DNA from: a bacterium
Lineage (GTDB): Bacteria > Zhuqueibacterota > Zhuqueibacteria > Zhuqueibacterales > Zhuqueibacteraceae
Reading direction: 5' to 3'
Assembly: GCA_044869275.1 (NCBI GenBank)
Contig: JBIOXB010000223.1
Coordinates: forward strand, 1-64,000
Length of the DNA stretch: 64,000 bases
Shown here: positions 1 through 64,000 of the stretch, piece after piece
How positions within the stretch are numbered: position 1 is the first letter of the stretch
Layout of the letters: the number at the start of each line of letters is the position of its first letter
Notes under the pieces: generated by a model
Seen by the model: the letters and a program-made list of their open reading frames with translations, nothing else
What the model was told of the DNA's origin: nothing
Database searches by the model: none
Made by a program: the position numbers and the translations under genes

Positions 1-493
1 TTACTTCATAAGCTCAAACTCAAACCACCAACGCGGCTGACACAAAACCTAAATTTGTAGTGAAAACTTTTTCAATTTTTTGTTGTAAATTCAAAGCTTA
101 GCCCCAGCAAGTGTCGAACTCGGGCTAAGACTTTGAGAATGTAAAAACGCCAAACCAAGGGGCGGCTTATAAAAGCTTGGGGCAACGCCATAAGATAACA
201 TTTAATCCTGCCTCTGGGCGCCAACGGCGCAAAATTGGGTGGGGCGAGATCCTCCATGCAATTCCATTTCACCCTTTCAGGCAGCAAATGTCGAATTCTC
301 CCGACAAAAATGTCGGATCTATTCATCAGCATTGATTCCCGGCAAAACTAAATGCTGATGAATTCCAACAGAATCAAGCAGATAATCAATTACAAGATGA
401 CTTTCCATTTCACGGCACACCAATTGAAATAAAGTAAGCACAAGCAACCATTCAATTAACCATCGGGGTTTTTCCAAACAAAACGGAGTCGTT

Positions 494-1066
494 ATGACCA
501 AAAAATTATTCGTTCTCAGCTGCCTCGCCGTGGCATTCATTGCCGGCGGTTGCTCAAAAGAATCACCGGTCGCGCCCGAGATGAAGGTAGAAAATACCAC
601 TAACGAGACGCTGAGTAAGCACAAGCCGAATGTCTCTCACGTTTTCGCCACGTATGATTTCAGCCAGGGACAAATCGTGGATCGAGGGCGCGAATGGGTC
701 GATGCTCAGGGCGTTTATCACGTCCGCAAGCAGATCTACGAGAATTCGCCGATCACCGGCGGCTTTGTCGGAGTTGACGAGCACAATGTTTTTAATGCCG
801 ATATTGATCAGGCAACCGGTAACGGCAAATCCTGGGGCAAGACCCGGTCCAATGTCACCTGGGTGGAGCGTAATATCAGCGGCATTTTGATTGGCGAATA
901 TGAAAATCGCATTGTCGCCGGGCAAATGATCGGCAAAAGCTCCTGGGTTGGCCGTGGCGGTTTCGCCGGCCTGGTTGCCAAGGCTGAGCAAGAAACGGAG
1001 CTTGGAAACTTCCTGCTTTTGCATGTGGACTTCACAGTTTCTAAGCAAGAAATAGAGATGGACTAG
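494..1066 (+). CDS. hypothetical lipoprotein
   Basis: 190-aa ORF with GGAG RBS; signal peptide ending in lipobox IAGG-C; no recognisable domain. Confidence 0.75.
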   Translation: MTKKLFVLSCLAVAFIAGGCSKESPVAPEMKVENTTNETLSKHKPNVSHVFATYDFSQGQIVDRGREWVDAQGVYHVRKQIYENSPITGGFVGVDEHNVFNADIDQATGNGKSWGKTRSNVTWVERNISGILIGEYENRIVAGQMIGKSSWVGRGGFAGLVAKAEQETELGNFLLLHVDFTVSKQEIEMD

Positions 1067-1196
1067 TTTTTGATTTTACTCCACCACACGAGGGGGCTGG
1101 CCTTGCGCTGCAATCAATGAAAAAAAAGAAACATCGTGCCGGCGCAAGGCCGGCGTCGCCCCGAAGCTGATTATTTTTTATTTGGGAGGCTGTGAT

Positions 1197-2373
1197 ATGA
1201 AAAAGCTACTTGTTCTTACAAATTTTGCTTTGGCCCTTGGTATTGCCGCCGTGAGCGCGAATGCTCAAACTTTCACCAGAATCACTTCTGGCCCGCTGGT
1301 CACTGATTTTGGTGGTTTTCTCGGCGCGTCCTGGGGCGATTATGATGGCGATGGCTATGCCGACTTGTTTGTCGCCAATAATCAAAAACAAAACCTGCTC
1401 TTCCACAACGAGGGGAACGGCAGCTTCACAAAAATAACTGCCGGAGAAATCATTACGGATCAAGCCATCTCTTATAGCGCAACCTGGGGCGATTATGATA
1501 ATGACGGTGACCTGGATTTATTTGTCGCCAACCGAGGCGGCGGTAATTTTCTATATCGCAACGACGGGGCGAGTTTCACTCGTATGAAAGACGGCCCCAT
1601 TGCGACCGACAATTTCGGCTCCATCAGCGCCAGTTGGGGCGACTATGATAACGATGGCGACCTGGATTTATTTGTGGCAAACGTATGATAACGACGGCGA
1701 TCAGGATGTTTTCATGACCAATGGAGGAATTAGCCAGACGTGGAGTAACTTTTTCTATCGGAATGACGGCTATCAGAAGCAGTGGATCAGGATTCAATGC
1801 CAAGGCACGGTGTCCAATACTTCTGCGATTGGGGCCATGATTCGTGTCAAAGCGACTATCGCGGGCAAAGCCGTTTGGCAAACGCAGCAGCTCTCGGGGC
1901 AAACAAGTTTCTTGGGACAAAATAGTCAGACCATCGGATTTGGCCTAGGGGATGCAACCACGATCGATTCGCTCGTGGTGCAGTGGCCCTCGGGCAAAAA
2001 GCAGGTCATCACCAATGTTGCGCCCAAGCAATTCCTAAGCATTGCCGAAGAGCCGACTACCGCGGTAACCGAACCACGGCAACCCGCAACTCCCTCGCGT
2101 TATCGTTTGGCGGATAACTATCCCAACCCGTTTAATCCGGAAACCGTTATCGAATTCGAGCTGCCGCGAGCAGGTGAAGTGAAGCTGGAGGTTTATGATG
2201 TGCTCGGGCACAAGATCAGAACTTTGGTGGATCAAGACCGGGCGGCGGGGATTCATCGAGTTATCTGGGATGGCAAAAGTGACCTCAGCGCAGCGGTCGC
2301 CTCTGGCATCTACTTCTATCGCTTGGAGGCGGCAGATTACACTTCTGCGAAACGGATGCTGCTGACGCGCTGA
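1197..2373 (+). pseudogene. FG-GAP repeat / ASPIC-UnbV protein with C-terminal FlgD-Ig/T9SS-type sorting domain, frameshifted near 1683
   Basis: Signal peptide and three WGDYDxDGxxDLFVAN repeats in one frame (stop at 1688). YDNDGDQDVFMTN, ASPIC/UnbV-like GQN..IGFGLG..VQWPSG and NYPNPFNPET..YFYRL continue in another frame to 2373. Confidence 0.8.
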
Positions 2374-2553
2374 AGGGCGGCCGCTGGCTCTCAACGGGTG
2401 CAGAAAAGAAAGCCGTCGCAAGCCGGCTTGCGCTTCTGCACCTGAGGATTCATGCTGCGCTGGAAGTTGGCGAGATAACGGTGCAAAACTCCGGCCGCAT
2501 GAATCCCCGGCCTTCTTCAACGGCAATATAAATGAGAATTGTGGACACTCAAA

Positions 2554-4035
2554 TCAGAACCTCCTGGACCACTCCTTGGGCCAGCGCTCGACCACGACTT
2601 TGGTCTGCGTAAAAAACTCCACGCCATGCCGCCCTTGCGCGTGCAGATCGCCGAAGAAACTTTCCTTCCATCCGCTGAAAGGAAAAAACGCCATGGGCGC
2701 GGCCACACCGAGATTGATACCGAGGTTGCCCACCTGAGCTTCGTAACGGAATTTTCTCGCAGCTGCCCCGCTGCTGGTGAAGAGGCAAGCCATGTTGCCA
2801 TACTGGCCGGCGTTGATTAAGGCGATGGCCTGCTCAATGGTTTCAACGTGCATCAAACTCAAAACCGGACCAAAAATCTCCGTGCGCGCGATTTCGCTGC
2901 CCGGCTTCACCTCTGCCATGATCGTCGGCCGGATGAAGTGGCCGTTTTCGCAGTTGCGAATGCGCGCGCCGCGGCCGTCTACGACGATCTTCGCGCCTTC
3001 GTCCGTGCCTTTTTGAATGAGCTCCAAAATGCGGGCTTTGCTTTGCGCGGAAATGAGCGGACCCATTTCAACGCCCTCTTCCAGGCCATTACCAACCACA
3101 CGCGCGGCAGCGGCTTCGGCAATGGCCTCAGCGAAGGCGCGCCGGCTTTCACCCACGGTGATGGCCAGCGAGCCGGCCAGGCAGCGCTGCCCGGCGCAGC
3201 CAAAAGCACTATCTGCTGTGATGCTCGTGGTCATCCCGAGATCGGCATCCGGCAACACAATGATGGGGTTTTTGGCGCCGCCCTGGCATTGCGCGCGCTT
3301 GCCATTGGCCGTGGCGCGGCGGTAAACATATTTCGCCACCGGGGTCGATCCCACGAAACTGACGGCGCGAATATCGGGATGGTCGAGAATGGCCTCGACG
3401 GTTTCTTTGGCACCGTTAACGAGATTGATCACGCCTTGGGGCAATTGCAGTTGATCGATGAGCGCAAAGACTTTCTGCATCGTGAACGGCACTTTTTCGG
3501 AGGGCTTGATAATGTAGGTATTGCCGCAAGCGAGGGCGTAGGGGAAAAACCAAAAAGGAATCATACCGGGAAAATTGAACGGCGTGATCGCGGCGCACAC
3601 GCCCACGGGCTGGCGGATCATGATTTCGTCGATGCCGCTGGCAATGTCTTCGGAATTGTAACCTTGCATCAATGCGGGAATGCCGCATGCCACTTCGACG
3701 TTTTCGATGGCGCGCTGCATCTCGGCTTTGGCCTCAGCCAGTGTTTTCCCGCATTCCATCGTGATGGTGCGCGCGAGATCGGCGAGATTTGCTTCCAGCA
3801 AGCTTTTGAGCTTAAATAAGTATTGCACGCGTGCAGTGGCGGGAACCCGGCGCCATTCCACGAATGCCGCAGCCGCGGCCTGAGCTGCTTGCTGCACTTC
3901 CTCTTCCTGCGACAGAGGCACTTTGCCAAGCACTTCGGCCGTGGCGGGATTGCGCACGTCCAAATATTGCAACGCTCCGGAAGCGCGCCATTGGCCGTTG
4001 ATGTAATTGCGCAAAATGATACTGTTGGTCATCAT
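2554..4035 (-). CDS. iolA: CoA-acylating methylmalonate/malonate-semialdehyde dehydrogenase
   Basis: ALDH motifs [47 protein letters not shown]; downstream of iolG. Confidence 0.92.
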
Positions 4036-4080
4036 GTTTTTCCATCAAGAAAATGTTGCTTCCGCAAACGAACAACTCCG

Positions 4081-5103
4081 TCATTTGCTCTCTACAGATG
4101 ATACCTCCACCGCTTGCTGCGCATGAAGAGAGTTTGTGGCCGCCACCGCCGCACGCAAGGCTGCAATGCCATCGTCAATCGTCACTGGCGGCTGGCACTC
4201 TTGCAACAGATTATCCACGAAATTCTGCAACTGTGCCGTATAAGCGCCGGCAAATCGCTCCATGAAGTACGGCACGGTGTCGTGGGCGATATTGTTTTTG
4301 GTCATCACGGTCAGCGGGGTTTCGCGCAAATAGCCGATGCGCACCGCGCCCTTGGTGCCGAGCAGCTCGGTGGCGATGTCATAGCCATAAACCCCGTTGC
4401 GGCTGAGATCGATCACGCCCAGCCGGCCGTCCGCGAAAACCAGACTGATGATGGCATTGTCAATGTCGCCGGCAGTTTTCATGTTGGCGTAAGCCAGCAC
4501 GCCGCCAATGGCATACACCGTTTTGATTTCACCCATGAACCAGCGCGCCAGATCGAAATCGTGAATGCCCATGTCGAGGATGAGGCCGCCGCTGCTTTGC
4601 GGATTGGCGTAGGCCAAGCTGGGCGGGAAGGGATCGCGGCTGGTGGCGCGAAAGACCACGGGCTTGCCGATTTCGCCCCGCGTGATTTTTTCTTTGGCGG
4701 TGACATAGCCGCGATCGAAGCGGCGCATGAATCCCATTTGAAAAAAAACGCCGCTGCCATCGAGTACTTGTTTCATTTGACCGGCTTCGGCCAGAGATAA
4801 GGAAAGTGGTTTTTCGCAGAAGATTGCCTTGTCGCGCTGCGCTGCGGCCACCACCAGGTCTTTGTGAGTGTGCGTGGGTGTGGCAATGACGACCGCGTCC
4901 ACTTCTTGGTCGTCCAATAAGGCAATTGGGTCGGAATACCAGTGCGGCACTTCAAACTCCGCGGCAATCAGTCGCGCCTTTTCGCCCACCGGGTCCGCGA
5001 CGGCGGTCAAGCGCGCTTGTGGAATCGCACGCGAGAGATCGCGCGCATAGACTTTACCCAAACGGCCGAGGCCAAGCAGGCCGAGATTGATTTTTTTTCT
5101 CAT
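4081..5103 (-). CDS. iolG: inositol 2-dehydrogenase (Gfo/Idh/MocA family)
   Basis: GLGRLG Rossmann motif, CEKP, GFMRRFD, SRDP, DMGIHDFD, YGYD. Confidence 0.85.
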   Translation of the reverse strand: MRKKINLGLLGLGRLGKVYARDLSRAIPQARLTAVADPVGEKARLIAAEFEVPHWYSDPIALLDDQEVDAVVIATPTHTHKDLVVAAAQRDKAIFCEKPLSLSLAEAGQMKQVLDGSGVFFQMGFMRRFDRGYVTAKEKITRGEIGKPVVFRATSRDPFPPSLAYANPQSSGGLILDMGIHDFDLARWFMGEIKTVYAIGGVLAYANMKTAGDIDNAIISLVFADGRLGVIDLSRNGVYGYDIATELLGTKGAVRIGYLRETPLTVMTKNNIAHDTVPYFMERFAGAYTAQLQNFVDNLLQECQPPVTIDDGIAALRAAVAATNSLHAQQAVEVSSVESK

Positions 5104-5169
5104 TTCCGTGGGAGAAAGTTTTTACTTTTATTAGAGAGAGTGCACTTGTGACTGCTTGACACTATCATT

Positions 5170-5288
5170 CAGACTGTGTGAAAACATGGGAATGCCGCAC
5201 CCTGAGCTTGTCGAAGGGTGCTAAGTTCAAGAAATCCGGCTTCGACAAGCTCAGCCGGCGTTGAACCCGAGCGTTTTCACACAGTCTG
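5170..5288. mobile_element. MITE-like element, copy 1 (119 bp)
   Basis: 16-bp perfect TIR CAGACTGTGTGAAAAC/GTTTTCACACAGTCTG flanked by 3-bp direct repeat ATT; internal CTGAGCTTGTCGAAG/CTTCGACAAGCTCAG inverted pair; near-identical to 8749-8866. Confidence 0.8.
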
Positions 5289-5323
5289 ATTCCTGGTGAA
5301 TGACACAAACATGAATTGCTCCT

Positions 5324-6295
5324 TCACAGTGCAACATTCTCCTTCTTGATCAATTCAATTTTCACCGGCACGTATTTCGGCACGGCTTCACCGTTGATGA
5401 CGCGCACCGCGTGCTCGACGGCGAGCTCACCCATGGCCAGGGGAGATTGCGCCACCGAGGCCGCGAGTGTGCCGGCGGCAATCGCCTGGCGCGCATCGGT
5501 GATCGCATCGAAGCCGATGATTTTAACCTGGCCGCCTTTGCCCGCTGCCGCGATGGCCTCCATGGCGCCGAGTGCCATCATGTCGTTGCAGGCAAACACC
5601 GCCGTTACCTCGGGCTGGGCCTGCAGAATATTCTGAAATACACTGAAACCCTGATCGCGCTCCCAATTTGCCGGTTGCGAGGCCACCACTTCGATGCCGT
5701 GCGCGGCCGCGATGGCCTCACGGAAACCGCGCAACCGCGCATCGCCGGTTTCATGCCCGGGGATGCCTTCGAGAATCGCCACCTTCGCACTGCCGTGCAT
5801 CAACGCCACCAGGTACAAACCCGCAAGCCGGCCGCCTTCGTAATTGTCGGAACCGATGAAAGTGGCGTATTGCACCCCCGCTTCGCGGGCCGCATTTTCA
5901 TCGAGGCGCGTATCGACGATGATCACCGGAATGCCGGCGGCGTTGGCTTTGCCCAACGCTGGAATAATTTCGCGTGAGCCGCTGGGCGTGACGCAGATCG
6001 CATCGACTTTGATCTGGATGAGATTCTCAATGATCTGCATTTGTTTTTCCACGTCCAGCTCGCGCTCCGCGGCTTGCACGATCAAGTTCACGCCCAAGCG
6101 TTGCGCCGCTGCTTCCGCGCCTTTTTGCATGTCGATAAAAAAAGGATTGTTCAAGGTCTTGAATACCATCGCCACGCGCGGGCCCTGGGCGGGATTTTGC
6201 TCTTGCTCGCGTTGGCACGCGAGGGTGAAGAAAAAAGCAAAGAGCAAAAAGCAAACAGCAAGTTTCTTTGTGGCCATTTCTCCGTTCTCCGTCAA
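5324..6295 (-). CDS. sugar ABC transporter substrate-binding lipoprotein (RbsB-like)
   Basis: Lipobox LAC; LNNPFF, IGSDNYEGG, RLRGF, ANWER, NDMMALGA, IGFD motifs; true start may be 6277. Confidence 0.9.
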   Translation of the reverse strand: MTENGEMATKKLAVCFLLFAFFFTLACQREQEQNPAQGPRVAMVFKTLNNPFFIDMQKGAEAAAQRLGVNLIVQAAERELDVEKQMQIIENLIQIKVDAICVTPSGSREIIPALGKANAAGIPVIIVDTRLDENAAREAGVQYATFIGSDNYEGGRLAGLYLVALMHGSAKVAILEGIPGHETGDARLRGFREAIAAAHGIEVVASQPANWERDQGFSVFQNILQAQPEVTAVFACNDMMALGAMEAIAAAGKGGQVKIIGFDAITDARQAIAAGTLAASVAQSPLAMGELAVEHAVRVINGEAVPKYVPVKIELIKKENVAL

Positions 6296-6298
6296 TGA

Positions 6299-7246
6299 TT
6301 AACGCTTCGATCCCTTCAAACCAGTATCCACCAGCACCGCGATGATGATTACCGCGCCGATGATGATTTGCTGCAGGAACGACGAAACGCCAAGCAGATT
6401 CAGGCCGTTGCGCAACACGCCCATGATGAGCGCGCCGATGAGCGTGCCGGACAAGCTGCCCTCCCCGCCCATCAAGCTGGTGCCGCCAATCACGGTTGCC
6501 GCGATCGCATCCAGCTCATACATGATCCCGGCGATGGGTTGCGCCGAATTCAAGCGCGCGGTGAGAATGACAGCGGCGACCGCGCTCATCAACCCCGAAA
6601 GCCCATAAACCATCGTTTTGTGAAAGCGCACATTTATGCCGGAGAGTTTCGTGGCTTCTTCGTTGCCGCCCATGGCATAGGTGTATCTGCCATGCTTCGT
6701 GCGCGTGAGCGCGAAATTCGCCATCCCATATACGGCGATCATGATGATGACTGGCAGCGGTAGGAACAGAAATTCGCTCGTGGCAATGGCGCGAAAGTCT
6801 GGCGGGAAGCCTGAGATGGGGCGGCCTTCGGCATAAACCAGGGCCGCGCCCCGGGCCACGCTCATCATCCCGAGCGTGGCAATAAACGGAGGCAGTTTCC
6901 CCAGCGTGACCAAGAGCCCATTGATCAAGCCACAGAACAAGCCGGCCGCCAAACCTGCCAAAGCCGCAACGGCCAGCGTTGCGCCGGCATGCAGGGCACT
7001 CGCCAGGACGATCCCGGCAAATGCCAGAATCGATCCCACCGAAAGATCGATACCCGCCGAAATGATCACAAACGTCATGCCCGCGGCGATAATGGCATTG
7101 ATCGAAGTCTGTTGCAAGATGTTGAGCAGATTCGACACGGTGAAAAAATAAGGCGTCAAGAGCCACAACGTCAGGCACAACACCAGCAAGCCCACGAGCG
7201 TGCCCAATTGCCGGCCGTGGTGGAGAAGGAGTTTCTTGATCGCCAT
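6299..7246 (-). CDS. sugar ABC transporter permease (RbsC-like)
   Basis: Multi-TM; GIDLSVGS, PPFIATLG, GGNEEA, YELDAIAATVIGGTSL. Confidence 0.92.
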   Translation of the reverse strand: MAIKKLLLHHGRQLGTLVGLLVLCLTLWLLTPYFFTVSNLLNILQQTSINAIIAAGMTFVIISAGIDLSVGSILAFAGIVLASALHAGATLAVAALAGLAAGLFCGLINGLLVTLGKLPPFIATLGMMSVARGAALVYAEGRPISGFPPDFRAIATSEFLFLPLPVIIMIAVYGMANFALTRTKHGRYTYAMGGNEEATKLSGINVRFHKTMVYGLSGLMSAVAAVILTARLNSAQPIAGIMYELDAIAATVIGGTSLMGGEGSLSGTLIGALIMGVLRNGLNLLGVSSFLQQIIIGAVIIIAVLVDTGLKGSKR

Positions 7247-7368
7247 GATTGCGACGGGGCTCTCTCGATGATAGGTGAAGGCCGGAGTGTAATGCGTGAA
7301 TCATAATGCGCAAGAGCAAGTCGCGCCTTTCCGTGAAGGCCTGCTTTCGTCAATAGAGGGTGTGGACT

Positions 7369-7397
7369 ACAATAAAAGCAAAAGATCTAAATGTCAA
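7369..7397 (-). promoter_or_regulatory. sigma70-type promoter for permease-SBP-iolG-iolA operon
   Basis: Minus strand TTGACA-N17-TATTGT about 120 nt upstream of the permease start. Confidence 0.65.
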
Positions 7398-7536
7398 GCG
7401 CAGAAGCATGAAATTACTTCAATTCCTCAAACGGGCGAGGCGGCGGCGCATATAATTGCGGTGGTAAAATCTGCTGGCGGAAATGCCGGAATCTTATATT
7501 TTCTGCTTTGCACTTACCGTATCGTTGTGAACCAGT

Positions 7537-8637
7537 ATGAATACTTCATTGAGGCCACGGATGAAATCCAATCTGCCGAGCTTACTCGTACTGTTTTTTT
7601 CGATCTGCTCGTTTTCCTTTTGGAGTTGCCACATGGACAAGTCCGCACGCGTTGGTGAATTATTCAAATCCTATCACGGCGAAAACACGCCCGGTGCCGC
7701 CGTGATGATCATTCACCACGGGCGGCCGGTCCTGACCAAAGCCTATGGCTGGGCTGATCTCGAAGATAAAACACCGGTGACACCGCAAACGAATTTTCGC
7801 CTGGCTTCGGTGACCAAGCAATTTACGGCCATGTGCATCATGATGCTGGTCGAGCGCGAGGAATTGAATTACGACATGACCTTGCAAGGCATATTTCCGG
7901 AATTTCCGGAATACGGCAAGCGCATCACTGTACGGCATTTGTTGCAGCACACTTCCGGATTGATCGATTACGAAGATTTGATACCGGACACGGCCACGGT
8001 GCAGGTTCTGGACCAGGACGTGCTGGCGATGATGAAGCAGCAAGATTCAACCTATTTTGTACCCGGCGCGCAACACCGCTACAGCAACACCGGTTACGCG
8101 CTGCTGGCGATGATCGTGGAAAAAGTTTCGCAGAAATCATTTGCGCGGTTTCTAAAAGAAAACATTTTCGATCCGCTGGGCATGGCGAACACGGTCGCAT
8201 ATGAAAAAGGCGTTTCCACCGTTCCCCATCGCGCCATGGGCTATCGTGAAGACAACGGACGATTTGTTGGCAAAGACCAAAGCGTTACCAGTGCGGTGTT
8301 GGGCGACGGCGGCATTTATTCATCGGTCGAAGATTTGTGCAAGTGGGAGCAAGCGCTTGACACCGAGAAGCTGGTGAACATGGCCACCCGGCAGCAGGCT
8401 TTCACACCGGCTATTCTGAACGATGGGACGCCGACGGATTATGGCTTCGGCTGGCGCATCGACGAGTATCGCGGCCATCAACGCCAGCATCACACCGGCA
8501 GCACCAGCGGCTTCCGTAATGTCATTCAGCGTTTTCCCGCGGACAAATTTGCCGTTATTATTCTCACCAATCGCGCCGAGCCGGAGGTTGCGCCGCTGGC
8601 GGACAAGCTCGCGGATTGGTTCTGCTTCGAACGATGA
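7537..8637 (+). CDS. serine hydrolase, beta-lactamase class C-like (probable lipoprotein)
   Basis: SxxK (ASVTK), LLQHTSG, YSN, HTG motifs; start may be 7561. Confidence 0.9.
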   Translation: MNTSLRPRMKSNLPSLLVLFFSICSFSFWSCHMDKSARVGELFKSYHGENTPGAAVMIIHHGRPVLTKAYGWADLEDKTPVTPQTNFRLASVTKQFTAMCIMMLVEREELNYDMTLQGIFPEFPEYGKRITVRHLLQHTSGLIDYEDLIPDTATVQVLDQDVLAMMKQQDSTYFVPGAQHRYSNTGYALLAMIVEKVSQKSFARFLKENIFDPLGMANTVAYEKGVSTVPHRAMGYREDNGRFVGKDQSVTSAVLGDGGIYSSVEDLCKWEQALDTEKLVNMATRQQAFTPAILNDGTPTDYGFGWRIDEYRGHQRQHHTGSTSGFRNVIQRFPADKFAVIILTNRAEPEVAPLADKLADWFCFER

Positions 8638-8748
8638 AGAAGAATCGGGCTATCCCCTGCGCCACCTGGCGCACGGTCAGTGGTTGCCGGGCGCAAAAAC
8701 CTTCTCACCGCAGAAACCCTCCAGGGCGGTCCGTCGTTTCATAGCGAT

Positions 8749-8866
8749 CAGACTGTGTGAAAACTTGAGAATGCCGCACCCTGAGCTTGTCGAAGGGTGC
8801 TAAGTTCAGGAATCCGGCTTCGACAAGCTCAGCCGGCGTTGAAACCAAGCGTTTTCACACAGTCTG
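8749..8866. mobile_element. MITE-like element, copy 2 (118 bp)
   Basis: Same 16-bp TIR, flanked by 3-bp direct repeat GAT. Confidence 0.8.
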
Positions 8867-9060
8867 GATGATTGCGCACCAGTTCCGGCGCCATCATGTT
8901 CGCGCCTGGCCTCGTTTGCCGCTTTAAAAACCGCTTGAAAAGAACGCTGGCAAGCCGTATCATATAGGCTGCCAGCGCGAGGATCGCGCCAAGAGCTCGA
9001 TGCAGAAAAGAGATTGTTTTCGCCATCATCACCATTCAATCTGGTCATTGCCCTTTTTTC

Positions 9061-10968
9061 ATGAAGATCTCCTCGGTCGTGCGCTCGCTCCGCACCGGTG
9101 TTGTATGGTTATTGATTGTGCTGTTATGTGCCCGTGCTTCAGCGCAAGAGGACTACGCCGTTATCGCCATCAAATTCACCGGCAACAGCACGTTTCTTCC
9201 CAGCACCCTCTCCGCGCAAATGAAGACTTTCGCCACGCCCAAGTGGCGCAGGAGCCTGTTGCGTAGCAAGCCCTTCTGGTTCAGCGATGAAATCCTGCGG
9301 GAAGACGTGCGGCGTTTGAAGCGCTTTTATCAAACGGAAGGCTTTTTGCGCGTGCATATCGAACCGCCGGCGCTAAACCTCAACGCCGACCGCACCATCG
9401 AAATTACCATTGCGATTGCCGAAGGCGAACCGGTGCGCGTGCGCCGCGTGCAGTATCGTTGCACCGCCTCGATGCCCGCAGACAGCGCTTTTGCGCAGGC
9501 GACTTTCGCCAAGGTGCGGCCGGTGTTCGCATTGCAGCCGGACCTGCGCTTTCGCGATCTTTCCGCTCAAGCCGACGCCGATCTCCTTCGCCAAAAATTC
9601 GTTAATGCCGGCTACATTTACGTGAAAGTGCAGCCGGAACTGGCGGTTATGCCGGAAGAAAATCTCGTCGATGTGACTTTCGAAGTGAACACCGGCCCGC
9701 GCTGCTCGTATGGCGAGGTCAGAATCGCCGGTACGAAATATACCTCGCGCAGCTTGATTCGTGATCAGTTATTGTTTCGCAAGGGAGATTTGGTTACTCA
9801 GGAATCCATGCAGAAATCGCAGGAGCGGCTCTACGGTCTCGGCCTTTATCAAGTGGCGCTGATTAAGCCGATGTTGGGACAGGCGAAAAACGAGGTCGTC
9901 CCGGTCGAAGTTTTCGTCAAAGAATCGCCGCGCTTGACCCTGAAATTCGGTGTGGGTTATACTTTAGAAGCCCGAGACGTTCTGGGGGAAAATTTCGAGT
10001 TTTGGGACGGTTTGCGCTTTTCCGTCGATCTGCGGCGTCTGGGGTTTTTGGGAGGCGCGCGCCGCTTGGGGTTGCTGGCCAAACATTCCGCGCTGGAGCC
10101 TTACAATTTCAGCATCGAATTTGCGCAAGCCGCTTTTCTCATGCCGAGAAACGTATTGATTTTGAGCCCTTATACCCTTAAACAAAACGACCCGGCTTAC
10201 ACCCTCAGCAAGTTTGGAGGGGAATTGATCCTGCGGCAGCAATTAGCGCTCAAAACCAGCAGCTTCGTGGGTTACAGCCTCGAGCAGGTCAACTTGTCGG
10301 AAGAAACCGTGGCTTCCCAAGCGCTCTCGCAAATGGAAACGGCCGATATTTACAACAAGTCCAGCATTGCCTTCGGATTTGTGCATGACACCTCTTTGCC
10401 ACTGTTTTCACCGAAGAGTGGCTCGCTGTATTCCGCGGCTTTCAAATATTCCGGCCCTCCCCCCAAAGTTTTCGGACTCGAACTGGACAATCAGTATCAT
10501 TTCTTCAAAACCTTGCTGGAAAACCGGCGCTATGTTGCATTGAAACGCACCACGACTTTTGCCTATCGTTTGAAAATTGGCGCTTTGGAATCCTTCGACA
10601 GCGATAACGTCATACCCGTGGAAGAGAAATTCTTCGCCGGCGGCAGCAATTCTGTGCGCGGCTGGCCTTACAAGAAACTCGGCCCGCAGGCGGAAGATGG
10701 CACGCCGATCGGCGGCAACAGCCTGCTTGAAGGCAGCACCGAGATGCGATATTCCATGGTGAGCTGGCTTTCCGGCGCGTTGTTTTTGGATTTCGGCAAC
10801 GTGAGTACGGTGGATTTCGATTACGCCTTCAAAAAGCTGCATTATGCGGTGGGAACAGGTTTGCGTTTCGAGACTTCGTTCGGCCCGATTCGCGTGGATG
10901 TGGCGCGCCCGGTTTTTGACGAAGAAGATGAAGTGCAGTTTCATTTCAATTTTGGTCAGGCGTTTTAA
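9061..10968 (+). CDS. Omp85 family outer membrane protein (TamA-like) with POTRA domains
   Basis: Signal peptide, POTRA-like repeats, AGGSNSVRGW motif, GPIRVD, C-terminal GQAF; 1-nt overlap with tamB-like gene. Confidence 0.9.
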   Translation: MKISSVVRSLRTGVVWLLIVLLCARASAQEDYAVIAIKFTGNSTFLPSTLSAQMKTFATPKWRRSLLRSKPFWFSDEILREDVRRLKRFYQTEGFLRVHIEPPALNLNADRTIEITIAIAEGEPVRVRRVQYRCTASMPADSAFAQATFAKVRPVFALQPDLRFRDLSAQADADLLRQKFVNAGYIYVKVQPELAVMPEENLVDVTFEVNTGPRCSYGEVRIAGTKYTSRSLIRDQLLFRKGDLVTQESMQKSQERLYGLGLYQVALIKPMLGQAKNEVVPVEVFVKESPRLTLKFGVGYTLEARDVLGENFEFWDGLRFSVDLRRLGFLGGARRLGLLAKHSALEPYNFSIEFAQAAFLMPRNVLILSPYTLKQNDPAYTLSKFGGELILRQQLALKTSSFVGYSLEQVNLSEETVASQALSQMETADIYNKSSIAFGFVHDTSLPLFSPKSGSLYSAAFKYSGPPPKVFGLELDNQYHFFKTLLENRRYVALKRTTTFAYRLKIGALESFDSDNVIPVEEKFFAGGSNSVRGWPYKKLGPQAEDGTPIGGNSLLEGSTEMRYSMVSWLSGALFLDFGNVSTVDFDYAFKKLHYAVGTGLRFETSFGPIRVDVARPVFDEEDEVQFHFNFGQAF

Positions 10969-13900
10969 TGCCTCGTGTTTTAAAATATCTGGCGATGCTC
11001 GCCGCCGGACTTCTGGTCTTTTGCGTCGCGGGAGCAGCCTTTCTCGAATCGCGCCTTTTCAAAGACTGGCTGGGCGATTTCCTGGCTGACGCCGCCAAAA
11101 GCAAGCTGCGCGGCGAGTTGACTCTCGGCCGGCTCGAAGGGAATCTGTTTCGCCGGCTCGAGCTCTCGCAGGTTTTGGTCAAAACGCACGGCGATACCGC
11201 ACTGTTCGCACCGAAAATTTCCATCACCTTCTCGCCGCGCGCGGCGCTGCGTAAAGAAGTGTTGCTCGACAGCATTTGTATTGATTCGCTGTATGCCGTG
11301 GTGCACCAGCTCTCCGACAGCTCGTGGAATTTCAGCCAATTGTTCGTGACCGACACCTCCGCGCTCACCTGGGTGCTGCACAGCGACCAAACCGAATTGC
11401 GCCACGCGCGCGTGGTCATTCGCCCGCTGGAACCCTCGCCGCTTTTGCCGCAAACCATCGAAAATCTCAACGCCCGCCTGGCCTGGACTTATGCCGACAG
11501 CGCGAAAAGCGTACACTTGCGAGAATTCAATCTGCGCACACGCGCGCCCGATTTCGAGCTGCGGGAGTTGTCCTTCGCCTTGACACAACGCCAAAACGAG
11601 CTGCAATTGCGCGAGGTGATCATTCGCACCGCGCAAAATCGCTTTGCAGGAGGCGCGCTTTATACTCGCGGCACGCCCCGGGCCAACGTGAAGCTCGCCA
11701 GCGCGCCGCTGCATTTCGAAGAATTCAATTTTGCTTTTCCGATGCTGCGCATTCATGGCAACCCCAATTTCGACGTGCGCACCCGCCTGCGCGGCGACTC
11801 GTTGCGTTTTCACCTCGCGATTCGCGAACGGGAGCAGGCTTTGGATCTGCAAGGATTCCTATCAGATTGGAAAAAGGAGCCGCATTACGCCCTCGCCGGA
11901 ACGATCGCGCACTTCGACGCCTCCACCTGGCTGCAAAATCCAAAATGGGCATGCGCCGTCAACGGGAATTTCGAGGTGGAAGGCCGCGGCTTTTCCCGGC
12001 ACGCTATGGCATTGCGCGGCAGCGCGGAGCTGCACGACTGCACCGTGTTCAAGCGCAACGTGCAGCAGGTTTCCTGGCATGGCGACTATGCGGACGGACG
12101 CCTGCGCAGCACTTTGAACGTACGCGGCGATCTGGGCGAGGCTTTCGTTAATGCCAGCATCGGCGATTCTCTGCATGCGCAAAATTTCAACGTGCGCGCC
12201 GATTTCAGGCGCTTGTACATTCCGCCGCTGACCGTGGCCGATAGCCTGCAAACGATATTGAATCTGGCCTTGGCGGCGCAGGGGCGAGGGCTGCTCCTCG
12301 ACACCCTGGAGGCGAAAATGCAAATCGCGCTCGGGCCTTCGCTTTTGGCGGGCGTTCCATTGGATAGTTTGTGGGGCGGCGGGGAGGTGCGCAAAAAGAG
12401 AATCAAGGTCGACACCCTGAATTTGCGCAGCCCGTTGGGCGATTTTCACCTCGGCGGCACGTTCAACCGCGCCTCGCGCTGGGCGCTGCGTTTCGACGGC
12501 CGGGTGCGCGATTTGAGCGAGTTGCAGCGGTTCGGGTTCATGTCCGCAGATACCGTGGCGGCCCGGGGCAAGTTTGCCGGCGAAGTGCGCGGCTTCAGCG
12601 ATTCCTTGAAAGCCCGTGGCGATTTTGCGCTCGAGCATCTGCGCTTCAACGATTTGGCTGTCGATACACTCACTGGCAGTGTCTTCCTGCACAGACAAGA
12701 TGGACAATGGCAAGGTAAAACGCACGTGCACGGCGAAAACGCGCAGACCGACGGCCTCAACTGGGATAATCGTTTCGATCTGCGCGCCAGCTTTGTCGAT
12801 AGTTTGGCGGAAGTCGGGATGGATTTTGCCCAAGGCGATAGCCTGCAGGGCCGGCTCCAAGCGCTGCTGCTTCTGGCCGACAGCCTGAAAAGTGTTGCGA
12901 TCACGGATTTTGATTTTCGTTTCAAGGATCAGGAGTGGTCCACTACACAAGATACGATGCGCCTGTTGATCGGCGAGAATTCCTACCAATTACGGGATGT
13001 GCATCTCGTCTCCGGCCGCCAGGCGATTCATGCGGAAGGCATTTGGGATTTGAATAGCGAGCTGAACGTGCACTGCGATTTGGACAGCCTCGATGTAGGC
13101 TCGTGGTCGGAGCTTTTCGCCGTACCCTTGCCTATGGCCGGCAGCTTGAATGCCCGCGTGCGCCTGCGCGGCACTGCCCGGAGCCCGCTCCTCAACGGCG
13201 AGATCGCAGTGCATCAGGGCCGCATCCATCGCATGCCATATGAAAATCTGCAGGCACAATTCCATTATGAAAAAGAAAGATTCAACTGGCAGGTGACTCT
13301 GCGCCAAAGCCAACTGAATGAATTGACGAGCGCCGGCTTTTTGCCCTTGAATCTTTCCTTCGTGAACCGGGGCAAAGTGCTGCTGCCGGAGGATTCGATG
13401 CGCATTGCCGTTAACCTGCCGGCGTTCGATTTGTCGGCGTTCAAAGCCGAGTTTCCGGATTTGCAGGAAGCCACCGGCAAGCTCGAGGGCAGTTTGGCGA
13501 TTGGAAATACGCCGGCCAGCCCCAGCGTGACCGGCGCTCTGCGCTTGCGCGAGGGCAAACTGGAAGTGCCGCGCTATGGCATGCGTTACACGGACGTGGG
13601 ACTGGAGGTGACGCTCGATGACCAGCGCCTGGTGCTCAACAGCTTGCAGTTCAAAAGAGACAAGGGCACGTTCACGGCCTCCGGCCATGCCGAGTATGAA
13701 AAAAACGGCCTGCAGAGCCGGATCACGGCAACGCAAATCAAACTGCAGGCGAACAACGTCTTGCTCACGAACCACCGCGCGCTGGAGCTGGTGGTGAACA
13801 GCGACGTCGAGGTGAGCGGCGACGCGGAGCGGCCGCGTTTTCAGGGTATCATCAAAATCGCGCGCGCCCGCGTTGATTTGCCGACGTTCTCGGAAGTTTA

Positions 13901-14819
13901 TGATGAGTACGAGGCGGAAGCACAAACCGCCATGCCCATGCTGGTCGCTGCCTCCGCAGTGCAGGATTGCACGGCGGCGGATGGGCACGCGGCAAGGAAG
14001 CGCAAGGAATCTTCGGCACTTTATCAAAACCTGCGCGGCAATCTGAAGGTGGAGATTCTGCGCAACACCTGGCTGCGCAGCCCGGCATTAAACGTTGAGA
14101 TTTCCGGCGAATTGAACGTGGTGAAGGACGGCCCGAATTTCGAAATCTTTGGACCCATTGAAGTGTTGCGCGGCACCTATGTTTTGCCGGGCATCAGCAA
14201 GAGCTTCGAGGTCGAGAGCGGCACTCTGGTTTTTCAGGGCGCTGCGGACTACAATGCCGAGCTCGATCTTTATGCGCAGCACGTTTTCCGCACCGCCACG
14301 CGCGAAAAAAAGACCTTGCGCGCCCATATCACCGGCCAGTCTTCTTCTCCCAAGTTTGCTTTTACCTTGGTCGAAGACAACAAAGAAATCACTGAAACGG
14401 ATGCCTTGTCCTACATGATCTTCGGTCGCAGCGTGGAAGAGTTGACGCAAAGCCCGGCGGTGGACAACGCCAATGGCAACGGCGCCAATACCAATTCCAA
14501 CAACGCCGCGCGTGAGGCCGTGAGCGGCATGCTCTCCGACCGGCTCTCGCGACGGCTGGGGCAGGAATTGGGTGTGGATGTCTTGCAGTTGCGGGGCGAC
14601 GAAAGTTTTCAGCAGCTCAGTTTTATGGTCGGCAAATATATCACCAACGATTTGTTCGTCAGTTATCAGGACCAATTGGGCACGTCTTACGATCCCAACG
14701 AATCAGCCTTCAGTACCATTACCGTGGAATATGAAGTCGCGCGTTTCCTTTTTTTGCAATTGATCAAAGGCGACACCAAATCCACCGGTTTTGACGCCAT
14801 CATCAAATTCGAGCGCTGA
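10968..14819 (+). CDS. translocation/assembly module TamB-like (AsmA-like) protein
   Basis: 1283 aa, N-terminal anchor, beta-rich, C-terminal DUF490-like VGKYITNDLFVSY..TVEYE; coupled to the Omp85 gene. Confidence 0.88.
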   Translation: MPRVLKYLAMLAAGLLVFCVAGAAFLESRLFKDWLGDFLADAAKSKLRGELTLGRLEGNLFRRLELSQVLVKTHGDTALFAPKISITFSPRAALRKEVLLDSICIDSLYAVVHQLSDSSWNFSQLFVTDTSALTWVLHSDQTELRHARVVIRPLEPSPLLPQTIENLNARLAWTYADSAKSVHLREFNLRTRAPDFELRELSFALTQRQNELQLREVIIRTAQNRFAGGALYTRGTPRANVKLASAPLHFEEFNFAFPMLRIHGNPNFDVRTRLRGDSLRFHLAIREREQALDLQGFLSDWKKEPHYALAGTIAHFDASTWLQNPKWACAVNGNFEVEGRGFSRHAMALRGSAELHDCTVFKRNVQQVSWHGDYADGRLRSTLNVRGDLGEAFVNASIGDSLHAQNFNVRADFRRLYIPPLTVADSLQTILNLALAAQGRGLLLDTLEAKMQIALGPSLLAGVPLDSLWGGGEVRKKRIKVDTLNLRSPLGDFHLGGTFNRASRWALRFDGRVRDLSELQRFGFMSADTVAARGKFAGEVRGFSDSLKARGDFALEHLRFNDLAVDTLTGSVFLHRQDGQWQGKTHVHGENAQTDGLNWDNRFDLRASFVDSLAEVGMDFAQGDSLQGRLQALLLLADSLKSVAITDFDFRFKDQEWSTTQDTMRLLIGENSYQLRDVHLVSGRQAIHAEGIWDLNSELNVHCDLDSLDVGSWSELFAVPLPMAGSLNARVRLRGTARSPLLNGEIAVHQGRIHRMPYENLQAQFHYEKERFNWQVTLRQSQLNELTSAGFLPLNLSFVNRGKVLLPEDSMRIAVNLPAFDLSAFKAEFPDLQEATGKLEGSLAIGNTPASPSVTGALRLREGKLEVPRYGMRYTDVGLEVTLDDQRLVLNSLQFKRDKGTFTASGHAEYEKNGLQSRITATQIKLQANNVLLTNHRALELVVNSDVEVSGDAERPRFQGIIKIARARVDLPTFSEVYDEYEAEAQTAMPMLVAASAVQDCTAADGHAARKRKESSALYQNLRGNLKVEILRNTWLRSPALNVEISGELNVVKDGPNFEIFGPIEVLRGTYVLPGISKSFEVESGTLVFQGAADYNAELDLYAQHVFRTATREKKTLRAHITGQSSSPKFAFTLVEDNKEITETDALSYMIFGRSVEELTQSPAVDNANGNGANTNSNNAAREAVSGMLSDRLSRRLGQELGVDVLQLRGDESFQQLSFMVGKYITNDLFVSYQDQLGTSYDPNESAFSTITVEYEVARFLFLQLIKGDTKSTGFDAIIKFER

Positions 14820-15182
14820 GAAAATCGAACAAGCGCGTGTGCCGGAGGCCAAAGCGTCTTTGGCACTGCCGGGTTACGCCGGCACCTATTCCTGCGAGCT
14901 GTACGGCGACGCCACCGTCACTGCAGAGGAGGGCAGGCTGGTGTTGCGCCTTGTACCCGCGCCCGATTTCGTGGGCGATCTCGAACATTGGCATTATGAT
15001 CCTTCCGCATAAAATGGCGCAGCTCCCTGGCTTATCCTTTTCCCAAGGGCTTCGTCACCTTCACGCTCGAGGCGCAGGGCAAAACCGATGAAATGAAAAT
15101 CGATGTGCCCAACAACGATTTCGATTTCAAGGAATTGGAGTTCAAGCGCAAGCCGGAGGAGGCCGCGACGAATGGCAGGTGA
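14820..15182 (+). pseudogene. remnant of serine hydrolase C-terminal DUF3471-like domain
   Basis: YAGTY..LYG..LEHWHYD, then 1-nt frameshift near 15001 to FRIKWR..FVTFTL..DFDFKELEFKR*; no N-terminus or start codon. Confidence 0.7.
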
Positions 15183-15669
15183 TCTCACCTTCACGAGAAT
15201 GCAAAGTGCGGACGAAGTCCATCGTTGTGCGCAAACGATGTCGACTTCCGAGCCCTGGCTCACGCTGCGCCGCGGTTACACAGAGTCGGTAAGAATTTTG
15301 CAGGATGCTGAAAAGGAGGTTTATGTCGCCTATCAGCAAGACGAGCTCGTGGGCTTTGTCATTATCGACATGAAAGGCGCCTTTCGCGGCTACATTCAAA
15401 CCGTGTGTGTTTTGACGGAATGGCGCGGTCAAGGAGCCGGCAGCAAGCTCATTGCCTTTGCCGAAGAGAGAATTTTCCGCGCAGCGCCGAACGTGTTCAT
15501 GTGCGTGTCTTCTTTCAATCAACAAGCGCAGAGGCTTTATGAACGGCTGGGGTATGAAAAGATTGGCGTCTTGACAAACTACATTGTTTCCGGCCATGAC
15601 GAAATTCTGCTGCGCAAATCCCTCGCGTCGTGGTCGGAGTTTCAGTCTCAAAGGGTATTTGAGAAGTGA
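15172..15669 (+). CDS. GNAT family N-acetyltransferase
   Basis: WRGQGAGSKL acetyl-CoA motif, N..AQRLYERLGY. Confidence 0.88.
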   Translation: MAGDLTFTRMQSADEVHRCAQTMSTSEPWLTLRRGYTESVRILQDAEKEVYVAYQQDELVGFVIIDMKGAFRGYIQTVCVLTEWRGQGAGSKLIAFAEERIFRAAPNVFMCVSSFNQQAQRLYERLGYEKIGVLTNYIVSGHDEILLRKSLASWSEFQSQRVFEK

Positions 15670-16730
15670 ACGAGGAGGGCATTGATTTGAAAAATCTCTG
15701 GCGCTTCGAGACCGCCATGACAAGGCGGGCTGGCTTTTTATGCCTGCTCAAGCTCGAAAATGAGGAGGCGAGATTGTTGAGATTTGTTTCTGGTTGCTTG
15801 TTGCTCGTGGCTGGTTTGCATGGATCAGTGGCTTACGCCTGGCACGACACTGGCCACAAAGTCATTGCCAAAATTGCGTGGGAGAATATGACTCCGGCCG
15901 CGCGCCAGCGCGCCGTTACTTTGCTGCTCGCCGCGCCGCCGGATGCAGATTTGGATTCGTTGTTTTTGCAGGACGCGCGCCCGCTGCCGCAACGTGAGCT
16001 GGAATTTTTTCAAGCCGCAAGCACGTGGGCGGACATTGTGCGCGATCGCGATTTCCCCGAGCGGCAAAGGAAATACCATCGCTCGAGCTGGCATTACGTC
16101 AATTTGTTTTGGGAGCAGAACGATCCCAAGCAACCGCCCAAAGACCGGCCCGACTTGAAGCCGGCGCCGGAAAACCTCGTCGAGCGGTTGCACTATTTTG
16201 GCGGCCTGCTGCAAAATGCCGCGAGCGATTCCAGTGAAAAGGCGATTGCCCTGGCCTGGGTGCTGCATTTGGTGGGCGATTTGCACAACCCCTTACATTG
16301 CGCGGCGCGTGTGTCCGCCGCCGAACCCGAAGGCGACCGTGGCGGTAATCTGTTCAAGCTCGACAGCGAAAGCAATTTGCACAGTTATTGGGATGGCATT
16401 TTTGATGCGGTGGTTACGCGCAAGCCCAATGAATCCGACCAAGACTATATCGATGGCATTGCGGCGATGGCGATGAAGCGTTATCCGAAAAACAAGCATG
16501 AGTCAAAGATGCAGGCGGGCAAGTATGACGCTTGGGCGAGGGAAGGGCTGACACAGGCGCAGCGTGTGGTGTATGCTTCCGAGCTGCAGCGCAATGCCGC
16601 GCCGCCGCGCAGTTATCGCGAGCGCACATATGAAACCGCCGAGGCCGCGGTCGCGTTGGCGGGGTATCGCTTGGCGGGAGTATTGAATCGCCTGCTGCAA
16701 GAGCAGGACTCTGGAAGAACCAGTTTTTGA
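15666..16730 (+). CDS. S1/P1 nuclease (secreted)
   Basis: WHDTGH, WAD, WHYVN, HLVGDLHNPLH, DRGGN, NLHSYWD, AGYRLA motifs; real start probably near 15774. Confidence 0.9.
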   Translation: MNEEGIDLKNLWRFETAMTRRAGFLCLLKLENEEARLLRFVSGCLLLVAGLHGSVAYAWHDTGHKVIAKIAWENMTPAARQRAVTLLLAAPPDADLDSLFLQDARPLPQRELEFFQAASTWADIVRDRDFPERQRKYHRSSWHYVNLFWEQNDPKQPPKDRPDLKPAPENLVERLHYFGGLLQNAASDSSEKAIALAWVLHLVGDLHNPLHCAARVSAAEPEGDRGGNLFKLDSESNLHSYWDGIFDAVVTRKPNESDQDYIDGIAAMAMKRYPKNKHESKMQAGKYDAWAREGLTQAQRVVYASELQRNAAPPRSYRERTYETAEAAVALAGYRLAGVLNRLLQEQDSGRTSF

Positions 16731-16740
16731 ACAACGCAGG

Positions 16741-16820
16741 GCACGGATTGAGCAGATTGACACGGATAAAATTACAACAATAAATCCGCGAAAATCCGCC
16801 TTATCCGCGGCATCCGTGTT
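16741..16820. repeat. REP-like imperfect palindrome of 9-10 nt CACGGAT/ATCCGYG units
   Basis: CACGGATT..CACGGATA left arm, ATCCGCG..ATCCGTG right arm, between convergent genes. Confidence 0.65.
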
Positions 16821-17719
16821 CAGGGTTTTAGTAGGACGTGTTGCCGCAACTCCAAACAGGTATTGACGTGAATGGTAACCGTGTCCTCGGTGTTATAAGC
16901 ATAGCCCCCACCCAAAGTCACTGCAATCGGAATCTTCTTTTCCTTCACCCAGGAATAAATAAGCTTATCCCTTTGCTGCAGCCCTGCAATGGACAGCTTC
17001 AAGTCACCGAGCTGATCGTGTTCGTAAGGATCGGCGCCTGCCTGGTATAAAACCAAATCGGGTTGAAATTTTTCCAGGATCTCGGGAATGTGGCGTTTGA
17101 GGTGATGGAGATATTCGTCATCACGAATGCCGTTGGGAAGGTGAATATCGAGATCGCTTTTTTCTTTGACCGGATAGAGATCGCGTTGGTGCATGGAAAA
17201 CGTAAACACCTCGCCGTCTTGCTGAAAGATTTTGGCGGTGCCGTTGCCCTGATGCAGATCGCAATCCAGCACCAGCGCGCGGCGAATTTTGCCTCGCGCC
17301 TGCATTTCGCGCACGGCCACGGCGAGATCGTTGAGATAACAAAATCCCTCGGCACGATCGGCAAAGGCATGATGAAACCCGCCGCCGACATGTGCCGCCG
17401 CGCCGCGTTCGAGCGCCAGCTCTGCCGCACGGATGGTCCCGCCACAGGCTAAGATCGACATGGCGATGATTTCGCGCGTCAACGGCAGCTCCGAATAAAT
17501 TGTGCGCGGTGTCGGGCGCAAATGGTGCAAGTCTGACAGATAGGCATCGGTATGTACACGCACCAGCTGCGCGTGCGTCGCCGCTTGCGGCTGGTGGAAA
17601 TCTGATTCCGCAATGGCATGCTCGCCTCGCAAACGCTCATAGATCAGCCGGTATTTTTCAATGGGAAAAACGTGGGGGCCGAGGTCGGCGAAGTAGTTTG
17701 GGGAATAGACGAATTTCAT
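16820..17719 (-). CDS. histone deacetylase family protein (Zn-dependent deacylase)
   Basis: GGGFHHA, GFCYLND, DCDLHQGNGT, YQAGAD, GGGY. Confidence 0.93.
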   Translation of the reverse strand: MKFVYSPNYFADLGPHVFPIEKYRLIYERLRGEHAIAESDFHQPQAATHAQLVRVHTDAYLSDLHHLRPTPRTIYSELPLTREIIAMSILACGGTIRAAELALERGAAAHVGGGFHHAFADRAEGFCYLNDLAVAVREMQARGKIRRALVLDCDLHQGNGTAKIFQQDGEVFTFSMHQRDLYPVKEKSDLDIHLPNGIRDDEYLHHLKRHIPEILEKFQPDLVLYQAGADPYEHDQLGDLKLSIAGLQQRDKLIYSWVKEKKIPIAVTLGGGYAYNTEDTVTIHVNTCLELRQHVLLKP

Positions 17720-17800
17720 GCTCTGGGAGTGTTTTGGAAATGGAATTGCTTCGCCGATGAAGCCGGCAACAACTGCACCCTCTCCGTCTCAAGCTGGCGT

Positions 17801-18919
17801 TCAGACTAATTTGGTGGCCAGCCCCAAAACCTTTTCATACTCCTCGTCGCGGTCTTTGCGCTCGTAAGCCTGCGCCAAGAGCTGCGCGAGTGAAATGCCG
17901 GCAACGTTTTTTTGAGACAGAGTTAGCGTTTCCTCGCCCCCGGGTTTCGTGATCAGCAGACGGCATTGTAACTCCCCGGTTTCCGGGTCTTGGTGGAGAG
18001 ATAGCACTTTCTGTTCTTCGGCATTTTGCGCGTGCAGTTGCAGGGAAGAAATATCGGGCTGGGCGGCGGCGGTCGTTTGAATCTCGCAAATGATTTCGCG
18101 GCCTTGATGTTCCCACGTTGCCTGAAAGGCGTTTTGCTGATAAGACAAAGATTCCATCAAATTCCAGCCCCATTGTGCCGCCAGCCAGCTCACCAGCAGC
18201 GCCGGTTGCCCGAGCCGGGCTTCATCCAATACGCCGCCGCCAAAAGTGGCGGAAACTTTTTGAATGTGGTGGTTTTGATCTCGAAAAGCTGGATGCGCGA
18301 GTGCCTGCGCCAAAACTTCCCGCCACGGCGCCAGCCGGTACCAGTTCAAATCGCCCAGCACGCCCGCCGGCCAATCTTCCGACAATTCGTGGGCGCGCGC
18401 GAGCGTGATGCCCAGTTCCGGGGCCAACGCCGAGTCGAATATCAACCGCGCGGAGGTCTTCTGCAGACGGTCGATCACACTCGAGCTTTCCGGCAAGCCT
18501 TGCACCGACCAAAACAAAATGGGCTGCATCGCCACGAGCAAGGGCCAGATTTTTTGAGGCAAATCTTGCTCGGTCTTCGCGCCGCGAATTCGAAAGGTGA
18601 TTTGTTCGCTGCTGACAATTTGAGAATGCGGCAGGGTTTGCAGCGCAAGATACGCCGCCGCTTCCTCTGCTTCTGCTTCAGGCTCGGCAAAAATGACGAG
18701 CGCGCGATGGGGATGAGCTTGCGAGAACTCCGCCACCGTTTCCAGAACCTGCTCGGCCAAATGCACGTCCGCGAGCAAAACCACCAAGTTCAATTCGCCG
18801 CGCCGTGCGATCGGGGGCGCGGCTTGCTGCCAAAGCTCACGCAACACATTCGCGACCGCGTCTATTTCCACCTGCGCTTTCTGGCCTTGCAACAAATCAG
18901 CGAGGGCATAGTCAGACAT
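17801..18919 (-). CDS. OpcA-like glucose-6-phosphate dehydrogenase assembly protein
   Basis: LNLVV..HPHRAL, EQI, RLIFDS, DLNWYRLAPWRE, WLAAQWGW, RDEEYE resemble OpcA. Confidence 0.65.
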   Translation of the reverse strand: MSDYALADLLQGQKAQVEIDAVANVLRELWQQAAPPIARRGELNLVVLLADVHLAEQVLETVAEFSQAHPHRALVIFAEPEAEAEEAAAYLALQTLPHSQIVSSEQITFRIRGAKTEQDLPQKIWPLLVAMQPILFWSVQGLPESSSVIDRLQKTSARLIFDSALAPELGITLARAHELSEDWPAGVLGDLNWYRLAPWREVLAQALAHPAFRDQNHHIQKVSATFGGGVLDEARLGQPALLVSWLAAQWGWNLMESLSYQQNAFQATWEHQGREIICEIQTTAAAQPDISSLQLHAQNAEEQKVLSLHQDPETGELQCRLLITKPGGEETLTLSQKNVAGISLAQLLAQAYERKDRDEEYEKVLGLATKLV

Positions 18920-19134
18920 ATGATCATCTCACTTTCCTGTTGGAGAGAGGCGGGAGGATGAATGAGCTCGCGCTCATACGGATTTATCATACACAAAATG
19001 TTTTGAGAATGCAATAGCGAGTTATCCTGAGCTACGACCGAGCCTGGCGTAAATGTTTTTTCGGCAGCACACGGATGGGTCCGGGCGAGGCGGCAGAACA
19101 GAAGTTTCTGCACACCGCAACCCGAACAAAGGCT

Positions 19135-19163
19135 TTGCATTTCTTGGCATCGTATGTTAGATT
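19135..19163 (+). promoter_or_regulatory. sigma70-type promoter
   Basis: TTGCAT-N17-TAGATT with TG extended -10, about 50 nt before the E1 gene start. Confidence 0.55.
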
Positions 19164-19213
19164 GGCCGAGTTTTTATTGGAAAGAACCGGTGAAATTTGG
19201 CAAGGAGGTTGCT

Positions 19214-21262
19214 GTGGCCGTTGTCGCTGCCCGTTCACGCCCCATTGAAGCTCCGAGTATCTCCCCGGAAACCGCGAGAGAGTGGTATAAGATCATGCAC
19301 ACCGGCCGGCTCATCGACGACCGTGCCGGGATTCTATTCAAACAAGGAAGGGGTTGGAGCTATCTGGCCACGGCGTCGGGGCACGAGCCGATTCAAATGG
19401 CCCTGGGCCAGTCGTTCCGCCCCAACAAAGATTATCTATTCCCGTATTATCGCGATCAAGTGACGTGTCTGGCCGCGGGCATTTCGATTTATGAAATCAT
19501 GCTCAATGGCATGAGCCGGAAAGACGACGTCGCGGCCGGCGGGCGGCACATGTCGAATCACTTTGCCAAGCCCGAAATCGGCATTCAAAACGTGTCGAGC
19601 TGCGTGGCCAATCATGCGCTGCACGCCGTGGGTTTGGCGCGCGCGATCAAATACTACAAATCCGACGCGTTGGTGTTTGCCAGCTTTGGCGAATCTTCCG
19701 CCTCGGAAGGCTACGTCTTCGAGGCATTCAACGGCGCCAGCCGCGAGCGCCTGCCCGTGATCTTTGTCATTCAAAACAACAAATACGGCATCAGCGTGCC
19801 GGTGCACGAACAAACCGCGAATGAAATCGTCGCGGATAATTTCGTGGGGTTGAAGTATTTGCACATCGTGCGTTGCGACGGCACCGATCCCCTCGACAGC
19901 CGTGCGGCCATGGACGAAGCCATGGACTATGTGCGCAAGGGCAAGGGGCCCGCGCTGGTGCATGCGCAATGCGCACGGCTCGGCCCGCATTCCAACAGCG
20001 ACAAGCAGGAGTCCTATCGCTCCGCAGAGGAGATCGCGCAGGCGCACACCATGGATCCGCTGCCGCGCTTCCGCCATTACATTCTTGAAAAGGGCCTGCT
20101 CAGTGAAGAAGAACTGGCCGCGATCGAAGACGAGAACAAACGCACCGTGAGTGAGAACGCCGCGCGTGCGGAAGCCGCGCCGCTGCCCGAGCCGAAATCG
20201 ATTTACGATTTTGTGATTCCCGAGGCGATACAGCCGGAAGAAACCCTCACGCCGGCAGAAGGTGCGAAGGAAAAAATGCGCGAGTCCATCAATCGCACTT
20301 TGCACGAAGAGTTTCGCCACAACCCCAACACCTTTCTGTGGGGTCAGGACGTGGCTTCCGGCGACAAGGGCGGCGTGTTCAACGTCACGGACGGCATGCA
20401 AAAAGCCTTCGGACGCGGACGGGTTTTCAATGCGCCGATTGCGGAGGATTTTATCGTGGGCACGGCCAACGGGTTCAGCCGTTTTCGCGACGACATTCGC
20501 GTGGTGATCGAAGCCGCGCAATTCACCGACTACGTGTGGCCGTCCATGGAGCAAATGGTTGAGCTGACGCATGAATACTGGCGCACCGTCGGCAAGTTTT
20601 CACCCAATATCGTGGTGCGCTTGTCCTGCGGCGGTTACATCGGCGGCGGCTTGTATCATTCGCAAAGCGCGGAAGGCGTATTTGCCAACTTTCCCGGCCT
20701 GCGCATTACCATGGCCGCTTTTGCGGACGACGCTGCCGGTTTGCTGCGCACTGCGATTCGCTCGCGCGGCATGACCATCGTGTTCGAGCCCAAGTTTTTG
20801 TACAATCATCCCATGGCGCAAACCGTGCAAACTGGACCGGAGCATTTCGTGCCCTTTGGCAAGGCGCGCATTCGCCGCCCGGGCAAAGATCTCACCATTG
20901 TGACTTACGGCAATGCCGTGCATTGGTCCTTGAAAGCCGCGGAAAAACTGGCGGAGCAGGAAGGCTATGAGGCCGAAGTGATCGACCTGCGGTCGCTCGT
21001 GCCGATGGACGTCGAAACCGTGCGCGCCTCCTTGCAGAAGACGAACCGTTTGCTCGTGGCCAGCGAAGATCACAAGACCGGCGGTTTCGGCGGCGAGATG
21101 CTGGCGCGCTATACCGAAGAATGCTTCGAATTGCTGGACGCCCCGCCGCGCCGCGTGTGCAGCAAGGATACGCCCATTGGTTTCAGCCGTATTTTGGAAG
21201 CGGCGACGTTGATCAGCGAACAGGATATCTATAATGAAGCGAAGGCGTTGGTGCAATATTGA
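19214..21262 (+). CDS. 2-oxoacid dehydrogenase E1, fused alpha/beta (branched-chain-like)
   Basis: AAGGAGG RBS before GTG; YYRD, TPP motif GESS..NN, HSNSD, FNAPIAE, GGLYHSQ, IDLRSL. Confidence 0.9.
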   Translation: MAVVAARSRPIEAPSISPETAREWYKIMHTGRLIDDRAGILFKQGRGWSYLATASGHEPIQMALGQSFRPNKDYLFPYYRDQVTCLAAGISIYEIMLNGMSRKDDVAAGGRHMSNHFAKPEIGIQNVSSCVANHALHAVGLARAIKYYKSDALVFASFGESSASEGYVFEAFNGASRERLPVIFVIQNNKYGISVPVHEQTANEIVADNFVGLKYLHIVRCDGTDPLDSRAAMDEAMDYVRKGKGPALVHAQCARLGPHSNSDKQESYRSAEEIAQAHTMDPLPRFRHYILEKGLLSEEELAAIEDENKRTVSENAARAEAAPLPEPKSIYDFVIPEAIQPEETLTPAEGAKEKMRESINRTLHEEFRHNPNTFLWGQDVASGDKGGVFNVTDGMQKAFGRGRVFNAPIAEDFIVGTANGFSRFRDDIRVVIEAAQFTDYVWPSMEQMVELTHEYWRTVGKFSPNIVVRLSCGGYIGGGLYHSQSAEGVFANFPGLRITMAAFADDAAGLLRTAIRSRGMTIVFEPKFLYNHPMAQTVQTGPEHFVPFGKARIRRPGKDLTIVTYGNAVHWSLKAAEKLAEQEGYEAEVIDLRSLVPMDVETVRASLQKTNRLLVASEDHKTGGFGGEMLARYTEECFELLDAPPRRVCSKDTPIGFSRILEAATLISEQDIYNEAKALVQY

Positions 21263-21287
21263 GTTGAACCTTCTCATGAAAAACACC

Positions 21288-21317
21288 AAGGCAGCGCGAG
21301 GCTGCCTTTTTCGTTTT
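21288..21317 (+). terminator. rho-independent terminator
   Basis: AAGGCAGC-gcgag-GCTGCCTT stem followed by T-run, just after the E1 stop. Confidence 0.7.
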
Positions 21318-21765
21318 AGGGAAACCAACGCCCGACACGAGAGCAGTATTGCTCATATGCTGCACCAAAGACTCTATGCAGGTGGGGCTCTTCATACAGC
21401 ACGATGACAAGATGAAATGTGCTTCCGGCACAGAATGCATAGAACCAGATGTGCCAGGAAGAGAAAAGCACCGCCCAGCCTGCAATGGTGAGGAGTACGC
21501 CGATATACATCGGGTTGCGTGTGTAACGGTACAAGCCCCGAACCACCAGCCGCTTTGGGGCATCAATGGGTGCCGGCGTGCCGCCGCCGAAGGCAGCAAA
21601 GTCCCAGACACACCAAAGGTAGATCGAGACTCCAATAGCGAAGAAAATCGACGCGATCGCAAAGTTTCCCGCTGGCTGGCCGCGCGCGATGCGCCACGGA
21701 ACGTACCCGGCAACCGTAGCCGGAACCAGCAGCGTAAAGACGAGATTCTTGACAAACAGGAGCAC
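21316..21765 (-). CDS. isoprenylcysteine carboxylmethyltransferase / PEMT family membrane protein
   Basis: GTPAP, GLYRYTRNPMY, EEPHL..FG..Y..Y. Confidence 0.88.
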   Translation of the reverse strand: MLLFVKNLVFTLLVPATVAGYVPWRIARGQPAGNFAIASIFFAIGVSIYLWCVWDFAAFGGGTPAPIDAPKRLVVRGLYRYTRNPMYIGVLLTIAGWAVLFSSWHIWFYAFCAGSTFHLVIVLYEEPHLHRVFGAAYEQYCSRVGRWFP

Positions 21766-21888
21766 AGGAGCGTGACCTCGGGAAAAGCGATCTTTGTGAC
21801 AACCAGCACGGCGCTCTCACCGCGTTGATACATGATGCAGGTCGAGGGATTGCCGTTGATCCGCTCGAACGCCGCGTCTACGTTATGC

Positions 21889-22680
21889 TTACGCCTTGCG
21901 CGAAGACTCCGGCTTCGTATGCGTGACAGTGCGAGCATGCCGCAGGTTTTCGAGATGGGTCTCGCGATAAAACCGCGATAAGCCGTGTAACGATTGATGC
22001 GCTGAACCTGAAAGCAAGTTTTGCAAATAGTCAATATTGTACTGAAGAATCTCCCGCCCGCCAATTGGGCCGTGCGAAGGAATCACCGTTTGTACGCGCG
22101 CCTCATCTGTCCATCGTTGCAATCCCGCGAGCCATTTCTTTATAGGACTATCAGAGTTCACCACCGGCAGCGGCGTCTCCACCGTATCGCCTGCCAGCAG
22201 AACTCCCCATTCCGGAATGAACCCCACCAGACAATCCAATGTGTGCCCGGGGAGATGATGCAATTCCAGTGTGAGGCCTCCCAATTCAAGCGCCAGATAT
22301 TCTTGCACCATGTGCGCGGGTGGAAGCAATTCAACTTCATCCCACACACCTGGTTCTGCAATCTGTTTTGCACGCAGCGTTTGCGGCACCTCTATTTCAA
22401 AGCGTTGGCGGCAATGGAAGTGGCCGACGACAATTTCCCGCTCCGCCAGTCCTGCCGTACCCCAGCAATGATCCCAATCTGCATGCGTATAAACGACGGC
22501 GTGCCAGCGCCCTGATACCAACGGAGCCACAATAGCCATATCGCGCGGATGCGAAAGCGTATCCCACACCACCGCGCGTTCTGCGCCGATGAGAACCGCG
22601 CCACGCACGTCGAATTGATCCAATTGCAATTCGGTTAGCCACAGGCCTGTGCGAAGAGCGACTAAATTGGTCACGGCCAT
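21889..22680 (-). CDS. MBL-fold metallo-hydrolase
   Basis: THADWDH, PGHTLD, AGD, PSHG. Confidence 0.85.
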   Translation of the reverse strand: MAVTNLVALRTGLWLTELQLDQFDVRGAVLIGAERAVVWDTLSHPRDMAIVAPLVSGRWHAVVYTHADWDHCWGTAGLAEREIVVGHFHCRQRFEIEVPQTLRAKQIAEPGVWDEVELLPPAHMVQEYLALELGGLTLELHHLPGHTLDCLVGFIPEWGVLLAGDTVETPLPVVNSDSPIKKWLAGLQRWTDEARVQTVIPSHGPIGGREILQYNIDYLQNLLSGSAHQSLHGLSRFYRETHLENLRHARTVTHTKPESSRKA

Positions 22681-22686
22681 TCACTT

Positions 22687-23166
22687 TCATTGCGGCAAGT
22701 CGAGCGCCGGTTTTGTTTGCCCACGATGGCAGGTCGTGCAATTCACCACCGGGTTTTCACTCTTTAGATTTTTGATCTTTTTCAAGAAATCATTGTTGAT
22801 GGTCTGCATCATGGCTGCCATCTCGCGCGCGATCTGCTTGGTTGGTTTTTCATCTTTTTGCCATTCACCCACGACATGGCAGTGGCGGCAATCGACTCCG
22901 AGCGAGCGGCTGTATGCAATTTCCATCACGCGCAACAATCTTGCAGCCGGCATGCCTTTGAGCCATTGAATGTTTTGAAAGACTTGTTCGGCGGGTTGAT
23001 TCTCCTTGCCCGCAATTTTTTTGCGCAGTGCCGTGAGCTGCTGTTCCTGGTCAAAGGCAAGAGTGTCTTGTTGCACTGTCGTTGGTGTGACGTGGTGTTG
23101 CGCTGCGGCAGGCGTGCCAAGATAGAACCACGCCGAAAAGAAGCAAAAAGCGATCGTTGCTTTCAT
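22687..23166 (-). CDS. periplasmic diheme c-type cytochrome (reaction-centre cytochrome c subunit-like family)
   Basis: Signal peptide, FQNIQWL, SLGVDCRHCH, AREM, VNCTTCHRG. Confidence 0.85.
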   Translation of the reverse strand: MKATIAFCFFSAWFYLGTPAAAQHHVTPTTVQQDTLAFDQEQQLTALRKKIAGKENQPAEQVFQNIQWLKGMPAARLLRVMEIAYSRSLGVDCRHCHVVGEWQKDEKPTKQIAREMAAMMQTINNDFLKKIKNLKSENPVVNCTTCHRGQTKPALDLPQ

Positions 23167-23372
23167 CTTTCTGTCTTCAAGAATCTATCGCCGACGAAAG
23201 TGGAACTCCCACGGAAATGAAAAGCTTTTTTTTCGTGGCAGTTCCATTTCCATGGAAGAAAGTATTTTCTTTTTTTACAGCGAGTGCCCTTGTAACTGAC
23301 TAACGCCTTCGGGGGAACATTGCATTGCACAGAGATGGACTTGACGCTGTAGTACCCTATGGACCTTCTCTC

Positions 23373-24644
23373 CTATTCCATCAAATCCATGCAAAGAATC
23401 TCTTTGGTATTGCGCAAGAAAAGCTTGCCGCCTGCCAGCGCCGGCACGGTGAGGCATCGCCCCTCCATGATTTGCACGCCAGCCTTTTCGCGGTAGGCTT
23501 CGGGCGTGGCTTCCACCAGCGCCAGCCTGCCTTTGTCGCCGAGAACAATCAAGTGCCCGTCGGCGAGTAGGAGGGAGCCATGCCCAAAACCGCGTTGTTT
23601 CCACTTTTCCTCGCCGCTGCCAAAGGCAATGCATTTGAGTGTGCCTTTGTCGAACCCGTACAAGTAATCGCCCAGGCGCATCGAGGTGGAGAAGACGTTC
23701 TGTATATCCTTGCGCTTCCAGATTTCTTCGATGGCAATGGTGCTGCCCGCTGTTTTCAATTGCAATAACGCGGCTCCGACTTCGTAGCCCGAGGAGATAA
23801 AAAGACGATCGGGAGGAATGAACAACGGCGTGGCAGCATTGACATTGTAACTGGTTTTCCAGGGCAGCCGCCAATAAACACGTCCATCTTTGGGGGCCAG
23901 CGAGACCACTCCCTCTCCCGAGAAAAAGACGATTTGGCGAATGCCATTCACCGTGATGGCGACCGGAGAAGAAAAGGCCGCGCTGTCCGATTCGGCTTGC
24001 CACTTCGTTTGGCCGTTCTTTTTGTCAAAGGCGATAAAGGCGTGTCCTGGTCCACCGGCTTCGACCAGGAGCAGCTCGTTTTCAATCAACGGGGAGGTGC
24101 CGTATCCGCCGCCGCCGGTATCAGATGGCCCCGGGCTCTTGAACTCGATCATCAAATCGCGCCGCCAAATCTTATGGCCGTCTTCGGCGGCCAGTGCATG
24201 TAATTTGCCTCTGCCACCCAGCGCATAAACGAGGTTTTCGTGAATCGTGGGCGTAGAGCGCGGGCCATTGCCGTTGGGATCTTTATAGGTCGAGTCCGAG
24301 CGCACGCGCCAGATTTCCTTGCCGCTAGCGGCATCAAGGCAAACGATGAATTCCTCTTCGCCTTCGGAAAAAAGAGTGAAAAGCCGCCCTTGCGCAATGG
24401 AAACGCCGGCGTACCCTTCGCCCAGCGGTTTGCGCCAAACGAGCTTCGGTCCGCTTTGCGGCCAGCTCTTGCGCAAGCCGGTGACCGTCGAGATGCCGTC
24501 GCGGTTCGGCCCCAGCCATTGCGGCCATTCGTCTTTTAAGGTCTTCTTCGGCGGAGTAGCGGAAAGGATTACGTTGGCAAAAATCAAAAGGCCAAGCATT
24601 GGGGCGAGGATACAAACACCATGGCGCGAACAAAGACGGGGCAT
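23373..24644 (-). CDS. PQQ-binding-like beta-propeller protein
   Basis: WPQWLGPNRDG, repeated CLDAASGKEIW-type blades, LFLRN C-terminus. Confidence 0.88.
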   Translation of the reverse strand: MPRLCSRHGVCILAPMLGLLIFANVILSATPPKKTLKDEWPQWLGPNRDGISTVTGLRKSWPQSGPKLVWRKPLGEGYAGVSIAQGRLFTLFSEGEEEFIVCLDAASGKEIWRVRSDSTYKDPNGNGPRSTPTIHENLVYALGGRGKLHALAAEDGHKIWRRDLMIEFKSPGPSDTGGGGYGTSPLIENELLLVEAGGPGHAFIAFDKKNGQTKWQAESDSAAFSSPVAITVNGIRQIVFFSGEGVVSLAPKDGRVYWRLPWKTSYNVNAATPLFIPPDRLFISSGYEVGAALLQLKTAGSTIAIEEIWKRKDIQNVFSTSMRLGDYLYGFDKGTLKCIAFGSGEEKWKQRGFGHGSLLLADGHLIVLGDKGRLALVEATPEAYREKAGVQIMEGRCLTVPALAGGKLFLRNTKEILCMDLME

Positions 24645-24840
24645 GGCTCATTCTCCTTGATGCAAAATTCGGGTGGAATCACACAGCGGATTGCGCGAAT
24701 GTGCTTGATCTGCGTCTTGCTAATCTTTCATCCACAGACGGCTTCCCCGCCCGCTGAAGCAAAAAGAAACGCGAGGCAGCCAGCATCATCAGCGCGGGAA
24801 ACATGCCAGGTTACGAGCCCGCCAGAATTTCGGCCACGGG

Positions 24841-26529
24841 TCAATTCGCCTGCGCCAGGCCGGCCAGTTCCGTATCCGCACGGTGCAGCATTTTTCGCAG
24901 TGAGGCTTGCGTTTCCTGCGCCCGGGCGAGATCTCCGGCTTGCGTCGCCGCTTTTTTCAAACCCAGCAGAGCCCGTAAGCGATTGGGCGCGCGCTTCAAT
25001 GCCAGCTCGAATTCTGCCTGTGCTTCTTTGGGGCGATTGCGCTCGAGCAGCATCTCACCGCGCAATTCGCGGGTGGGTTTCACGACGACGGGCGGGCCGA
25101 ATTCGAAAGTCATGCGATCTTCCGCAACTGCCGCTTGTTGCAGCAATTGCAGCGCCTCTTCACTTTTACCCTGATTCATTTGAATGAGAGCTTTCAGCTC
25201 CAACGCCATGAGATCAACGGCCTGGAGAGCCGACGAATAAGGCGCCTCGCTGCCGACGGCATGGCACTGCATGGTCTCAGCAGCGCCCGCGGATGCGCTC
25301 TTGGCAGCAATTACGGGATGCAGCGCTTCAATTTCCTGCAAAATTTTTTCTGCTTTCGCCGGCTCGCCGGTCTTCACCGCGCACATGCCGCGCACGAACA
25401 AATCTCCCGCCATGGCATCTTTTTCAAGGCCGGTGATGTCGACCTTCATCCGCGCGGCTTCGGAATTCCAGGATTGTGTGTCGATGAGGTAGGCCGCGCG
25501 CATGGCAGCGAGATGAAAGCGGATCCTGCGCGCCTCGCTGTTCTTCGCGTCCTCCGCCGTGTTTTCGAGCAGGGCCTTCGCCTCGCGGAAGCGGCCTTGT
25601 TGCAAGTAAGCGTACGCCCGCCACAGCAGAGAATGATAACCGCGTTCTGCCAGCGGCAGGTTTCTGCGCTGTTGCCGCGCCAGAGAAGCGGCCCAGGATT
25701 CTTCATTGGAGGCCGCGGCTTCGTCCCACATGCCCAGCGCGAAGAAAATGTGCGAAGGCATATGCAAAGCATGCGCAGCCGCCGGCGCGATTTTCGCGTA
25801 GACTTGCGCCTTCGGCAATCCTAACGGCGCGTGGATGGGATCGTCGTAAGAATGAATCAAATAGTGCGCCGCGCCGGGATGATGGGGATTTTTCTGAAAA
25901 ACGTTTTCGGCGAGGGCCGCAGCTTGCATGTAAGTGGCAAAGTCGCGGCCGTTGTGGCAGGTGCCGAGCAAGGACAATGCATGAAACGCAGCCGCCTCCA
26001 GGTCTTCTGGAAATTGTTCGGACAAGTGGCGCATGGCCCCGGCATATGCCAAATCGCGCGCCTTCTTGTCGCCACCATCGCCGTAGAGAATTTCCACGGC
26101 ATTCAGGTAATCTTTTTCCCGCTGCGTGGGTGCTTTCGCGGCGCGGGCCTCGCGTGTGGGCGCAAGGCGGTCGAGCACGGCCTTGCCCTTTTCGACGTCC
26201 ACTTGCATCCAGATCGGATGGTTGTGCGTCATGGCCTCGCCCCAGTACGCCATCGCAAAACCCGGATCGACTTTTTGCGCCTCGCGAAATTCCTCCGCGG
26301 CATCGTCGTATTCGAAACTGTGCAGCAGTAAAACGCCCTTGATGAAAGCCTTCTGTGCTTGCGGCGCGCCGGAAGTGGGGAAATCGATCTGGCCCAAATC
26401 CGAATTTTGCGCGAACGCGTAGGCCGGCGCCAGCAGCGCAAAAAATAGGCGCAGAATTTGTTGCCTGAATACGAGAGGTTTCATCTTAATCTCCGCAGAG
26501 TGCATGGGCGGTATTTTTGTGCCTGTCAT
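24841..26529 (-). CDS. secreted TPR-like helical protein
   Basis: GQIDFPTS..AQ..F..GV, HPGAAHYLIH, HALHMPSHIF; start may be 26484. Confidence 0.8.
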   Translation of the reverse strand: MTGTKIPPMHSAEIKMKPLVFRQQILRLFFALLAPAYAFAQNSDLGQIDFPTSGAPQAQKAFIKGVLLLHSFEYDDAAEEFREAQKVDPGFAMAYWGEAMTHNHPIWMQVDVEKGKAVLDRLAPTREARAAKAPTQREKDYLNAVEILYGDGGDKKARDLAYAGAMRHLSEQFPEDLEAAAFHALSLLGTCHNGRDFATYMQAAALAENVFQKNPHHPGAAHYLIHSYDDPIHAPLGLPKAQVYAKIAPAAAHALHMPSHIFFALGMWDEAAASNEESWAASLARQQRRNLPLAERGYHSLLWRAYAYLQQGRFREAKALLENTAEDAKNSEARRIRFHLAAMRAAYLIDTQSWNSEAARMKVDITGLEKDAMAGDLFVRGMCAVKTGEPAKAEKILQEIEALHPVIAAKSASAGAAETMQCHAVGSEAPYSSALQAVDLMALELKALIQMNQGKSEEALQLLQQAAVAEDRMTFEFGPPVVVKPTRELRGEMLLERNRPKEAQAEFELALKRAPNRLRALLGLKKAATQAGDLARAQETQASLRKMLHRADTELAGLAQAN

Positions 26530-26530
26530 T

Positions 26531-26638
26531 TAGCTTGATAATGTTAAGTTAAATTCGCGCCCTCTCAATTTGTCATCCCGAAGCTTCGGGATGACAAAAA
26601 CTAGGAGCTTTTTTAGCCAACTTAACATTGTCAAGTTA
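26531..26638. repeat. MITE-like/REP element with 20-bp imperfect terminal inverted repeats
   Basis: TAGCTTGATAATGTTAAGTT / AACTTAACATTGTCAAGTTA around the palindrome TTGTCATCCCGAAGCTTCGGGATGACAA. Confidence 0.65.
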
Positions 26639-26680
26639 GATGATTCTTGTGAAAATTTGCTTCAGGTGGAAATGTGGCAA

Positions 26681-28027
26681 TCAAGTATATCTCGCATTGC
26701 GATATTGCGGCGCGTAAAATTGATGCAGCAACAAATCAATGCGCAACAAGCCTTTTTGCGTCAGCACCACTTCATTGCGATTGCGGGTGAGCATGCCGTC
26801 CTTCTGCAATGCGGCGAAAGTGGCGCCAAAGGTACTGGCGATATCCGCGTCGAATTTCTCGCGGAAGTAATCCGAATTGATCCTGCCCGTTTTTAATTGC
26901 AGAATCATTTCGCGCGTCAATCGCTCTTGTGCCGAGGTCTTGAAGGCGCGCGTCAACGGCAATTTGTTTTCTCGCAGCAGGCCGAGATACTCGTTCCAGC
27001 CGGGGGCATTCTGGAAATGCACGCCGCTGCCATGCGAGAAAGAGGCGACGCCGGTGCCCAGCATATCGCAGCCGCGCCACACCGCATCGCGATACACAAA
27101 TTGGCAGTGCTTGTGCTTTTTCACCATCGTATAGGCGCTGGAAACCTCATATCCCGCTTTCGCCAGTTCATCAAAAGCGTGCGCGTTCCAGTCTCGCTTC
27201 AAATCCCAATCCGCGACCTGAATCCCGTTGTGTCCCTGCAAATATTCCTGCGAATACACCGTGTTGAACGGCAATTCCATTTGATAAATGGTCACGCTGT
27301 CGGGATCGAGATCGATGGTTTTCTGCACGGTGTCGCGCCAGCTTTCCCAGGTTTCGCCCACCATGCCCGCGATCAAATCGATATTCAATTGCTCGAAAGC
27401 CAGGGCGCGAATCCACGGCAGGCAGCGGAAAATTTCCTCGGATTGGTGCGCGCGGCCGTTTTCCTGCAGTATAAAATCATTGAAGTTTTCAATGCCGAGG
27501 CTGAGGCGCGTGACGCCGATTTCGCGAATGGCCTCGAGTTTGGTCTCGCTCAGCGTCCCCGGTTCGCATTCGAAGGTGATTTCATCCGCTCCCGCCCAGG
27601 GCACCGCCGCTTGCAAGCGCGCGACGAGAGCAAGCAAATGCTTCGCGCTGATATAAGAAGGCGTGCCGCCGCCGAAATAAACAAATTTCAACGGGCGATT
27701 TCGCACCAGCGGCATGCGGCTGTACAATTCCACTTCCTGCGCCAAGGCATTCAAATACGTTTGAATTTCCTGGCTGTTCTTGTCGGTATAGACCCGAAAG
27801 TAACAAAACTTGCAGCGCTTGCGGCAAAAGGGGATGTGCAAATAAAGTCCCAGCTCCGTGGCGGGCCGGGGGGGCGAGTTTAGCGCTGAAAATGCCGCAT
27901 CCAGCTGATTGGCATTCCAAAATGAATACGGCGGATAGTTCGAAACGAAAACGCTGCCGATTTCGGTCTCTTTGACGGCATGTTGCGAAGTGGCGGGGTC
28001 GGGAAGAATGGTTGAGCTGTTACTCAT
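26681..28027 (-). CDS. HemN-like radical SAM protein
   Basis: YLHIPFCRKRCKFCYF, YFGGGTPS, RLSLGIE, NIDLI; N-terminal FVSNYPP. Confidence 0.88.
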   Translation of the reverse strand: MSNSSTILPDPATSQHAVKETEIGSVFVSNYPPYSFWNANQLDAAFSALNSPPRPATELGLYLHIPFCRKRCKFCYFRVYTDKNSQEIQTYLNALAQEVELYSRMPLVRNRPLKFVYFGGGTPSYISAKHLLALVARLQAAVPWAGADEITFECEPGTLSETKLEAIREIGVTRLSLGIENFNDFILQENGRAHQSEEIFRCLPWIRALAFEQLNIDLIAGMVGETWESWRDTVQKTIDLDPDSVTIYQMELPFNTVYSQEYLQGHNGIQVADWDLKRDWNAHAFDELAKAGYEVSSAYTMVKKHKHCQFVYRDAVWRGCDMLGTGVASFSHGSGVHFQNAPGWNEYLGLLRENKLPLTRAFKTSAQERLTREMILQLKTGRINSDYFREKFDADIASTFGATFAALQKDGMLTRNRNEVVLTQKGLLRIDLLLHQFYAPQYRNARYT

Positions 28028-28149
28028 GGTTCGATTCGTCGTTCAATATTTCGGTATGAAAGCTCTTTCAATTTTTTCCTACGCATTACGCCTTACGAGT
28101 TACGAAATGCGGGAGGCGTAATACGTAAAGGTAAAACTAAAACGTAATC

Positions 28150-29307
28150 TCACTTTTCACCAAAACAATAAATCACTCCATCGAGAGAACCGATCACCAG
28201 TTTTTCGCCGGCGACGGCGGGCGAAGCGACAAACGCAGAGCCGGACTCGAAGCGCCACAGGACCTCCCCCGATCTTGTGTCGAAAGCCAGCAATTCTCCA
28301 TTCATCGTCGCGGCAAAAACGCGGCCGCCGGCGAGCACGGGGGAAGAATCAATTTTTGTTTTCGCGGCATAACTCCAGAGCACGCGACCGGTTTGCGGAT
28401 GCAGAGCGTAGACCATTTTGTCGCGGCCGGCGACCACGACAAGATCTTGATTCACGGCCGCCGAGGCAAAAAACGGAAAATCGCGCTGCGGCGGATCGTA
28501 TTCCCAGATGAGCTCGCCCGTACCGGCGTTCAAACACAGCACCTTGTTGCCAAAAGTGCCCACATAAGCCCGATTCTCCGCAACCGCCATGCTGGCCGCG
28601 ACATATGCCCCGGCGGAAATTTTTTTGATTTCTGCGCCATCGCGAATGCGCACGAGACGAATCAAACCATCGCATCCGGCAATGAGAACGTTCTCATCCA
28701 CAATTGCGGGCGTGGCATGCAGATAGCCATCGGTCTCAAGCTTCCACAATAAGGTGCCGTCGTTGCGGTTCAAACAATACAAAAAGTGATCATACGAGCC
28801 AAATACGACGCGATCCTGAAAGAAATTGGCGGAAGAGATCACGCCGGCATCAGTTTGGAATTGCCATTTTTGTTTTCCCGTCGTCGCCTCAACCGCATGA
28901 AAGGTACCGGATTCATCGCCGAAATAAACCACACTTTCTGTAATCGCGGGCGAAGCTTTGCTTTCTTCCGCCCCGCGATACTTCCATTTTATTCGGCCGG
29001 AATGCAAGTCAATGGCATAGAGATGGCTGTCGAGTGAGGTGGCGAATACTGTTTCCTGCCAAATGACCGGCGAGCCTTCGATATCTTTTCCGGCTTCAAA
29101 CGTCCAAAGCAGCTCCGGGTTTTGCGGCAGCGCGCTCTGGCTCACGGCGGTGAGCTGCGCATTGCCGCGAAAGATCGGCCAATTTGAGTAAACGCCGTTT
29201 GCAGAAGTGGCGCTGCGCGTTTGGCTGTGCAGATCCGTGCTCGAAAGCATGACGCCAACAGAAAAGAACAAACCTGCGGCGGTGACAAGTTTTTTCGTAT
29301 GAGGCAT
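28150..29307 (-). CDS. PQQ-binding-like (BamB-like) beta-propeller protein
   Basis: WPIFRGN, about eight blades of type SSP..GS.D..LY....G...W. Confidence 0.88.
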   Translation of the reverse strand: MPHTKKLVTAAGLFFSVGVMLSSTDLHSQTRSATSANGVYSNWPIFRGNAQLTAVSQSALPQNPELLWTFEAGKDIEGSPVIWQETVFATSLDSHLYAIDLHSGRIKWKYRGAEESKASPAITESVVYFGDESGTFHAVEATTGKQKWQFQTDAGVISSANFFQDRVVFGSYDHFLYCLNRNDGTLLWKLETDGYLHATPAIVDENVLIAGCDGLIRLVRIRDGAEIKKISAGAYVAASMAVAENRAYVGTFGNKVLCLNAGTGELIWEYDPPQRDFPFFASAAVNQDLVVVAGRDKMVYALHPQTGRVLWSYAAKTKIDSSPVLAGGRVFAATMNGELLAFDTRSGEVLWRFESGSAFVASPAVAGEKLVIGSLDGVIYCFGEK

Positions 29308-29671
29308 AGCAGATCTAATTGCTGCTCATCTCCGGAAAAGAGCGAACCTGGATATTGGCGTGTTCAGGCTCGATATGAATGCAGTGAATACGCGTGCCGT
29401 CCCAGCGCCACCCGTGCTCTGCCATGGCGGCGTGGCGTGGCACAATCAAAATTACGCCGGGTTTCTGCCGAAGATTAGCCACCAAGCTTTTGGTCGAAAG
29501 CAACGCCAGGCGCAACCGCACGACCAGCCACGAGGCCGCGAGAAAAAGCACGCTTTTCTGCTTCATGATGATTTCTCCTTGCCGCTGGCCGCAAATTAAA
29601 ACAAATCTCTGCCGAACGCAAGCAGCAAACTTCGCGACGCCAAGCTCCATGCGCAGATTGGGAATCGCATA

Positions 29672-29700
29672 TTGCATTGGGTTGCGTTACTGATTATATT
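29672..29700 (+). promoter_or_regulatory. sigma70-type promoter
   Basis: TTGCAT-N17-TATATT upstream of the Fpg/Nei gene. Confidence 0.5.
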
Positions 29701-29786
29701 GCGCTGTTTGCTGGTTGAAATTGCCGGCACGTTACACGTGCAAGGTGTAACGTGTAAAGTGTAACGTGTAAGGCTCTTTACGTGCG

Positions 29787-30644
29787 ATGCCCGAACTACC
29801 GGATTTGGTTTATCTTGAAAAAAAATTGCAACAGCATCTTTCCGGCCAGACGATCGCCGCGGTGGAGGTGCGCGAGCCGGTCATCATGCGCATGCTCCGG
29901 CCGGGCCTGTTCGCTGAAGAATTGTCGGGCACCATCGTTTCGGGCGTGCGGCGTCATGGGCCTTTTTTGGTTTTCAATCTATCAGAAGAGAAGGAATTGA
30001 TCATTCATCCCATGCTCGCCGGGCGCCTGCACTGGACACCACGGGAAGAAACGAAAGCTCCTCCTGCTTGCGCGCTGTCACTCGTATGCGAGCCCGCGCA
30101 GCAATTCTTGCATTATTCCGATGACAAGAAAATGGGCAAGGTTTATCTGACCACATCCCAGGGCCACGATCAAATTCCGCGTTTCCAGGAGCAAGGCCCG
30201 GACCTGCTCACCCCGGCGTTCACCTTGGGCTATTTCAAAGAGCGCGTCAAGAAATCGCGCAAGCAAGTGCGCGTGCTGATCATGGATCAAGCGGCCGTGA
30301 GCTGCATCGGCAATGCTTACGCCGATGAGATTCTGTTTGTTGCCGGTCTGCATCCGAAAACCTTTTGTTATCAATTAAAAGACGAGCATATAGAAAGATT
30401 GTTCAACGCTATTGGCGAGGTGATGCGCTGGGGGATTGCCGCAGTCGAGAACGCGCAGCGGCCGATGGAGGTGAAAGTGCGCGACCACCTGCGCGTGCGC
30501 AACCGCAAAGACCAGCCCTGCCCGCGCTGTGGCGCGAAAATCCGCCGCGCCGGCGTGCTGGGATTCGATGCTTTCTTTTGCCCCCATTGCCAGCCGCTGC
30601 AACGCGGCCAGTTTATCGATTGGAGAAACCTGCCCGGGAGTTGA
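29787..30644 (+). CDS. Fpg/Nei family DNA glycosylase
   Basis: N-terminal PELPD, H2TH IGNAYADEILF..LHP, zinc finger CPRC..CPHCQ. Confidence 0.92.
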   Translation: MPELPDLVYLEKKLQQHLSGQTIAAVEVREPVIMRMLRPGLFAEELSGTIVSGVRRHGPFLVFNLSEEKELIIHPMLAGRLHWTPREETKAPPACALSLVCEPAQQFLHYSDDKKMGKVYLTTSQGHDQIPRFQEQGPDLLTPAFTLGYFKERVKKSRKQVRVLIMDQAAVSCIGNAYADEILFVAGLHPKTFCYQLKDEHIERLFNAIGEVMRWGIAAVENAQRPMEVKVRDHLRVRNRKDQPCPRCGAKIRRAGVLGFDAFFCPHCQPLQRGQFIDWRNLPGS

Positions 30645-30690
30645 TACCTAGAATAAGATATGCCAAGCAGATGAAAAGCCGGAGGCAACG

Positions 30691-31059
30691 ATGCCCAAAC
30701 AAGTAGACTTTCAAGCTCTCTTCACCAGACTGCAAAAGATTCTGCAGCGTTTCGAGAAAAAGCTTACGGTGAAACACAAAAATGCCGGGAATTATTATTT
30801 GGATGCAGGATTTTCTGAAAAATTCAAAAGAGAAATCTTCTTTGGAGCTGTGCAGATCAAGAAAAACTACGGCAGTTTTTATTTGATGCCCGTTTATATG
30901 TTCCCGGACTTATTGCAAGGGATGTCTGCCGGTCTCAAAAAACGCATGCAGGGAAAATCGTGTTTTAATTTTACTGCGGTCGACCACGAGCTTTTTTCCG
31001 AGCTGGCACTGCTCACGCAAAAAGGCTTTGAGAGATTCCGCCACGAGAAGCTGCTTTGA
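30691..31059 (+). CDS. conserved hypothetical protein (DUF1801-like)
   Basis: GGAGG RBS; FGAVQIKKNY.SFYLMPVY..LKKRMQGKSCFNF. Confidence 0.7.
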   Translation: MPKQVDFQALFTRLQKILQRFEKKLTVKHKNAGNYYLDAGFSEKFKREIFFGAVQIKKNYGSFYLMPVYMFPDLLQGMSAGLKKRMQGKSCFNFTAVDHELFSELALLTQKGFERFRHEKLL

Positions 31060-31089
31060 ACGCTGACGTGGAAACGAAGGAGAGAATGG

Positions 31090-32802
31090 ATGCAGTCTCA
31101 ATTTCAAACCCTCAATTGGAGATGGGTTTTTCTGCTGGCATCAACTCCCTTTTGTTTGTGCGGTTGCCGGACTGCTTCACCGCCGGCGGACCTGATGTTG
31201 CGCAACGGGGCCATTTACACGGTTGACGCCGAGCGCAGGTGGGCGGAAGCGCTTGTGATCGCTCAGGGCAGGATTATTTACGTGGGCGACAACGCCAGCG
31301 CGGAAAAATTTCGCGGCGAAAAAACCAAAACCCTGGATTTGAGCGGAAGAATGGTTTTGCCCGGCTTTCATGATTCTCACGTGCATCCCGTCAGCGGCGG
31401 GATCGAGCTGGGCCAGTGCAATCTGAACGGCCTGACCTCGCAACAAGAAATCTTTGACAAGATTCGTGCCTATGCGGCGCAGCATTCCAACAAAACCTGG
31501 ATCGCCGGCGGCGGGTGGGATTTGCCGATTTTCCCGAATGCCAATCCCTCCAAAGAAATGCTCGATCAAATTGTCGCCGATCGCCCGGTTTTTCTAACCG
31601 CCGCCGACGGCCACTCCGCCTGGGCCAATTCGCGCGCGCTGGAAATTGCCGGAATTACGAGGAACACCCCGGACCCTCCCGAAGGGCGCATCGAGCGCGA
31701 CGCCAGGACCGGCGAACCCTCGGGCACGTTGCGTGAGAGCGCCACGGATTTGATCAGCACACACCTTCCCGAATTGACTTCGGAAGATTACCTTAGCGGC
31801 GCGCGCGCCGGTGTGCACATGGCCAACCGTTTCGGCATTATTTCCCTGCAGGAAGCCAGCGCGGATGAAAAGATTCTCGCCGCCTACGCGGACTTGGAAC
31901 GCCGCGGTGAATTGACCGCGCGCGTGCTGGCGGCGCAATATGTCGATCCGAAAAAAGAGGTGACACAAATCTCCGAGCTAATACGACGGCGTGAATTGTT
32001 TCACCGCAAATATCTGCACGCCACGGCGGCCAAAATTTTTGCCGATGGCGTGATCGAGTCACGCACGGCCGCGATGCTGGAGCCTTATCTGGATCGCCCG
32101 GATGATCGCGGCATTCCGAATTTGGCAGCGCAGCAGTTCAAGTCATTGGCAGTGGCTTTGGATTCGGCCGGTTTTCAAATCCACATCCATGCCATCGGCG
32201 ACCGCGCGATCCGCATGGCGCTCGATGCGCTGGAAGCGGCGCAGCAAACCAACGGCCGGCACGAGGCGCGCCATCACATTGCGCATCTCGAGCTGATCGA
32301 TCCCCAGGATATTCCCCGTTTCAAGGCATTGGGCGTGATTGCGAATTTTCAACCGCTCTGGGCGTATGCCGACCTTTACATTACCGCATTGACCGAGCCG
32401 GCTTTGGGGCCAGAACGCTCGCGCTGGCTGTATCCGATGGCGAGCGTGGCGCAAACCGGCGCGATGATTGCCGCCGGCAGCGACTGGTCGGTCTCCTCGA
32501 TGAATCCGCTGGACGCCATGCAAGTCGCCGTCACCCGGCGCGCGCTGGATGATTCCACCGGCCCGGCGTGGCATCCGGAAGAACTGGTCGATTTGCCCAC
32601 GATGATTGCCGCTTACACCATCAATGGCGCGTATGTTAATCATCAAGAAAAAGAGACCGGCTCTCTTGAAGTGGGCAAGGCCGCGGATTTGATCGTGCTC
32701 GACCGCAACTTGTTCAAAATTCCCGTACACGAGATTCATCGCGCCCAAGTTTTGCTCACCTTGTTGGAAGGGCAGGAAGTTTATCGCGCAAAATCTTTCT
32801 GA
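31090..32802 (+). CDS. amidohydrolase 3 family (YtcJ-like) protein
   Basis: PGFHDSHVH, DGHSAWANS, KIFADG, HAIGD, HLE, GSDW, GSLEVGKAAD. Confidence 0.92.
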   Translation: MQSQFQTLNWRWVFLLASTPFCLCGCRTASPPADLMLRNGAIYTVDAERRWAEALVIAQGRIIYVGDNASAEKFRGEKTKTLDLSGRMVLPGFHDSHVHPVSGGIELGQCNLNGLTSQQEIFDKIRAYAAQHSNKTWIAGGGWDLPIFPNANPSKEMLDQIVADRPVFLTAADGHSAWANSRALEIAGITRNTPDPPEGRIERDARTGEPSGTLRESATDLISTHLPELTSEDYLSGARAGVHMANRFGIISLQEASADEKILAAYADLERRGELTARVLAAQYVDPKKEVTQISELIRRRELFHRKYLHATAAKIFADGVIESRTAAMLEPYLDRPDDRGIPNLAAQQFKSLAVALDSAGFQIHIHAIGDRAIRMALDALEAAQQTNGRHEARHHIAHLELIDPQDIPRFKALGVIANFQPLWAYADLYITALTEPALGPERSRWLYPMASVAQTGAMIAAGSDWSVSSMNPLDAMQVAVTRRALDDSTGPAWHPEELVDLPTMIAAYTINGAYVNHQEKETGSLEVGKAADLIVLDRNLFKIPVHEIHRAQVLLTLLEGQEVYRAKSF

Positions 32803-32810
32803 GCAATGAT

Positions 32811-33077
32811 ATGAAACGTCAAAAAAAACTTTCTGATAGGACGTCGAAAGCGCAAGCCGCTTCCGGAAATGCCCGTCTCGCCAAGCAAAGCGATGTTCGG
32901 AAGAAAAGGCGTTCCCTGGCCTTGGACAAGCGCGTGCGCCAGATTGAGAATTGGCACAAGCGCCTGGCACCTCAATTTCCGGACATTGATCCGCACGATC
33001 TTCATTTGATTATTGCGTCATTGCTCAGAACCAGGAAGGAGCGGATGGAAATCATGTTTCTCAAGCGGAGAAAATAA
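32811..33077 (+). CDS. hypothetical small basic protein
   Basis: 88-aa ORF tightly packed between co-oriented genes. Confidence 0.5.
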   Translation: MKRQKKLSDRTSKAQAASGNARLAKQSDVRKKRRSLALDKRVRQIENWHKRLAPQFPDIDPHDLHLIIASLLRTRKERMEIMFLKRRK

Positions 33078-33308
33078 ATGCCCACCAAAATCACGATCAA
33101 CAACAACGGCAGCATTCGCCTCGAAGGCGATTTCGAGATATTCGATCAAAACGGGAATCCATTCGATTTGGCCGGGCGCACGGCCATTTCACTCTGCCGT
33201 TGTGGGCAGAGCAACAACAAGCCGTTTTGTGACAGCTCGCACCGCACCACGGGATTTCAATCGGAAGTGGTGGCGCGGAAACTGGACCCGCCCAAGCCGA
33301 AAAGCTAA
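33078..33308 (+). CDS. CDGSH iron-sulfur domain protein
   Basis: LCRCGQSNNKPFCDSSH motif. Confidence 0.9.
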   Translation: MPTKITINNNGSIRLEGDFEIFDQNGNPFDLAGRTAISLCRCGQSNNKPFCDSSHRTTGFQSEVVARKLDPPKPKS

Positions 33309-33468
33309 ACGAGCCTCATATGCCGCGCCTGGGCATGGGCGAATGCTCTGAAATCTGACAGCGCCGGACTGATGCTGGCGTGTATCTTTTTGAGGTCAAC
33401 TTTTTCATAGGCATGCACGAGCAAGTTTCTCATTGTTGCGTTTTGCTCTTAACGATGTGCGGGGACAT
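33305..33468 (-). pseudogene. HepT/DUF86-like HEPN toxin remnant
   Basis: MSPHIVKSKTQQ* overlaps the MNT stop, then out-of-frame MRNLLVHAYEKVDLKKIH.. (RX4H HEPN motif); far shorter than a DUF86 protein. Confidence 0.72.
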
Positions 33469-33868
33469 TTTTCATCTCCTGCACGCGACGGGCGAGCACG
33501 GCATCACGAAAACGGCGAAGCGGCTCGGTGTCTTCGAAGATTCTGAACGCTCGGATTTTTTGCTCGAAAAACAATCCGGGTTTCGCTTCGTAAAGGGCTT
33601 TGCCTTTCTGAAAGATTTCGAGAAGTAGAACGGGATCGGTTACGGCATCAATAATGGCAACGTCGACCTCTTGCTGAAAAAGATCTTCCATTTCGCCATA
33701 CAATCGGATAACGTTTTCCCGCAAAGGTGCGGTGCGCGAAGACAGTGCGATGTCAACATCGCTGCGCGCCTTAGTTTTACCTGTTGCTTGCGAGCCAAAG
33801 AGGATCATTAAATCAATCCCGCGCTCTTGGCACCATGACGATAGTATTTGTTGGTCCAAATCAAGCAT
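33449..33868 (-). CDS. MNT (minimal nucleotidyltransferase) antitoxin, MntA-like
   Basis: GSX10DXD (GSQATGKTKARSDVD), EVDVA; TTGCAA-N17-TATCTT upstream. Confidence 0.85.
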   Translation of the reverse strand: MLDLDQQILSSWCQERGIDLMILFGSQATGKTKARSDVDIALSSRTAPLRENVIRLYGEMEDLFQQEVDVAIIDAVTDPVLLLEIFQKGKALYEAKPGLFFEQKIRAFRIFEDTEPLRRFRDAVLARRVQEMKNVPAHR

Positions 33869-33972
33869 GATCACGGATTTTTGTTTTTGGGAGACGCTTG
33901 CTTGAAAGATAAGCGCAAATCTGTTGAGTTGCAACATGGATTCTTCACGATCAGATACCGCTAGAAGGTGCG

Positions 33973-35064
33973 ATGCACATCTCCGACCTCAAATACGATT
34001 GCCGGCATTTTCGTGGTGCCATTCCCTGCACGCCGAACAAACTGCGCGGCAAAGTTTGCGGCGCCTGCGACGAGTACGATCCCATACGCACGCGTATTTT
34101 AATCATCAAGCTGGGCGCGGCCGGCGATGTCATTCGGACCACGCCGTTATTGCAGCGCTTCCGCCGGGAATATCCCAGCGCACATCTCACCTGGCTCACC
34201 TTGACACCCGAGGTTCTGCCGGCAAGCCGGATCGACAAAATTTATAAGTTCGATTTCAAAGCCGTATACGCGCTGCGGCAATTGCCATTCGATATTGTGG
34301 TCAATCTCGACAAAGACCTCGAAGCCTGCGCGTTGCTGGAAGAAATCCCTGCGCCGAAAAAATTCGGTTTCGGTTTGAAACGCGGCCATATTTATCCGGC
34401 GAACGAGCCGGCCGCGCAGAAGCTGCTAACCGGCGCATTCGACCATCTTTCGAAGCAAAATCGCAAAAGTTATTTGCAGGAGATCTTTGCAATCTGCGGT
34501 TTTGATTTTCGCGGCGAGCCTTATGTTTTGGAAGTGGAGGAGCGCCATCAAAAAATGTGGCAGGAGCTGCATCAAAAAGCGCGCGGCAGAAAAGTCATTG
34601 GCCTGAACACCGGCTGCGGCGAGCGCTGGCTCACGCGCCTGTGGCCGGAGGTATACTGGTTGGAACTCGTGCACAGATTGCAGCAGCAGAACTACTTTCC
34701 GGTGCTGCTCGGCGGGCCGGCGGAGGACGCGCAGAATATTTTGTACGGGCAGAAATCCGGGGCTTATTATCCCGGCCTTTTCCCTTTGCAGCAATTTATC
34801 TCGCTGTCCGCGCAATGCCATGTTATCGTTTCGGCCGTCACCATGATGATGCACATTGCCATTGGCTTGCGCGTACCGCTGGTCTTATTCAACAACATTT
34901 TTAATCCACACGAATTCGAATTGTACGGCAACGGCTTCATGGTGCAGCCCGAATCCGGCTGTGATTGTTATTTTGGCAATACTTGCACCCGCGCGCGGCA
35001 TTGCATGCACGATCTTCATGTCGAAACCGTTTTGCTCGCAATCGAGAGAATGGCGAAGCGTTGA
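33973..35064 (+). CDS. glycosyltransferase family 9 (heptosyltransferase-like) with Cys-rich termini
   Basis: IKLGAAGDVIRTTP, GLNTG..RLWP, MHIAIGL, CDCY..C..HCM. Confidence 0.88.
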   Translation: MHISDLKYDCRHFRGAIPCTPNKLRGKVCGACDEYDPIRTRILIIKLGAAGDVIRTTPLLQRFRREYPSAHLTWLTLTPEVLPASRIDKIYKFDFKAVYALRQLPFDIVVNLDKDLEACALLEEIPAPKKFGFGLKRGHIYPANEPAAQKLLTGAFDHLSKQNRKSYLQEIFAICGFDFRGEPYVLEVEERHQKMWQELHQKARGRKVIGLNTGCGERWLTRLWPEVYWLELVHRLQQQNYFPVLLGGPAEDAQNILYGQKSGAYYPGLFPLQQFISLSAQCHVIVSAVTMMMHIAIGLRVPLVLFNNIFNPHEFELYGNGFMVQPESGCDCYFGNTCTRARHCMHDLHVETVLLAIERMAKR

Positions 35065-35065
35065 C

Positions 35066-36199
35066 ATGAAAATCGCGTATCTCTCCACTTTTTATCCCTT
35101 CCGCGGTGGTATCGCACAATTCAACGCCTCGCTGCTGCGCGCATTGGAAAAGCAGCACGAAATTCGCGCGTTCACGTTCACGCGACAATACCCCGCCTTG
35201 CTCTTTCCCGGTGCCACCCAGTATGTTACGTCCGGGGACGTGGTGGACAAAATCCCCGCTGCACCGCTTTTGGATACGATCAATCCGATTTCATATTTCA
35301 AAACCGCCGCGGCCATACAGAGGTTTCGTCCGGAGCTATTGGTGATGAAATTCTGGATGCCGTTCTTCTCCCCCGCGCTGGGAACCGTCGCCGGACGCCT
35401 GCGCAAAAATGGCACGCGCACCGTCGCTATTCTCGATAATCTAATTCCGCACGAGCGGCGGCCGGGCGATTTGCTTTTGATCAAGTACTTTCTGCGGCGC
35501 AATGACGGTTTTGTTGCCATGAGCAAGACCGTGGAAAGGGATTTGCTGAACATTCATTCGCGCGCGAAATACGTGCTCAGGCCGCATCCGCTCTACGATC
35601 ACTTCGGGCCGGCGCTTCCGTCGCCGGAAGCCAAGGCGCGGCTCGGTTTGCCGGCCGACAAACGCATTCTGCTTTTCTTCGGTTTCATTCGCGATTACAA
35701 AGGCCTGGACGATTTGATTCGCGCGACCGCGCATTTGCCCAGTGATTATTTGCTGGTGATCGCCGGCGAGGTTTATGGCAGTTTCGACAAATATCAAAAT
35801 TTGATTGCGGCAATGGGAACGGCAGACCGCATCAAGCTTTTCGTGCGTTATATTGACGATCGCGAAGTGCCGGATTTCTTCTCTGCCGCGGAGGTTTGTG
35901 TGTTGCCCTACAAGTCCGCCACACAAAGCGGCATCGTGCAGATCGCTTTCAATTTCAACTTGCCGGTGATCGTCACCGAGGTTGGCGGGTTGTCGGAAAT
36001 GGTCGAAGACGGAGAGACCGGCCTGATTTTGCGTGGACGCGAGCCACAAGAAATGGCAGGGCGCGTCATGGAATTTTTTCAAAAGAATATGCGTGCACAG
36101 ATGTCCAGAAATATTGCGATGCGGCGACCACAGTATGGCTGGGCGGGGTTTGCGGAGGCGATCTTGCAGCTCTATAAGAAGCTGGGGCCAGCAAAATAG
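35066..36199 (+). CDS. glycosyltransferase family 4
   Basis: PFRGGIAQF, FFGFIRDYKG, LPYKSATQSG, VGGLSE. Confidence 0.9.
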   Translation: MKIAYLSTFYPFRGGIAQFNASLLRALEKQHEIRAFTFTRQYPALLFPGATQYVTSGDVVDKIPAAPLLDTINPISYFKTAAAIQRFRPELLVMKFWMPFFSPALGTVAGRLRKNGTRTVAILDNLIPHERRPGDLLLIKYFLRRNDGFVAMSKTVERDLLNIHSRAKYVLRPHPLYDHFGPALPSPEAKARLGLPADKRILLFFGFIRDYKGLDDLIRATAHLPSDYLLVIAGEVYGSFDKYQNLIAAMGTADRIKLFVRYIDDREVPDFFSAAEVCVLPYKSATQSGIVQIAFNFNLPVIVTEVGGLSEMVEDGETGLILRGREPQEMAGRVMEFFQKNMRAQMSRNIAMRRPQYGWAGFAEAILQLYKKLGPAK

Positions 36200-36214
36200 C
36201 TTCGGATTGAGAAC

Positions 36215-36318
36215 TAGAAGACTTCCCCATTTCTCAAACTGCGAATGAACGCGAATAGACGCGAATTGAGAACATATTAGCGTACATTCGCGGTTTCAAA
36301 AAACGGGCAAGTTATCTA
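36215..36318. repeat. nested palindromic repeat with 10-nt GCGAAT units
   Basis: GCGAATGAAC/GCGAATAGAC/GCGAATTG..ATTCGCG inside an imperfect 18-bp outer inverted repeat. Confidence 0.55.
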
Positions 36319-36361
36319 AACGGTGATCGTCAATGACCCCGAGCCAAGAAAAACGCCTTGT

Positions 36362-36391
36362 TTGCAATTTGGACGCGCAGTACATTATGAT
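36362..36391 (+). promoter_or_regulatory. sigma70-type promoter for zinc-ribbon/TIR pair
   Basis: TTGCAA-N18-TATGAT about 70 nt before ATG 36463. Confidence 0.45.
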
Positions 36392-36462
36392 GGTTCTTGA
36401 ATGGAGTAGCTCCTCGCAGGACAGCGCGATGAAGTTCATTCCAAACTCCATGGGAGGTCGTC

Positions 36463-36681
36463 ATGGCAGAGCAAAACTGGGAAGCGGTTGAAGTTTATTG
36501 CCGTTATGATGAATGTGCGGAGCAGATTCAAGGGTTGGACAACAAACCGCGGCTTTCAAAAAGGAAGATGAGATTTACCGGCCAGGAGTTCTGGGGCGCG
36601 GCGGTGTTCACCTGTCCGCTGTGTGGACGCCAGCGCAAGTTCAAGGAGCGAACATTCGGCACGGGCTTCACCGAGATTTAG
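36463..36681 (+). CDS. small putative zinc-ribbon protein
   Basis: GGAGG RBS; CX4C ... CX2C; paralogous to the C-terminus of the next gene. Confidence 0.8.
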   Translation: MAEQNWEAVEVYCRYDECAEQIQGLDNKPRLSKRKMRFTGQEFWGAAVFTCPLCGRQRKFKERTFGTGFTEI

Positions 36682-36754
36682 TTCAACCTTTTGCGGCACA
36701 TCAGATTGGGAACGAGCTTCTTCGCATTTTCCTTCTCTCTTTGAGGAGATAAAT

Positions 36755-37537
36755 ATGCTGGTTTTTCTCAGCTGTTCTGGTGAAAGGAGTAAATCCGTTG
36801 CTGACGAATTGGCAAAATGGCTTCGTAAAGTAATACAAGCGGTTGAGCCTTGGATATATACCGATATCGAAAAAGGAGTCAAATGGGGTCCGGAAATATT
36901 TAGAAAACTGAAAGATTCCAAAGTTGGAATTCTGTGTGTGACAAAAGAGAATCTTGACTCAAGATGGATACTTTTCGAAGCTGGGGCTCTCTCAGTTAAG
37001 CAAAACGCTTACGTTTGCACACTTCTCTTAGACGTTGAGCCAACAGATGTAAAACAACCTCTTGCCCAATTTGAAGCCACCAAGATTAACAAAGAAGATT
37101 TTTATCGGCTTCTTCAGACAATTAATCGGGCAGTGGAGGAATCGGGGGAACGAGCTTTGGGTGAATTTGATCTAAAAGAATTATATGATTACCATTGGCA
37201 TCTTCTAGATGATCGATTTAAAAAGATCAACGAGGCGGGGGCATCGATTCCAATGCCGATCCGTTCTGAGCGAGAAATGCTGCAAGAGATTCTCGAATTG
37301 GTGAGGAGTCAAGTACGAGATACGAATTGGGAACCAGTTGAAGTTTATTGCCGTTATGATGAATGTGCGGAGCAGATTCAAGGATTTGACAACAAGCCGC
37401 GGCTTGCAAAAAGGAAAATGCGATTCACGGGTATTGATGATGGCGGCGCAGCGGTGTTTGCTTGTCCAGTTTGCGGTAGCGAGCGTAGATTCAAAGAGCG
37501 AACGTCAGGCAGAGGCTTTGCTGAGATTTATTCTTGA
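36755..37537 (+). CDS. TIR-domain protein with C-terminal zinc-ribbon domain
   Basis: GAGGAG RBS; VFLSCSGERSK..WL..VIQAVEPW..DIEKG..W..GILCVT.EN..WILFEAGALS; C-terminal copy of the upstream 72-aa protein. Confidence 0.88.
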   Translation: MLVFLSCSGERSKSVADELAKWLRKVIQAVEPWIYTDIEKGVKWGPEIFRKLKDSKVGILCVTKENLDSRWILFEAGALSVKQNAYVCTLLLDVEPTDVKQPLAQFEATKINKEDFYRLLQTINRAVEESGERALGEFDLKELYDYHWHLLDDRFKKINEAGASIPMPIRSEREMLQEILELVRSQVRDTNWEPVEVYCRYDECAEQIQGFDNKPRLAKRKMRFTGIDDGGAAVFACPVCGSERRFKERTSGRGFAEIYS

Positions 37538-37579
37538 GTTTTCTGTCATTACTGGTTACCTAAAAACTGCTAGTAGCGC

Positions 37580-38599
37580 ATGATTGGCTCTTCGTTTACA
37601 GCATTTTCGCAAAGTTCTCACGCCGTGCGTCGGCCCGCATTTTCTGTACGCGGGATTCCGGTCTATGGCGATATCATTCTTGCGCCCATGGCGGGCTTTT
37701 CCGATCTGCCCTATCGCTTGATCGCGCGCGATTTCGGCTCGGCCATGAGCTACACCGAGTTCGTATCGACCGACGGCCTCCTGCACGGCAATGAAAAGAC
37801 CATGCGCATGCTCGATTTCGACCGGCGCGTCGAGCAGCCCATGACCTTTCAAGTGTTCGGCAGCGATGAGAACGTTATTGTCGAAGCCTGCAAAAAAATC
37901 GAGCAGCTCGGCCCGACGATTATTGATTTGAACATGGGCTGCTCGGTGGCCAAAGTTTCTGGTCGCGGCGCAGGCGCGGGATTGTTAAAAGAGCCGCCTA
38001 AAATCGGCCGCATCTTTGCCCGGCTCTCCAAAGAATTATCCGTGCCGGTGACGGGAAAGATTCGGTTGGGTTGGGATTGCAATTGTCGCAACTATCTGGA
38101 AGTTGCCAAAATTCTGGAGGACAACGGCGCAGCGTTACTGGCCGTGCACGGCCGCACCAAGTCACAAGCCTATGAGGGCCAAGCTGACTGGAGCGCGATT
38201 GCGGAAATCAAACAAACACTGAGAATTCCCGTACTCGGCAACGGCGATGTGAAATGTGTCGCCGATATCGATCGCATCAAACGCCTCACCGGCTGCGACG
38301 GCGTGATGATCGGCCGTGCGGCCATTGGCAATCCGTGGATCTTTGCACGTAAAGACCGCCATGAAGTGGTGTTCGAGGAAAAAGCCGCACTTATTCGCCG
38401 GCATCTGAGCTTGATGCTGGGCTACTACGGCCCGGAATACGGCCTGGTGCTGTTTCGCAAGCACGTGGTCAAATACATCACCGAAGTGCGCGGCGCCGCG
38501 GCGTTGCGTGGCAGCTTTCTCACCTGCGAGCGCGCGGAAGACTTCATTGCCTTGTTGGAAGAAGCCGAGGCACAGCAGCGGCAGTTGTTAGCGGCGTGA
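37580..38599 (+). CDS. dusB: tRNA-dihydrouridine synthase B
   Basis: LAPMAGFSD, IDLNMGC, GAGLL, KIRLGW, VHGRT, GNGD, GVMIGRAAIGNPW. Confidence 0.9.
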   Translation: MIGSSFTAFSQSSHAVRRPAFSVRGIPVYGDIILAPMAGFSDLPYRLIARDFGSAMSYTEFVSTDGLLHGNEKTMRMLDFDRRVEQPMTFQVFGSDENVIVEACKKIEQLGPTIIDLNMGCSVAKVSGRGAGAGLLKEPPKIGRIFARLSKELSVPVTGKIRLGWDCNCRNYLEVAKILEDNGAALLAVHGRTKSQAYEGQADWSAIAEIKQTLRIPVLGNGDVKCVADIDRIKRLTGCDGVMIGRAAIGNPWIFARKDRHEVVFEEKAALIRRHLSLMLGYYGPEYGLVLFRKHVVKYITEVRGAAALRGSFLTCERAEDFIALLEEAEAQQRQLLAA

Positions 38600-38633
38600 A
38601 ATGGTAAGATGTCACACTCGCACTTGCCTACCC

Positions 38634-39275
38634 ATGCACAACCTTCGCAAGCTGATTCTCACCGCCATTTTTATCGCCCTCGCCATTGCGGGCGGACTGG
38701 CACGTATTCAGCTTCCCAACGTCGAATTTTTGACCGTTGCTTTTTTTCTCGCGGGATTCCTTTTGGGTCTCGCGCGCGGAGTATTTGTGGGCGCGACCGC
38801 GGAATTTCTCTATTCGTTTTTCAATCCCTATGGCCCGGCGGCCCCGCCATTATTGGCCGCGCAAGTTTTCAGCATGGCCCTGGCCGGAGGGGCTGGCGGT
38901 TTCGTGGGAAAATTCTTTGAAACCCGCACGCCGCCGTTTTGGTTGTTGGGCGCTTGCGGCTTCATCTTAACCGTGATTTTTGATCTCAATACCACGCTGT
39001 CTTTCACCCTGTTCATCGACGGCAATTCGCAAAGCCTGCTCGCCGCGATTGCTTTCGGCGCGCCTTTTTATTTCGCGCACATCGGTACAAACACATTGAT
39101 TTTTAGCCTGCTCTTGCCTATACTCATTCCGCGTTTGCGCACATTGGCCATATTCCGAAATCTCTCGACCGTCGATTCAACACCACACCGTGAACATTCT
39201 TCGCCAATTTCCTCTGCTCTTCCCGCTTCTTCTCTTCACCAGCTTGACCGCGCAAGTACCGGCGAGCAAACCTGA
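38634..39275 (+). CDS. ECF transporter S component-like membrane protein
   Basis: About 5-6 TM; AIFIALAI..PNVE, SFFNPYG, PFYFAHIGTN. Confidence 0.72.
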   Translation: MHNLRKLILTAIFIALAIAGGLARIQLPNVEFLTVAFFLAGFLLGLARGVFVGATAEFLYSFFNPYGPAAPPLLAAQVFSMALAGGAGGFVGKFFETRTPPFWLLGACGFILTVIFDLNTTLSFTLFIDGNSQSLLAAIAFGAPFYFAHIGTNTLIFSLLLPILIPRLRTLAIFRNLSTVDSTPHREHSSPISSALPASSLHQLDRASTGEQT

Positions 39276-41109
39276 GAACCCGGCTGATTCCTCCGCTGCT
39301 GCCGCATTGAGGCAAGTGCATGCCGATACCACACAGCCTGATTCGCTCTTGCCGCCCGTATTCGTTGCGCCCATGGACGCGATGGGGTTCGAAATGCCCG
39401 GCACGGCGTACGAAATCGAATCCTCGCATGTTCCCGAGTTTTTATTTCAAGATCTTGCTCAGCTTTTTTCGAACACGCTGCCCGGCATTCCGCTCGCTGC
39501 GGGAGAGGTGGGGCAGCCGCACTATTGGGCCAGCGGCGAGCTGCCCGCGCGTGTGATCACGACATGGGTCGATAGCGTGAACTGGATTCCCGGCGTGTAT
39601 GGCACGGTGGATCTGAGCGGCTTGCCGGAGGCCGGCGCCAATAACACGCAGTTTGACGGCCTCCATTCGCCCGTATTTGCGCCCGGCGCTGTATACACAG
39701 GATTGCGCCTCACTCGCGATTCCTTGAGCTATGACGAGCCGTTGACGCGGGTAGGTTACGCCAAGGGCCCGTTTGGCGCCGACGCCACGCGCATTAGTTT
39801 TAGCCGCGCCTTCAGCCGGCGCTTGGCCGGCGATCTCAACGTGGCCTTCAGCAATGCCGACGGCCAGTTCGTTGATTTGCCCTACAAAGGGCACAAGGCG
39901 CGTTTGCATTTCGACTATCGCCTGGGCCGGCGCTGGCGTTTGATCTATCGCCATTTCAACGTACGTAATGAAGTCGGCATCGGCGTGCCCTTCTTTCCGG
40001 AGGAATGGCCTCAGGTCGATGGAGCGTTTCACAAAGAAGAAAGGCTGTACCACGCGGTGGACGTGGCGCCCTCGCGAAAATTTCTGGCGCGTGCATTTTA
40101 CTGGCAGGTGAAGGAAGAATTGAACGACCCCGCGCGCCAAATTCGCCATCGCGTGCGCGATGGTGGTGCGGAGGCGCATGGGCAGTGGCAGCACGAGCGC
40201 GCGGCTGTGGCCGTGCATGCGCGCATCGGCAACGAACAAATTCATAGCACCTCGATTATCCCGGGTTCACGCTGGTACGGAAATATCGGCGCGACATTTT
40301 CATGGCGCCTCATTTCGCGTTTCTGGCTTCAAAGCGAGGGCCAGTACCAGCGCAAAGGCGCCTGGCCTGAGAGCCAGGCGTTGTCTTTGGCAGGCTTGTG
40401 GCGAGCTCATGCGAGCGTGCTCGTGTGGGTGCGGGCGCGGCAGCAGCGAGTTCCACCGGCGCTGTCTGAAAAGGACAACCAGTTGCTCTACCTCTCCTCC
40501 AATCTAAAATTGCAGGCGGTTGATCTCGTGCATCTCGAGGGCGGTTTTTCGTGGCGGCGAAACGCATTCGCAGGGCAGGTACAGGTCGGCAGCGCCCGCT
40601 GGCGGGAGGGTTACCTCTTCGCCGCTGACAGCGCTGCTGGACCGGCGTATTTGCGCAACGATGATCAGTCTGAGCAGACGATGGCAGCGCGTGCGCAACT
40701 GCAGTGGCAACCGAAAAGAGATATTTCCATTCAGCTCGTGGGGGCGCAAAATCTGCAAAGCCTGCCGCGGCATTATTGGTTCTGGTATCAGCCTGAAGGT
40801 TTCGCGCGGCTGCAACTCGAAGCGCGCCGGACGTTTTTCAAGAATGAGCTGGAAGTCATGCCGCGTTTTTCCGTGCGTTATCTGGGCGAACGCACCTCGC
40901 CGGTGTTCTCGGAGGAGAGCGTGCTGCCGCAATTCAAAACCTTTGCCGCCGTGACGACGTTCGACTTTCATCTGCGCTTGCGGTACGGCAGCGGCGCCAT
41001 ACTTTTTGCCTGGGAAAATCTATTGAACAACAAATACGCATTGCGCGACGGCGTGCCCGACCCCGGCCTGCTGTTTCGCTGGGGCTTTCATTGGACTTTT
41101 CGCGATTGA
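39190..41109 (+). CDS. putative outer-membrane beta-barrel (porin / TonB-receptor-like)
   Basis: Signal peptide, plug-like N-region, alternating aromatic strands, ENLLN and C-terminal FRWGFHWTFRD. Confidence 0.65.
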   Translation: MNILRQFPLLFPLLLFTSLTAQVPASKPENPADSSAAAALRQVHADTTQPDSLLPPVFVAPMDAMGFEMPGTAYEIESSHVPEFLFQDLAQLFSNTLPGIPLAAGEVGQPHYWASGELPARVITTWVDSVNWIPGVYGTVDLSGLPEAGANNTQFDGLHSPVFAPGAVYTGLRLTRDSLSYDEPLTRVGYAKGPFGADATRISFSRAFSRRLAGDLNVAFSNADGQFVDLPYKGHKARLHFDYRLGRRWRLIYRHFNVRNEVGIGVPFFPEEWPQVDGAFHKEERLYHAVDVAPSRKFLARAFYWQVKEELNDPARQIRHRVRDGGAEAHGQWQHERAAVAVHARIGNEQIHSTSIIPGSRWYGNIGATFSWRLISRFWLQSEGQYQRKGAWPESQALSLAGLWRAHASVLVWVRARQQRVPPALSEKDNQLLYLSSNLKLQAVDLVHLEGGFSWRRNAFAGQVQVGSARWREGYLFAADSAAGPAYLRNDDQSEQTMAARAQLQWQPKRDISIQLVGAQNLQSLPRHYWFWYQPEGFARLQLEARRTFFKNELEVMPRFSVRYLGERTSPVFSEESVLPQFKTFAAVTTFDFHLRLRYGSGAILFAWENLLNNKYALRDGVPDPGLLFRWGFHWTFRD

Positions 41110-41111
41110 GG

Positions 41112-41504
41112 ATGAGACGATTCCCGCCATTTTTCCCCTTGCGCTCAGCGCTCTACGCTTTGCCTTTTGCCTTTTGCCTTTTTCTTTTTGCTTCTTGCTC
41201 TGCCAAACCTCCGGCGCATATCACCGATCCCGGCCAGTTGATTTATCTCGGTTACACCAACCAGGAAGCCAATTGCAGCCGCTGCCACGGCGACGAAGGA
41301 CAGGGAGGAATGTTCGGCCCGAAAATTCACGGCGTGCTGCAGAAGAAGGGGGCGGAATATGTGCGCGAAACGATTCGACAAGGCAAAGGCGAAGGCGATA
41401 ATCGCATGCCCGCTTTGGCGGACCAATTGAGCGCCGAGCAAATCGCACAAGTCATTCGATTCTTGTCCACGTGGAGCGATAGCAGCAGTACTTTGTCGCC
41501 TTAG
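41112..41504 (+). CDS. monoheme cytochrome c lipoprotein
   Basis: Lipobox FASC, CSRCHG..GQG..GP, MPA axial Met. Confidence 0.85.
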   Translation: MRRFPPFFPLRSALYALPFAFCLFLFASCSAKPPAHITDPGQLIYLGYTNQEANCSRCHGDEGQGGMFGPKIHGVLQKKGAEYVRETIRQGKGEGDNRMPALADQLSAEQIAQVIRFLSTWSDSSSTLSP

Positions 41505-41640
41505 CCCATCACGGGTCCTTTATGCGAAAGCAAAAAAATCTTCACCAGATAGATCAAACCCATAGGATAAGTTACGATGGTGATTTTTGGGCCGGCTGAT
41601 CCCGAAGCTTCGGGATGAAGCTCTGAGAGCAGCAATTGCA

Positions 41641-41758
41641 TTAACCCACGGATTAAAAAACCACGCGGATCGTTTAAAAACTTCCGTGTGGTCTTTTGAT
41701 CCGTGTGGAACCATTTTGGTTGCGGCCCTTTCGCGTTGTGACTTCGTGTCTCCGTGTT
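41641..41758 (-). repeat. dispersed palindromic repeat (GCCGCAACCAAAA family), copy 1
   Basis: Reverse complement closely matches 57306-57418. Confidence 0.75.
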
Positions 41759-41916
41759 AAAAAGGTGTTAAGAGAAGCGAACAGCTTTCAGACTGTAGTC
41801 CGACTTTGAAAAGCCTAATCGCTTATCCGCTGGAGTGCATCTATCCAGTGGCAATATTTTTCGAAAGAGCTTTATTGAGTTTTCGCAATGGTAGAGTCTC
41901 AGAGAGGAAGTTCGTT

Positions 41917-43104
41917 ATGCCCGTTGCCAGAAAGCTGTTTTATCGCATTCTCGTGGCCGTCTTCGCACTTCTACTCATCGTCGTTGTTCTCGCCTTCATG
42001 ATTCTTCCCAGCTACTTCGCCAAGAAACTCAATCAGCGCATGGGTGTGCAATCTTTGCCCGTCTCCTCGGCGGTCGGGGCGCTGCACCAAGAGCTTTTCA
42101 TCGTCGATTTACACGCTGATCCATTGTTGTGGCATCGCGATCTCACGCAACGCGCAAATCATGGGCACATCGATTTGCCGCGCTTGCGGGAAGGCAACGT
42201 GGCTTTGCAAGTTTTCGGTGTGGTCACCAAAGTGCCGAGCACGCTGAGTTACGAACGCAATGATGATCGCTCCGATTTGATTCTGCCACTGGCGATCACC
42301 CAGCGCTGGCCGATTGCAACCTGGAGCAGCTTGAAAGAACGCGCGTTATATCAAGCAGGCAAACTGCAGGAGTTGGCAGGCGCTGCCCCTGCCAGGCTGG
42401 TTGTGATCGCAACGAAAAAAGAACTAATCGATTTTGTGGAGCGGCGCAAGCAGCAGCCCGGTTTAGTGGCGGGTTTGCTGGCGATGGAGGGCATGCATGC
42501 GCTGGAGGGAAAATTGGAAAATCTCGAAATCTTTTACCAGGCCGGTTTTCGCATGATGGCGCCCGCGCATTTTTTCGATAATGAATTAGGCGGCTCGGCG
42601 CACGGCGTGAACAAAGGCGGGCTGACGGATTTCGGCAGGCGCGCGATCAAAAGAATGGAGGCACTGGGCATGATCGTGGATATCGCGCATGCTTCGCCGC
42701 GAACGATCGACGACATTTTGAGTATGGCCACCAAGCCGGTAGTGTCTTCGCACACCGGGGTGAAGGGCACGTGTGCGGGCAACCGCAATCTCAGCGATGA
42801 GCATTTGCGCGGCATTGCGCGCACCGGCGGCGTGGTGGGCATTGGCTTGTGGGACGGCGCCGTTTGCGCCACCGAGGTGCGCGCCACCGCCCGCGCGATG
42901 CATTACGCCGCCGATTTGGTCGGCATTGACCACGTGGGCCTCGGCTCCGATTTCGACGGCGCCATCACTGCCCCGATTGCTGCGAACGAAATGGCACAAC
43001 TCACCGCCGCGTTACTGGCCGAAGGTTTTTCAGGGGAAGATATCCACAAAGTCATGGGCGGAAACGTGCTCAGGTTGATGCTGGAGGTTCTGCCGCCGGA
43101 GTAA
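41917..43104 (+). CDS. membrane dipeptidase (peptidase M19)
   Basis: N-terminal TM, DLHAD, EG, GLTDFG, DIAH, SSHTG, RNLSD, GLGSDFDG, GGN. Confidence 0.92.
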   Translation: MPVARKLFYRILVAVFALLLIVVVLAFMILPSYFAKKLNQRMGVQSLPVSSAVGALHQELFIVDLHADPLLWHRDLTQRANHGHIDLPRLREGNVALQVFGVVTKVPSTLSYERNDDRSDLILPLAITQRWPIATWSSLKERALYQAGKLQELAGAAPARLVVIATKKELIDFVERRKQQPGLVAGLLAMEGMHALEGKLENLEIFYQAGFRMMAPAHFFDNELGGSAHGVNKGGLTDFGRRAIKRMEALGMIVDIAHASPRTIDDILSMATKPVVSSHTGVKGTCAGNRNLSDEHLRGIARTGGVVGIGLWDGAVCATEVRATARAMHYAADLVGIDHVGLGSDFDGAITAPIAANEMAQLTAALLAEGFSGEDIHKVMGGNVLRLMLEVLPPE

Positions 43105-43537
43105 TTTGTGCAGCCTTTTCCGCCAATGCCAGGATGAGTTCTTTGATGTTTCGATTGATGTCAAAATTCTGATCCAAAAAACTCAAAATCTCGCGCGCTG
43201 ATTCCACGCTGCCTTCATAGCCCTGCATGAATTGCGAAAGCCTCTTTGCGAATTCGCAAAAAATGCCGTCTTCAAACAGAAGCTTGTAGCCTTCCGGCGT
43301 AATTTTGAAAGAGTAGGCGAGGGGATGGATTGCGCTCAGCCAATCCGGCCGATCGAGAAATCTATGCTTCGAGCCCGGGGATGCAATGATGATGAAATCC
43401 AAGTCGGAATAGTCATCGAGACGCTCTAAATCCGGTCCGGATGAGCCCTGCCCGAGGAGCGCAAGTGCGCCTCCGGCATTTTGCAGAGCCTGACTTATCT
43501 CTTCCAAACGCTGCAATAAAGTTTCTTTTCCGCTCAT
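43070..43537 (-). CDS. nucleotidyltransferase-like protein, probably internally deleted
   Basis: GSSG..LDDYSDLDF polbeta-type motif, GYKLLFEDGIFCEFA joined abruptly to KRLSQFMQGYE. Confidence 0.6.
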   Translation of the reverse strand: MSGKETLLQRLEEISQALQNAGGALALLGQGSSGPDLERLDDYSDLDFIIIASPGSKHRFLDRPDWLSAIHPLAYSFKITPEGYKLLFEDGIFCEFAKRLSQFMQGYEGSVESAREILSFLDQNFDINRNIKELILALAEKAAQITPAAEPPAST

Positions 43538-43574
43538 GGTTACCTTTCACCTTCATGTGATATCAACAATCGAC

Positions 43575-43603
43575 TTGCTTCTTTAGCCAAATTCTGTTAT
43601 GCT
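43575..43603 (+). promoter_or_regulatory. sigma70-type promoter, probably giving a leaderless mRNA
   Basis: TTGCTT-N17-TATGCT with TG extension, 6 nt before ATG 43610, no RBS. Confidence 0.55.
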
Positions 43604-43609
43604 TTTCGT

Positions 43610-44020
43610 ATGATCGAAAACACCACCCGCATTCGCGTGCGCTACGCCGATACCGATCAAATGGGCGTCGCCTATTACGCCCGCTATCTTGAATGGTTCG
43701 AAGTGGGCCGCACCGAGATGCTGCGCGCGCAAGGTTTGCCGTACGCAGAAATTGAAAAAGAGCAGGTTGCCCTGCCGGTTTTGGAGGTGTATTGCAAATA
43801 TCGCAAACCAGTTCTTTATGATCAACTGCTGCGAGTGGTGAGCCGGTTGAAAGCAATGCCGCGCGCGAGCTTGCGCATCGACTATGAGATTTTCGACGAA
43901 GACGATCAGCTTTTGGCGGAAGGTTACACCTTGCACACGTTTATTAATTTCGCAGGCCGGCCGGTGCGGCCGCCGCAGGTTTTTATGCGGAAGGTGAAAG
44001 AGTTGTTTGAGGAAGAGTAG
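43610..44020 (+). CDS. acyl-CoA thioesterase (YbgC/4HBT family)
   Basis: RVRYADTDQMGVAYYARYLEWFEVGRTE. Confidence 0.92.
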   Translation: MIENTTRIRVRYADTDQMGVAYYARYLEWFEVGRTEMLRAQGLPYAEIEKEQVALPVLEVYCKYRKPVLYDQLLRVVSRLKAMPRASLRIDYEIFDEDDQLLAEGYTLHTFINFAGRPVRPPQVFMRKVKELFEEE

Positions 44021-44022
44021 GA

Positions 44023-44163
44023 CTACAACGTTGAGTTGTTCTTGGCATTCTCATTTTGCTGTCATTCTGCAAGAATCCTTTCCAGTATAACATCCGTGCC
44101 AGTGTCTAAAAAGACCCTTCCTGGGTGACATGAAAGGGGTGGGCTTACGACTTAACGTTGTAG
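44023..44163. repeat. MITE-like/REP element with 16-bp imperfect TIR
   Basis: CTACAACGTTGAGTTG / CGACTTAACGTTGTAG enclosing TGTCATTCTG..GAATC..GGTGACA; ends resemble those of 26531-26638. Confidence 0.6.
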
Positions 44164-44204
44164 CGGTAATGCCCAACCCCAAAACATAACCTCAATGACC
44201 ACCT

Positions 44205-45395
44205 ATGCCGCTTCCGTCTCCGTTCCACTCCCGTACCGCTCCGCTTTGTCACAGTTCCGATTGGCGCAATTGGGCCGGTTTTTATGCGGTTAGTGTTTAT
44301 GAATACTCACACGAGCATGAATATTACGCTATTCGCAATGCCGCGGCGCTGATTGATGTCTCGCCCTTGTTCAAATATGAAATCACCGGGCCGCAGGCGC
44401 CCCAGCTCGTCGATCGCATCATCACACGCGAGGCGATGAAATGCGCGGTGGGACAAGTGTTGTACACGTGCTGGTGCGACGATCATGGCAAAGTGATCGA
44501 TGACGGCACGGTGTCGCGCCTGAGCGAGAATCATTTTCGCCTCACGGCGGCTGATCCGAATTTGCGCTGGTTTCAAGATTGCGGCTTCGGCATGAATGCC
44601 ACCGTGCGCGATGTTTCTGCGGCATTGGCGACACTGTCTTTGCAAGGGCCACATGCGCGCAAAATATTGCAGAAGGTTGTGCGCGAGGCTGAGGTCGCAA
44701 ATCTCAAGTACTTTCGTTTGACGCCGGCGAAGATCGACAATGTTCCGCTCACCATCACGCGCACCGGCTACACCGGCGATCTCGGCTATGAGCTGTGGAT
44801 CGATCCCAAGCATGCCGAACGCGTATGGGATATTCTAATGGACAAAGGCAGGGACTATGGCCTCGCGCCGGTGGGCATGGTGGCCATGGACATCGCGCGC
44901 GTGGAAGCGGCGTTATTGCTCGCGGATATCGATTATGTCTCCAGCCAAAAAGCAGTGCTGGCCTCACGCCTTTCTTCGCCTTTTGAAGTCGGCCTGGGTT
45001 GGGCTGTGAAATTGGACAAGCCAAGCTTTATTGGCCGCCAAGCTTTGCTGGAAGAAAAGCAGCGCGGCTCGATGTGGCAATTCGTTGGCCTCGAAGTCGA
45101 TTGGAACGAATTGGAATCTTTGTTTGCGAAGTTCAATTTGCCCCCGCAAGTGGCGGGCCGGGCTTCGCGCGTGGCTGTGCCGATTTACCGGCACGGCAAG
45201 CAAATCGGACAAGCCACGAGCAGCACCTTTTCACCGATTCTCAAAAAGTTCATAGCAATTGGAACCGTGGAAAGCCAATGCGCCGCGCCCGGCACGCGCG
45301 TGAACATGGAGATCACCATCGAATTCACGCGGCAGCAAGCGGCGGCCACGATCGTGAAAACACCATTCTTCGACCCGCCTCGAAAAAAAGCTTAG
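44205..45395 (+). CDS. aminomethyltransferase family protein (GcvT-like)
   Basis: DVSPL, GKVIDDG, LQGP, RTGYTGDLGYEL, RVEA, PFFDP. Confidence 0.9.
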   Translation: MPLPSPFHSRTAPLCHSSDWRNWAGFYAVSVYEYSHEHEYYAIRNAAALIDVSPLFKYEITGPQAPQLVDRIITREAMKCAVGQVLYTCWCDDHGKVIDDGTVSRLSENHFRLTAADPNLRWFQDCGFGMNATVRDVSAALATLSLQGPHARKILQKVVREAEVANLKYFRLTPAKIDNVPLTITRTGYTGDLGYELWIDPKHAERVWDILMDKGRDYGLAPVGMVAMDIARVEAALLLADIDYVSSQKAVLASRLSSPFEVGLGWAVKLDKPSFIGRQALLEEKQRGSMWQFVGLEVDWNELESLFAKFNLPPQVAGRASRVAVPIYRHGKQIGQATSSTFSPILKKFIAIGTVESQCAAPGTRVNMEITIEFTRQQAAATIVKTPFFDPPRKKA

Positions 45396-45405
45396 GAAAA
45401 ACAAA

Positions 45406-47436
45406 ATGCATATGGCAAAAAGCATGCGGACAAAAGGTTCTTTGATTTTGATCTGCTGCAATTTGCTGGTTTTGTTGACCTCGCGAACCTCTGCACAAGT
45501 CGAGGGCAGATATTTTCTCACCACCGACAGCTTGCAACGACACGAGCGCATATGGTTGAATCGCAATTGGAAATATCATGCCGGCGACAATAATGATTGG
45601 GCAAAACCGGCTTATGTTGACAGCGCCTGGGAGACAGCCAGCACACTGCTCGAGCCTGATCAGCCTCCCCAGAGCGGATGGCCGGGCCTGGGTTGGTTCC
45701 GGCTTCATGTCTTCGTTGATTCCACGCTGTGGCATGAACCGCTGTTGCTTGCTATCGCTCAGGCCGGCGCTGCGGCAATTTATTTAGACGGCAAGTTGAT
45801 CTATGATTTGGGCGACGATGGAGGCGGGCAGGCGCCGGAAGCGCCAAGCCGCTATCGCGATTATGCCGCGTTTTCCTTTAGCAACGAAAGCAAGCATGTT
45901 TTCGCGATTCGTTACGCCAATCATGCCACTGCGACTTTCCACCGTGCAGGGCGTGCAGCAGGTTTCGCCCTCCGGTTGGGCCATGCCAACGCCATGATTG
46001 CCTTAGGCGTCAGAAATTTGGAAGCGGACTTGAGGCAACAAATGTTCTTCACCACTCTGGCGCTGGCATTTGGGATACTCCATTTGGTCTTGTTCTTGTT
46101 TTCTCCCCGGGCGAAGAGCCATCTCTATTTTACTATTTTTGTTTTTCTGTATGCCGCCAACATCTTTTTCGATTATCAACATTTTCTTGCCGACGATTTG
46201 CGCAGCAGTTTGCTCTACTTGCGGATTCATCGTGCGGTGATGCCTTATGGGCCGGCCTGTGCTTTGCTTTTCATTTATTCCCTTTTTTCCGAAAGAATAC
46301 CGAAACAATTCTGGTTCATTGCCGCGGGCTTGGCGATTACCGGCGCTCTGGCGGTCCTCAAGCCTATCGACAATTTGAACTATATTCAGATCTTTGCCGT
46401 GGCCGCCGTCATCGAAATGATTCGAGTCACGCGCCTCGCCATCCGCGAAAAAAGAGAAGGTGCGTGGATTATCGCCTCCGGATTTCTGCTGCTCTTTCTG
46501 TTTTCCTCCTATGATTTGCTGTTGGATTTGAACTTGATGGCGCCCATGCACGACATATCGAATGGCTATCCCTTCGGATTTCTGGGCCTGATCATTGCCA
46601 TGTCCGTTTATTTGGCGCGCGATTTTGCCAGGACCAATGAAAAGATACTTGCGCAAGAACGCCATGCGCAAGAACAGGAAATGCAGCAACTCCTGCTCCA
46701 GGCGGATAATGCCCGCAAGACCACGGAACTGGAGGAGGCGCGCCAACTCCAGCTCGCGATGTTGCCGCATGCCCTGCCACAGCTGCCCAATTTAGAAATT
46801 GCCACCCACATGAAGCCCGCAACGGAAGTCGGCGGAGATTATTATGACTTCAATCTCGCTGAAGACGGCACGCTCACGGTGGCGATTGGCGACGCCACCG
46901 GTCATGGTATGAAAGCGGGAACCGTCGTGACCGCCGCAAAAAGTTTATTCCAAGTTTTGGCGCCAAACCGCGAGAGCCCGCAAATTTTCCAGGAATTCAC
47001 GCAAGCGCTGAAGAGCATGAATCTCGGTCGCATGTACATGGCCATGACAATAATCAAACTCAAAAACAACAAGATCAAGGTGGCGACGGTGGGCATGCCG
47101 CCCACGCTGATCTATCGTGCGGCAACGCAAGAAGTGGAAGAGATCAACATCAAAGCCATGCCGTTGGGCAGTTTCAGCGGATTTCCTTACCGGCAAGAAG
47201 AATTGGAGATTCGTGCCGGCGATACGATCGTGTTGATGAGCGACGGCTTGCCGGAAAGGTTGAATCGCCACGGTGAGATTTTGGATTACTCCGGCGCGAA
47301 GAATTCCTTCGAACAGGTGGCGGGGCGATCGCCGCAAGAAATCATCGCGCATTTGGTCGCGGCGGGAGAATCCTGGGCGGACGGGCATCCGCAGAAGGAT
47401 GACGTGACGTTTGTGGTTATGAAAGTGAAGGGCTGA
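45406..47436 (+). CDS. membrane sensor PP2C/SpoIIE phosphatase (7TM-DISM-like)
   Basis: Signal peptide, glycan-binding-like WKYHAGD..GWFR domain, about 7 TM, EVGGDYYD, GDATGHG, SDG, DDVT. Confidence 0.88.
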   Translation: MHMAKSMRTKGSLILICCNLLVLLTSRTSAQVEGRYFLTTDSLQRHERIWLNRNWKYHAGDNNDWAKPAYVDSAWETASTLLEPDQPPQSGWPGLGWFRLHVFVDSTLWHEPLLLAIAQAGAAAIYLDGKLIYDLGDDGGGQAPEAPSRYRDYAAFSFSNESKHVFAIRYANHATATFHRAGRAAGFALRLGHANAMIALGVRNLEADLRQQMFFTTLALAFGILHLVLFLFSPRAKSHLYFTIFVFLYAANIFFDYQHFLADDLRSSLLYLRIHRAVMPYGPACALLFIYSLFSERIPKQFWFIAAGLAITGALAVLKPIDNLNYIQIFAVAAVIEMIRVTRLAIREKREGAWIIASGFLLLFLFSSYDLLLDLNLMAPMHDISNGYPFGFLGLIIAMSVYLARDFARTNEKILAQERHAQEQEMQQLLLQADNARKTTELEEARQLQLAMLPHALPQLPNLEIATHMKPATEVGGDYYDFNLAEDGTLTVAIGDATGHGMKAGTVVTAAKSLFQVLAPNRESPQIFQEFTQALKSMNLGRMYMAMTIIKLKNNKIKVATVGMPPTLIYRAATQEVEEINIKAMPLGSFSGFPYRQEELEIRAGDTIVLMSDGLPERLNRHGEILDYSGAKNSFEQVAGRSPQEIIAHLVAAGESWADGHPQKDDVTFVVMKVKG

Positions 47437-48042
47437 AGCCTGGCCTGCCGCACCTACGTTTCTCGCGCCCACCGCGGGGTCTCTTAAAGTTCGGCGCCTT
47501 GGCGGCGCGCGGCCTGTGCCCGCTTAATGCCTCGCAGAATCCCCATGTGGGTCAGCGTCTTAATCAGGCAATTTCGCACTATAGTCTGAGATCTTCGGGA
47601 AGATATTCGATCTTTACTGCGGCGACTTCAAGAAGGGGATTGTTCAGAGACATTGGGAGGTCAAAGAAAGTAGCATATCCCGCGGCACTATGAAAAGAAG
47701 TTGGCTAGAATGAAATTGAGAATGACCTCAAGCTGCAGCCGAAAGAATTTCCGGCATACTCGGGCTGGAGATATGGCCGTTGCCGGTTTTGGGATCGAGC
47801 CGTAAAAAGGCGGATACGGGCGCAGAGTTGAGAATGGGCAGCAACCATTTTTTGTCGGAGGCGGCAAGCTTTTGCCGGCCATCAAAATGAATCACCATCG
47901 ATCTTGAATTTCATCGCGCATGCCAACCCCCCCTCGTTGTTCGGAATATAAAAAACTCCTGTTCTCAGTTGCAAGTATTGAGTTTTTTGACCAGATTATC
48001 GGCGCAAAACTGCACGGCACAAAACTCTTTAGATTGGACGCT

Positions 48043-49623
48043 ATGCCCAAATCCTACGACGCCATCGTGATCGGCGCAGGCCACAATGGCCTGGTGAATG
48101 CGGCCTATTTGGCGCGCGCGGGAAAGAAAGTGTTGGTATTGGAGCGCCGCCATCTCGTCGGCGGAGCGGCAGTGACAGAAGAAGTTTTTCCGGGATTCAA
48201 GTATTCCGTGTTTTCTTACGTCGTCAGTTTGTTCCGGCCGGAAATCATTCGCGACTTGAATCTGACGCAGCACGGCCTGACCATGCTGCCGTTGGAGAGC
48301 ACGCTCACACCCATGCCGGACGGCAATTATCTTTATCGCGACGGGGATTTTTACCGCACCATGCGCGACATTGCCCGCCACTCTCCGCGCGACGCCGAGG
48401 CCTATCAAGATTACGGCCGCAGCATGTATTTCATGGCCAAAGCGGTGAAATACATGCTCGGTGTCATTCCGCCCGATCCGGCTTCTTTGCATCCCAAAGA
48501 TTTGATGGGGCTCACCGGGCTGGGCAAGCATCTGCTCGGAATCGGTGAGGACAATTTGTACGTGTTAACCAAACTTATGACGATGAGTTCCGCGGATTTT
48601 TTGGAGGAATGGTTTGAAACAGATGTGCTGAAGGCGACGCTTTCTTCCAGCGGCATCATCGGCACTTTTCTCGGCCCGCGCTCGCCGGGTTCGGCATATG
48701 TATTGTTGCACCACTACATGGGCGAAATCGACGGGGCGTTTCGCGCTTGGGGATTTGCCAAAGGCGGAACCGGCGGCATTGCCAATGCCATCGCCAGTGC
48801 GGCGCGCGCGCTGGGGGCGGAGATTCAAACGAACACCCCGGTTGCCAAGGTGATGGTGAAGAATGGCACTGCTTTCGGCGTGGCACTGCCCAACGGCGAT
48901 GAGTATCATGCGAAAACTGTTGTTTCCAGTCTCGATCCCAAGCAAACCTTCCTGCATTTGCTGGAACCTGCCTCGCTGCCGGAGGATCTCGTCACCGCGA
49001 TCAAAAATTTCAACATCCGCGGCTCCTCGGGCAAAGTGAATCTGGCATTGGATGCCCCACCAAGTTTTACCTGCATGCCCGGCGCGGGGCCGCATCTGCG
49101 CGGCGCGGTTTCCATCAGCCCGAGCGTGGAGTATCTCGAACGCGCGTATGACGACGCGAAATATGGCCGCTTCTCGCGGAAACCGTATGTCGACATCATC
49201 ATGCCTTCGATGATCGACCCCGATATGGCCCCCCCGGGCAAGCATGTCATGTCCTGTTTCGTGCAATATGCGCCGTATCAATTGCAAGAAGGAACGTGGG
49301 AACAGCAGCGTGAAGCCTTCGGCGACGCCGTGATCGACACGCTTTCTGAATTTGCCCCCAATCTGAAAAGTATTATTCTGCACCGCCAGGTGCTGACGCC
49401 GTGGGACATCGAGCAGACCCTGGGCATGTCGCAGGGCAACATCTTTCAAGGCGAATTATCGTTGTCGCAATTGTTTTTCCTGCGGCCGGCCGCGGGGCTG
49501 GCGAAGTATCGCACGCCGATTCGGAATTACTATCAATGCGGCTCTGGAACACACCCCGGCGGCGGCATCATGGGCGCGCCGGGCAAACTGGCGGCATTGG
49601 AGATTCTGAAAGATTTGAAATGA
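48043..49623 (+). CDS. phytoene dehydrogenase-like FAD oxidoreductase
   Basis: IGAGHNGL..A, LERR..VGGA, GG.GG, GNIFQG, GSGTHPGGG. Confidence 0.9.
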   Translation: MPKSYDAIVIGAGHNGLVNAAYLARAGKKVLVLERRHLVGGAAVTEEVFPGFKYSVFSYVVSLFRPEIIRDLNLTQHGLTMLPLESTLTPMPDGNYLYRDGDFYRTMRDIARHSPRDAEAYQDYGRSMYFMAKAVKYMLGVIPPDPASLHPKDLMGLTGLGKHLLGIGEDNLYVLTKLMTMSSADFLEEWFETDVLKATLSSSGIIGTFLGPRSPGSAYVLLHHYMGEIDGAFRAWGFAKGGTGGIANAIASAARALGAEIQTNTPVAKVMVKNGTAFGVALPNGDEYHAKTVVSSLDPKQTFLHLLEPASLPEDLVTAIKNFNIRGSSGKVNLALDAPPSFTCMPGAGPHLRGAVSISPSVEYLERAYDDAKYGRFSRKPYVDIIMPSMIDPDMAPPGKHVMSCFVQYAPYQLQEGTWEQQREAFGDAVIDTLSEFAPNLKSIILHRQVLTPWDIEQTLGMSQGNIFQGELSLSQLFFLRPAAGLAKYRTPIRNYYQCGSGTHPGGGIMGAPGKLAALEILKDLK

Positions 49624-49696
49624 CAGAATTCACACGATTTACTGGATTGCATCGAGGACAGAATTTAATGTAACTCGCATCAATCCTGTCCGAAGG

Positions 49697-49797
49697 TTGC
49701 ACTATTTCTTGCAAGCGCAGTTGTTCTCGTTGCAATTGGTCAATTATCTCGCTGCTACTCGAACGGATACCGGTCTGTTGATCAACGTTGGTTCGTC
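49697..49797 (+). pseudogene. GxxExxY protein C-terminal remnant
   Basis: [20 protein letters not shown] resembles the GxxExxY C-terminal motif; preceded by GACAGAATT-type palindromic repeats. Confidence 0.55.
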
Positions 49798-52700
49798 ATT
49801 ATACCACGGAGAAAGAGATCAATCCCTTGCCCAATCCCGCGGTGACCGGCTTGTATCAGGATCGTCTGGGATATATTTGGATTTGCGCATACGGCGGCGG
49901 TTTAGTTCGTTACGACGGCCACAAAATGGAGATTTATGGAGCAGCGGATAGCCTGCCCAATGCAAAAACATGGCTCATATCCGAAGACGGCACGGGCCGG
50001 CTCTGGGCCGGAACCGAGGGCGGGGTGGTGGTTTCAGCAAAAGCGCTGACAGACTATGCCGCCGGCAAACGTCTCGCGTTTCTATCAAAAATCGGCGTAA
50101 CGAAGTTATTCGATAAAGGCGTATCCTTTGGCCGGCAAATGACGAGCGATACGGAAGGCCGAATATGGCTGGCCACCAAAGCGGACGGCATTATCCGCTA
50201 TCGCTGGCAAGGCAATGATCTGCTGGCGGCGGACACGCTCCGTACCGCCGCGTCCGGCAAGGAGGAAAATCAGCGCGTGCTCAGTGTGGAGGCGAGAAAA
50301 AACGGCACGATCTGCGCGGCGATGAAGGGGACGATCGTTGTTTGTGATTTACAAGCGCAATGGCGCGACACTTTGACCGCGAGTGAAGGCTTGCCCGGCG
50401 CCGCCACGGGCGTGCTTTATGAGGGTCCTTCCGGCACTTTATTTGGCGCCTGCGCGGATGGAACGATTTGGAGGCTCGACGAAGAAACCTCTCCTGCCAA
50501 AATCGAAATCATTCACACTGGCTTAAAGCACCCGATCACTGCACTCTGCGAAACAGCGGAAGGCAATTTGTGGATTGCCACGCTGGGCTCGGGGGTGGTG
50601 GAACTCGATCGCAGCCGGGCGTATCAGGCAAAAACGTATGGCAGCAGAAATGGCTTGCTGGGAGAAGTGTTCTGGGATGTGCTCGAAGATCGCGAGGGGA
50701 ATCTCTGGCTGGCGCAAAACAGCGGCCTGTCGAAGCTGCCGTTTAATTTTCGCGCCTTTCAATTTTATTCCGCCCAATCCCATCCAGGCCAGAGTCCGAA
50801 CTTGCCCGCTTCCGGCGTCATGGCGGTCTTGCAGACCGCCATGCCCTCGCCTGAAAACATGCTCTGCGCCGGTACGGAAAATGGCCTGGCGCTGATCGCG
50901 CCCGGGGGAAAGACTGAAACGTTGAATACCGAGAGTGGCTTGGTGAGCAACATCGTTTTTGGTGTGGCGGAAGATCGAGCCCACCGCGTTTGGATTACCT
51001 CGCGCGCCGGCGTTTATCGCAGCAGAATGCCTCTCACTGCGGCCGCATTTAAAAAGTGGCAGACCAAAGCATACAAGTTCAGTCCGTTGACCCTGGGCAA
51101 AGAAGTGATGTCGTCTGTTTTTGTTCCCGTCCTGCCACCGGGGGAGCAATTGCCGAGCCTGGGGATGGTTTGGGTCGATAGCTTGATGTGGGTCGCGGTG
51201 GACGGTGGCGTGCTGGCCGTGCGACCCGATCCGCCGAAAATTGTGGTCCGCTTCTCTCAAAAGGACAGTGTGGTGGCGGACGGCGGATTTGCCCTGAATT
51301 ATTCTCCTTTGACCCGGAAGCTGTGGCTGGGAACGACGGACGGGTTGAATGAGATCGATCCGGCCAGCCGCAAAGTCTTGCGCACGGTGAGCAAGCAAGA
51401 CGGCTTGGTGGGCGATAATTGTTGGGGCGTTTCCGCAATCAGTTTTGCCGATGCCGGCACGGTGTATTATGGCACCTCGAATAGCCTCAATCTTTATCGT
51501 CCGGAATACGATCGTGACAATGCGGTTCCGCCGGCGCCGCAGATCCGCAATGCCGTTTTTCACGAGGACGAGTGGGGACAAAACGAGATTTTGTTGGAAT
51601 ACGCTGGTCTGAGCTATGTCAATGAAAAACTGGTGCAATACAAAACTCGCCTCACCGGATATGATAAGAATTGGTCGAAAGAGACGGCGGAGAACAAGAT
51701 TCGCTATACCAATTTGCCGGCTTTTTTGTTCTCCAAGCAATATACCTTTTTCTACCGCCTGTACGAGCACGTCAATCGCCTGTGCGACGCCACGGTTTTC
51801 GGCGTCGGGATCTATCACCCGGACAAACAGCAAATCGAATACCGCCTCGCCATTGAAAAAGGCAAACGCTACGCGCCGTACACCCGCAACGCCGGCGACA
51901 AGAATCAATTTCCGGTCTGGTGCATCGAAAATCGCCGCCCGATTTTTATCAATGATGTTGCCGCCGACTATCGGCGCTATCTCAGCGAGTACAAAGACCC
52001 GCGGCGATTGCTCGAGGACGGCACATACTCCACTGCCCCGCAGTCGCTCATCTATCTCCCGCTGCTGGCACAAGAGCGCGTGCTCGGCGTCATCACGGTG
52101 CAGAGTTATGAAAAATACGCCTACACCGAATACCAGCTCAACCTGCTGCAAAACCTCGCGGCTTACACCACCATTGCGCTGGACAACGCCGATGCCTATC
52201 GCCGCCTCCATGCCACGCTGGAACACCTCAAAAATACGCAGCAGCAGCTCGTGACCCAGGAAAAGCTGGCCTCGCTCGGGCAGCTCACCGCCGGCATCGC
52301 GCACGAGATCAAGAATCCGCTGAATTTCGTGAACAACTTTGCCTCGGTGTCCAAGGAACTGGCCAGAGAGTTGCGGGAGGAGATCGAAAAGCGCCTGCCG
52401 GAAATTGGCAAGGGAGACGATTTCGAGAATCTCGCCAGCATCCTAAATGATCTGGAACGCAACGCGGAGAAGATCAATCACCACGGCAAGCGCGCCGACA
52501 GCATCGTGCGCAGCATGCTGCAGCTTTCACGCGGCAAATCCGGCGAGCGCGAGCTGACGGATATCAATGCTCTGCTGGATGAGGCCGTGAATTTGACCTA
52601 TCACGGTTTTCGTGCGCAGGAATCATCATTTAACCTCACCATAGAAAAAGAATACGATCCCGCCATCGGCAAGCTCGAGGTCGTGTCGCAGGATTTGAGC

Positions 52701-53147
52701 AGGGTGTTTTTGAATCTGCTCAGCAACGCCTGTTACGCCGTGCATCAGAAAGCGAGAGAGGGAGACGGGGAGAGTGGGAGAAAAAGAGACGGGGTGAGTG
52801 GGAGACCAGGAAAAACTGAGGACCCCTGTCACTCCGTCTCCCATTCTCCCGCTCAGAAGTTTACGCCAACGCTTTCAGTTGCAACAGAAAACTTGGGCGA
52901 CCAAATCGAAATCCGCGTCCGCGACAACGGCAACGGCATTCCGGCTGACCTGCGCGACATGATTTTTACTCCGTTTTTTACCACCAAGCCGGCCGGGCAG
53001 GGCACCGGGCTGGGATTGTCGATCAGCTACGATATCATTGTACAACAGCATGGCGGCGAGATGAAAGTCCAAACGGATGAGGGTAAATTCACGGAATTTG
53101 TGATTCGACTGGCCCGGCAGAGTCAGGCCAGTCTACGAAGTTTGTGA
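49788..53147 (+). CDS. propeller/Y_Y_Y-GAF histidine kinase, degenerate (no signal peptide, no TM)
   Basis: Reg_prop blades, [19 protein letters not shown]1/F/G2 boxes; lacks segments present in the downstream paralog. Confidence 0.8.
52751..52853. repeat. in-frame palindromic 8-nt repeat insertion in HATPase domain
   Basis: GGAGACGG/GGAGAGTG units and complementary CCGTCTCC/TTCTCCC arm; about 29 extra aa versus the paralog. Confidence 0.72.
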
Positions 53148-53213
53148 TGCGCTTGAGGAAGAATCAAATTTGCTATCAGCGGACATTCTAGGAACTTCAT
53201 GGATCGATTGGCC

Positions 53214-56200
53214 ATGCAGAAACTCTTCAGAACCTTGATTTCGATTATTTGTTTTTTGCTGTCGAGTTTCGTTTTTGGCCAGGAGCTCCCGTTCACACAT
53301 TACACCCAGGACAACGAAGTCGTCGCTCTGCCCTCGGCCGACGTTCGCACCATCTATCAAGATCGCGCGAGTTATATATGGTTTGTCGTCTACTCCTCCG
53401 GCTTGCTGCGCTACAATGGTCATAAAACTGATATTTATACCAAAGAAGATGGCCTACCCGATCTGACTGTCCTGCAGATTCTGGAAGATCACTTGGGAAG
53501 GCTCTGGGTTGCGACCAATCTTGGGCTCGCTGTTTCGGAAAAACCACTAAAAGAATATACCGGAAACCAGCGCATTGGCTTTAGCAACAAAATCGGAGCG
53601 ACTCAACTAATCAAAACCAGCATTGTCGCAAACCGAATGGCGGTCGATGCACAAGGAAGGCTCTGGATCGGAACCCGGGAAGATGGGATTCTCCGTTATC
53701 ACTTCAACGGACTGGATTCGGTCTCTGCGGATACAATTGGAACGCGTATTTATGGCGAAGAAAAGAATAAGGATATCCGATCCATAACTCTCCGCCGCGA
53801 TGGATCGGTTTGGGTTGGCATTGGCGGGGGAAATTTGTTGGTGTTCACCGCAGCGTCGGCAGCATATGATGTCCTCGCGGAAAAGGACGGCGCGCCCCGC
53901 TTCGAGACGGATGCGCTCTTTGAGAATCGCTCCGGTAAACTGTGGGGAGGTTGCCGGAATGGGCTGTTGTGGAGCTTGGTGGAAGAGGCGGGCCAACGAA
54001 GAGTGGAGGTTTTCAGTGAAGATCTGAAGAGTAGAATTACTTGCATCACCGGAACACAAGATGGAAAGCTCTGGGTGGCGAGCGATGGCTCCGGAATCAT
54101 GAGCATCACAGATGGCAACTTCCAGGTACCACAAAGCAGTAGTCCGCTTCGCCGCGTCATTTTCACGCAAAGAAACGGGTTGTTAGGCGACAATGTTGCC
54201 TATACTATCGAGGATAGGGAAGGAAACATTTGGCTTGCCCAATTAGGTGGCGTCTCGAAGTTGCGATCGAATTACGCGGCCTTCACGAATTTTCCCCCCA
54301 CCTCGCGTTTGGGCGAAAAATCAGCCTTGCTTAGCCCCTCCCTCAATGCTGTTCTCCCTCCCGCAGAGGGGCGCCCCTCATCGGGCATATGGGTGGGAAC
54401 ATCAGGCGCAGGTGCTGCCCTGATTGAAGCAGAGGGTAAAATCGAATTGATCCAAACCGACAGAGGGTTGCGAGAGAATTGGGTCAATGGTCTGGTTCGG
54501 GACGGCAAGGGACGAATTTGGATGGGAACCGCTGACGGCATAAACTGTCTCTCGTTCGATTCTCAAAATCCTCCTCCGCCCTCTCCGGAAATCCACAGCA
54601 TTTCCGTCCTGAATCGAAAAGGCATCATCGCGGCGTATGAACACCACACCATTTACGCCTGCCAAAAGCTGGCTTTCCCTGCTGCAGATGATAAAATAAA
54701 AAGCGTGGAAAGCCTTTGGTTCCCCGGCTATCAGCACCTTTATTGCTTTAGCGAGAATGAATGGTTCATCTTCAAGACCGCCTCCGGCCTTCCTGCTACA
54801 CTTTTTCATACCGTCGCCTTCGACGAAGCCGGAAGGCTCTTGGTTGGAACCAGGGACCGGGGTCTCTATCGCAGCAGATTTCCTCTCACGCGGACGAGGT
54901 TGCGGCAGTTGCAGGCTGAAGATGTTGGCTTTCCCATAGAGAAAGGCGGCGGAAAATTTGGCCGCGAAATATCAACCTCCATCTTCGAGCCAGTTTGGAA
55001 TCAATCGACCGGCGCGCCTTCCAATCAGATCGAGAACTTGCTGTGGCGAGACGGCATTTTATGGGTTGGAACGACGGAGGGCTTGTCGGTTCTCGAAAGC
55101 GAACCGCCCCGGATGACAACTCATCTCACCGTGGCCCAAGGTCTCAAAGCGAGCAATGTTACCAGCATGGCATTCTCTCCCGTCAGCGGCACACTCTGGG
55201 TGGGCACCAACGGCGGGCTGGCCGAAATTGATCCGCAGACTCGAAAAGTCATCCGCACGGTCACCAAGCAAGACGGTCTGGTCGACAACGAAGTTTGGTT
55301 CTATGGTTCGGTCGTGATGGCCGCAGATGGAGCAGTCTACTTCGGCACCGCAAAAGGACTCGCCATTTACCGGCCCCAGCTCGACAAGCCCAGTTCAGTT
55401 CTTCCCATCTTGCGCTTGGAGCGGGCGGACTTCACCGAAGACCACAGCGGCGACAACGAGATCGCATTTGAGTACGCCGCTCTGAGTTTTGCCAACGAGA
55501 AGCTGGTGCGATATAAAACCCGTTTGGTTGGCTACGATAAGGCTTGGACAGAGGAAAAAAGTGAGTTCAAGATTCGCTACACCAATCTGCCGGCATTTCT
55601 CTTTTCAAAGAAATACACATTTGAAGTGCTGGCTTCCAACGACGCCGGTTTTTGGACGGAAATGCCGCTGCTGCACTCATTCACGGTCCAGCCGCCCTGG
55701 TGGTTTCGCTGGTGGTGGCTGGCGTTGAATGCGGTGCTCTGGCTTGCCATTGTTTATGGCTTCAGCCGTTACCGCTTGCGACGACTCGAGATGAGGAGCA
55801 AGGTACTGGAAAGAACCGTACAGGAAAGAACGGAGGAAATTCGGCAGCAGGCAGAAGAACTGGAGACCTTAGACGGGATCGTGAAAGTGATCAACCGTGA
55901 AGTGGCGCTGGAAAGTGTTCTGCGCTCATTGCTCGAGCAGGGACTGAAGCTTTTTCCCCAGGCTGAAAAGGCCTCCGTTCTTCTCTTCGATCCTCAAATC
56001 GGCCGTTTTAAATTCGCCGTCGCTGCGGGATATGATCCCCACACGTTGAAGGATGTTTTCTTCACTCCAGAGGAATTGGTCAGCCGTTATTCGCAGGGAT
56101 CAGAAGAAGTGGGAAGCGGCGTTTACATCGTCCGGGATTTGCAAAATCGGTATGTCGAGAAGAAGTTGAACCTCGCCGCCATGCCGAGATCTGTGCTGGC

Positions 56201-57188
56201 GATGACGGCGGCATGGGAGAGCAAGCCGGAAGCGTATTTGATTTTTGATAACCTGACAAATGCCGAAGCGTTCGATCATTCCGACGCCCACAAACTCGGC
56301 CGCTTCCGCGAGCACGCGATTTCCGCCATTGCCAAAGCGAAAATGCTGCAGGAGCTCCAGGAGAAAAACGCTGAGATCATCAAAACACAAAATCAGCTCA
56401 TCATGCAAGAAAAGCTTGCTTCTCTTGGCGCTTTGACCGCGGGCATCGCGCATGAGATCAGAAATCCCTTGAACTTCGTCAATAATTTTGCCGAGCTTTC
56501 CACAGACTTGACCCAAAGCCTGCAGGAGGATCTCACCCAGCAGGAAGATCGGCTGGATCCCAAAGTGCGTGCGAATATGGAAGAGCTTGTCCAAGATTTG
56601 CAGCAAAATTTGGCAAAGATCAACCAGCACGGCAAGAGAATCGACACCATCGTGGGCGGCATGCTCCTGCACTCCCAGGGAAAAACCGGAGAACGCGTGC
56701 CGACCGAAATAAACGCTTTATTGGATGAATATGTTCATCTCGCTGATCATGGCTTGCGGGCACAGGATTCGAGTTACAGTGTCGCCATAAAGACGGATTA
56801 TGATCGATCTATCGGTGAGATTGAAGTGGTGCCGCTGGACCTCAGTCGCGTTTTTCTCAACATGGTCAAAAATGCCTGCTATGCCGCCAATGAAAAGAAA
56901 AAAACTGCACCTCCACCGTTTATCCCAACGGTTTCTGTTTGCACAAGGAACTTGAATGGTAACGTGGAGATACGTATTCGAGATAATGGCAGTGGCATTC
57001 CCAAGAACATTGTGGACAGAATTTTCAACCCTTTTTTCACGACCAAGCCGACTGGGCAGGGTACGGGGCTGGGTTTGTCGCTCAGTTACGATGTGGTGGT
57101 GAAGGAGCACAAAGGGGAAATAAAAGTTGAGACCGAAGAGGGGCAATATGCGGAATTCATCATCACGTTGCCAATGAGCAAGAAGTAG
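53214..57188 (+). CDS. two-component sensor histidine kinase (propeller-Y_Y_Y-TM-GAF-HisKA-HATPase)
   Basis: Signal peptide, repeated D..G.LW.GT blades, PPWWFRWW+TM, GAF, AHEIRNPL, DNGSG, PFFTTK..GTGLGL. Confidence 0.92.
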   Translation: MQKLFRTLISIICFLLSSFVFGQELPFTHYTQDNEVVALPSADVRTIYQDRASYIWFVVYSSGLLRYNGHKTDIYTKEDGLPDLTVLQILEDHLGRLWVATNLGLAVSEKPLKEYTGNQRIGFSNKIGATQLIKTSIVANRMAVDAQGRLWIGTREDGILRYHFNGLDSVSADTIGTRIYGEEKNKDIRSITLRRDGSVWVGIGGGNLLVFTAASAAYDVLAEKDGAPRFETDALFENRSGKLWGGCRNGLLWSLVEEAGQRRVEVFSEDLKSRITCITGTQDGKLWVASDGSGIMSITDGNFQVPQSSSPLRRVIFTQRNGLLGDNVAYTIEDREGNIWLAQLGGVSKLRSNYAAFTNFPPTSRLGEKSALLSPSLNAVLPPAEGRPSSGIWVGTSGAGAALIEAEGKIELIQTDRGLRENWVNGLVRDGKGRIWMGTADGINCLSFDSQNPPPPSPEIHSISVLNRKGIIAAYEHHTIYACQKLAFPAADDKIKSVESLWFPGYQHLYCFSENEWFIFKTASGLPATLFHTVAFDEAGRLLVGTRDRGLYRSRFPLTRTRLRQLQAEDVGFPIEKGGGKFGREISTSIFEPVWNQSTGAPSNQIENLLWRDGILWVGTTEGLSVLESEPPRMTTHLTVAQGLKASNVTSMAFSPVSGTLWVGTNGGLAEIDPQTRKVIRTVTKQDGLVDNEVWFYGSVVMAADGAVYFGTAKGLAIYRPQLDKPSSVLPILRLERADFTEDHSGDNEIAFEYAALSFANEKLVRYKTRLVGYDKAWTEEKSEFKIRYTNLPAFLFSKKYTFEVLASNDAGFWTEMPLLHSFTVQPPWWFRWWWLALNAVLWLAIVYGFSRYRLRRLEMRSKVLERTVQERTEEIRQQAEELETLDGIVKVINREVALESVLRSLLEQGLKLFPQAEKASVLLFDPQIGRFKFAVAAGYDPHTLKDVFFTPEELVSRYSQGSEEVGSGVYIVRDLQNRYVEKKLNLAAMPRSVLAMTAAWESKPEAYLIFDNLTNAEAFDHSDAHKLGRFREHAISAIAKAKMLQELQEKNAEIIKTQNQLIMQEKLASLGALTAGIAHEIRNPLNFVNNFAELSTDLTQSLQEDLTQQEDRLDPKVRANMEELVQDLQQNLAKINQHGKRIDTIVGGMLLHSQGKTGERVPTEINALLDEYVHLADHGLRAQDSSYSVAIKTDYDRSIGEIEVVPLDLSRVFLNMVKNACYAANEKKKTAPPPFIPTVSVCTRNLNGNVEIRIRDNGSGIPKNIVDRIFNPFFTTKPTGQGTGLGLSLSYDVVVKEHKGEIKVETEEGQYAEFIITLPMSKK

Positions 57189-57305
57189 CCAAGCGGCCGG
57201 GAGTCAAAAGAAATCGGAGGAGCGATAAGGGCGATGAGCGACTCAAACCTGGAATAGAATTTCAAAAGTTTTTTGCATTCTGATAACAACTCTTTCATCA
57301 TAGAG

Positions 57306-57418
57306 AACACGGAGTTCACAGCGCGGCAGAGCCGCAACCAAAATGGTTACACACGGATCAAAAAACCACACGGAAATTTTTAACTATCTGCGTGGTTTTT
57401 TAATCTGCGTGGAATTAA
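57306..57418 (+). repeat. dispersed palindromic repeat (GCCGCAACCAAAA family), copy 2
   Basis: Matches the reverse complement of 41641-41758. Confidence 0.75.
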
Positions 57419-57694
57419 TCTTTGCTGTCTTGCAAAGATCTCGCTTCTATCTGTCTACGCCAGAAACCTTGTTAAAAAAGTTAAGTTTTGAGAGTTTGTA
57501 TTACAGAGAAATTTTGGGCATTTCACAGAGTAAGACTCGCTCTTTAATACAAACCTGCGAAATCTGCGGATAGAGAATCATTTGATTGTGGTTCAGCCTT
57601 GCTGTGAATCTCTATGCGCTCCGTATCTCTGTGTCGAAAAGCGCTTATATTTCAAGAACACGGCACTTGTTTTGTTCGCTGGGACGTACCCCTA

Positions 57695-59026
57695 TCAATG
57701 CCCACCTCCACCGCCGCCCGAACTGTTCAGCAGGGTGAAGACTGCAGTTGCGTCCGAGAGCGTGCCCATCGTTCCAGCCACTGTGATCGGCGCAAACTTC
57801 CCTGCAGCCCCCGCGCTGGTGGTTGAATTGCTCAGCACCAGGGATTCGCCCCAACCGAGCAAGACGAGTTGCAGCGCAGCAGCGTCAGTACCGACTATTC
57901 CAAGCCCCGCCACGTGATTGAATTCAGCGGCGAGAAGCTCCCTTTGGAGTGCGTCAAGATCGCTTTTGACGGGTTTATTCAGAAGATCAAAGGCATCCTG
58001 GAGGCCATCGCCATTTGGCAAGAGAAACGGATCGGAAGGCAGCAAAGCTCGGATCTGAATGACAAAGCCCTGAAGCATCGTTTTGGAATAATCTGCTTTG
58101 CCTTTGCCAGTTAGGGCAATCTGCAATTGCTTTTTCCAGTACGTGGCGGATCTTCCTGTCGTCACCAGCGTTCCGGATTTGAAGTCATTAATGAGCTGGC
58201 TTGCCTTGGGCTCGAATCCAAAATCATTCCCACTGGCGTCTGGACCGACAGAGACGTTGACTTCGGCCGGGGTCGTCGCTGCCAGATAGTTGGTCGAGTT
58301 CGTTTCGAGTGTGGTTTCGTCAACCTTAATCGTGTAAGCTCCGGCTGGGAAGCCCTCGAAGACATAGAATCCACTGTTGGAGGTGACAGCTGTGCCGACA
58401 ACCGAGTCATCAGAATCAAAAAGATTTAGTGTGACATTCTTGATGCCGGCTTCGTTACCGTCAAGGAGCCCACTGGTGTTTGCGTCAGTGAAAACAGTTC
58501 CTGAGATATCAAAGACGCGTGCACAAGCACCCGCAATTTCTCCAACTTGAGTCGTGCCGTTGGATTTTACGGACACCAAAACGATTCCCTCGCGAACCGA
58601 CCCTGGGTAGGTTACGGAAAAAGTGAATGTGTTCTCTTCACCGGATCCAACGCTGGGGTGCCATTCAACGCCCGGGTTGATCACGGGGTCTGGATTGGTG
58701 GTTGATCCGTTGGTTGGGGACAATGCGGACAAGGCTGGAGCACAGGAGGGGAGCTCGAGCCTGAAATGCATATCCACCGCCGGGCCGGATACCGTGTAAG
58801 TGAAAGTCGTTTGGGTACCATCGAAGGTTTGCCCATCATAATGGACATGGAAACCGGCGAGATCGAGGGCTGTCGGCGCAAGTTTTTGCAGCGCTACTGT
58901 TTCATAGTTGCCCGATTGCTGTTTTGGTGCGGATGGACTTGTAACTGGATTTTTCGTTCCGTCACAACCCGAGGCAATCAACCCGGCGACCGTGGCAATG
59001 AATGCGAGGGACAACAGCTTTTTCAT
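57695..59026 (-). CDS. lipoprotein with SdrD B-like domain
   Basis: AGGAG RBS, lipobox ASGC, ISGTVFTDAN.SG..D..E.GI..V..T...G.Y.F, DFGF, TYWKKQ..LLAAEFN helical C-domain, Gly-rich tail. Confidence 0.85.
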   Translation of the reverse strand: MKKLLSLAFIATVAGLIASGCDGTKNPVTSPSAPKQQSGNYETVALQKLAPTALDLAGFHVHYDGQTFDGTQTTFTYTVSGPAVDMHFRLELPSCAPALSALSPTNGSTTNPDPVINPGVEWHPSVGSGEENTFTFSVTYPGSVREGIVLVSVKSNGTTQVGEIAGACARVFDISGTVFTDANTSGLLDGNEAGIKNVTLNLFDSDDSVVGTAVTSNSGFYVFEGFPAGAYTIKVDETTLETNSTNYLAATTPAEVNVSVGPDASGNDFGFEPKASQLINDFKSGTLVTTGRSATYWKKQLQIALTGKGKADYSKTMLQGFVIQIRALLPSDPFLLPNGDGLQDAFDLLNKPVKSDLDALQRELLAAEFNHVAGLGIVGTDAAALQLVLLGWGESLVLSNSTTSAGAAGKFAPITVAGTMGTLSDATAVFTLLNSSGGGGGGH

Positions 59027-59199
59027 GGATACTCCTTTTAGAGTTGTGAAATTGACGATTACATAAACATATAAAATACAATTATTTTCCCTTGTAAAGC
59101 AAGCAGTACTTTCTCTTGTCGAAACGGAATGACTTCACTCCAACCTGTCCCAAACGGGAAAGGAAGCACTTTTTTGTGCTTTTGTGAGCTTGAATGCAT

Positions 59200-59225
59200 T
59201 ACAAACGACCAGAACAAAAGTTGGT
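59200..59225 (-). promoter_or_regulatory. putative ECF promoter, copy A
   Basis: Minus strand ACCAACTTTT-N12-TGTA facing the SdrD-B lipoprotein gene. Confidence 0.7.
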
Positions 59226-59288
59226 GAGGTTGCATGTTAATTTTTTGCAGTGTAGTTTTTGCTTGTTTTTGAAAACACTCATTTGGCG

Positions 59289-59314
59289 ACCAACTTTTTG
59301 GTTTTTCGACTGTA
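59289..59314 (+). promoter_or_regulatory. putative ECF promoter, copy B (autoregulatory)
   Basis: ACCAACTTTT-N12-TGTA immediately before the sigma ATG. Confidence 0.65.
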
Positions 59315-59317
59315 GTT

Positions 59318-59872
59318 ATGACAGAACCCAATGACCAGGTATTTGTGCGGGAATGTCTGCACGGCAACCAGGAAGCTTTTGGCGCCCTTATTGGCCGGCA
59401 CCAGCGGGCAGTCTTCAATGTGGCATTGCGTATGACCAAAGATTATCAAGAGGCGCAGGACGTCACCCAGGCCGTCTTCATTAAAGCATATGAGAAGCTG
59501 GGCGAATACGACGCGCAATACAAGTTTTTTAGCTGGATTTATCGCATGGCCGTGAATGAGGCGCTGAATTTCATCAAACGCAAGCAGCGCTTTGAGGGAT
59601 TAAATCCGAACCAAGATTACGCGGCTCTTACCCCAAACCCGGCAGACGATTACGAGGAAAGCGAGATGAGCCGCAATATTCAAAACGCCCTGATGTTGTT
59701 GAAAGTGGACTACCGCGCCATTATCGTCCTCAAGCATTTTCAGGAGCTCTCGTATCATGAGATCGGCTATATTCTCGGTTTACCCGAAAAAACCGTGAAG
59801 TCCCGCTTGTTCACTGCGCGGCAACTATTGAAGCAGGTTCTGCTCAAACAGGGATATGTTGAAAATGATTGA
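59318..59872 (+). CDS. ECF RNA polymerase sigma factor
   Basis: Region 2 AQDVTQAVFIKAY..FFSWIYRMAVN, region 4 LSYHEIG.ILG....TVKSRLFTAR. Confidence 0.95.
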   Translation: MTEPNDQVFVRECLHGNQEAFGALIGRHQRAVFNVALRMTKDYQEAQDVTQAVFIKAYEKLGEYDAQYKFFSWIYRMAVNEALNFIKRKQRFEGLNPNQDYAALTPNPADDYEESEMSRNIQNALMLLKVDYRAIIVLKHFQELSYHEIGYILGLPEKTVKSRLFTARQLLKQVLLKQGYVEND

Positions 59873-60647
59873 AGATAAATACCTCGAGCTCATACACGGC
59901 GAGATCGACCGCGCCAACTCGGCCGAGGAAAGTGCGAAGCTCAGAGCCTTTCTTGCTGCCCATGCCGAGGCGCGGCAGTTCTACGAGGAACTGACGGGCA
60001 TGACGGCCATGCTGCAGGAGGTGAAACCCGTCGAGCCGCCGCCGCATCTGCCGCAGGTGATCATGAACCTCTTGCCGATGCGCCCCTCTTCCGCCCGGGA
60101 AAAACGCAACTTCATCACTGCGGCAAGAACCTGGCTTGCGGCCACATTTCGCCCCGGCTACGCTTTCGCTTTTGCCGGGGGCGCGGTTGCCGGAGTGATC
60201 CTGCTCGTTTTGTTTTCGCAGCCGGTACTGAAGGACGAGGTCACAGATTGGTCAAAGCTGTATGGCACAATGGGAGCGCCGCAAACCGGAGAAAATGCGT
60301 CTGGTGAGAAACGCCTGGAAATCAGCCAGCCGGAAGTGACCGGCACCATCAGCTTGAAACCTGCCGGTGAAAGCATGATCATTGAGATCGTGCTCGATTC
60401 GCCGCAATCCCTCGAGCTCGTGATTTCATTTGATGAGAAAGCACTCGGCTTCAAGAGCCTTATCGAATTTGAGAAAGTGGCGCCAATTGAGATGGTCCTG
60501 AATGTGGGTTCGATAAGATTCACACACTCGAGCCGGCAGAGCTATGCCCTCGTTTTTGCGCGGCGCGCCGCCACAACACCGGCCATCGATTTCAAGGTTC
60601 TGCAGAATAGCGCGTTGTTGTATCAAAACACGCTGGAGGATCGCTAG
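59865..60647 (+). CDS. anti-sigma factor (helical N-domain, single TM, periplasmic domain)
   Basis: Overlaps the sigma stop; LIHGEID..EE...L..FLAAH.EAR resembles a Cys-less zf-HC2; PPPHL; one TM. Confidence 0.82.
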   Translation: MIEDKYLELIHGEIDRANSAEESAKLRAFLAAHAEARQFYEELTGMTAMLQEVKPVEPPPHLPQVIMNLLPMRPSSAREKRNFITAARTWLAATFRPGYAFAFAGGAVAGVILLVLFSQPVLKDEVTDWSKLYGTMGAPQTGENASGEKRLEISQPEVTGTISLKPAGESMIIEIVLDSPQSLELVISFDEKALGFKSLIEFEKVAPIEMVLNVGSIRFTHSSRQSYALVFARRAATTPAIDFKVLQNSALLYQNTLEDR

Positions 60648-60706
60648 CCCGGTAAATTTATAAAACTAAACCGCCGAGACGCCAGCAAAATAATTTTGCG
60701 AGCTTC

Positions 60707-60732
60707 ACCAACTTTTCAATGTTTGGATTGTA
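60707..60732 (+). promoter_or_regulatory. putative ECF promoter, copy C
   Basis: ACCAACTTTT-N12-TGTA about 75 nt before the repeat-protein ATG. Confidence 0.7.
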
Positions 60733-60805
60733 TTTCAATCAGAACTGCAAAGATGAATAAGAACGCATTTATCAATTCTGCATCATGTTTCAACCGGAGG
60801 CCGTC

Positions 60806-61801
60806 ATGAGCAATAGCACCCCATTGGTCAATCGCAAGAATCTGTGGTTAATCGCCGGCGCCCTCATCGTCGTGCTGGCGATTGGTTACTATGCGCTCAG
60901 CATTCGCCCGCCTTCGCTTGAAGATACCGCCGGCACCATCGGTGGCGTGAAGAAAGCCGAGAAGTATCAAAGCGAACAAATGAGCGATAAGGACGTGGTC
61001 TTAACCTCCGCCCAAATTCAAAACCTGCTACAGAACGATCAGATTCAAAATCTCATCACCAGCTCCGAGTTCAAAGCGGTGATGGCAAACGCGGAGCTGC
61101 GCTCGGCGCTGGCGAGTCCGGAGTTGCGTTCGGCAATGGCCAGCCCGGAGCTGAGATCAGCATTGGCAAGTCCGGAACTGCGCTCAGCATTGGCGAGTCC
61201 GGAGTTGCGTTCGGCAATGGCCAGCCCAGAGCTGCGCTCGGCGCTCGCGAGCCCGGAGTTGCGTTCAGCACTGGCCAGCCCAGAGTTGAGGTCGGCTTTA
61301 GCAAGTCCGGAACTGCGCTCAGCATTGGCGAGTCCGGAGTTGCGTTCGGCAATGGCCAGCCCGGAACTGCGCTCGGCGTTGGCTAATGCCGATCTTAAAG
61401 CGGCGCTGGCGAGCCCGGAATTGCAAGCCGCCTTGGCCAGTCCTGAACTCCGCTCCGTGATGGCGAACCCGGAATTGCGTTCGGCATTGGCGAATCCAAA
61501 TTTGCAGGCGGCGATGGCAAACGCGGAATTACGTTCAGCGCTGGCGAGCCCTGAGATGCAAGCGGCCTTGGCAAGTCCCGAGCTGCGTTCCGCTTTGGCG
61601 AGCCCGGAATTGCGGTCAGCGCTGGCGAGCCCTGAAATGCAAGCGGCATTGGCGAGCCCGGAATTGCGCTTGGCGTTGGCCAGTCCGGAATTGAGTGCGG
61701 CCCTGGCGAATCCGGAAATGCAAGCCGCGATGGCGAATGCCGAGCTGCGCTCGGCGCTGGCGAATCCTAATTTTCAAGCGGCGATGTTGCAGGCGCAGTG
61801 A
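60806..61801 (+). CDS. membrane-anchored protein with about 27 nonapeptide (ALASPELRS) repeats
   Basis: GGAGG RBS, N-terminal TM, 27-nt repeats with synonymous codon variation. Confidence 0.88.
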   Translation: MSNSTPLVNRKNLWLIAGALIVVLAIGYYALSIRPPSLEDTAGTIGGVKKAEKYQSEQMSDKDVVLTSAQIQNLLQNDQIQNLITSSEFKAVMANAELRSALASPELRSAMASPELRSALASPELRSALASPELRSAMASPELRSALASPELRSALASPELRSALASPELRSALASPELRSAMASPELRSALANADLKAALASPELQAALASPELRSVMANPELRSALANPNLQAAMANAELRSALASPEMQAALASPELRSALASPELRSALASPEMQAALASPELRLALASPELSAALANPEMQAAMANAELRSALANPNFQAAMLQAQ

Positions 61802-61954
61802 GTGAGGTGGTACCGATTTCCATTGGCGTGCAGCTTCCCTCCCTTGTTTGTCATTCTGGAAGAATCTTTTTCAGCTTGAGTAAATTGCTCAGAGGCGAGA
61901 GAGATTTTCCAGAATGACTTTCTGTTTTTGAGCAAAGGCGTCCCGGAGGAAGAA

Positions 61955-64000
61955 ATGACCCGTACGATCATAATTGATCGTCAATTTTCTTGGTCTAGTA
62001 AAACTCGCGGATTGCTGTTATCCCTGCTTCTGTTCTTCTCTTCGGCCCACGCGCAATTTCAAAGCTTCGAGACTCCCAATCTGCGCCTGATCTATTACAG
62101 CTCAGCGCAAGAATATCTCGTTCCACATATCGCCCGCTGTTTTGAAAATGCCCTGCGTTTCCATCGGGGCATCTTCGATTATTCCCCAGAGGGCAAAATC
62201 ACCGTATTTCTGCAAGATCTCGCGGATTACGGCAACGGCGGGGCGGAGGTGCTGCCGCGCAACTTTGTGTATGTGCTCATGCCCTCGTTTCCTCATGCTT
62301 ACGAAATCGTGCTCGGCAACGAGCGCATGAATTGGATGATGAACCACGAGCTCGCGCACATCGTGTCGATGGACAAAGCGGCAAGCCGTGATGAGTTTTT
62401 CCGCATGCTTTTTGCGGGCAAGGTCTATCCGGAAGCCGCGCATCCCGTTTCGATGCTATATAGTTATCTCACCGCCCCACGCCGTTATGCGCCGCGCTGG
62501 TATCACGAAGGCAGTGCCGTCTTTCTCGAGACCTGGATGGCCGGCGGCTTGGGTCGTGCGCTGTCCTCGTATTATGAAATGGTATTTCGCACCATGGTGC
62601 GTGACCGCAGTTACTTTTACGATCTCGTCGGCTTGGAATCCGAAGGCACGGCGATTGATTTCCAAGTCGGCGCGAATTCATATCTGTACGGCACGCGCTT
62701 CGTCAGTTATGTCGCCGATCAATATGGGCCGGAGAAACTGATGTGTTGGCTCGCGCGCGCTGACAGCAGCAAGAGTTATTATGCCGGCCAATTCAAAAAG
62801 GTATATGGCCTCCCGCTTGATCACGCTTGGCGGCAATGGATTGCTTGGGAGCATCAATTTCAACAAGCCAACCTCGATTCGCTGCAACTTTATCCGATCA
62901 CCTCATATCGCCCAATCACACGCACCGCGCTGGGTTCTGTGTCTCGCGGATATTATGATCCGACGCGGAAAAAGTTGTATGTCGCGTTGAATTACCCTGG
63001 CCAGATTCCGCATCTGGCGGCCATCGACGCCAATACCGGCGTGATTCAGAAAATTTGCAATATTCGCGGCGGCGCTACATATTATGTCGCTGCACTCGCG
63101 TACGACGCTACCGGCCAGAGGCTTTTTTTCACCGAGAAGAACAATGCCTGGCGCGATCTCTGCGCCGTGGACTTGCGCACAGGTGAAAAGCGGATATTGC
63201 TTGAAACCGCGCGGATTGGCGATTTGGCTTTCAATCAAGCCGACAGCTCGCTGTGGGGCATTCGCAGTTCTCTGGGCCTGTCCACTCTCGTGCGTATTCC
63301 TTATCCCTACCAGGAATGGAATCAAGTGTTAACGTTCCCTTACGGCCATGAAGTCTATGATTTATCCCTCGCACCCGATGGCGCTGCGCTGGTAGCCTCA
63401 CGCACAGAAGTGAATGGCAGGCAAAAGCTCATCCAAATGGATACGAAAAAATTGCTGGCGGGTGACAGCTCTTTTGCAGTGATATATGATTTTGAATTCA
63501 GCTCGCCGGAAAGTTTCACGTTCTCTGCGGATGGAAGATATTTATACGGCTCTTCATATTACTCCGGCGTCTCTAATATCTATCGCTATGATTTCGGCCG
63601 CAAAGAAATGGAGATCGTGAGCAACGCCGAAACCGGCTTCTTCCGCCCCGTGCCGGTTTCTGAGGACTCATTGATCGCGATGTGTTACACCGGCAAAGGC
63701 TTCATGCCGGTGATGCTGCCGAATCAAAAGCCAGAATATGTCAACGCCATTCAATTTCTCGGGAATGAGGTTGTCAAAAACCATCCGCAGGTCAAAGAGT
63801 GGAAAATTCCCGCGCCGGCCAGTATCGTGCTCGATTCTCTCGCGACTGCAACGACCAGCTACAGTTCACTGCGCGACACCAAGCTGGCTTCTGCCTATCC
63901 CATCGTCGAAGGCTACAAAGCCTATACGGCCGTTGGCGCACGTGTGAAGTTTTCCAATTCGTTGCGCCTCAGCGATTTGAGCCTCACTGCTTCATATTCG
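61955..64000 (+). CDS. secreted gluzincin-like (HExxH) peptidase domain + TolB-like beta-propeller protein, partial at window end
   Basis: GGAGG RBS, signal peptide ..SSAHA-Q, NHELAH, PRWYHEGSAV, FSADGRYLY..GVSNIY; frame open to the window end, so absent from the ORF track. Confidence 0.85.
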   Translation, partial: MTRTIIIDRQFSWSSKTRGLLLSLLLFFSSAHAQFQSFETPNLRLIYYSSAQEYLVPHIARCFENALRFHRGIFDYSPEGKITVFLQDLADYGNGGAEVLPRNFVYVLMPSFPHAYEIVLGNERMNWMMNHELAHIVSMDKAASRDEFFRMLFAGKVYPEAAHPVSMLYSYLTAPRRYAPRWYHEGSAVFLETWMAGGLGRALSSYYEMVFRTMVRDRSYFYDLVGLESEGTAIDFQVGANSYLYGTRFVSYVADQYGPEKLMCWLARADSSKSYYAGQFKKVYGLPLDHAWRQWIAWEHQFQQANLDSLQLYPITSYRPITRTALGSVSRGYYDPTRKKLYVALNYPGQIPHLAAIDANTGVIQKICNIRGGATYYVAALAYDATGQRLFFTEKNNAWRDLCAVDLRTGEKRILLETARIGDLAFNQADSSLWGIRSSLGLSTLVRIPYPYQEWNQVLTFPYGHEVYDLSLAPDGAALVASRTEVNGRQKLIQMDTKKLLAGDSSFAVIYDFEFSSPESFTFSADGRYLYGSSYYSGVSNIYRYDFGRKEMEIVSNAETGFFRPVPVSEDSLIAMCYTGKGFMPVMLPNQKPEYVNAIQFLGNEVVKNHPQVKEWKIPAPASIVLDSLATATTSYSSLRDTKLASAYPIVEGYKAYTAVGARVKFSNSLRLSDLSLTASYS

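Follow-up and report, generated by a model that had tools for sequence, protein, structure and literature searches.

In the window, a 64,000-nt stretch of a genome of the Zhuqueibacteraceae, a free gene for a small four-Cys protein is followed by a gene whose product joins a TIR domain to a diverged copy of that same protein. A similar fusion is found in a second, distant lineage, and the pair is therefore likely to be an anti-phage switch. As to the way in which it may work, we tentatively favor a defense TIR NADase that would be switched by a matched pair of zinc ribbons, one canonical and one degenerate. Fusions of TIR effectors with sensors are known; in bacteria one can seldom observe how a sensor is captured from a host gene and later updated. 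For the present pair, the gene that was copied can be compared with its fused copy, with the empty site of relatives and with a covalent form that has two copies; the pair occupies 1.1 kb and is easily cloned.

The gene pair and the four-Cys protein family

The free gene (36463..36681; forward strand, as are all features of the locus unless noted) encodes a 72-aa predicted zinc ribbon (Zn) with the pattern C13-x4-C18, C51-x2-C54, and the second gene (36755..37537) encodes a 260-aa fusion protein, TIR::Zn'. The latter comprises a TIR domain with a helical extension (aa 1–188, 36755..37318), which is the conserved core of a TIR subfamily, and Zn' (aa 191–258, 37325..37528), a degenerate copy of the free protein with altered hairpin tips. 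This arrangement, a small ORF recurring as the C-terminus of the next gene, had been proposed in a sequence-only reading, and both ORFs and the recurrence are present, as is the exact repeat of 47 nt (36487..36533 and 37337..37383), the longest stretch shared by the two genes, which lies within a 5' half of low synonymous divergence. The description of the fused copy as near-identical holds for the 5' half alone: a segment of 107 nt is shared at 90% identity, and overall 70 aa align at 75.7% identity and 207 nt at 79.7%. All four Cys are retained in the fused copy, as had been stated (13/18/51/54 = 199/204/237/240). No third copy of the small domain was found in the 6.67-Mb assembly of the genome, in which the free and fused copies match each other at E 3e-33.

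Both genes are preceded by RBS-like motifs read from the sequence, in agreement with the earlier reading: GGAGG (36453..36457) upstream of the free gene, as also upstream of its orthologs in L035 and G007, and GAGGAG (36743..36748) upstream of the TIR gene, whose start Met is the same in most homologs. A promoter-like site (TTGTTT, 17 nt, TACATT, with an A-tract upstream; 36358..36386) is predicted to drive Zn, TIR::Zn' and dusB. Equally spaced hexamers (TTGTCT, 17 nt, TACATT) stand upstream of the L035 ortholog; a consensus promoter scan listed a site overlapping 36358..36386, but at chance level (2 found, 1.7 expected). The pair is flanked in conserved synteny by genes for a GT4 glycosyltransferase (PF00534, 35066..36199) on the left and a dusB-type tRNA dihydrouridine synthase (Dus, PF01207, 37580..38599) on the right, the Pfam matches agreeing with the earlier naming of the two neighbors. 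The TIR is indeed AT-richer than these flanks, with a GC content of 0.42 in the core (GC3 0.36) versus 0.54 in GT4 and 0.57 in dusB. A Pfam scan of the window revealed no defense island around the locus.

Public sequencing runs lend no support to an assembly artifact, although their contigs end at the repeat, and the full stretch is not covered by any single one. A contig from run X1 covers 36504–37366 with zero letter differences, which is not independent support because X1 may be the source run, and pieces from run X2, of the same study, cover 36487–36838 and 37078–37359.

Before its ATG, the TIR frame has no stop for some 60 codons (36572–36754) and there overlaps, in a different frame, the free gene's 3' half; a GTG at 36623 would give a TIR ORF of 304 aa. 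This opening is probably due to chance.

The 72-aa protein belongs to no Pfam, NCBIfam or PADLOC family above the cut-off. An exhaustive search of 1.84 billion representatives returned 34 matches at E ≤ 0.001, none of them a TIR fusion; 30 of these and six close sequences make up alignment A2, from which we excluded the repetitive, spurious P0012 and the longer proteins P0010, P0021 and P0032. The four Cys, R34, M36, P52, F60 and E71 are each conserved in at least 90% of the alignment rows. In the three longer proteins the domain lies N-terminal to a hydrophobic segment (19-residue hydropathy 2.2–3.0); with P0050 they represent a membrane-anchored form of the family, and in P0032 a larger domain follows. 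AlphaFold2 models the 72-aa protein as mostly beta (mean pLDDT 78), and we infer from its Cys pattern that it binds zinc. Foldseek with the zinc ribbon found nothing at E ≤ 0.001 in the PDB or BFVD, the best Z-scores for the fold in VIA (4.0 and 3.6) are not significant, and the Atlas matches are unnamed.

The gene is patchily distributed, with strong matches in 3 of the 167 genomes of the phylum, its own included, and one further weak match (E 8e-4). Among the viral contigs, phages and plasmids searched, the TIR core alone was matched and the zinc ribbon had no match. We found no description of the family, or of the free plus fused arrangement, in the literature covered, which takes in few subscription papers; the word "zinc" has 0 occurrences in the main texts of PMC11350192 and 10.64898/2025.12.03.692087, whose supplements may list such proteins. 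The four-Cys predicted zinc-ribbon family that this locus defines is unnamed, and occurs free, with TM anchors and with TIR.

The TIR core and a second lineage of fusions

The TIR core matches Pfam TIR_2 (39.3 bits versus a cut-off of 28), PADLOC TIR-TM (PDLC03016, profile positions 1–192, E 1e-49) and phrog_13899, and aligns over 127 aa, at 39% identity, with the P2-AC1 phage TIR, the best-known member of the TIR-TM model among the matches; the earlier assignment of the window TIR to defense is supported by the TIR-TM match and this identity. The three-gene 2TM-1TM-TIR system of P2-AC1 protects against lambda, LF82_P8 and P2, according to the accessible text of PMC9122126. The window protein shares with that system a homologous TIR core in which the Glu is kept. 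It differs in that adjacent 1TM and 2TM genes are absent (the neighbors being the free gene, GT4 and dusB), in that its tail is a zinc ribbon, and in that the free gene has no PADLOC match. Nor does the fusion protein itself contain a TM segment (maximum hydropathy 0.95).

We identified 1016 homologs of the TIR at E ≤ 1e-20 and examined the best 119. Glu75 (36977..36979), which the sequence-only reading had pointed out in the WILFEAG region, is present, and the homolog alignment has glutamate in this column in 120/120 sequences examined. We take this residue to be catalytic, from established knowledge of TIR NADases, and the TIR is predicted to be an NAD-cleaving enzyme. At other positions the window TIR is less typical: of the 52 sites at which 90% or more of 118 homologs agree, it departs from the consensus at seven. 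The departures include W7C (W in 111/115) and S35Y (S in 118/118), at both of which P0170 retains the common residue, and the changes at W7, S35, L62 and Q107 are private to the window TIR. Because of these seven differences, the window TIR may be weakened or decaying.

The fusion protein is modeled with a mean pLDDT of 90.6 and a pTM of 0.64, and Zn' in blocks of pLDDT 88–96. In VIA, SpbK ranks first by structure (Z 11.7, rmsd 3.7, 144 residues aligned), in a tie with SARM1, MyD88 and plant TIRs, which score within 1 Z of it; Foldseek gives E 6e-6 to the SPARTA TIR.

The shared core ends near residue 188, and Zn' begins at that boundary. Beyond it the subfamily is diverse: among the best 119 of the 1016 homologs, 116 tails fall into 90 clusters, many of them seemingly low in structure. 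Zinc-finger tails recur on this TIR core. Other CxxC tails are found in P0063 (with zf_Tbcl_2 at cut-off level), P0111, P0152, P0166 and P0167, and P0082 combines a TIR of the same subfamily with a histidine kinase.

The kinship with the P2-AC1 TIR bears on an alternative in which the TIR would make a cyclic ADP-ribose-type messenger for a remote effector, Zn' being the phage sensor. The P2-AC1 TIR is proposed, in the accessible text of PMC9122126, to signal to TM proteins; TIR-SLATT signaling is described in the main text of 10.64898/2025.12.03.692087; and a related TIR of the subfamily, inserted beside groEL in L036 (5001-7358), is followed by ORFs of 225 and 301 aa that, in our reading of the sequence, resemble a ThsB-type TIR and a SLATT effector. 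At the window locus, however, the effector gene is absent, as is the operonic, signal-responsive effector of Thoeris, and searches of its own genome for 1TM-TIR, 2TM-TIR and STALD gave no match, control queries being equally silent. We consider messenger synthesis quite improbable.

The fusion at first appeared to be unique, the query standing alone among eight candidates (representatives of 143–455 aa), and a fusion confined to this genome had been named by the sequence-only reading as evidence against its proposal. This was overturned by P0113, the one protein among 119 TIR homologs matched by the zinc-ribbon profile (E 7.6e-7), and by its cluster mate P0170. P0113 stops after half of the zinc-ribbon domain. 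P0170 has the order TIR-Zn'-Zn, with two complete tandem copies of the domain, of which the TIR-proximal copy has neither the Trp nor the last hairpin and the distal copy is canonical and keeps both. The TIRs of these two proteins are 98% identical, and we therefore treat them as one lineage, to which the window TIR is 59.9% identical over the first 160 aa. A scan of GTDB with the fusion alignment found four TIR loci, with the zinc-ribbon domain in none of them.

A quick tree groups the three fusion TIRs (SH-aLRT 92), and they share motifs, picked post hoc, that are seen in no other of 121 rows. In a careful tree, a long-branch row falls among the fusion TIRs and the grouping is present in 58% of bootstrap trees; the junctions also differ, P0170 being without the last core helix. 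From these comparisons one old fusion event is likely and two independent ones are possible.

Divergence, proposed exchange and history of the fused copy

Between the free and fused copies (codons 5–72), dN is 0.13 and dS 0.97, a dN/dS of about 0.13, and synonymous changes have saturated in the 3' halves (pS 0.76). Zn' is on these grounds old and, as far as substitutions can tell, constrained, so that the absence of purifying selection, which the sequence-only reading had also counted as evidence against itself, does not apply to the fused domain. A recent tandem duplication in the window strain is ruled out by the saturated 3' halves, and a single-crossover integration at the 47-nt repeat is ruled out because it predicts the resident 3' half in the second copy, whereas this half is found in the first. 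The changes in Zn' cluster at two predicted hairpin tips, where F43, W44 and F65 of the free protein are replaced by D229, G230 and S251. Family column 43 is hydrophobic in 32/34 rows and D or E in none, and column 65 is hydrophobic in 30/34 rows and S in none. W44 is nearly invariant among the 14 closest sequences, G occurring at this position in 4/34 rows family-wide.

The 5' half has a different history. Synonymous differences between the free gene and its L035 ortholog affect 2 of 28 codons in the 5' half versus 13 of 26 in the 3' half, and in nine flanking genes each of the 2016 windows of equal length (28 such codons) has more differences than the 5' half (the set omits a tenth gene, cytc, with seven windows, which was apparently matched in the wrong frame). 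The GC3 of the free gene is 0.50 in the 5' half versus 0.78 in the 3' half, and that of Zn' is 0.38–0.42 versus 0.66–0.67 in the flanks, TIR::Zn' being AT-rich throughout. We infer that DNA has been exchanged between cassette and free alleles, within and between lineages; the 5' half of Zn' looks homogenized by this process, and GC3 suggests the AT-rich cassette as the donor of the 5' half and the free gene as its recipient, not the reverse. An alternative to exchange is a nucleotide-level element. A conserved RNA structure in the 5' half gained no support from single-sequence folds, which differed on the forward strand. Over 36504–36617, the X3 data hold two free-type alleles of a close relative, on single low-depth contigs; one of them has the letters of the fused copy at synonymous sites 36534 and 36546, a weak hint of exchange between alleles.

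The constraint on Zn' bears on the possibility that the fusion is a passenger, in which a TIR tolerant of tails took a copy of its neighbor, the fold being kept for solubility, conversion explaining the identity and the TIR decaying. Such a history would suit the 90 tail clusters among 116 homologs, the private changes at W7, S35, L62 and Q107, the shortening of P0113, and the lack of the cassette in the X3 contig and L035. Yet two lineages whose TIRs differ by 40% carry fusions of one rare family (3 of 167 phylum genomes), in one case as a tandem pair, the tips have been lost in parallel in both TIR-proximal copies, Glu75 is retained, and a dN/dS of about 0.13 accompanies the saturated synonymous sites of the 3' half. 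We regard the passenger explanation as doubtful; should the TIR be inactive, the locus would remain a plain example of how a modular TIR subfamily captures tails, though of modest interest.

GT4 and dusB are adjacent in several relatives. In G001, a member of the same genus (99% complete), they are 296 nt apart and neither gene of the pair has a match; in G007 they are about 400 nt apart. The related species L035 has a dS near 1 in the flanks; there GT4 is followed by the free gene (81% identical) and, 9 nt on, by dusB, with no TIR. The contig of run X3, from another study (depth 4), agrees with the free gene's 3' half over 92 nt but for one letter and, after 113 other letters, runs into dusB. 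G004 and G007 carry the free gene at a different locus, and the TIR core is unmatched in both genomes. Because the free gene stands without the TIR in L035 and the X3 contig, it appears to predate the TIR at the site; on this comparison of relatives, the free gene was resident before TIR::Zn', which is a variable addition. A possible relic of the dusB 5' end behind the free gene was not significant (shuffle p 0.09–0.36).

Several minor observations concern the same region. An unrelated 252-aa ORF with N-terminal hydrophobic segments fills the GT4-dusB gap in G010 (L016:610-1368), marking the site as variable. The free-gene loci of G007 and G004 are L005:8040-9511 and L006:6602-8082, where the free gene comes after genes that are presumably macro-domain-like and Uma2-like. 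Right after GT4 in the window lies a dispersed palindromic repeat (36200–36330) with a predicted long hairpin (−39 kcal/mol) and 33 BLAST matches at E ≤ 1e-10 in its own genome, self and both strands counted; related copies are present elsewhere in the family, in L035 the corresponding spacer is far shorter (109 versus 263 nt), and the element may, at a guess, be REP- or MITE-like. A stand-alone Polbeta nucleotidyltransferase gene (MNT-like; 33449–33937, reverse strand) lies between CDGSH and GT9 genes, and neither it nor the GT9 gene is present at that position in L035.

The history of the site weighs on two other readings. Among the options of the sequence-only reading was a two-gene toxin/inhibitor module; a dedicated module of this kind found no support, because L035, the X3 contig, G004 and G007 have the free gene but no TIR linked to it; the linkage to a partner toxin expected of a type II toxin-antitoxin pair is lacking in these same four. 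An inhibitory free protein would bind the fusion and hold the TIR off, and its loss or sequestration during infection would free NAD+ depletion. The order of small gene and TIR behind one promoter-like site and the matched N-terminal halves would fit, and the covalent canonical copy in P0170 could autoinhibit. Against inhibition stand, besides the genomes and strains that conserve the free gene yet have no TIR, P0113, which has the TIR without an intact zinc ribbon, and the 118 other subfamily members examined, which manage without such a domain. We give inhibition little credence.

The other reading is that of an integrated decoy, in which a phage protein would attack the free protein, and Zn', having lost the host function, would mimic the attacked surface and fire the TIR, so that the copies need not touch. 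Zn' is 77% identical to the adjoining free protein versus 40–46% to the copies in P0170, which group with each other (95/90); the free gene is older than the TIR at the site, and the N-terminal half is retained while the tips are lost. On the other hand, the free gene is patchy and no core target, the data do not reject a common origin for all fused copies (p-AU 0.41, 71 columns), P0170 holds two copies in one chain, and GC3 points to movement of the 5' half from the cassette to the free gene. A decoy is in our judgment unlikely.

A proposed matched zinc-ribbon pair and its known counterparts

The main argument for a partnership of the two zinc ribbons is that P0170 has both copies in one chain. 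In the reading that we tentatively prefer, the canonical copy, free in the window and covalent in P0170, would bind a trigger by its intact hydrophobic tips, the trigger probably being an assembly of phage protein. Docking of the degenerate copy onto the canonical one would cluster the TIR domains, which would then cleave NAD+ and abort the infection. DNA exchange between the adjoining copies would keep their N-terminal halves matched.

Such a matched pair is in keeping with the fusion in the second lineage (P0170/P0113), with the purifying selection on Zn' and its confident model, and with the tips, which are lost in the TIR-proximal copies of both lineages and kept in the distal copy of P0170. 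It also accords with a TIR from the subfamily of the P2-AC1 defense TIR, the tails of which are swapped at the same junction, with SpbK as the closest solved fold, and with the presence or absence of TIR::Zn' among close relatives. Weighing against it are the seven departures at 52 conserved sites of the window TIR, the loss of most of the zinc-ribbon part in P0113, the count of two known lineages, the divided support for a single fusion origin (SH-aLRT 92 versus 58% bootstrap, with differing junctions), the free gene of G004 and G007 without a matching TIR, and the lack of a surrounding defense island; moreover, gene conversion between tandem neighbors requires no selection. Co-folding of the fusion with the free protein, which scored 0.00 in two runs on an alignment with the last core helix shifted in many rows, weighs on neither side.

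A switch of this kind would resemble sensor-effector defense proteins in function. SpbK is, according to the accessible text of PMC12847820, a single-gene TIR NADase activated by clustering on the phage portal, its activation being modeled as clustering on this phage ring. It is 17% identical to the window TIR, and its aligned TIR region is C-terminal (114–266). SpbK is not known to have a paired free gene. The sensor of Rip1 binds zinc. RAZR, an HEPN RNase, joins a zinc-finger sensor and an effector in one protein, and in RAZR and Rip1 a small sensor domain is fused to a lethal effector that phage ring proteins activate, with no free paralog described in the accessible text (PMC13434031). Unlike these, the window effector is a TIR and neither HEPN nor pore-forming, and the zinc domains of RAZR and Rip1 compare with the window zinc ribbon at background level (Z 2.9 and 3.0, ranks 22 and 32) and are not among the 52 PDB sequences that match it by HMM up to E 10. 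The likeness to SpbK and RAZR would, on our analysis, be functional, and membership in neither is established.

In plants, NLRs with integrated domains are the model of the integrated decoy. They resemble the window protein in that a host gene has a diverged copy within an immune protein: Zn' appears to derive from such a gene, being 77% identical to its neighbor versus 40–46% to the other fused copies, although monophyly of the fused copies is not rejected. A more ambitious interpretation, which we put forward with considerable doubt, is that a mobile TIR effector carries a copy of the adjacent host gene as its sensor or decoy, which gene conversion re-matches time and again to the local free gene, and would be a bacterial counterpart of plant integrated-domain receptors that draws its pair of canonical and degenerate copies from an undescribed zinc-ribbon family. 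In contrast to the plant NLRs, the window protein has no NB-ARC/STAND or repeat domain, and its source gene is directly adjacent.

Follow-up and report, generated by a model that had tools for sequence, protein, structure and literature searches.

A candidate PrsW-type ECF sigma factor circuit coupled to a predicted outer-membrane peptidase-propeller-barrel protein

At the 3' end of a 64,000-nucleotide stretch of bacterial DNA (the window), we identified an ECF sigma factor whose clade almost certainly has a promoter of its own, CCAACTTT-N13-TGTAnTT, with the genes for an anti-sigma factor, a repeat protein and a peptidase-propeller-barrel protein as predicted targets, a PrsW-family protease travelling along and a lipoprotein as an add-on. 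Taken as a whole, the genes are best read as a PrsW-type regulated-proteolysis ECF circuit that is coupled to the outer membrane and damps itself, a reading to which we assign a probability of roughly 0.55. The five open reading frames of the window were as first described, i.e., a lipoprotein, the sigma factor, the anti-sigma factor, the repeat protein, and an HExxH protein (Table 1).

Table 1. Genes and predicted promoters of the cassette (window positions unless the contig is named).
Feature	Position	Strand	Remarks
Lipoprotein with SdrD_B-like domain	57695-59026	minus	SdrD_B E 8.4e-14
Promoter copy A	59200-59225	minus, towards lipoprotein	predicted start ~59191, leader 165 nt
Promoter copy B	59289-59317 (short pattern 59289-59314)	plus	-35 CCAACTTT / -10 TGTAnTT, abuts sigma ATG
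ECF sigma factor, 184 aa, sigma2 and sigma4 only	59318-59872	plus	Sigma70_r2 3.4e-17, Sigma70_r4_2 1.8e-12
Single-pass anti-sigma factor	59856-60647, likely start 59865	plus	NCBIfam NF052375 E 3.8e-7, below cut-off
Promoter copy C	60707-60735 (short pattern 60707-60732)	plus	predicted start ~60741, leader 65 nt
TM-head-repeat protein, 331 aa	60806-61801	plus	GGAGG ribosome site before 60806
Outer-membrane protein, 992 aa	61955-64000, onward to contig 64933	plus	signal peptide, peptidase, propeller, barrel
PrsW	contig 73414-74490		PF13367 E 1.3e-21

The original prediction started from a threefold occurrence of ACCAACTTTT-N12-TGTA, and exact matches were recovered at all three places. When the window was shuffled 100 times with dinucleotides preserved, no shuffle gave three matches (mean 0.00), and across the genome (255 contigs, 6,667,740 bases) these three were the sole matches, with none at spacers of 8-11 or 13-17. 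A weight matrix trained on 20 sites, all from relatives, ranked the same sites as the top three in the genome (40.2, 34.2, and 33.7), against a maximum of 20.6 in the reversed genome used as a control. A fourth site in this genome (C65, 25.5) lies antisense within a lepA-like gene and was discarded. The consensus in Table 1 for copy B is also the cross-phylum consensus, the -10 element being TGTA or TGTC in most sites. The motif lies 5' of the sigma gene in 42 of 54 outside loci vs. 1 of 1872 control windows; homologous loci share descent, and such counts are not independent. Among the relatives, copy B is kept in all 11 that have the anti-sigma gene (with one change each in G007 and G011) and copy C in all 10 that have the repeat gene. 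Far from occurring at background frequency, the motif thus keeps its positions before the sigma and repeat genes in relatives and in other phyla. A pyrimidine-purine initiator fits all three window copies and 53/54 sigma sites, and is weak at mostly non-coding sites (16/24 vs. a background of 51%). That the motif is a chance repeat or another regulator's operator, amid unrelated neighbouring genes, is very improbable: a shorter pattern does match singly in three cassette-free relatives, at close to the frequency seen in controls (about one match per genome), but the motif itself is unique in its genome, beats shuffles and control windows and is conserved by position across four phyla, and the peptidase, sigma, and PrsW genes recur with the repeat gene in outside loci.

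The sigma factor has the domain content of ECF (group IV) factors, with r2 at residues 24-91 and r4_2 at 119-171 separated by a short linker. Its TIGR02937 match is above the cut-off, and its best NCBIfam match, SigW, is below the cut-off. Together with the sigma factors of the homologous loci it forms one clade of 64 in the phylogenetic tree (support 98/93). The motif has AAC in the -35 element and (C/T)GT in the -10 element and lies near the sigma factor's own gene, as ECF promoters do, in keeping with the proposal that it is an ECF-type promoter, in this case one that would be tied to this sigma clade.

The proposal that the five genes form one envelope system holds for four of them: the sigma factor, anti-sigma factor, repeat protein, and peptidase-propeller-barrel are conserved together, whereas the lipoprotein is absent from all 70 outside loci. 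Loci that were fetched by the repeat protein alone have the peptidase gene in 59/70 cases and the sigma gene in 56/70, which answers the suggested check of gene neighbourhoods. The gene list was also incomplete, as PrsW and an RsbW/STAS/PP2C partner-switching module, which lies just beyond the window, belong to the cassette. Judged from sequence, the conserved core is the sigma factor, anti-sigma factor, repeat protein, peptidase-propeller-barrel, PrsW, and the partner-switching module. PrsW and the anti-sigma factor occur in an identical set of 12 among 41 genomes, and in 49 of 62 loci PrsW lies no more than 600 nt 3' of an outer-membrane gene that is complete. In the window's genome, it follows the outer-membrane gene after 8.5 kb, unrelated genes lie in between, and it is not preceded by the motif. 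Soil Acidobacteriota commonly carry the cassette, which also occurs in three or more further phyla. Our literature search, which mainly covered papers outside subscription, returned no description of this cassette, and no studied ECF group was tied to it in the literature searched, in agreement with the initial view that the system matches no described pathway.

The lipoprotein (lipobox IASG/C21, ribosome site AGGAG) has close orthologues in only two of 40 relatives, G016 and G001, and none in the relatives' cassette loci that were fetched. In G016 the gene is unlinked to the sigma gene, yet the motif lies upstream; in G001 no motif was found within 300 nt upstream. The lipoprotein is therefore best described as a predicted accessory target of the regulon, a local add-on.

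The original prediction noted as a caveat that copy B ends only 3 nt 5' of the sigma ATG. This is the case, and the spacing is a conserved feature. Using the -10 geometry from PMC8103513 (section 5), the predicted transcription start of copy B is at 59323-59324, inside sigma codon 2-3. In 43 of 54 loci the predicted transcription start falls downstream of the sigma start codon, so that copy B there probably yields anti-sigma factor but not sigma factor, and the ATGs that directly follow the -10 box are in frame in 28 cases and out of frame in none. We consider it fairly probable that the window's own copy B transcript gives anti-sigma factor without full-length sigma factor. This placement casts doubt on simple positive autoregulation. 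In the other 11 loci, including 6 close relatives, a start codon (ATG in 8, GTG/TTG in 3) is at or after the predicted start, so that copy B can amplify sigma there.

Those 11 loci speak for the possible but less likely alternative of ordinary positive feedback from copy B. Translation of sigma could then begin at an in-frame GTG (Val10) that follows the predicted start by 22 nt and has CAGGT before it, at a non-canonical start, or at the ATG itself if the true start site follows the -10 box more closely than in other ECF promoters. Autoregulation is predicted for about 55% of ECFs (PMC8103513), and the strict placement of the ATG 4-5 nt past TGTA in 25 loci from four phyla resembles a leaderless design. 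On the other hand, the 43 loci have no downstream start codon at a shared, conserved position, the -10 base that ECFs flip out (PMC8103513, section 5) places the ATG at about -6, and L077 and L081 have, by eye, an in-frame ATG upstream of the entire promoter. The scans for other signals gave little: no housekeeping promoter for sigma was found (sigma-70 promoter scan, 6 vs. 3.0 in shuffles), and the terminator scan was near the shuffle level (6 vs. 6.9). Two RNA runs, covered as contigs, contained just 0.06-0.07 of the sequence words.

The anti-sigma factor has a helical N-terminal domain, a TM helix at about residues 103-121, an L135-x-G137 followed by T, and a beta-rich-looking periplasmic domain. 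With one TM helix and its gene at +1, this is the layout of anti-sigma factors of class I, with family matches below curated cut-offs, and the protein would sequester sigma at rest. No cysteine pair (CxxC) was found in the 15 aligned N-terminal domains, and the periplasmic part (residues 125-263) had no Atlas match at 0.9 and was not recognised as a family. The direct comparison of the window anti-sigma with our first alignment was weak (probability 26.6), and a profile of split-type N-termini was used instead. The L-x-G is kept in 15/15 split anti-sigmas, G025 included. An xxG-T motif outside the membrane is kept in both the anti-sigma factor and the repeat protein and is likely the PrsW site. 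The motif is also compatible with signal peptidase I. PrsW itself has intact EExxK, FxxxE, and HxxxN, which we take to be the PrsW motif set. The co-occurrence of PrsW with the anti-sigma factor and the LxG-T motif together suggest that PrsW cuts the anti-sigma factor and thereby frees sigma, which we regard as probable. A role of PrsW as polymorphic-toxin exporter (PMC3482391) was considered and set aside, the PrsW here being stand-alone, without a fused C-terminal domain.

The repeat protein consists of a TM helix (residues 13-33), the motif as T-A-G43/T44, a conserved head (43-85), and helical repeats from residue 93 with 26 full nonapeptides, 9 of which are LASPELRSA. Its Pfam match to STI1-HOP_DP (E 7e-12) has no single passing stretch, GerD (E 7e-6) is below the cut-off, and Atlas matches were to unnamed or STI1-labelled clusters only, of low recognition value. 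A profile match to the nonapeptides of the coagulation factor V B-domain (E 3e-8) was treated as compositional convergence. The monomer model (pTM 0.35) had no match among solved structures (best Z 4.1, best Foldseek E 5.4), a result that shows neither novelty nor absence of relatives, GerD lying outside the rows compared.

The Acidobacteriota versions of the repeat protein carry an anti-sigma domain as a fusion partner. The split-type anti-sigma N-terminus profile scored best in the repeat's own frame in 44/44 fused loci (at 10 bits or more in 32, and in other frames in 0), and NCBIfam anti-sigma models match 10 of 12 fused proteins, below the cut-off. The fused genes have an internal start with a ribosome site in 46/47 cases vs. 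45/376 control windows. L119 is kept among these 47 and, like L066 and L067, excluded from the 44; L100 and L118 were skipped in the fused-gene, upstream-motif, and internal-promoter counts. An internal copy of the promoter was detected in 15/47 by the strict pattern and in 17/47 by a pattern loosened after seeing the data, leaving 30/47 with none detected. These copies mostly have a spacer one base longer, sit in two reading frames (11 and 6) and occur in three separate sigma-tree clades. In five sigma-proximal loci (L108, L110, L119, L125, and L126), the anti-sigma domain is out of frame with the repeat. Very probably, then, the Acidobacteriota gene encodes two isoforms: a long anti-sigma factor whose periplasmic part is the head and repeats, and a short form without the sigma-binding domain. 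The window would divide these two jobs between two genes. A literature search on internal anti-sigma isoforms and on promoters over start codons found no papers.

The suggestion that the HExxH/propeller protein may end in an outer-membrane barrel was borne out in the model once the gene was followed past the window edge. The predicted protein has a gluzincin-type peptidase (HELAH and a downstream Glu), a TolB-like propeller, and a 16-strand Omp85-like barrel (long strands, counted by eye on the model), with no POTRA domains. Residues H130, E131, H134, and E184, numbered from Thr2 (61958; add 1 for Met1 numbering), are invariant in the 45/45 full-length homologues chosen for alignment, and the arrangement is that of gluzincins, although the Pfam match is weak (E 2.4e-4). 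The propeller resembles TolB (1c5k; Z 22.8, rmsd 2.8, 239 aligned; Foldseek E 1e-9), tied with other six-bladed propellers. Propeller matches dominated the whole-protein fold searches, so that the peptidase and barrel were left without a structural match. Omp85_2 matches 10 of 45 members (best E 3.3e-4), and the VRG(F/Y) motif is absent from the barrel.

The head of the repeat protein and the outer-membrane protein quite likely bind each other, judging from the complex model. The prediction scored 0.83 (best of three controls 0.00), beyond a mark reached by 116/157 solved pairs and 2/215 mismatched pairs, a calibration that holds roughly as our own alignments were used. The runs share at least 82% of contacts, and the partner pLDDT is at least 70. 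In the model the head sits in a groove of the peptidase, the propeller, and the propeller-barrel linker, and the first contacts, at residue 43-45, coincide with the T-A-G43/T44 site. Several of the tightest contacts use V48-K50, an insertion in 6/45 heads, and the conservation of interface columns is barely above average (0.72 vs. 0.68).

These contacts also bear on two other explanations. The first, which we consider rather unlikely, is export of the repeat protein as cargo, after signal peptidase I has cut its N-terminal signal peptide at A/T-x-G-T. The freed head would dock on the peptidase-propeller as a secretion signal, the barrel would move the repeats to the surface in two-partner style while the gluzincin trims them, and the fused anti-sigma would serve as a gauge of export capacity. 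The (-3,-1) rule is indeed followed in 45/45 heads (G/A at -1, T/A/S/L/V at -3), 9-13 residues past the hydrophobic stretch, and the modelled contacts start at this cut site. In addition, G025 has lost both the repeat gene and the outer-membrane gene, in G001 both are degraded, and signal peptidase is the site-1 protease for RsiV (PMC4183432). Yet this would leave PrsW, the strictest tracker of the anti-sigma factor, jobless, the barrel lacks VRG(F/Y) and POTRA domains, and the head docks in the model on the soluble domains, not on the barrel. The second, which we hold to be improbable, is that the outer-membrane gluzincin and not PrsW is the site-1 protease, gripping the head and cutting the repeat-bearing anti-sigma. 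The invariance of HExxH and the downstream Glu and the binding of the head beside the peptidase domain would fit, but the four catalytic residues are outside the confident contacts, and G025, in which neither a close repeat gene nor a close outer-membrane gene was found, retains sigma, anti-sigma with LxG-T, promoter B, and PrsW.

In the PrsW-type circuit that we favour, the anti-sigma factor would hold sigma at rest until PrsW cuts it at LxG-T, about 13-17 residues outside the membrane. Free sigma would then act on two promoters, C for the repeat and outer-membrane proteins and B for a transcript that would begin just inside the sigma gene. The repeat protein bears the same xxG-T site, and its head, just past the site, probably docks on the outer-membrane protein. 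Once induced, it would most likely compete for this docking site and for PrsW, and the competition would reset the response. More tentatively, signalling might be trans-envelope, with the outer-membrane protein gripping the head of the repeat-bearing anti-sigma and so gating PrsW, and sigma shutting itself off by the promoter over its start codon and by the sigma-blind isoform (decoy or exported cargo), both devices being conserved across phyla.

The closest parallel is sigma-W/RsiW/PrsW/RasP of Bacillus subtilis, with an ECF sigma factor, a single-pass anti-sigma and a PrsW-family protease (PF13367), in which PrsW cuts RsiW between the small residues Ala168 and Ser169 (PMC8767453). By contrast, the hosts here are diderm, PrsW is in the cassette, the anti-sigma lacks the zinc-binding HxxxCxxC domain of RsiW type, the -35 element is CCAACTTT rather than TGAAAC, and the repeat protein, outer-membrane peptidase-barrel, and partner-switching module are added. 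Sigma-V/RsiV has a comparable signal-peptidase-like site just outside the membrane of the anti-sigma (PMC4183432), whereas here no lysozyme-binding domain was seen, PrsW is present, and the motif recurs in another protein that sigma would induce. ECF249 (Casas-Pastor et al., 2021; PMC7826278) shares a -35 of CGCAACTTT, a single-TM anti-sigma at +1, and members in Acidobacteria and Bacteroidetes, but its -10 is GTT and its context of cytochromes, tryptophan synthesis, EF-hand, and SCO1 was not seen here. No ECF group with this promoter and context was found in the searched parts of that paper's supplement, in which motif logos are pictures. WD40-Omp85 proteins (Heinz and Lithgow, 2014; PMC4104836) likewise have a TolB-like propeller before an Omp85-type barrel, and protease-barrel fusions were proposed there for periplasmic quality control; in the present protein, the propeller comes after a gluzincin. 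The domain used by Metallo-Omp85, PF00149, matches 0/45 members of our family, and no link of either group to ECF systems or repeat proteins was found in the parts of PMC4104836 covered. The wiring has partial precedents among sigma-dependent transcripts that shift the balance of sigma to anti-sigma. One is the rseA promoter of E. coli, which lies inside rpoE. Another is sigma-R prime of Streptomyces, a feedback isoform of an ECF operon (named in a title that PMC8103513 cites). Here, by comparison, the promoter is on the sigma start codon itself, and the nested isoform is the anti-sigma's, without the sigma-binding domain.

In TonB-dependent cell-surface signalling (FecI/FecR/FecA), an outer-membrane barrel is coupled to an inner-membrane anti-sigma via a short periplasmic contact. 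A physical coupling of the same kind is predicted here, although with a 16-stranded barrel that carries a peptidase and a propeller instead of a TonB-dependent receptor, and with no FecR domain match.

What is new is the promoter over the sigma start, the probable two-isoform fused anti-sigma, the shared xxG-T motif, and the predicted docking of the head. The analysis thereby equips an envelope-signalling system with a consensus promoter, a set of genes, and specific contacts that can be tested. Peptidase-propeller-Omp85-like proteins would have a named partner for the first time, and PrsW would have a role in diderm bacteria. If the nested wiring is true, the rule of self-amplification by ECF sigmas has a counter-example, gene callers fuse two products in these anti-sigma genes, and the cassette may offer a compact self-limiting switch for synthetic circuits.

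The ACCAACTTTT-N12-TGTA pattern occurs three times in the window with identical spacing, as the original prediction had claimed; none of 100 shuffles reached three matches, and across the whole 6.67 Mb genome the pattern was found nowhere but at these sites, with zero matches for other spacers of 8 to 17 between the halves. A scoring matrix trained on 20 sites, all from relatives, ranked the window sites as the top three (40.2, 34.2, and 33.7; control maximum 20.6). The anti-sigma was found in 11 of 40 relatives, and copy B precedes the sigma in all 11, twice with one change, and copy C precedes the repeat gene in 10/10 relatives having that gene. Scanning representative genomes with an alignment of the repeat protein turned up 70 loci, most in Acidobacteriota with some in Gammaproteobacteria and Bacteroidota. 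Upstream of the sigma, the motif was present in 42 of the 54 loci examined vs. 1 of 1872 control windows. Over these 54 loci the extended consensus is CCAACTTT-N13-TGTA-nTT, with a spacer of 13 in 49 and 14 in 5, and T at the second and likewise the third position after TGTA in 50/54 each. In the sigma tree, 64 sigmas form a single clade vs. three paralogues of the window's genome (support 98/93). By sequence comparison, the promoter motif belongs to one sigma clade.

Features of the cassette and its surroundings
Feature	Position	Strand	Remark
Propeller/Y_Y_Y sensor histidine kinase	window 49788-53147		
Second propeller/Y_Y_Y sensor histidine kinase	window 53199-57188		
SdrD_B-like lipoprotein	57695-59026	-	
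Promoter copy A	59200-59225	-	ACCAACTTTT-N12-TGTA pattern match, before lipoprotein
Promoter copy B	59289-59314	+	ACCAACTTTT-N12-TGTA pattern match, before sigma
ECF sigma	59318-59872		
Promoter copy C	60707-60732	+	ACCAACTTTT-N12-TGTA pattern match, before repeat protein
Repeat protein	60806-61801		
Outer-membrane protein	61955 to contig 64933	+	last cassette gene, runs past window end
PrsW	contig 73414-74490		beyond window; RsbW-like, STAS, receiver-PP2C genes behind
Block of this PrsW with RsbW-like kinase, STAS, and receiver-PP2C genes	G000:C223:73414-76793 (window's contig)		8.5 kb past outer-membrane gene

The genes had been correctly described. Of the five-gene system originally proposed, the sigma, anti-sigma, repeat, and peptidase-propeller genes do recur together, but the lipoprotein is not part of the core. 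The peptidase gene is present at 59 and the sigma at 56 of the 70 repeat-protein loci, several of the remainder being short contigs, and the lipoprotein gene is present at 0/70 and at none of the relatives' cassette loci. Close lipoprotein orthologues occur in two of the 40 relatives: that of G016 has the motif upstream although the gene lies far from the G016 sigma, and that of G001 has no motif within 300 nt. On this sequence evidence, the lipoprotein is a genuine but accessory target of the promoter system. PrsW is present in 12/41 genomes, precisely those having the anti-sigma, and lies within 600 nt after a complete outer-membrane gene in 49/62 loci. Four loci (L076, L083, L098, and L126) carry the sigma and a repeat-type gene, with the outer-membrane gene and PrsW absent from the fetched flanks; three of them lack the motif before the sigma. 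In G001, a same-genus relative, degraded repeat and outer-membrane genes lie behind promoter C on one contig (C290, L023), and a short intact repeat gene adjoins rsbW and prsW on another (C246, L024).

Across 84 examined loci, partner-switching genes gave STAS matches in 52, RsbW in 41, and PP2C in 41. No motif copy drives the PrsW/RsbW/STAS/PP2C genes in the divergent Acidobacterial arrangement. At seven loci (L078, L080, L101, L105, L106, L107, and L111) a stand-alone repeat gene directly diverges from the module of RsbW and STAS, and six of these loci also have the outer-membrane gene and PrsW behind it; because the sigma is absent from the fetched stretch in all seven, the module may not need a linked sigma for its work. 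Other motif-led genes recurring in relatives encode a secreted vWA/DUF11 protein (three genomes; L043, L052, and L056) and a propeller sensor kinase (three genomes; L047, L048, and L058), and a TonB-receptor-like gene, judged by eye (L059), and a 106-aa ORF (L050) are also among them; single matches are expected by chance about once per genome. The regulon seems to gain surface proteins one lineage at a time. The first of the window's own two propeller kinases seems, by eye, to pass from Y_Y_Y straight into a GAF-like part with no membrane helix between them, as though an internal stretch had been deleted.

Anti-sigma and repeat protein are encoded separately in the window's group, four Gammaproteobacteria loci, and one Bacteroidota locus; in Acidobacteriota the anti-sigma domain is fused in frame with the repeat protein. 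The split anti-sigma N-terminus profile scored best in the repeat's frame at 44/44 fused loci, 10 of 12 fused proteins tested matched NCBIfam anti-sigma models below cut-off, and the two parts are out of frame at five loci. Just before the membrane helix, 46/47 fused genes have an in-frame start codon (ATG, GTG, or TTG) accompanied by a ribosome site of at least 4 bases, vs. 45/376 same-size control windows elsewhere in the same frames. In 15 fused genes the promoter motif also lies within the coding sequence, 80-100 nt upstream; a loosened pattern, set after this strict count, gave 17, in two different reading frames and three sigma-tree clades, and most internal copies have a spacer one base longer. 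Given these internal starts and promoters, the fused genes probably yield two products, a long anti-sigma and a short one that equals the repeat protein of the window. In the sigma tree, most fused loci that carry an internal promoter show an ATG right behind the sigma promoter's -10 box, and most of those lacking one show no ATG at that place, just the -10-box GTG, a clade-bound pattern.

The AAC-to-GT distance in RpoE and SigW promoters is 17 nt. Since the distance here is the same and ECF sigmas are described as flipping out the -10 base (PMC8103513), the A of TGTA would lie at about -10 and transcription would start 9-10 nt further; each of the three copies in the window has a C at position 8 followed by an A at position 9. 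For copy B the predicted start is 59323, five bases past the A of the sigma ATG. In 25/54 loci an in-frame ATG precedes the predicted start by 2-8 nt, and 18 loci lack any start codon between -8 and +12, having just the -10-box GTG or starts further up. A start codon at or after the predicted start is present as ATG in eight loci and as GTG/TTG in three; no downstream start codon is conserved, and the ATGs just behind the -10 box track the reading frame (28 in frame, 0 out). The simplest reading is that in most lineages copy B would make anti-sigma without sigma. This reading is weakened because positive feedback is possible in 11 loci, the initiator signal is weak at mostly non-coding sites (16/24 vs. 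51% background), and a promoter scan upstream of the sigma gene found none; its chief rival is that B is an ordinary positive-autoregulation promoter of the sigma.

The head of the repeat protein, just beyond its membrane helix, carries T/A/S/L/V-x-G/A then T/A/S-I/V in 45/45 cases, 9-13 residues beyond the hydrophobic stretch. Split anti-sigmas carry L-x-G then T/A/S in 15/15, 13-17 residues beyond theirs, L135 and G137 being the sole invariant columns of the periplasmic part. As G025, a relative with no close repeat gene and no outer-membrane gene, retains the L-x-G motif, promoter B, and PrsW, the shared xxG↓T site points to PrsW as its putative protease. B. subtilis PrsW cleaves RsiW between Ala168 and Ser169 (PMC8767453; for background on PrsW, PMC4598750 and PMC3482391). 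Signal peptidase, the site-1 enzyme for RsiV (PMC4183432), also fits the shared motif; a chief rival to the mechanism proposed below is that the repeat protein is cut by signal peptidase and then exported through the barrel.

The model of the outer-membrane protein (mean pLDDT 88.2, pTM 0.86) combines a helical peptidase domain with a propeller and a barrel, in which 16 long strands were counted; HExxH is invariant across 45 aligned full-length homologues, as is a glutamate downstream of it. Complex prediction with our own alignments for the head (aa 41-80) and this protein (aa 33-991) scored 0.83, the best of three controls scoring 0.00; in calibration, the mark was reached by 116/157 solved and 2/215 mismatched pairs. 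At least 82% of contacts were common between runs, with partner pLDDT of at least 70. Head residues 43, 45-67, and 71 contact residues 194-198, 534-537, 594-598, and 616-622 among others, the catalytic residues not being among the contacts. As caveats, the alignments were our own, V48-K50 of the head is an insertion found in 6/45 heads, and interface conservation is only slightly higher than that of the protein overall (0.72 vs. 0.68). Structure searches found no solved complex of this kind. The head is predicted by the model to dock physically on the outer-membrane protein. The repeats were modelled as a string of helices of eight residues each (pLDDT 76.1, pTM 0.35) without a match in structure searches; they are not a fixed ruler, since the length of intact-looking copies, counted from the membrane helix onward, varies between about 250 and more than 500 residues. 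One relative has a second outer-membrane homologue (47%; G007:C20:77348-80329), and another a distant one (G021:C426) in a genome without an anti-sigma or PrsW match.

On the basis established by sequence comparison, namely the promoter, the gene set, the fused and split forms, and the internal starts, we propose that PrsW would cut at xxG↓T and release the sigma, which would then use C for making the repeat protein and the outer-membrane protein, B for the anti-sigma, and A for the lipoprotein. In this scheme the repeat protein would dock on the outer-membrane protein and compete with, or report to, the anti-sigma. By analogy, the cassette may work like sigma-W/RsiW/PrsW with an outer-membrane partner added, although its anti-sigma lacks the zinc finger of RsiW. 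Coupling to an outer-membrane partner is similar in cell-surface signalling, yet the cassette has no TonB-dependent receptor. Among the ECF group descriptions covered from PMC7826278, ECF249 has the nearest -35 and is set apart by its -10 and context. WD40-Omp85 proteins are already known, but the passages covered from PMC4104836 describe neither the peptidase nor the cassette context that belong to the protein here, and our literature searches found no paper on the cassette. With its start-overlapping promoter, nested isoform, shared site, and predicted docking, the cassette is directly testable.
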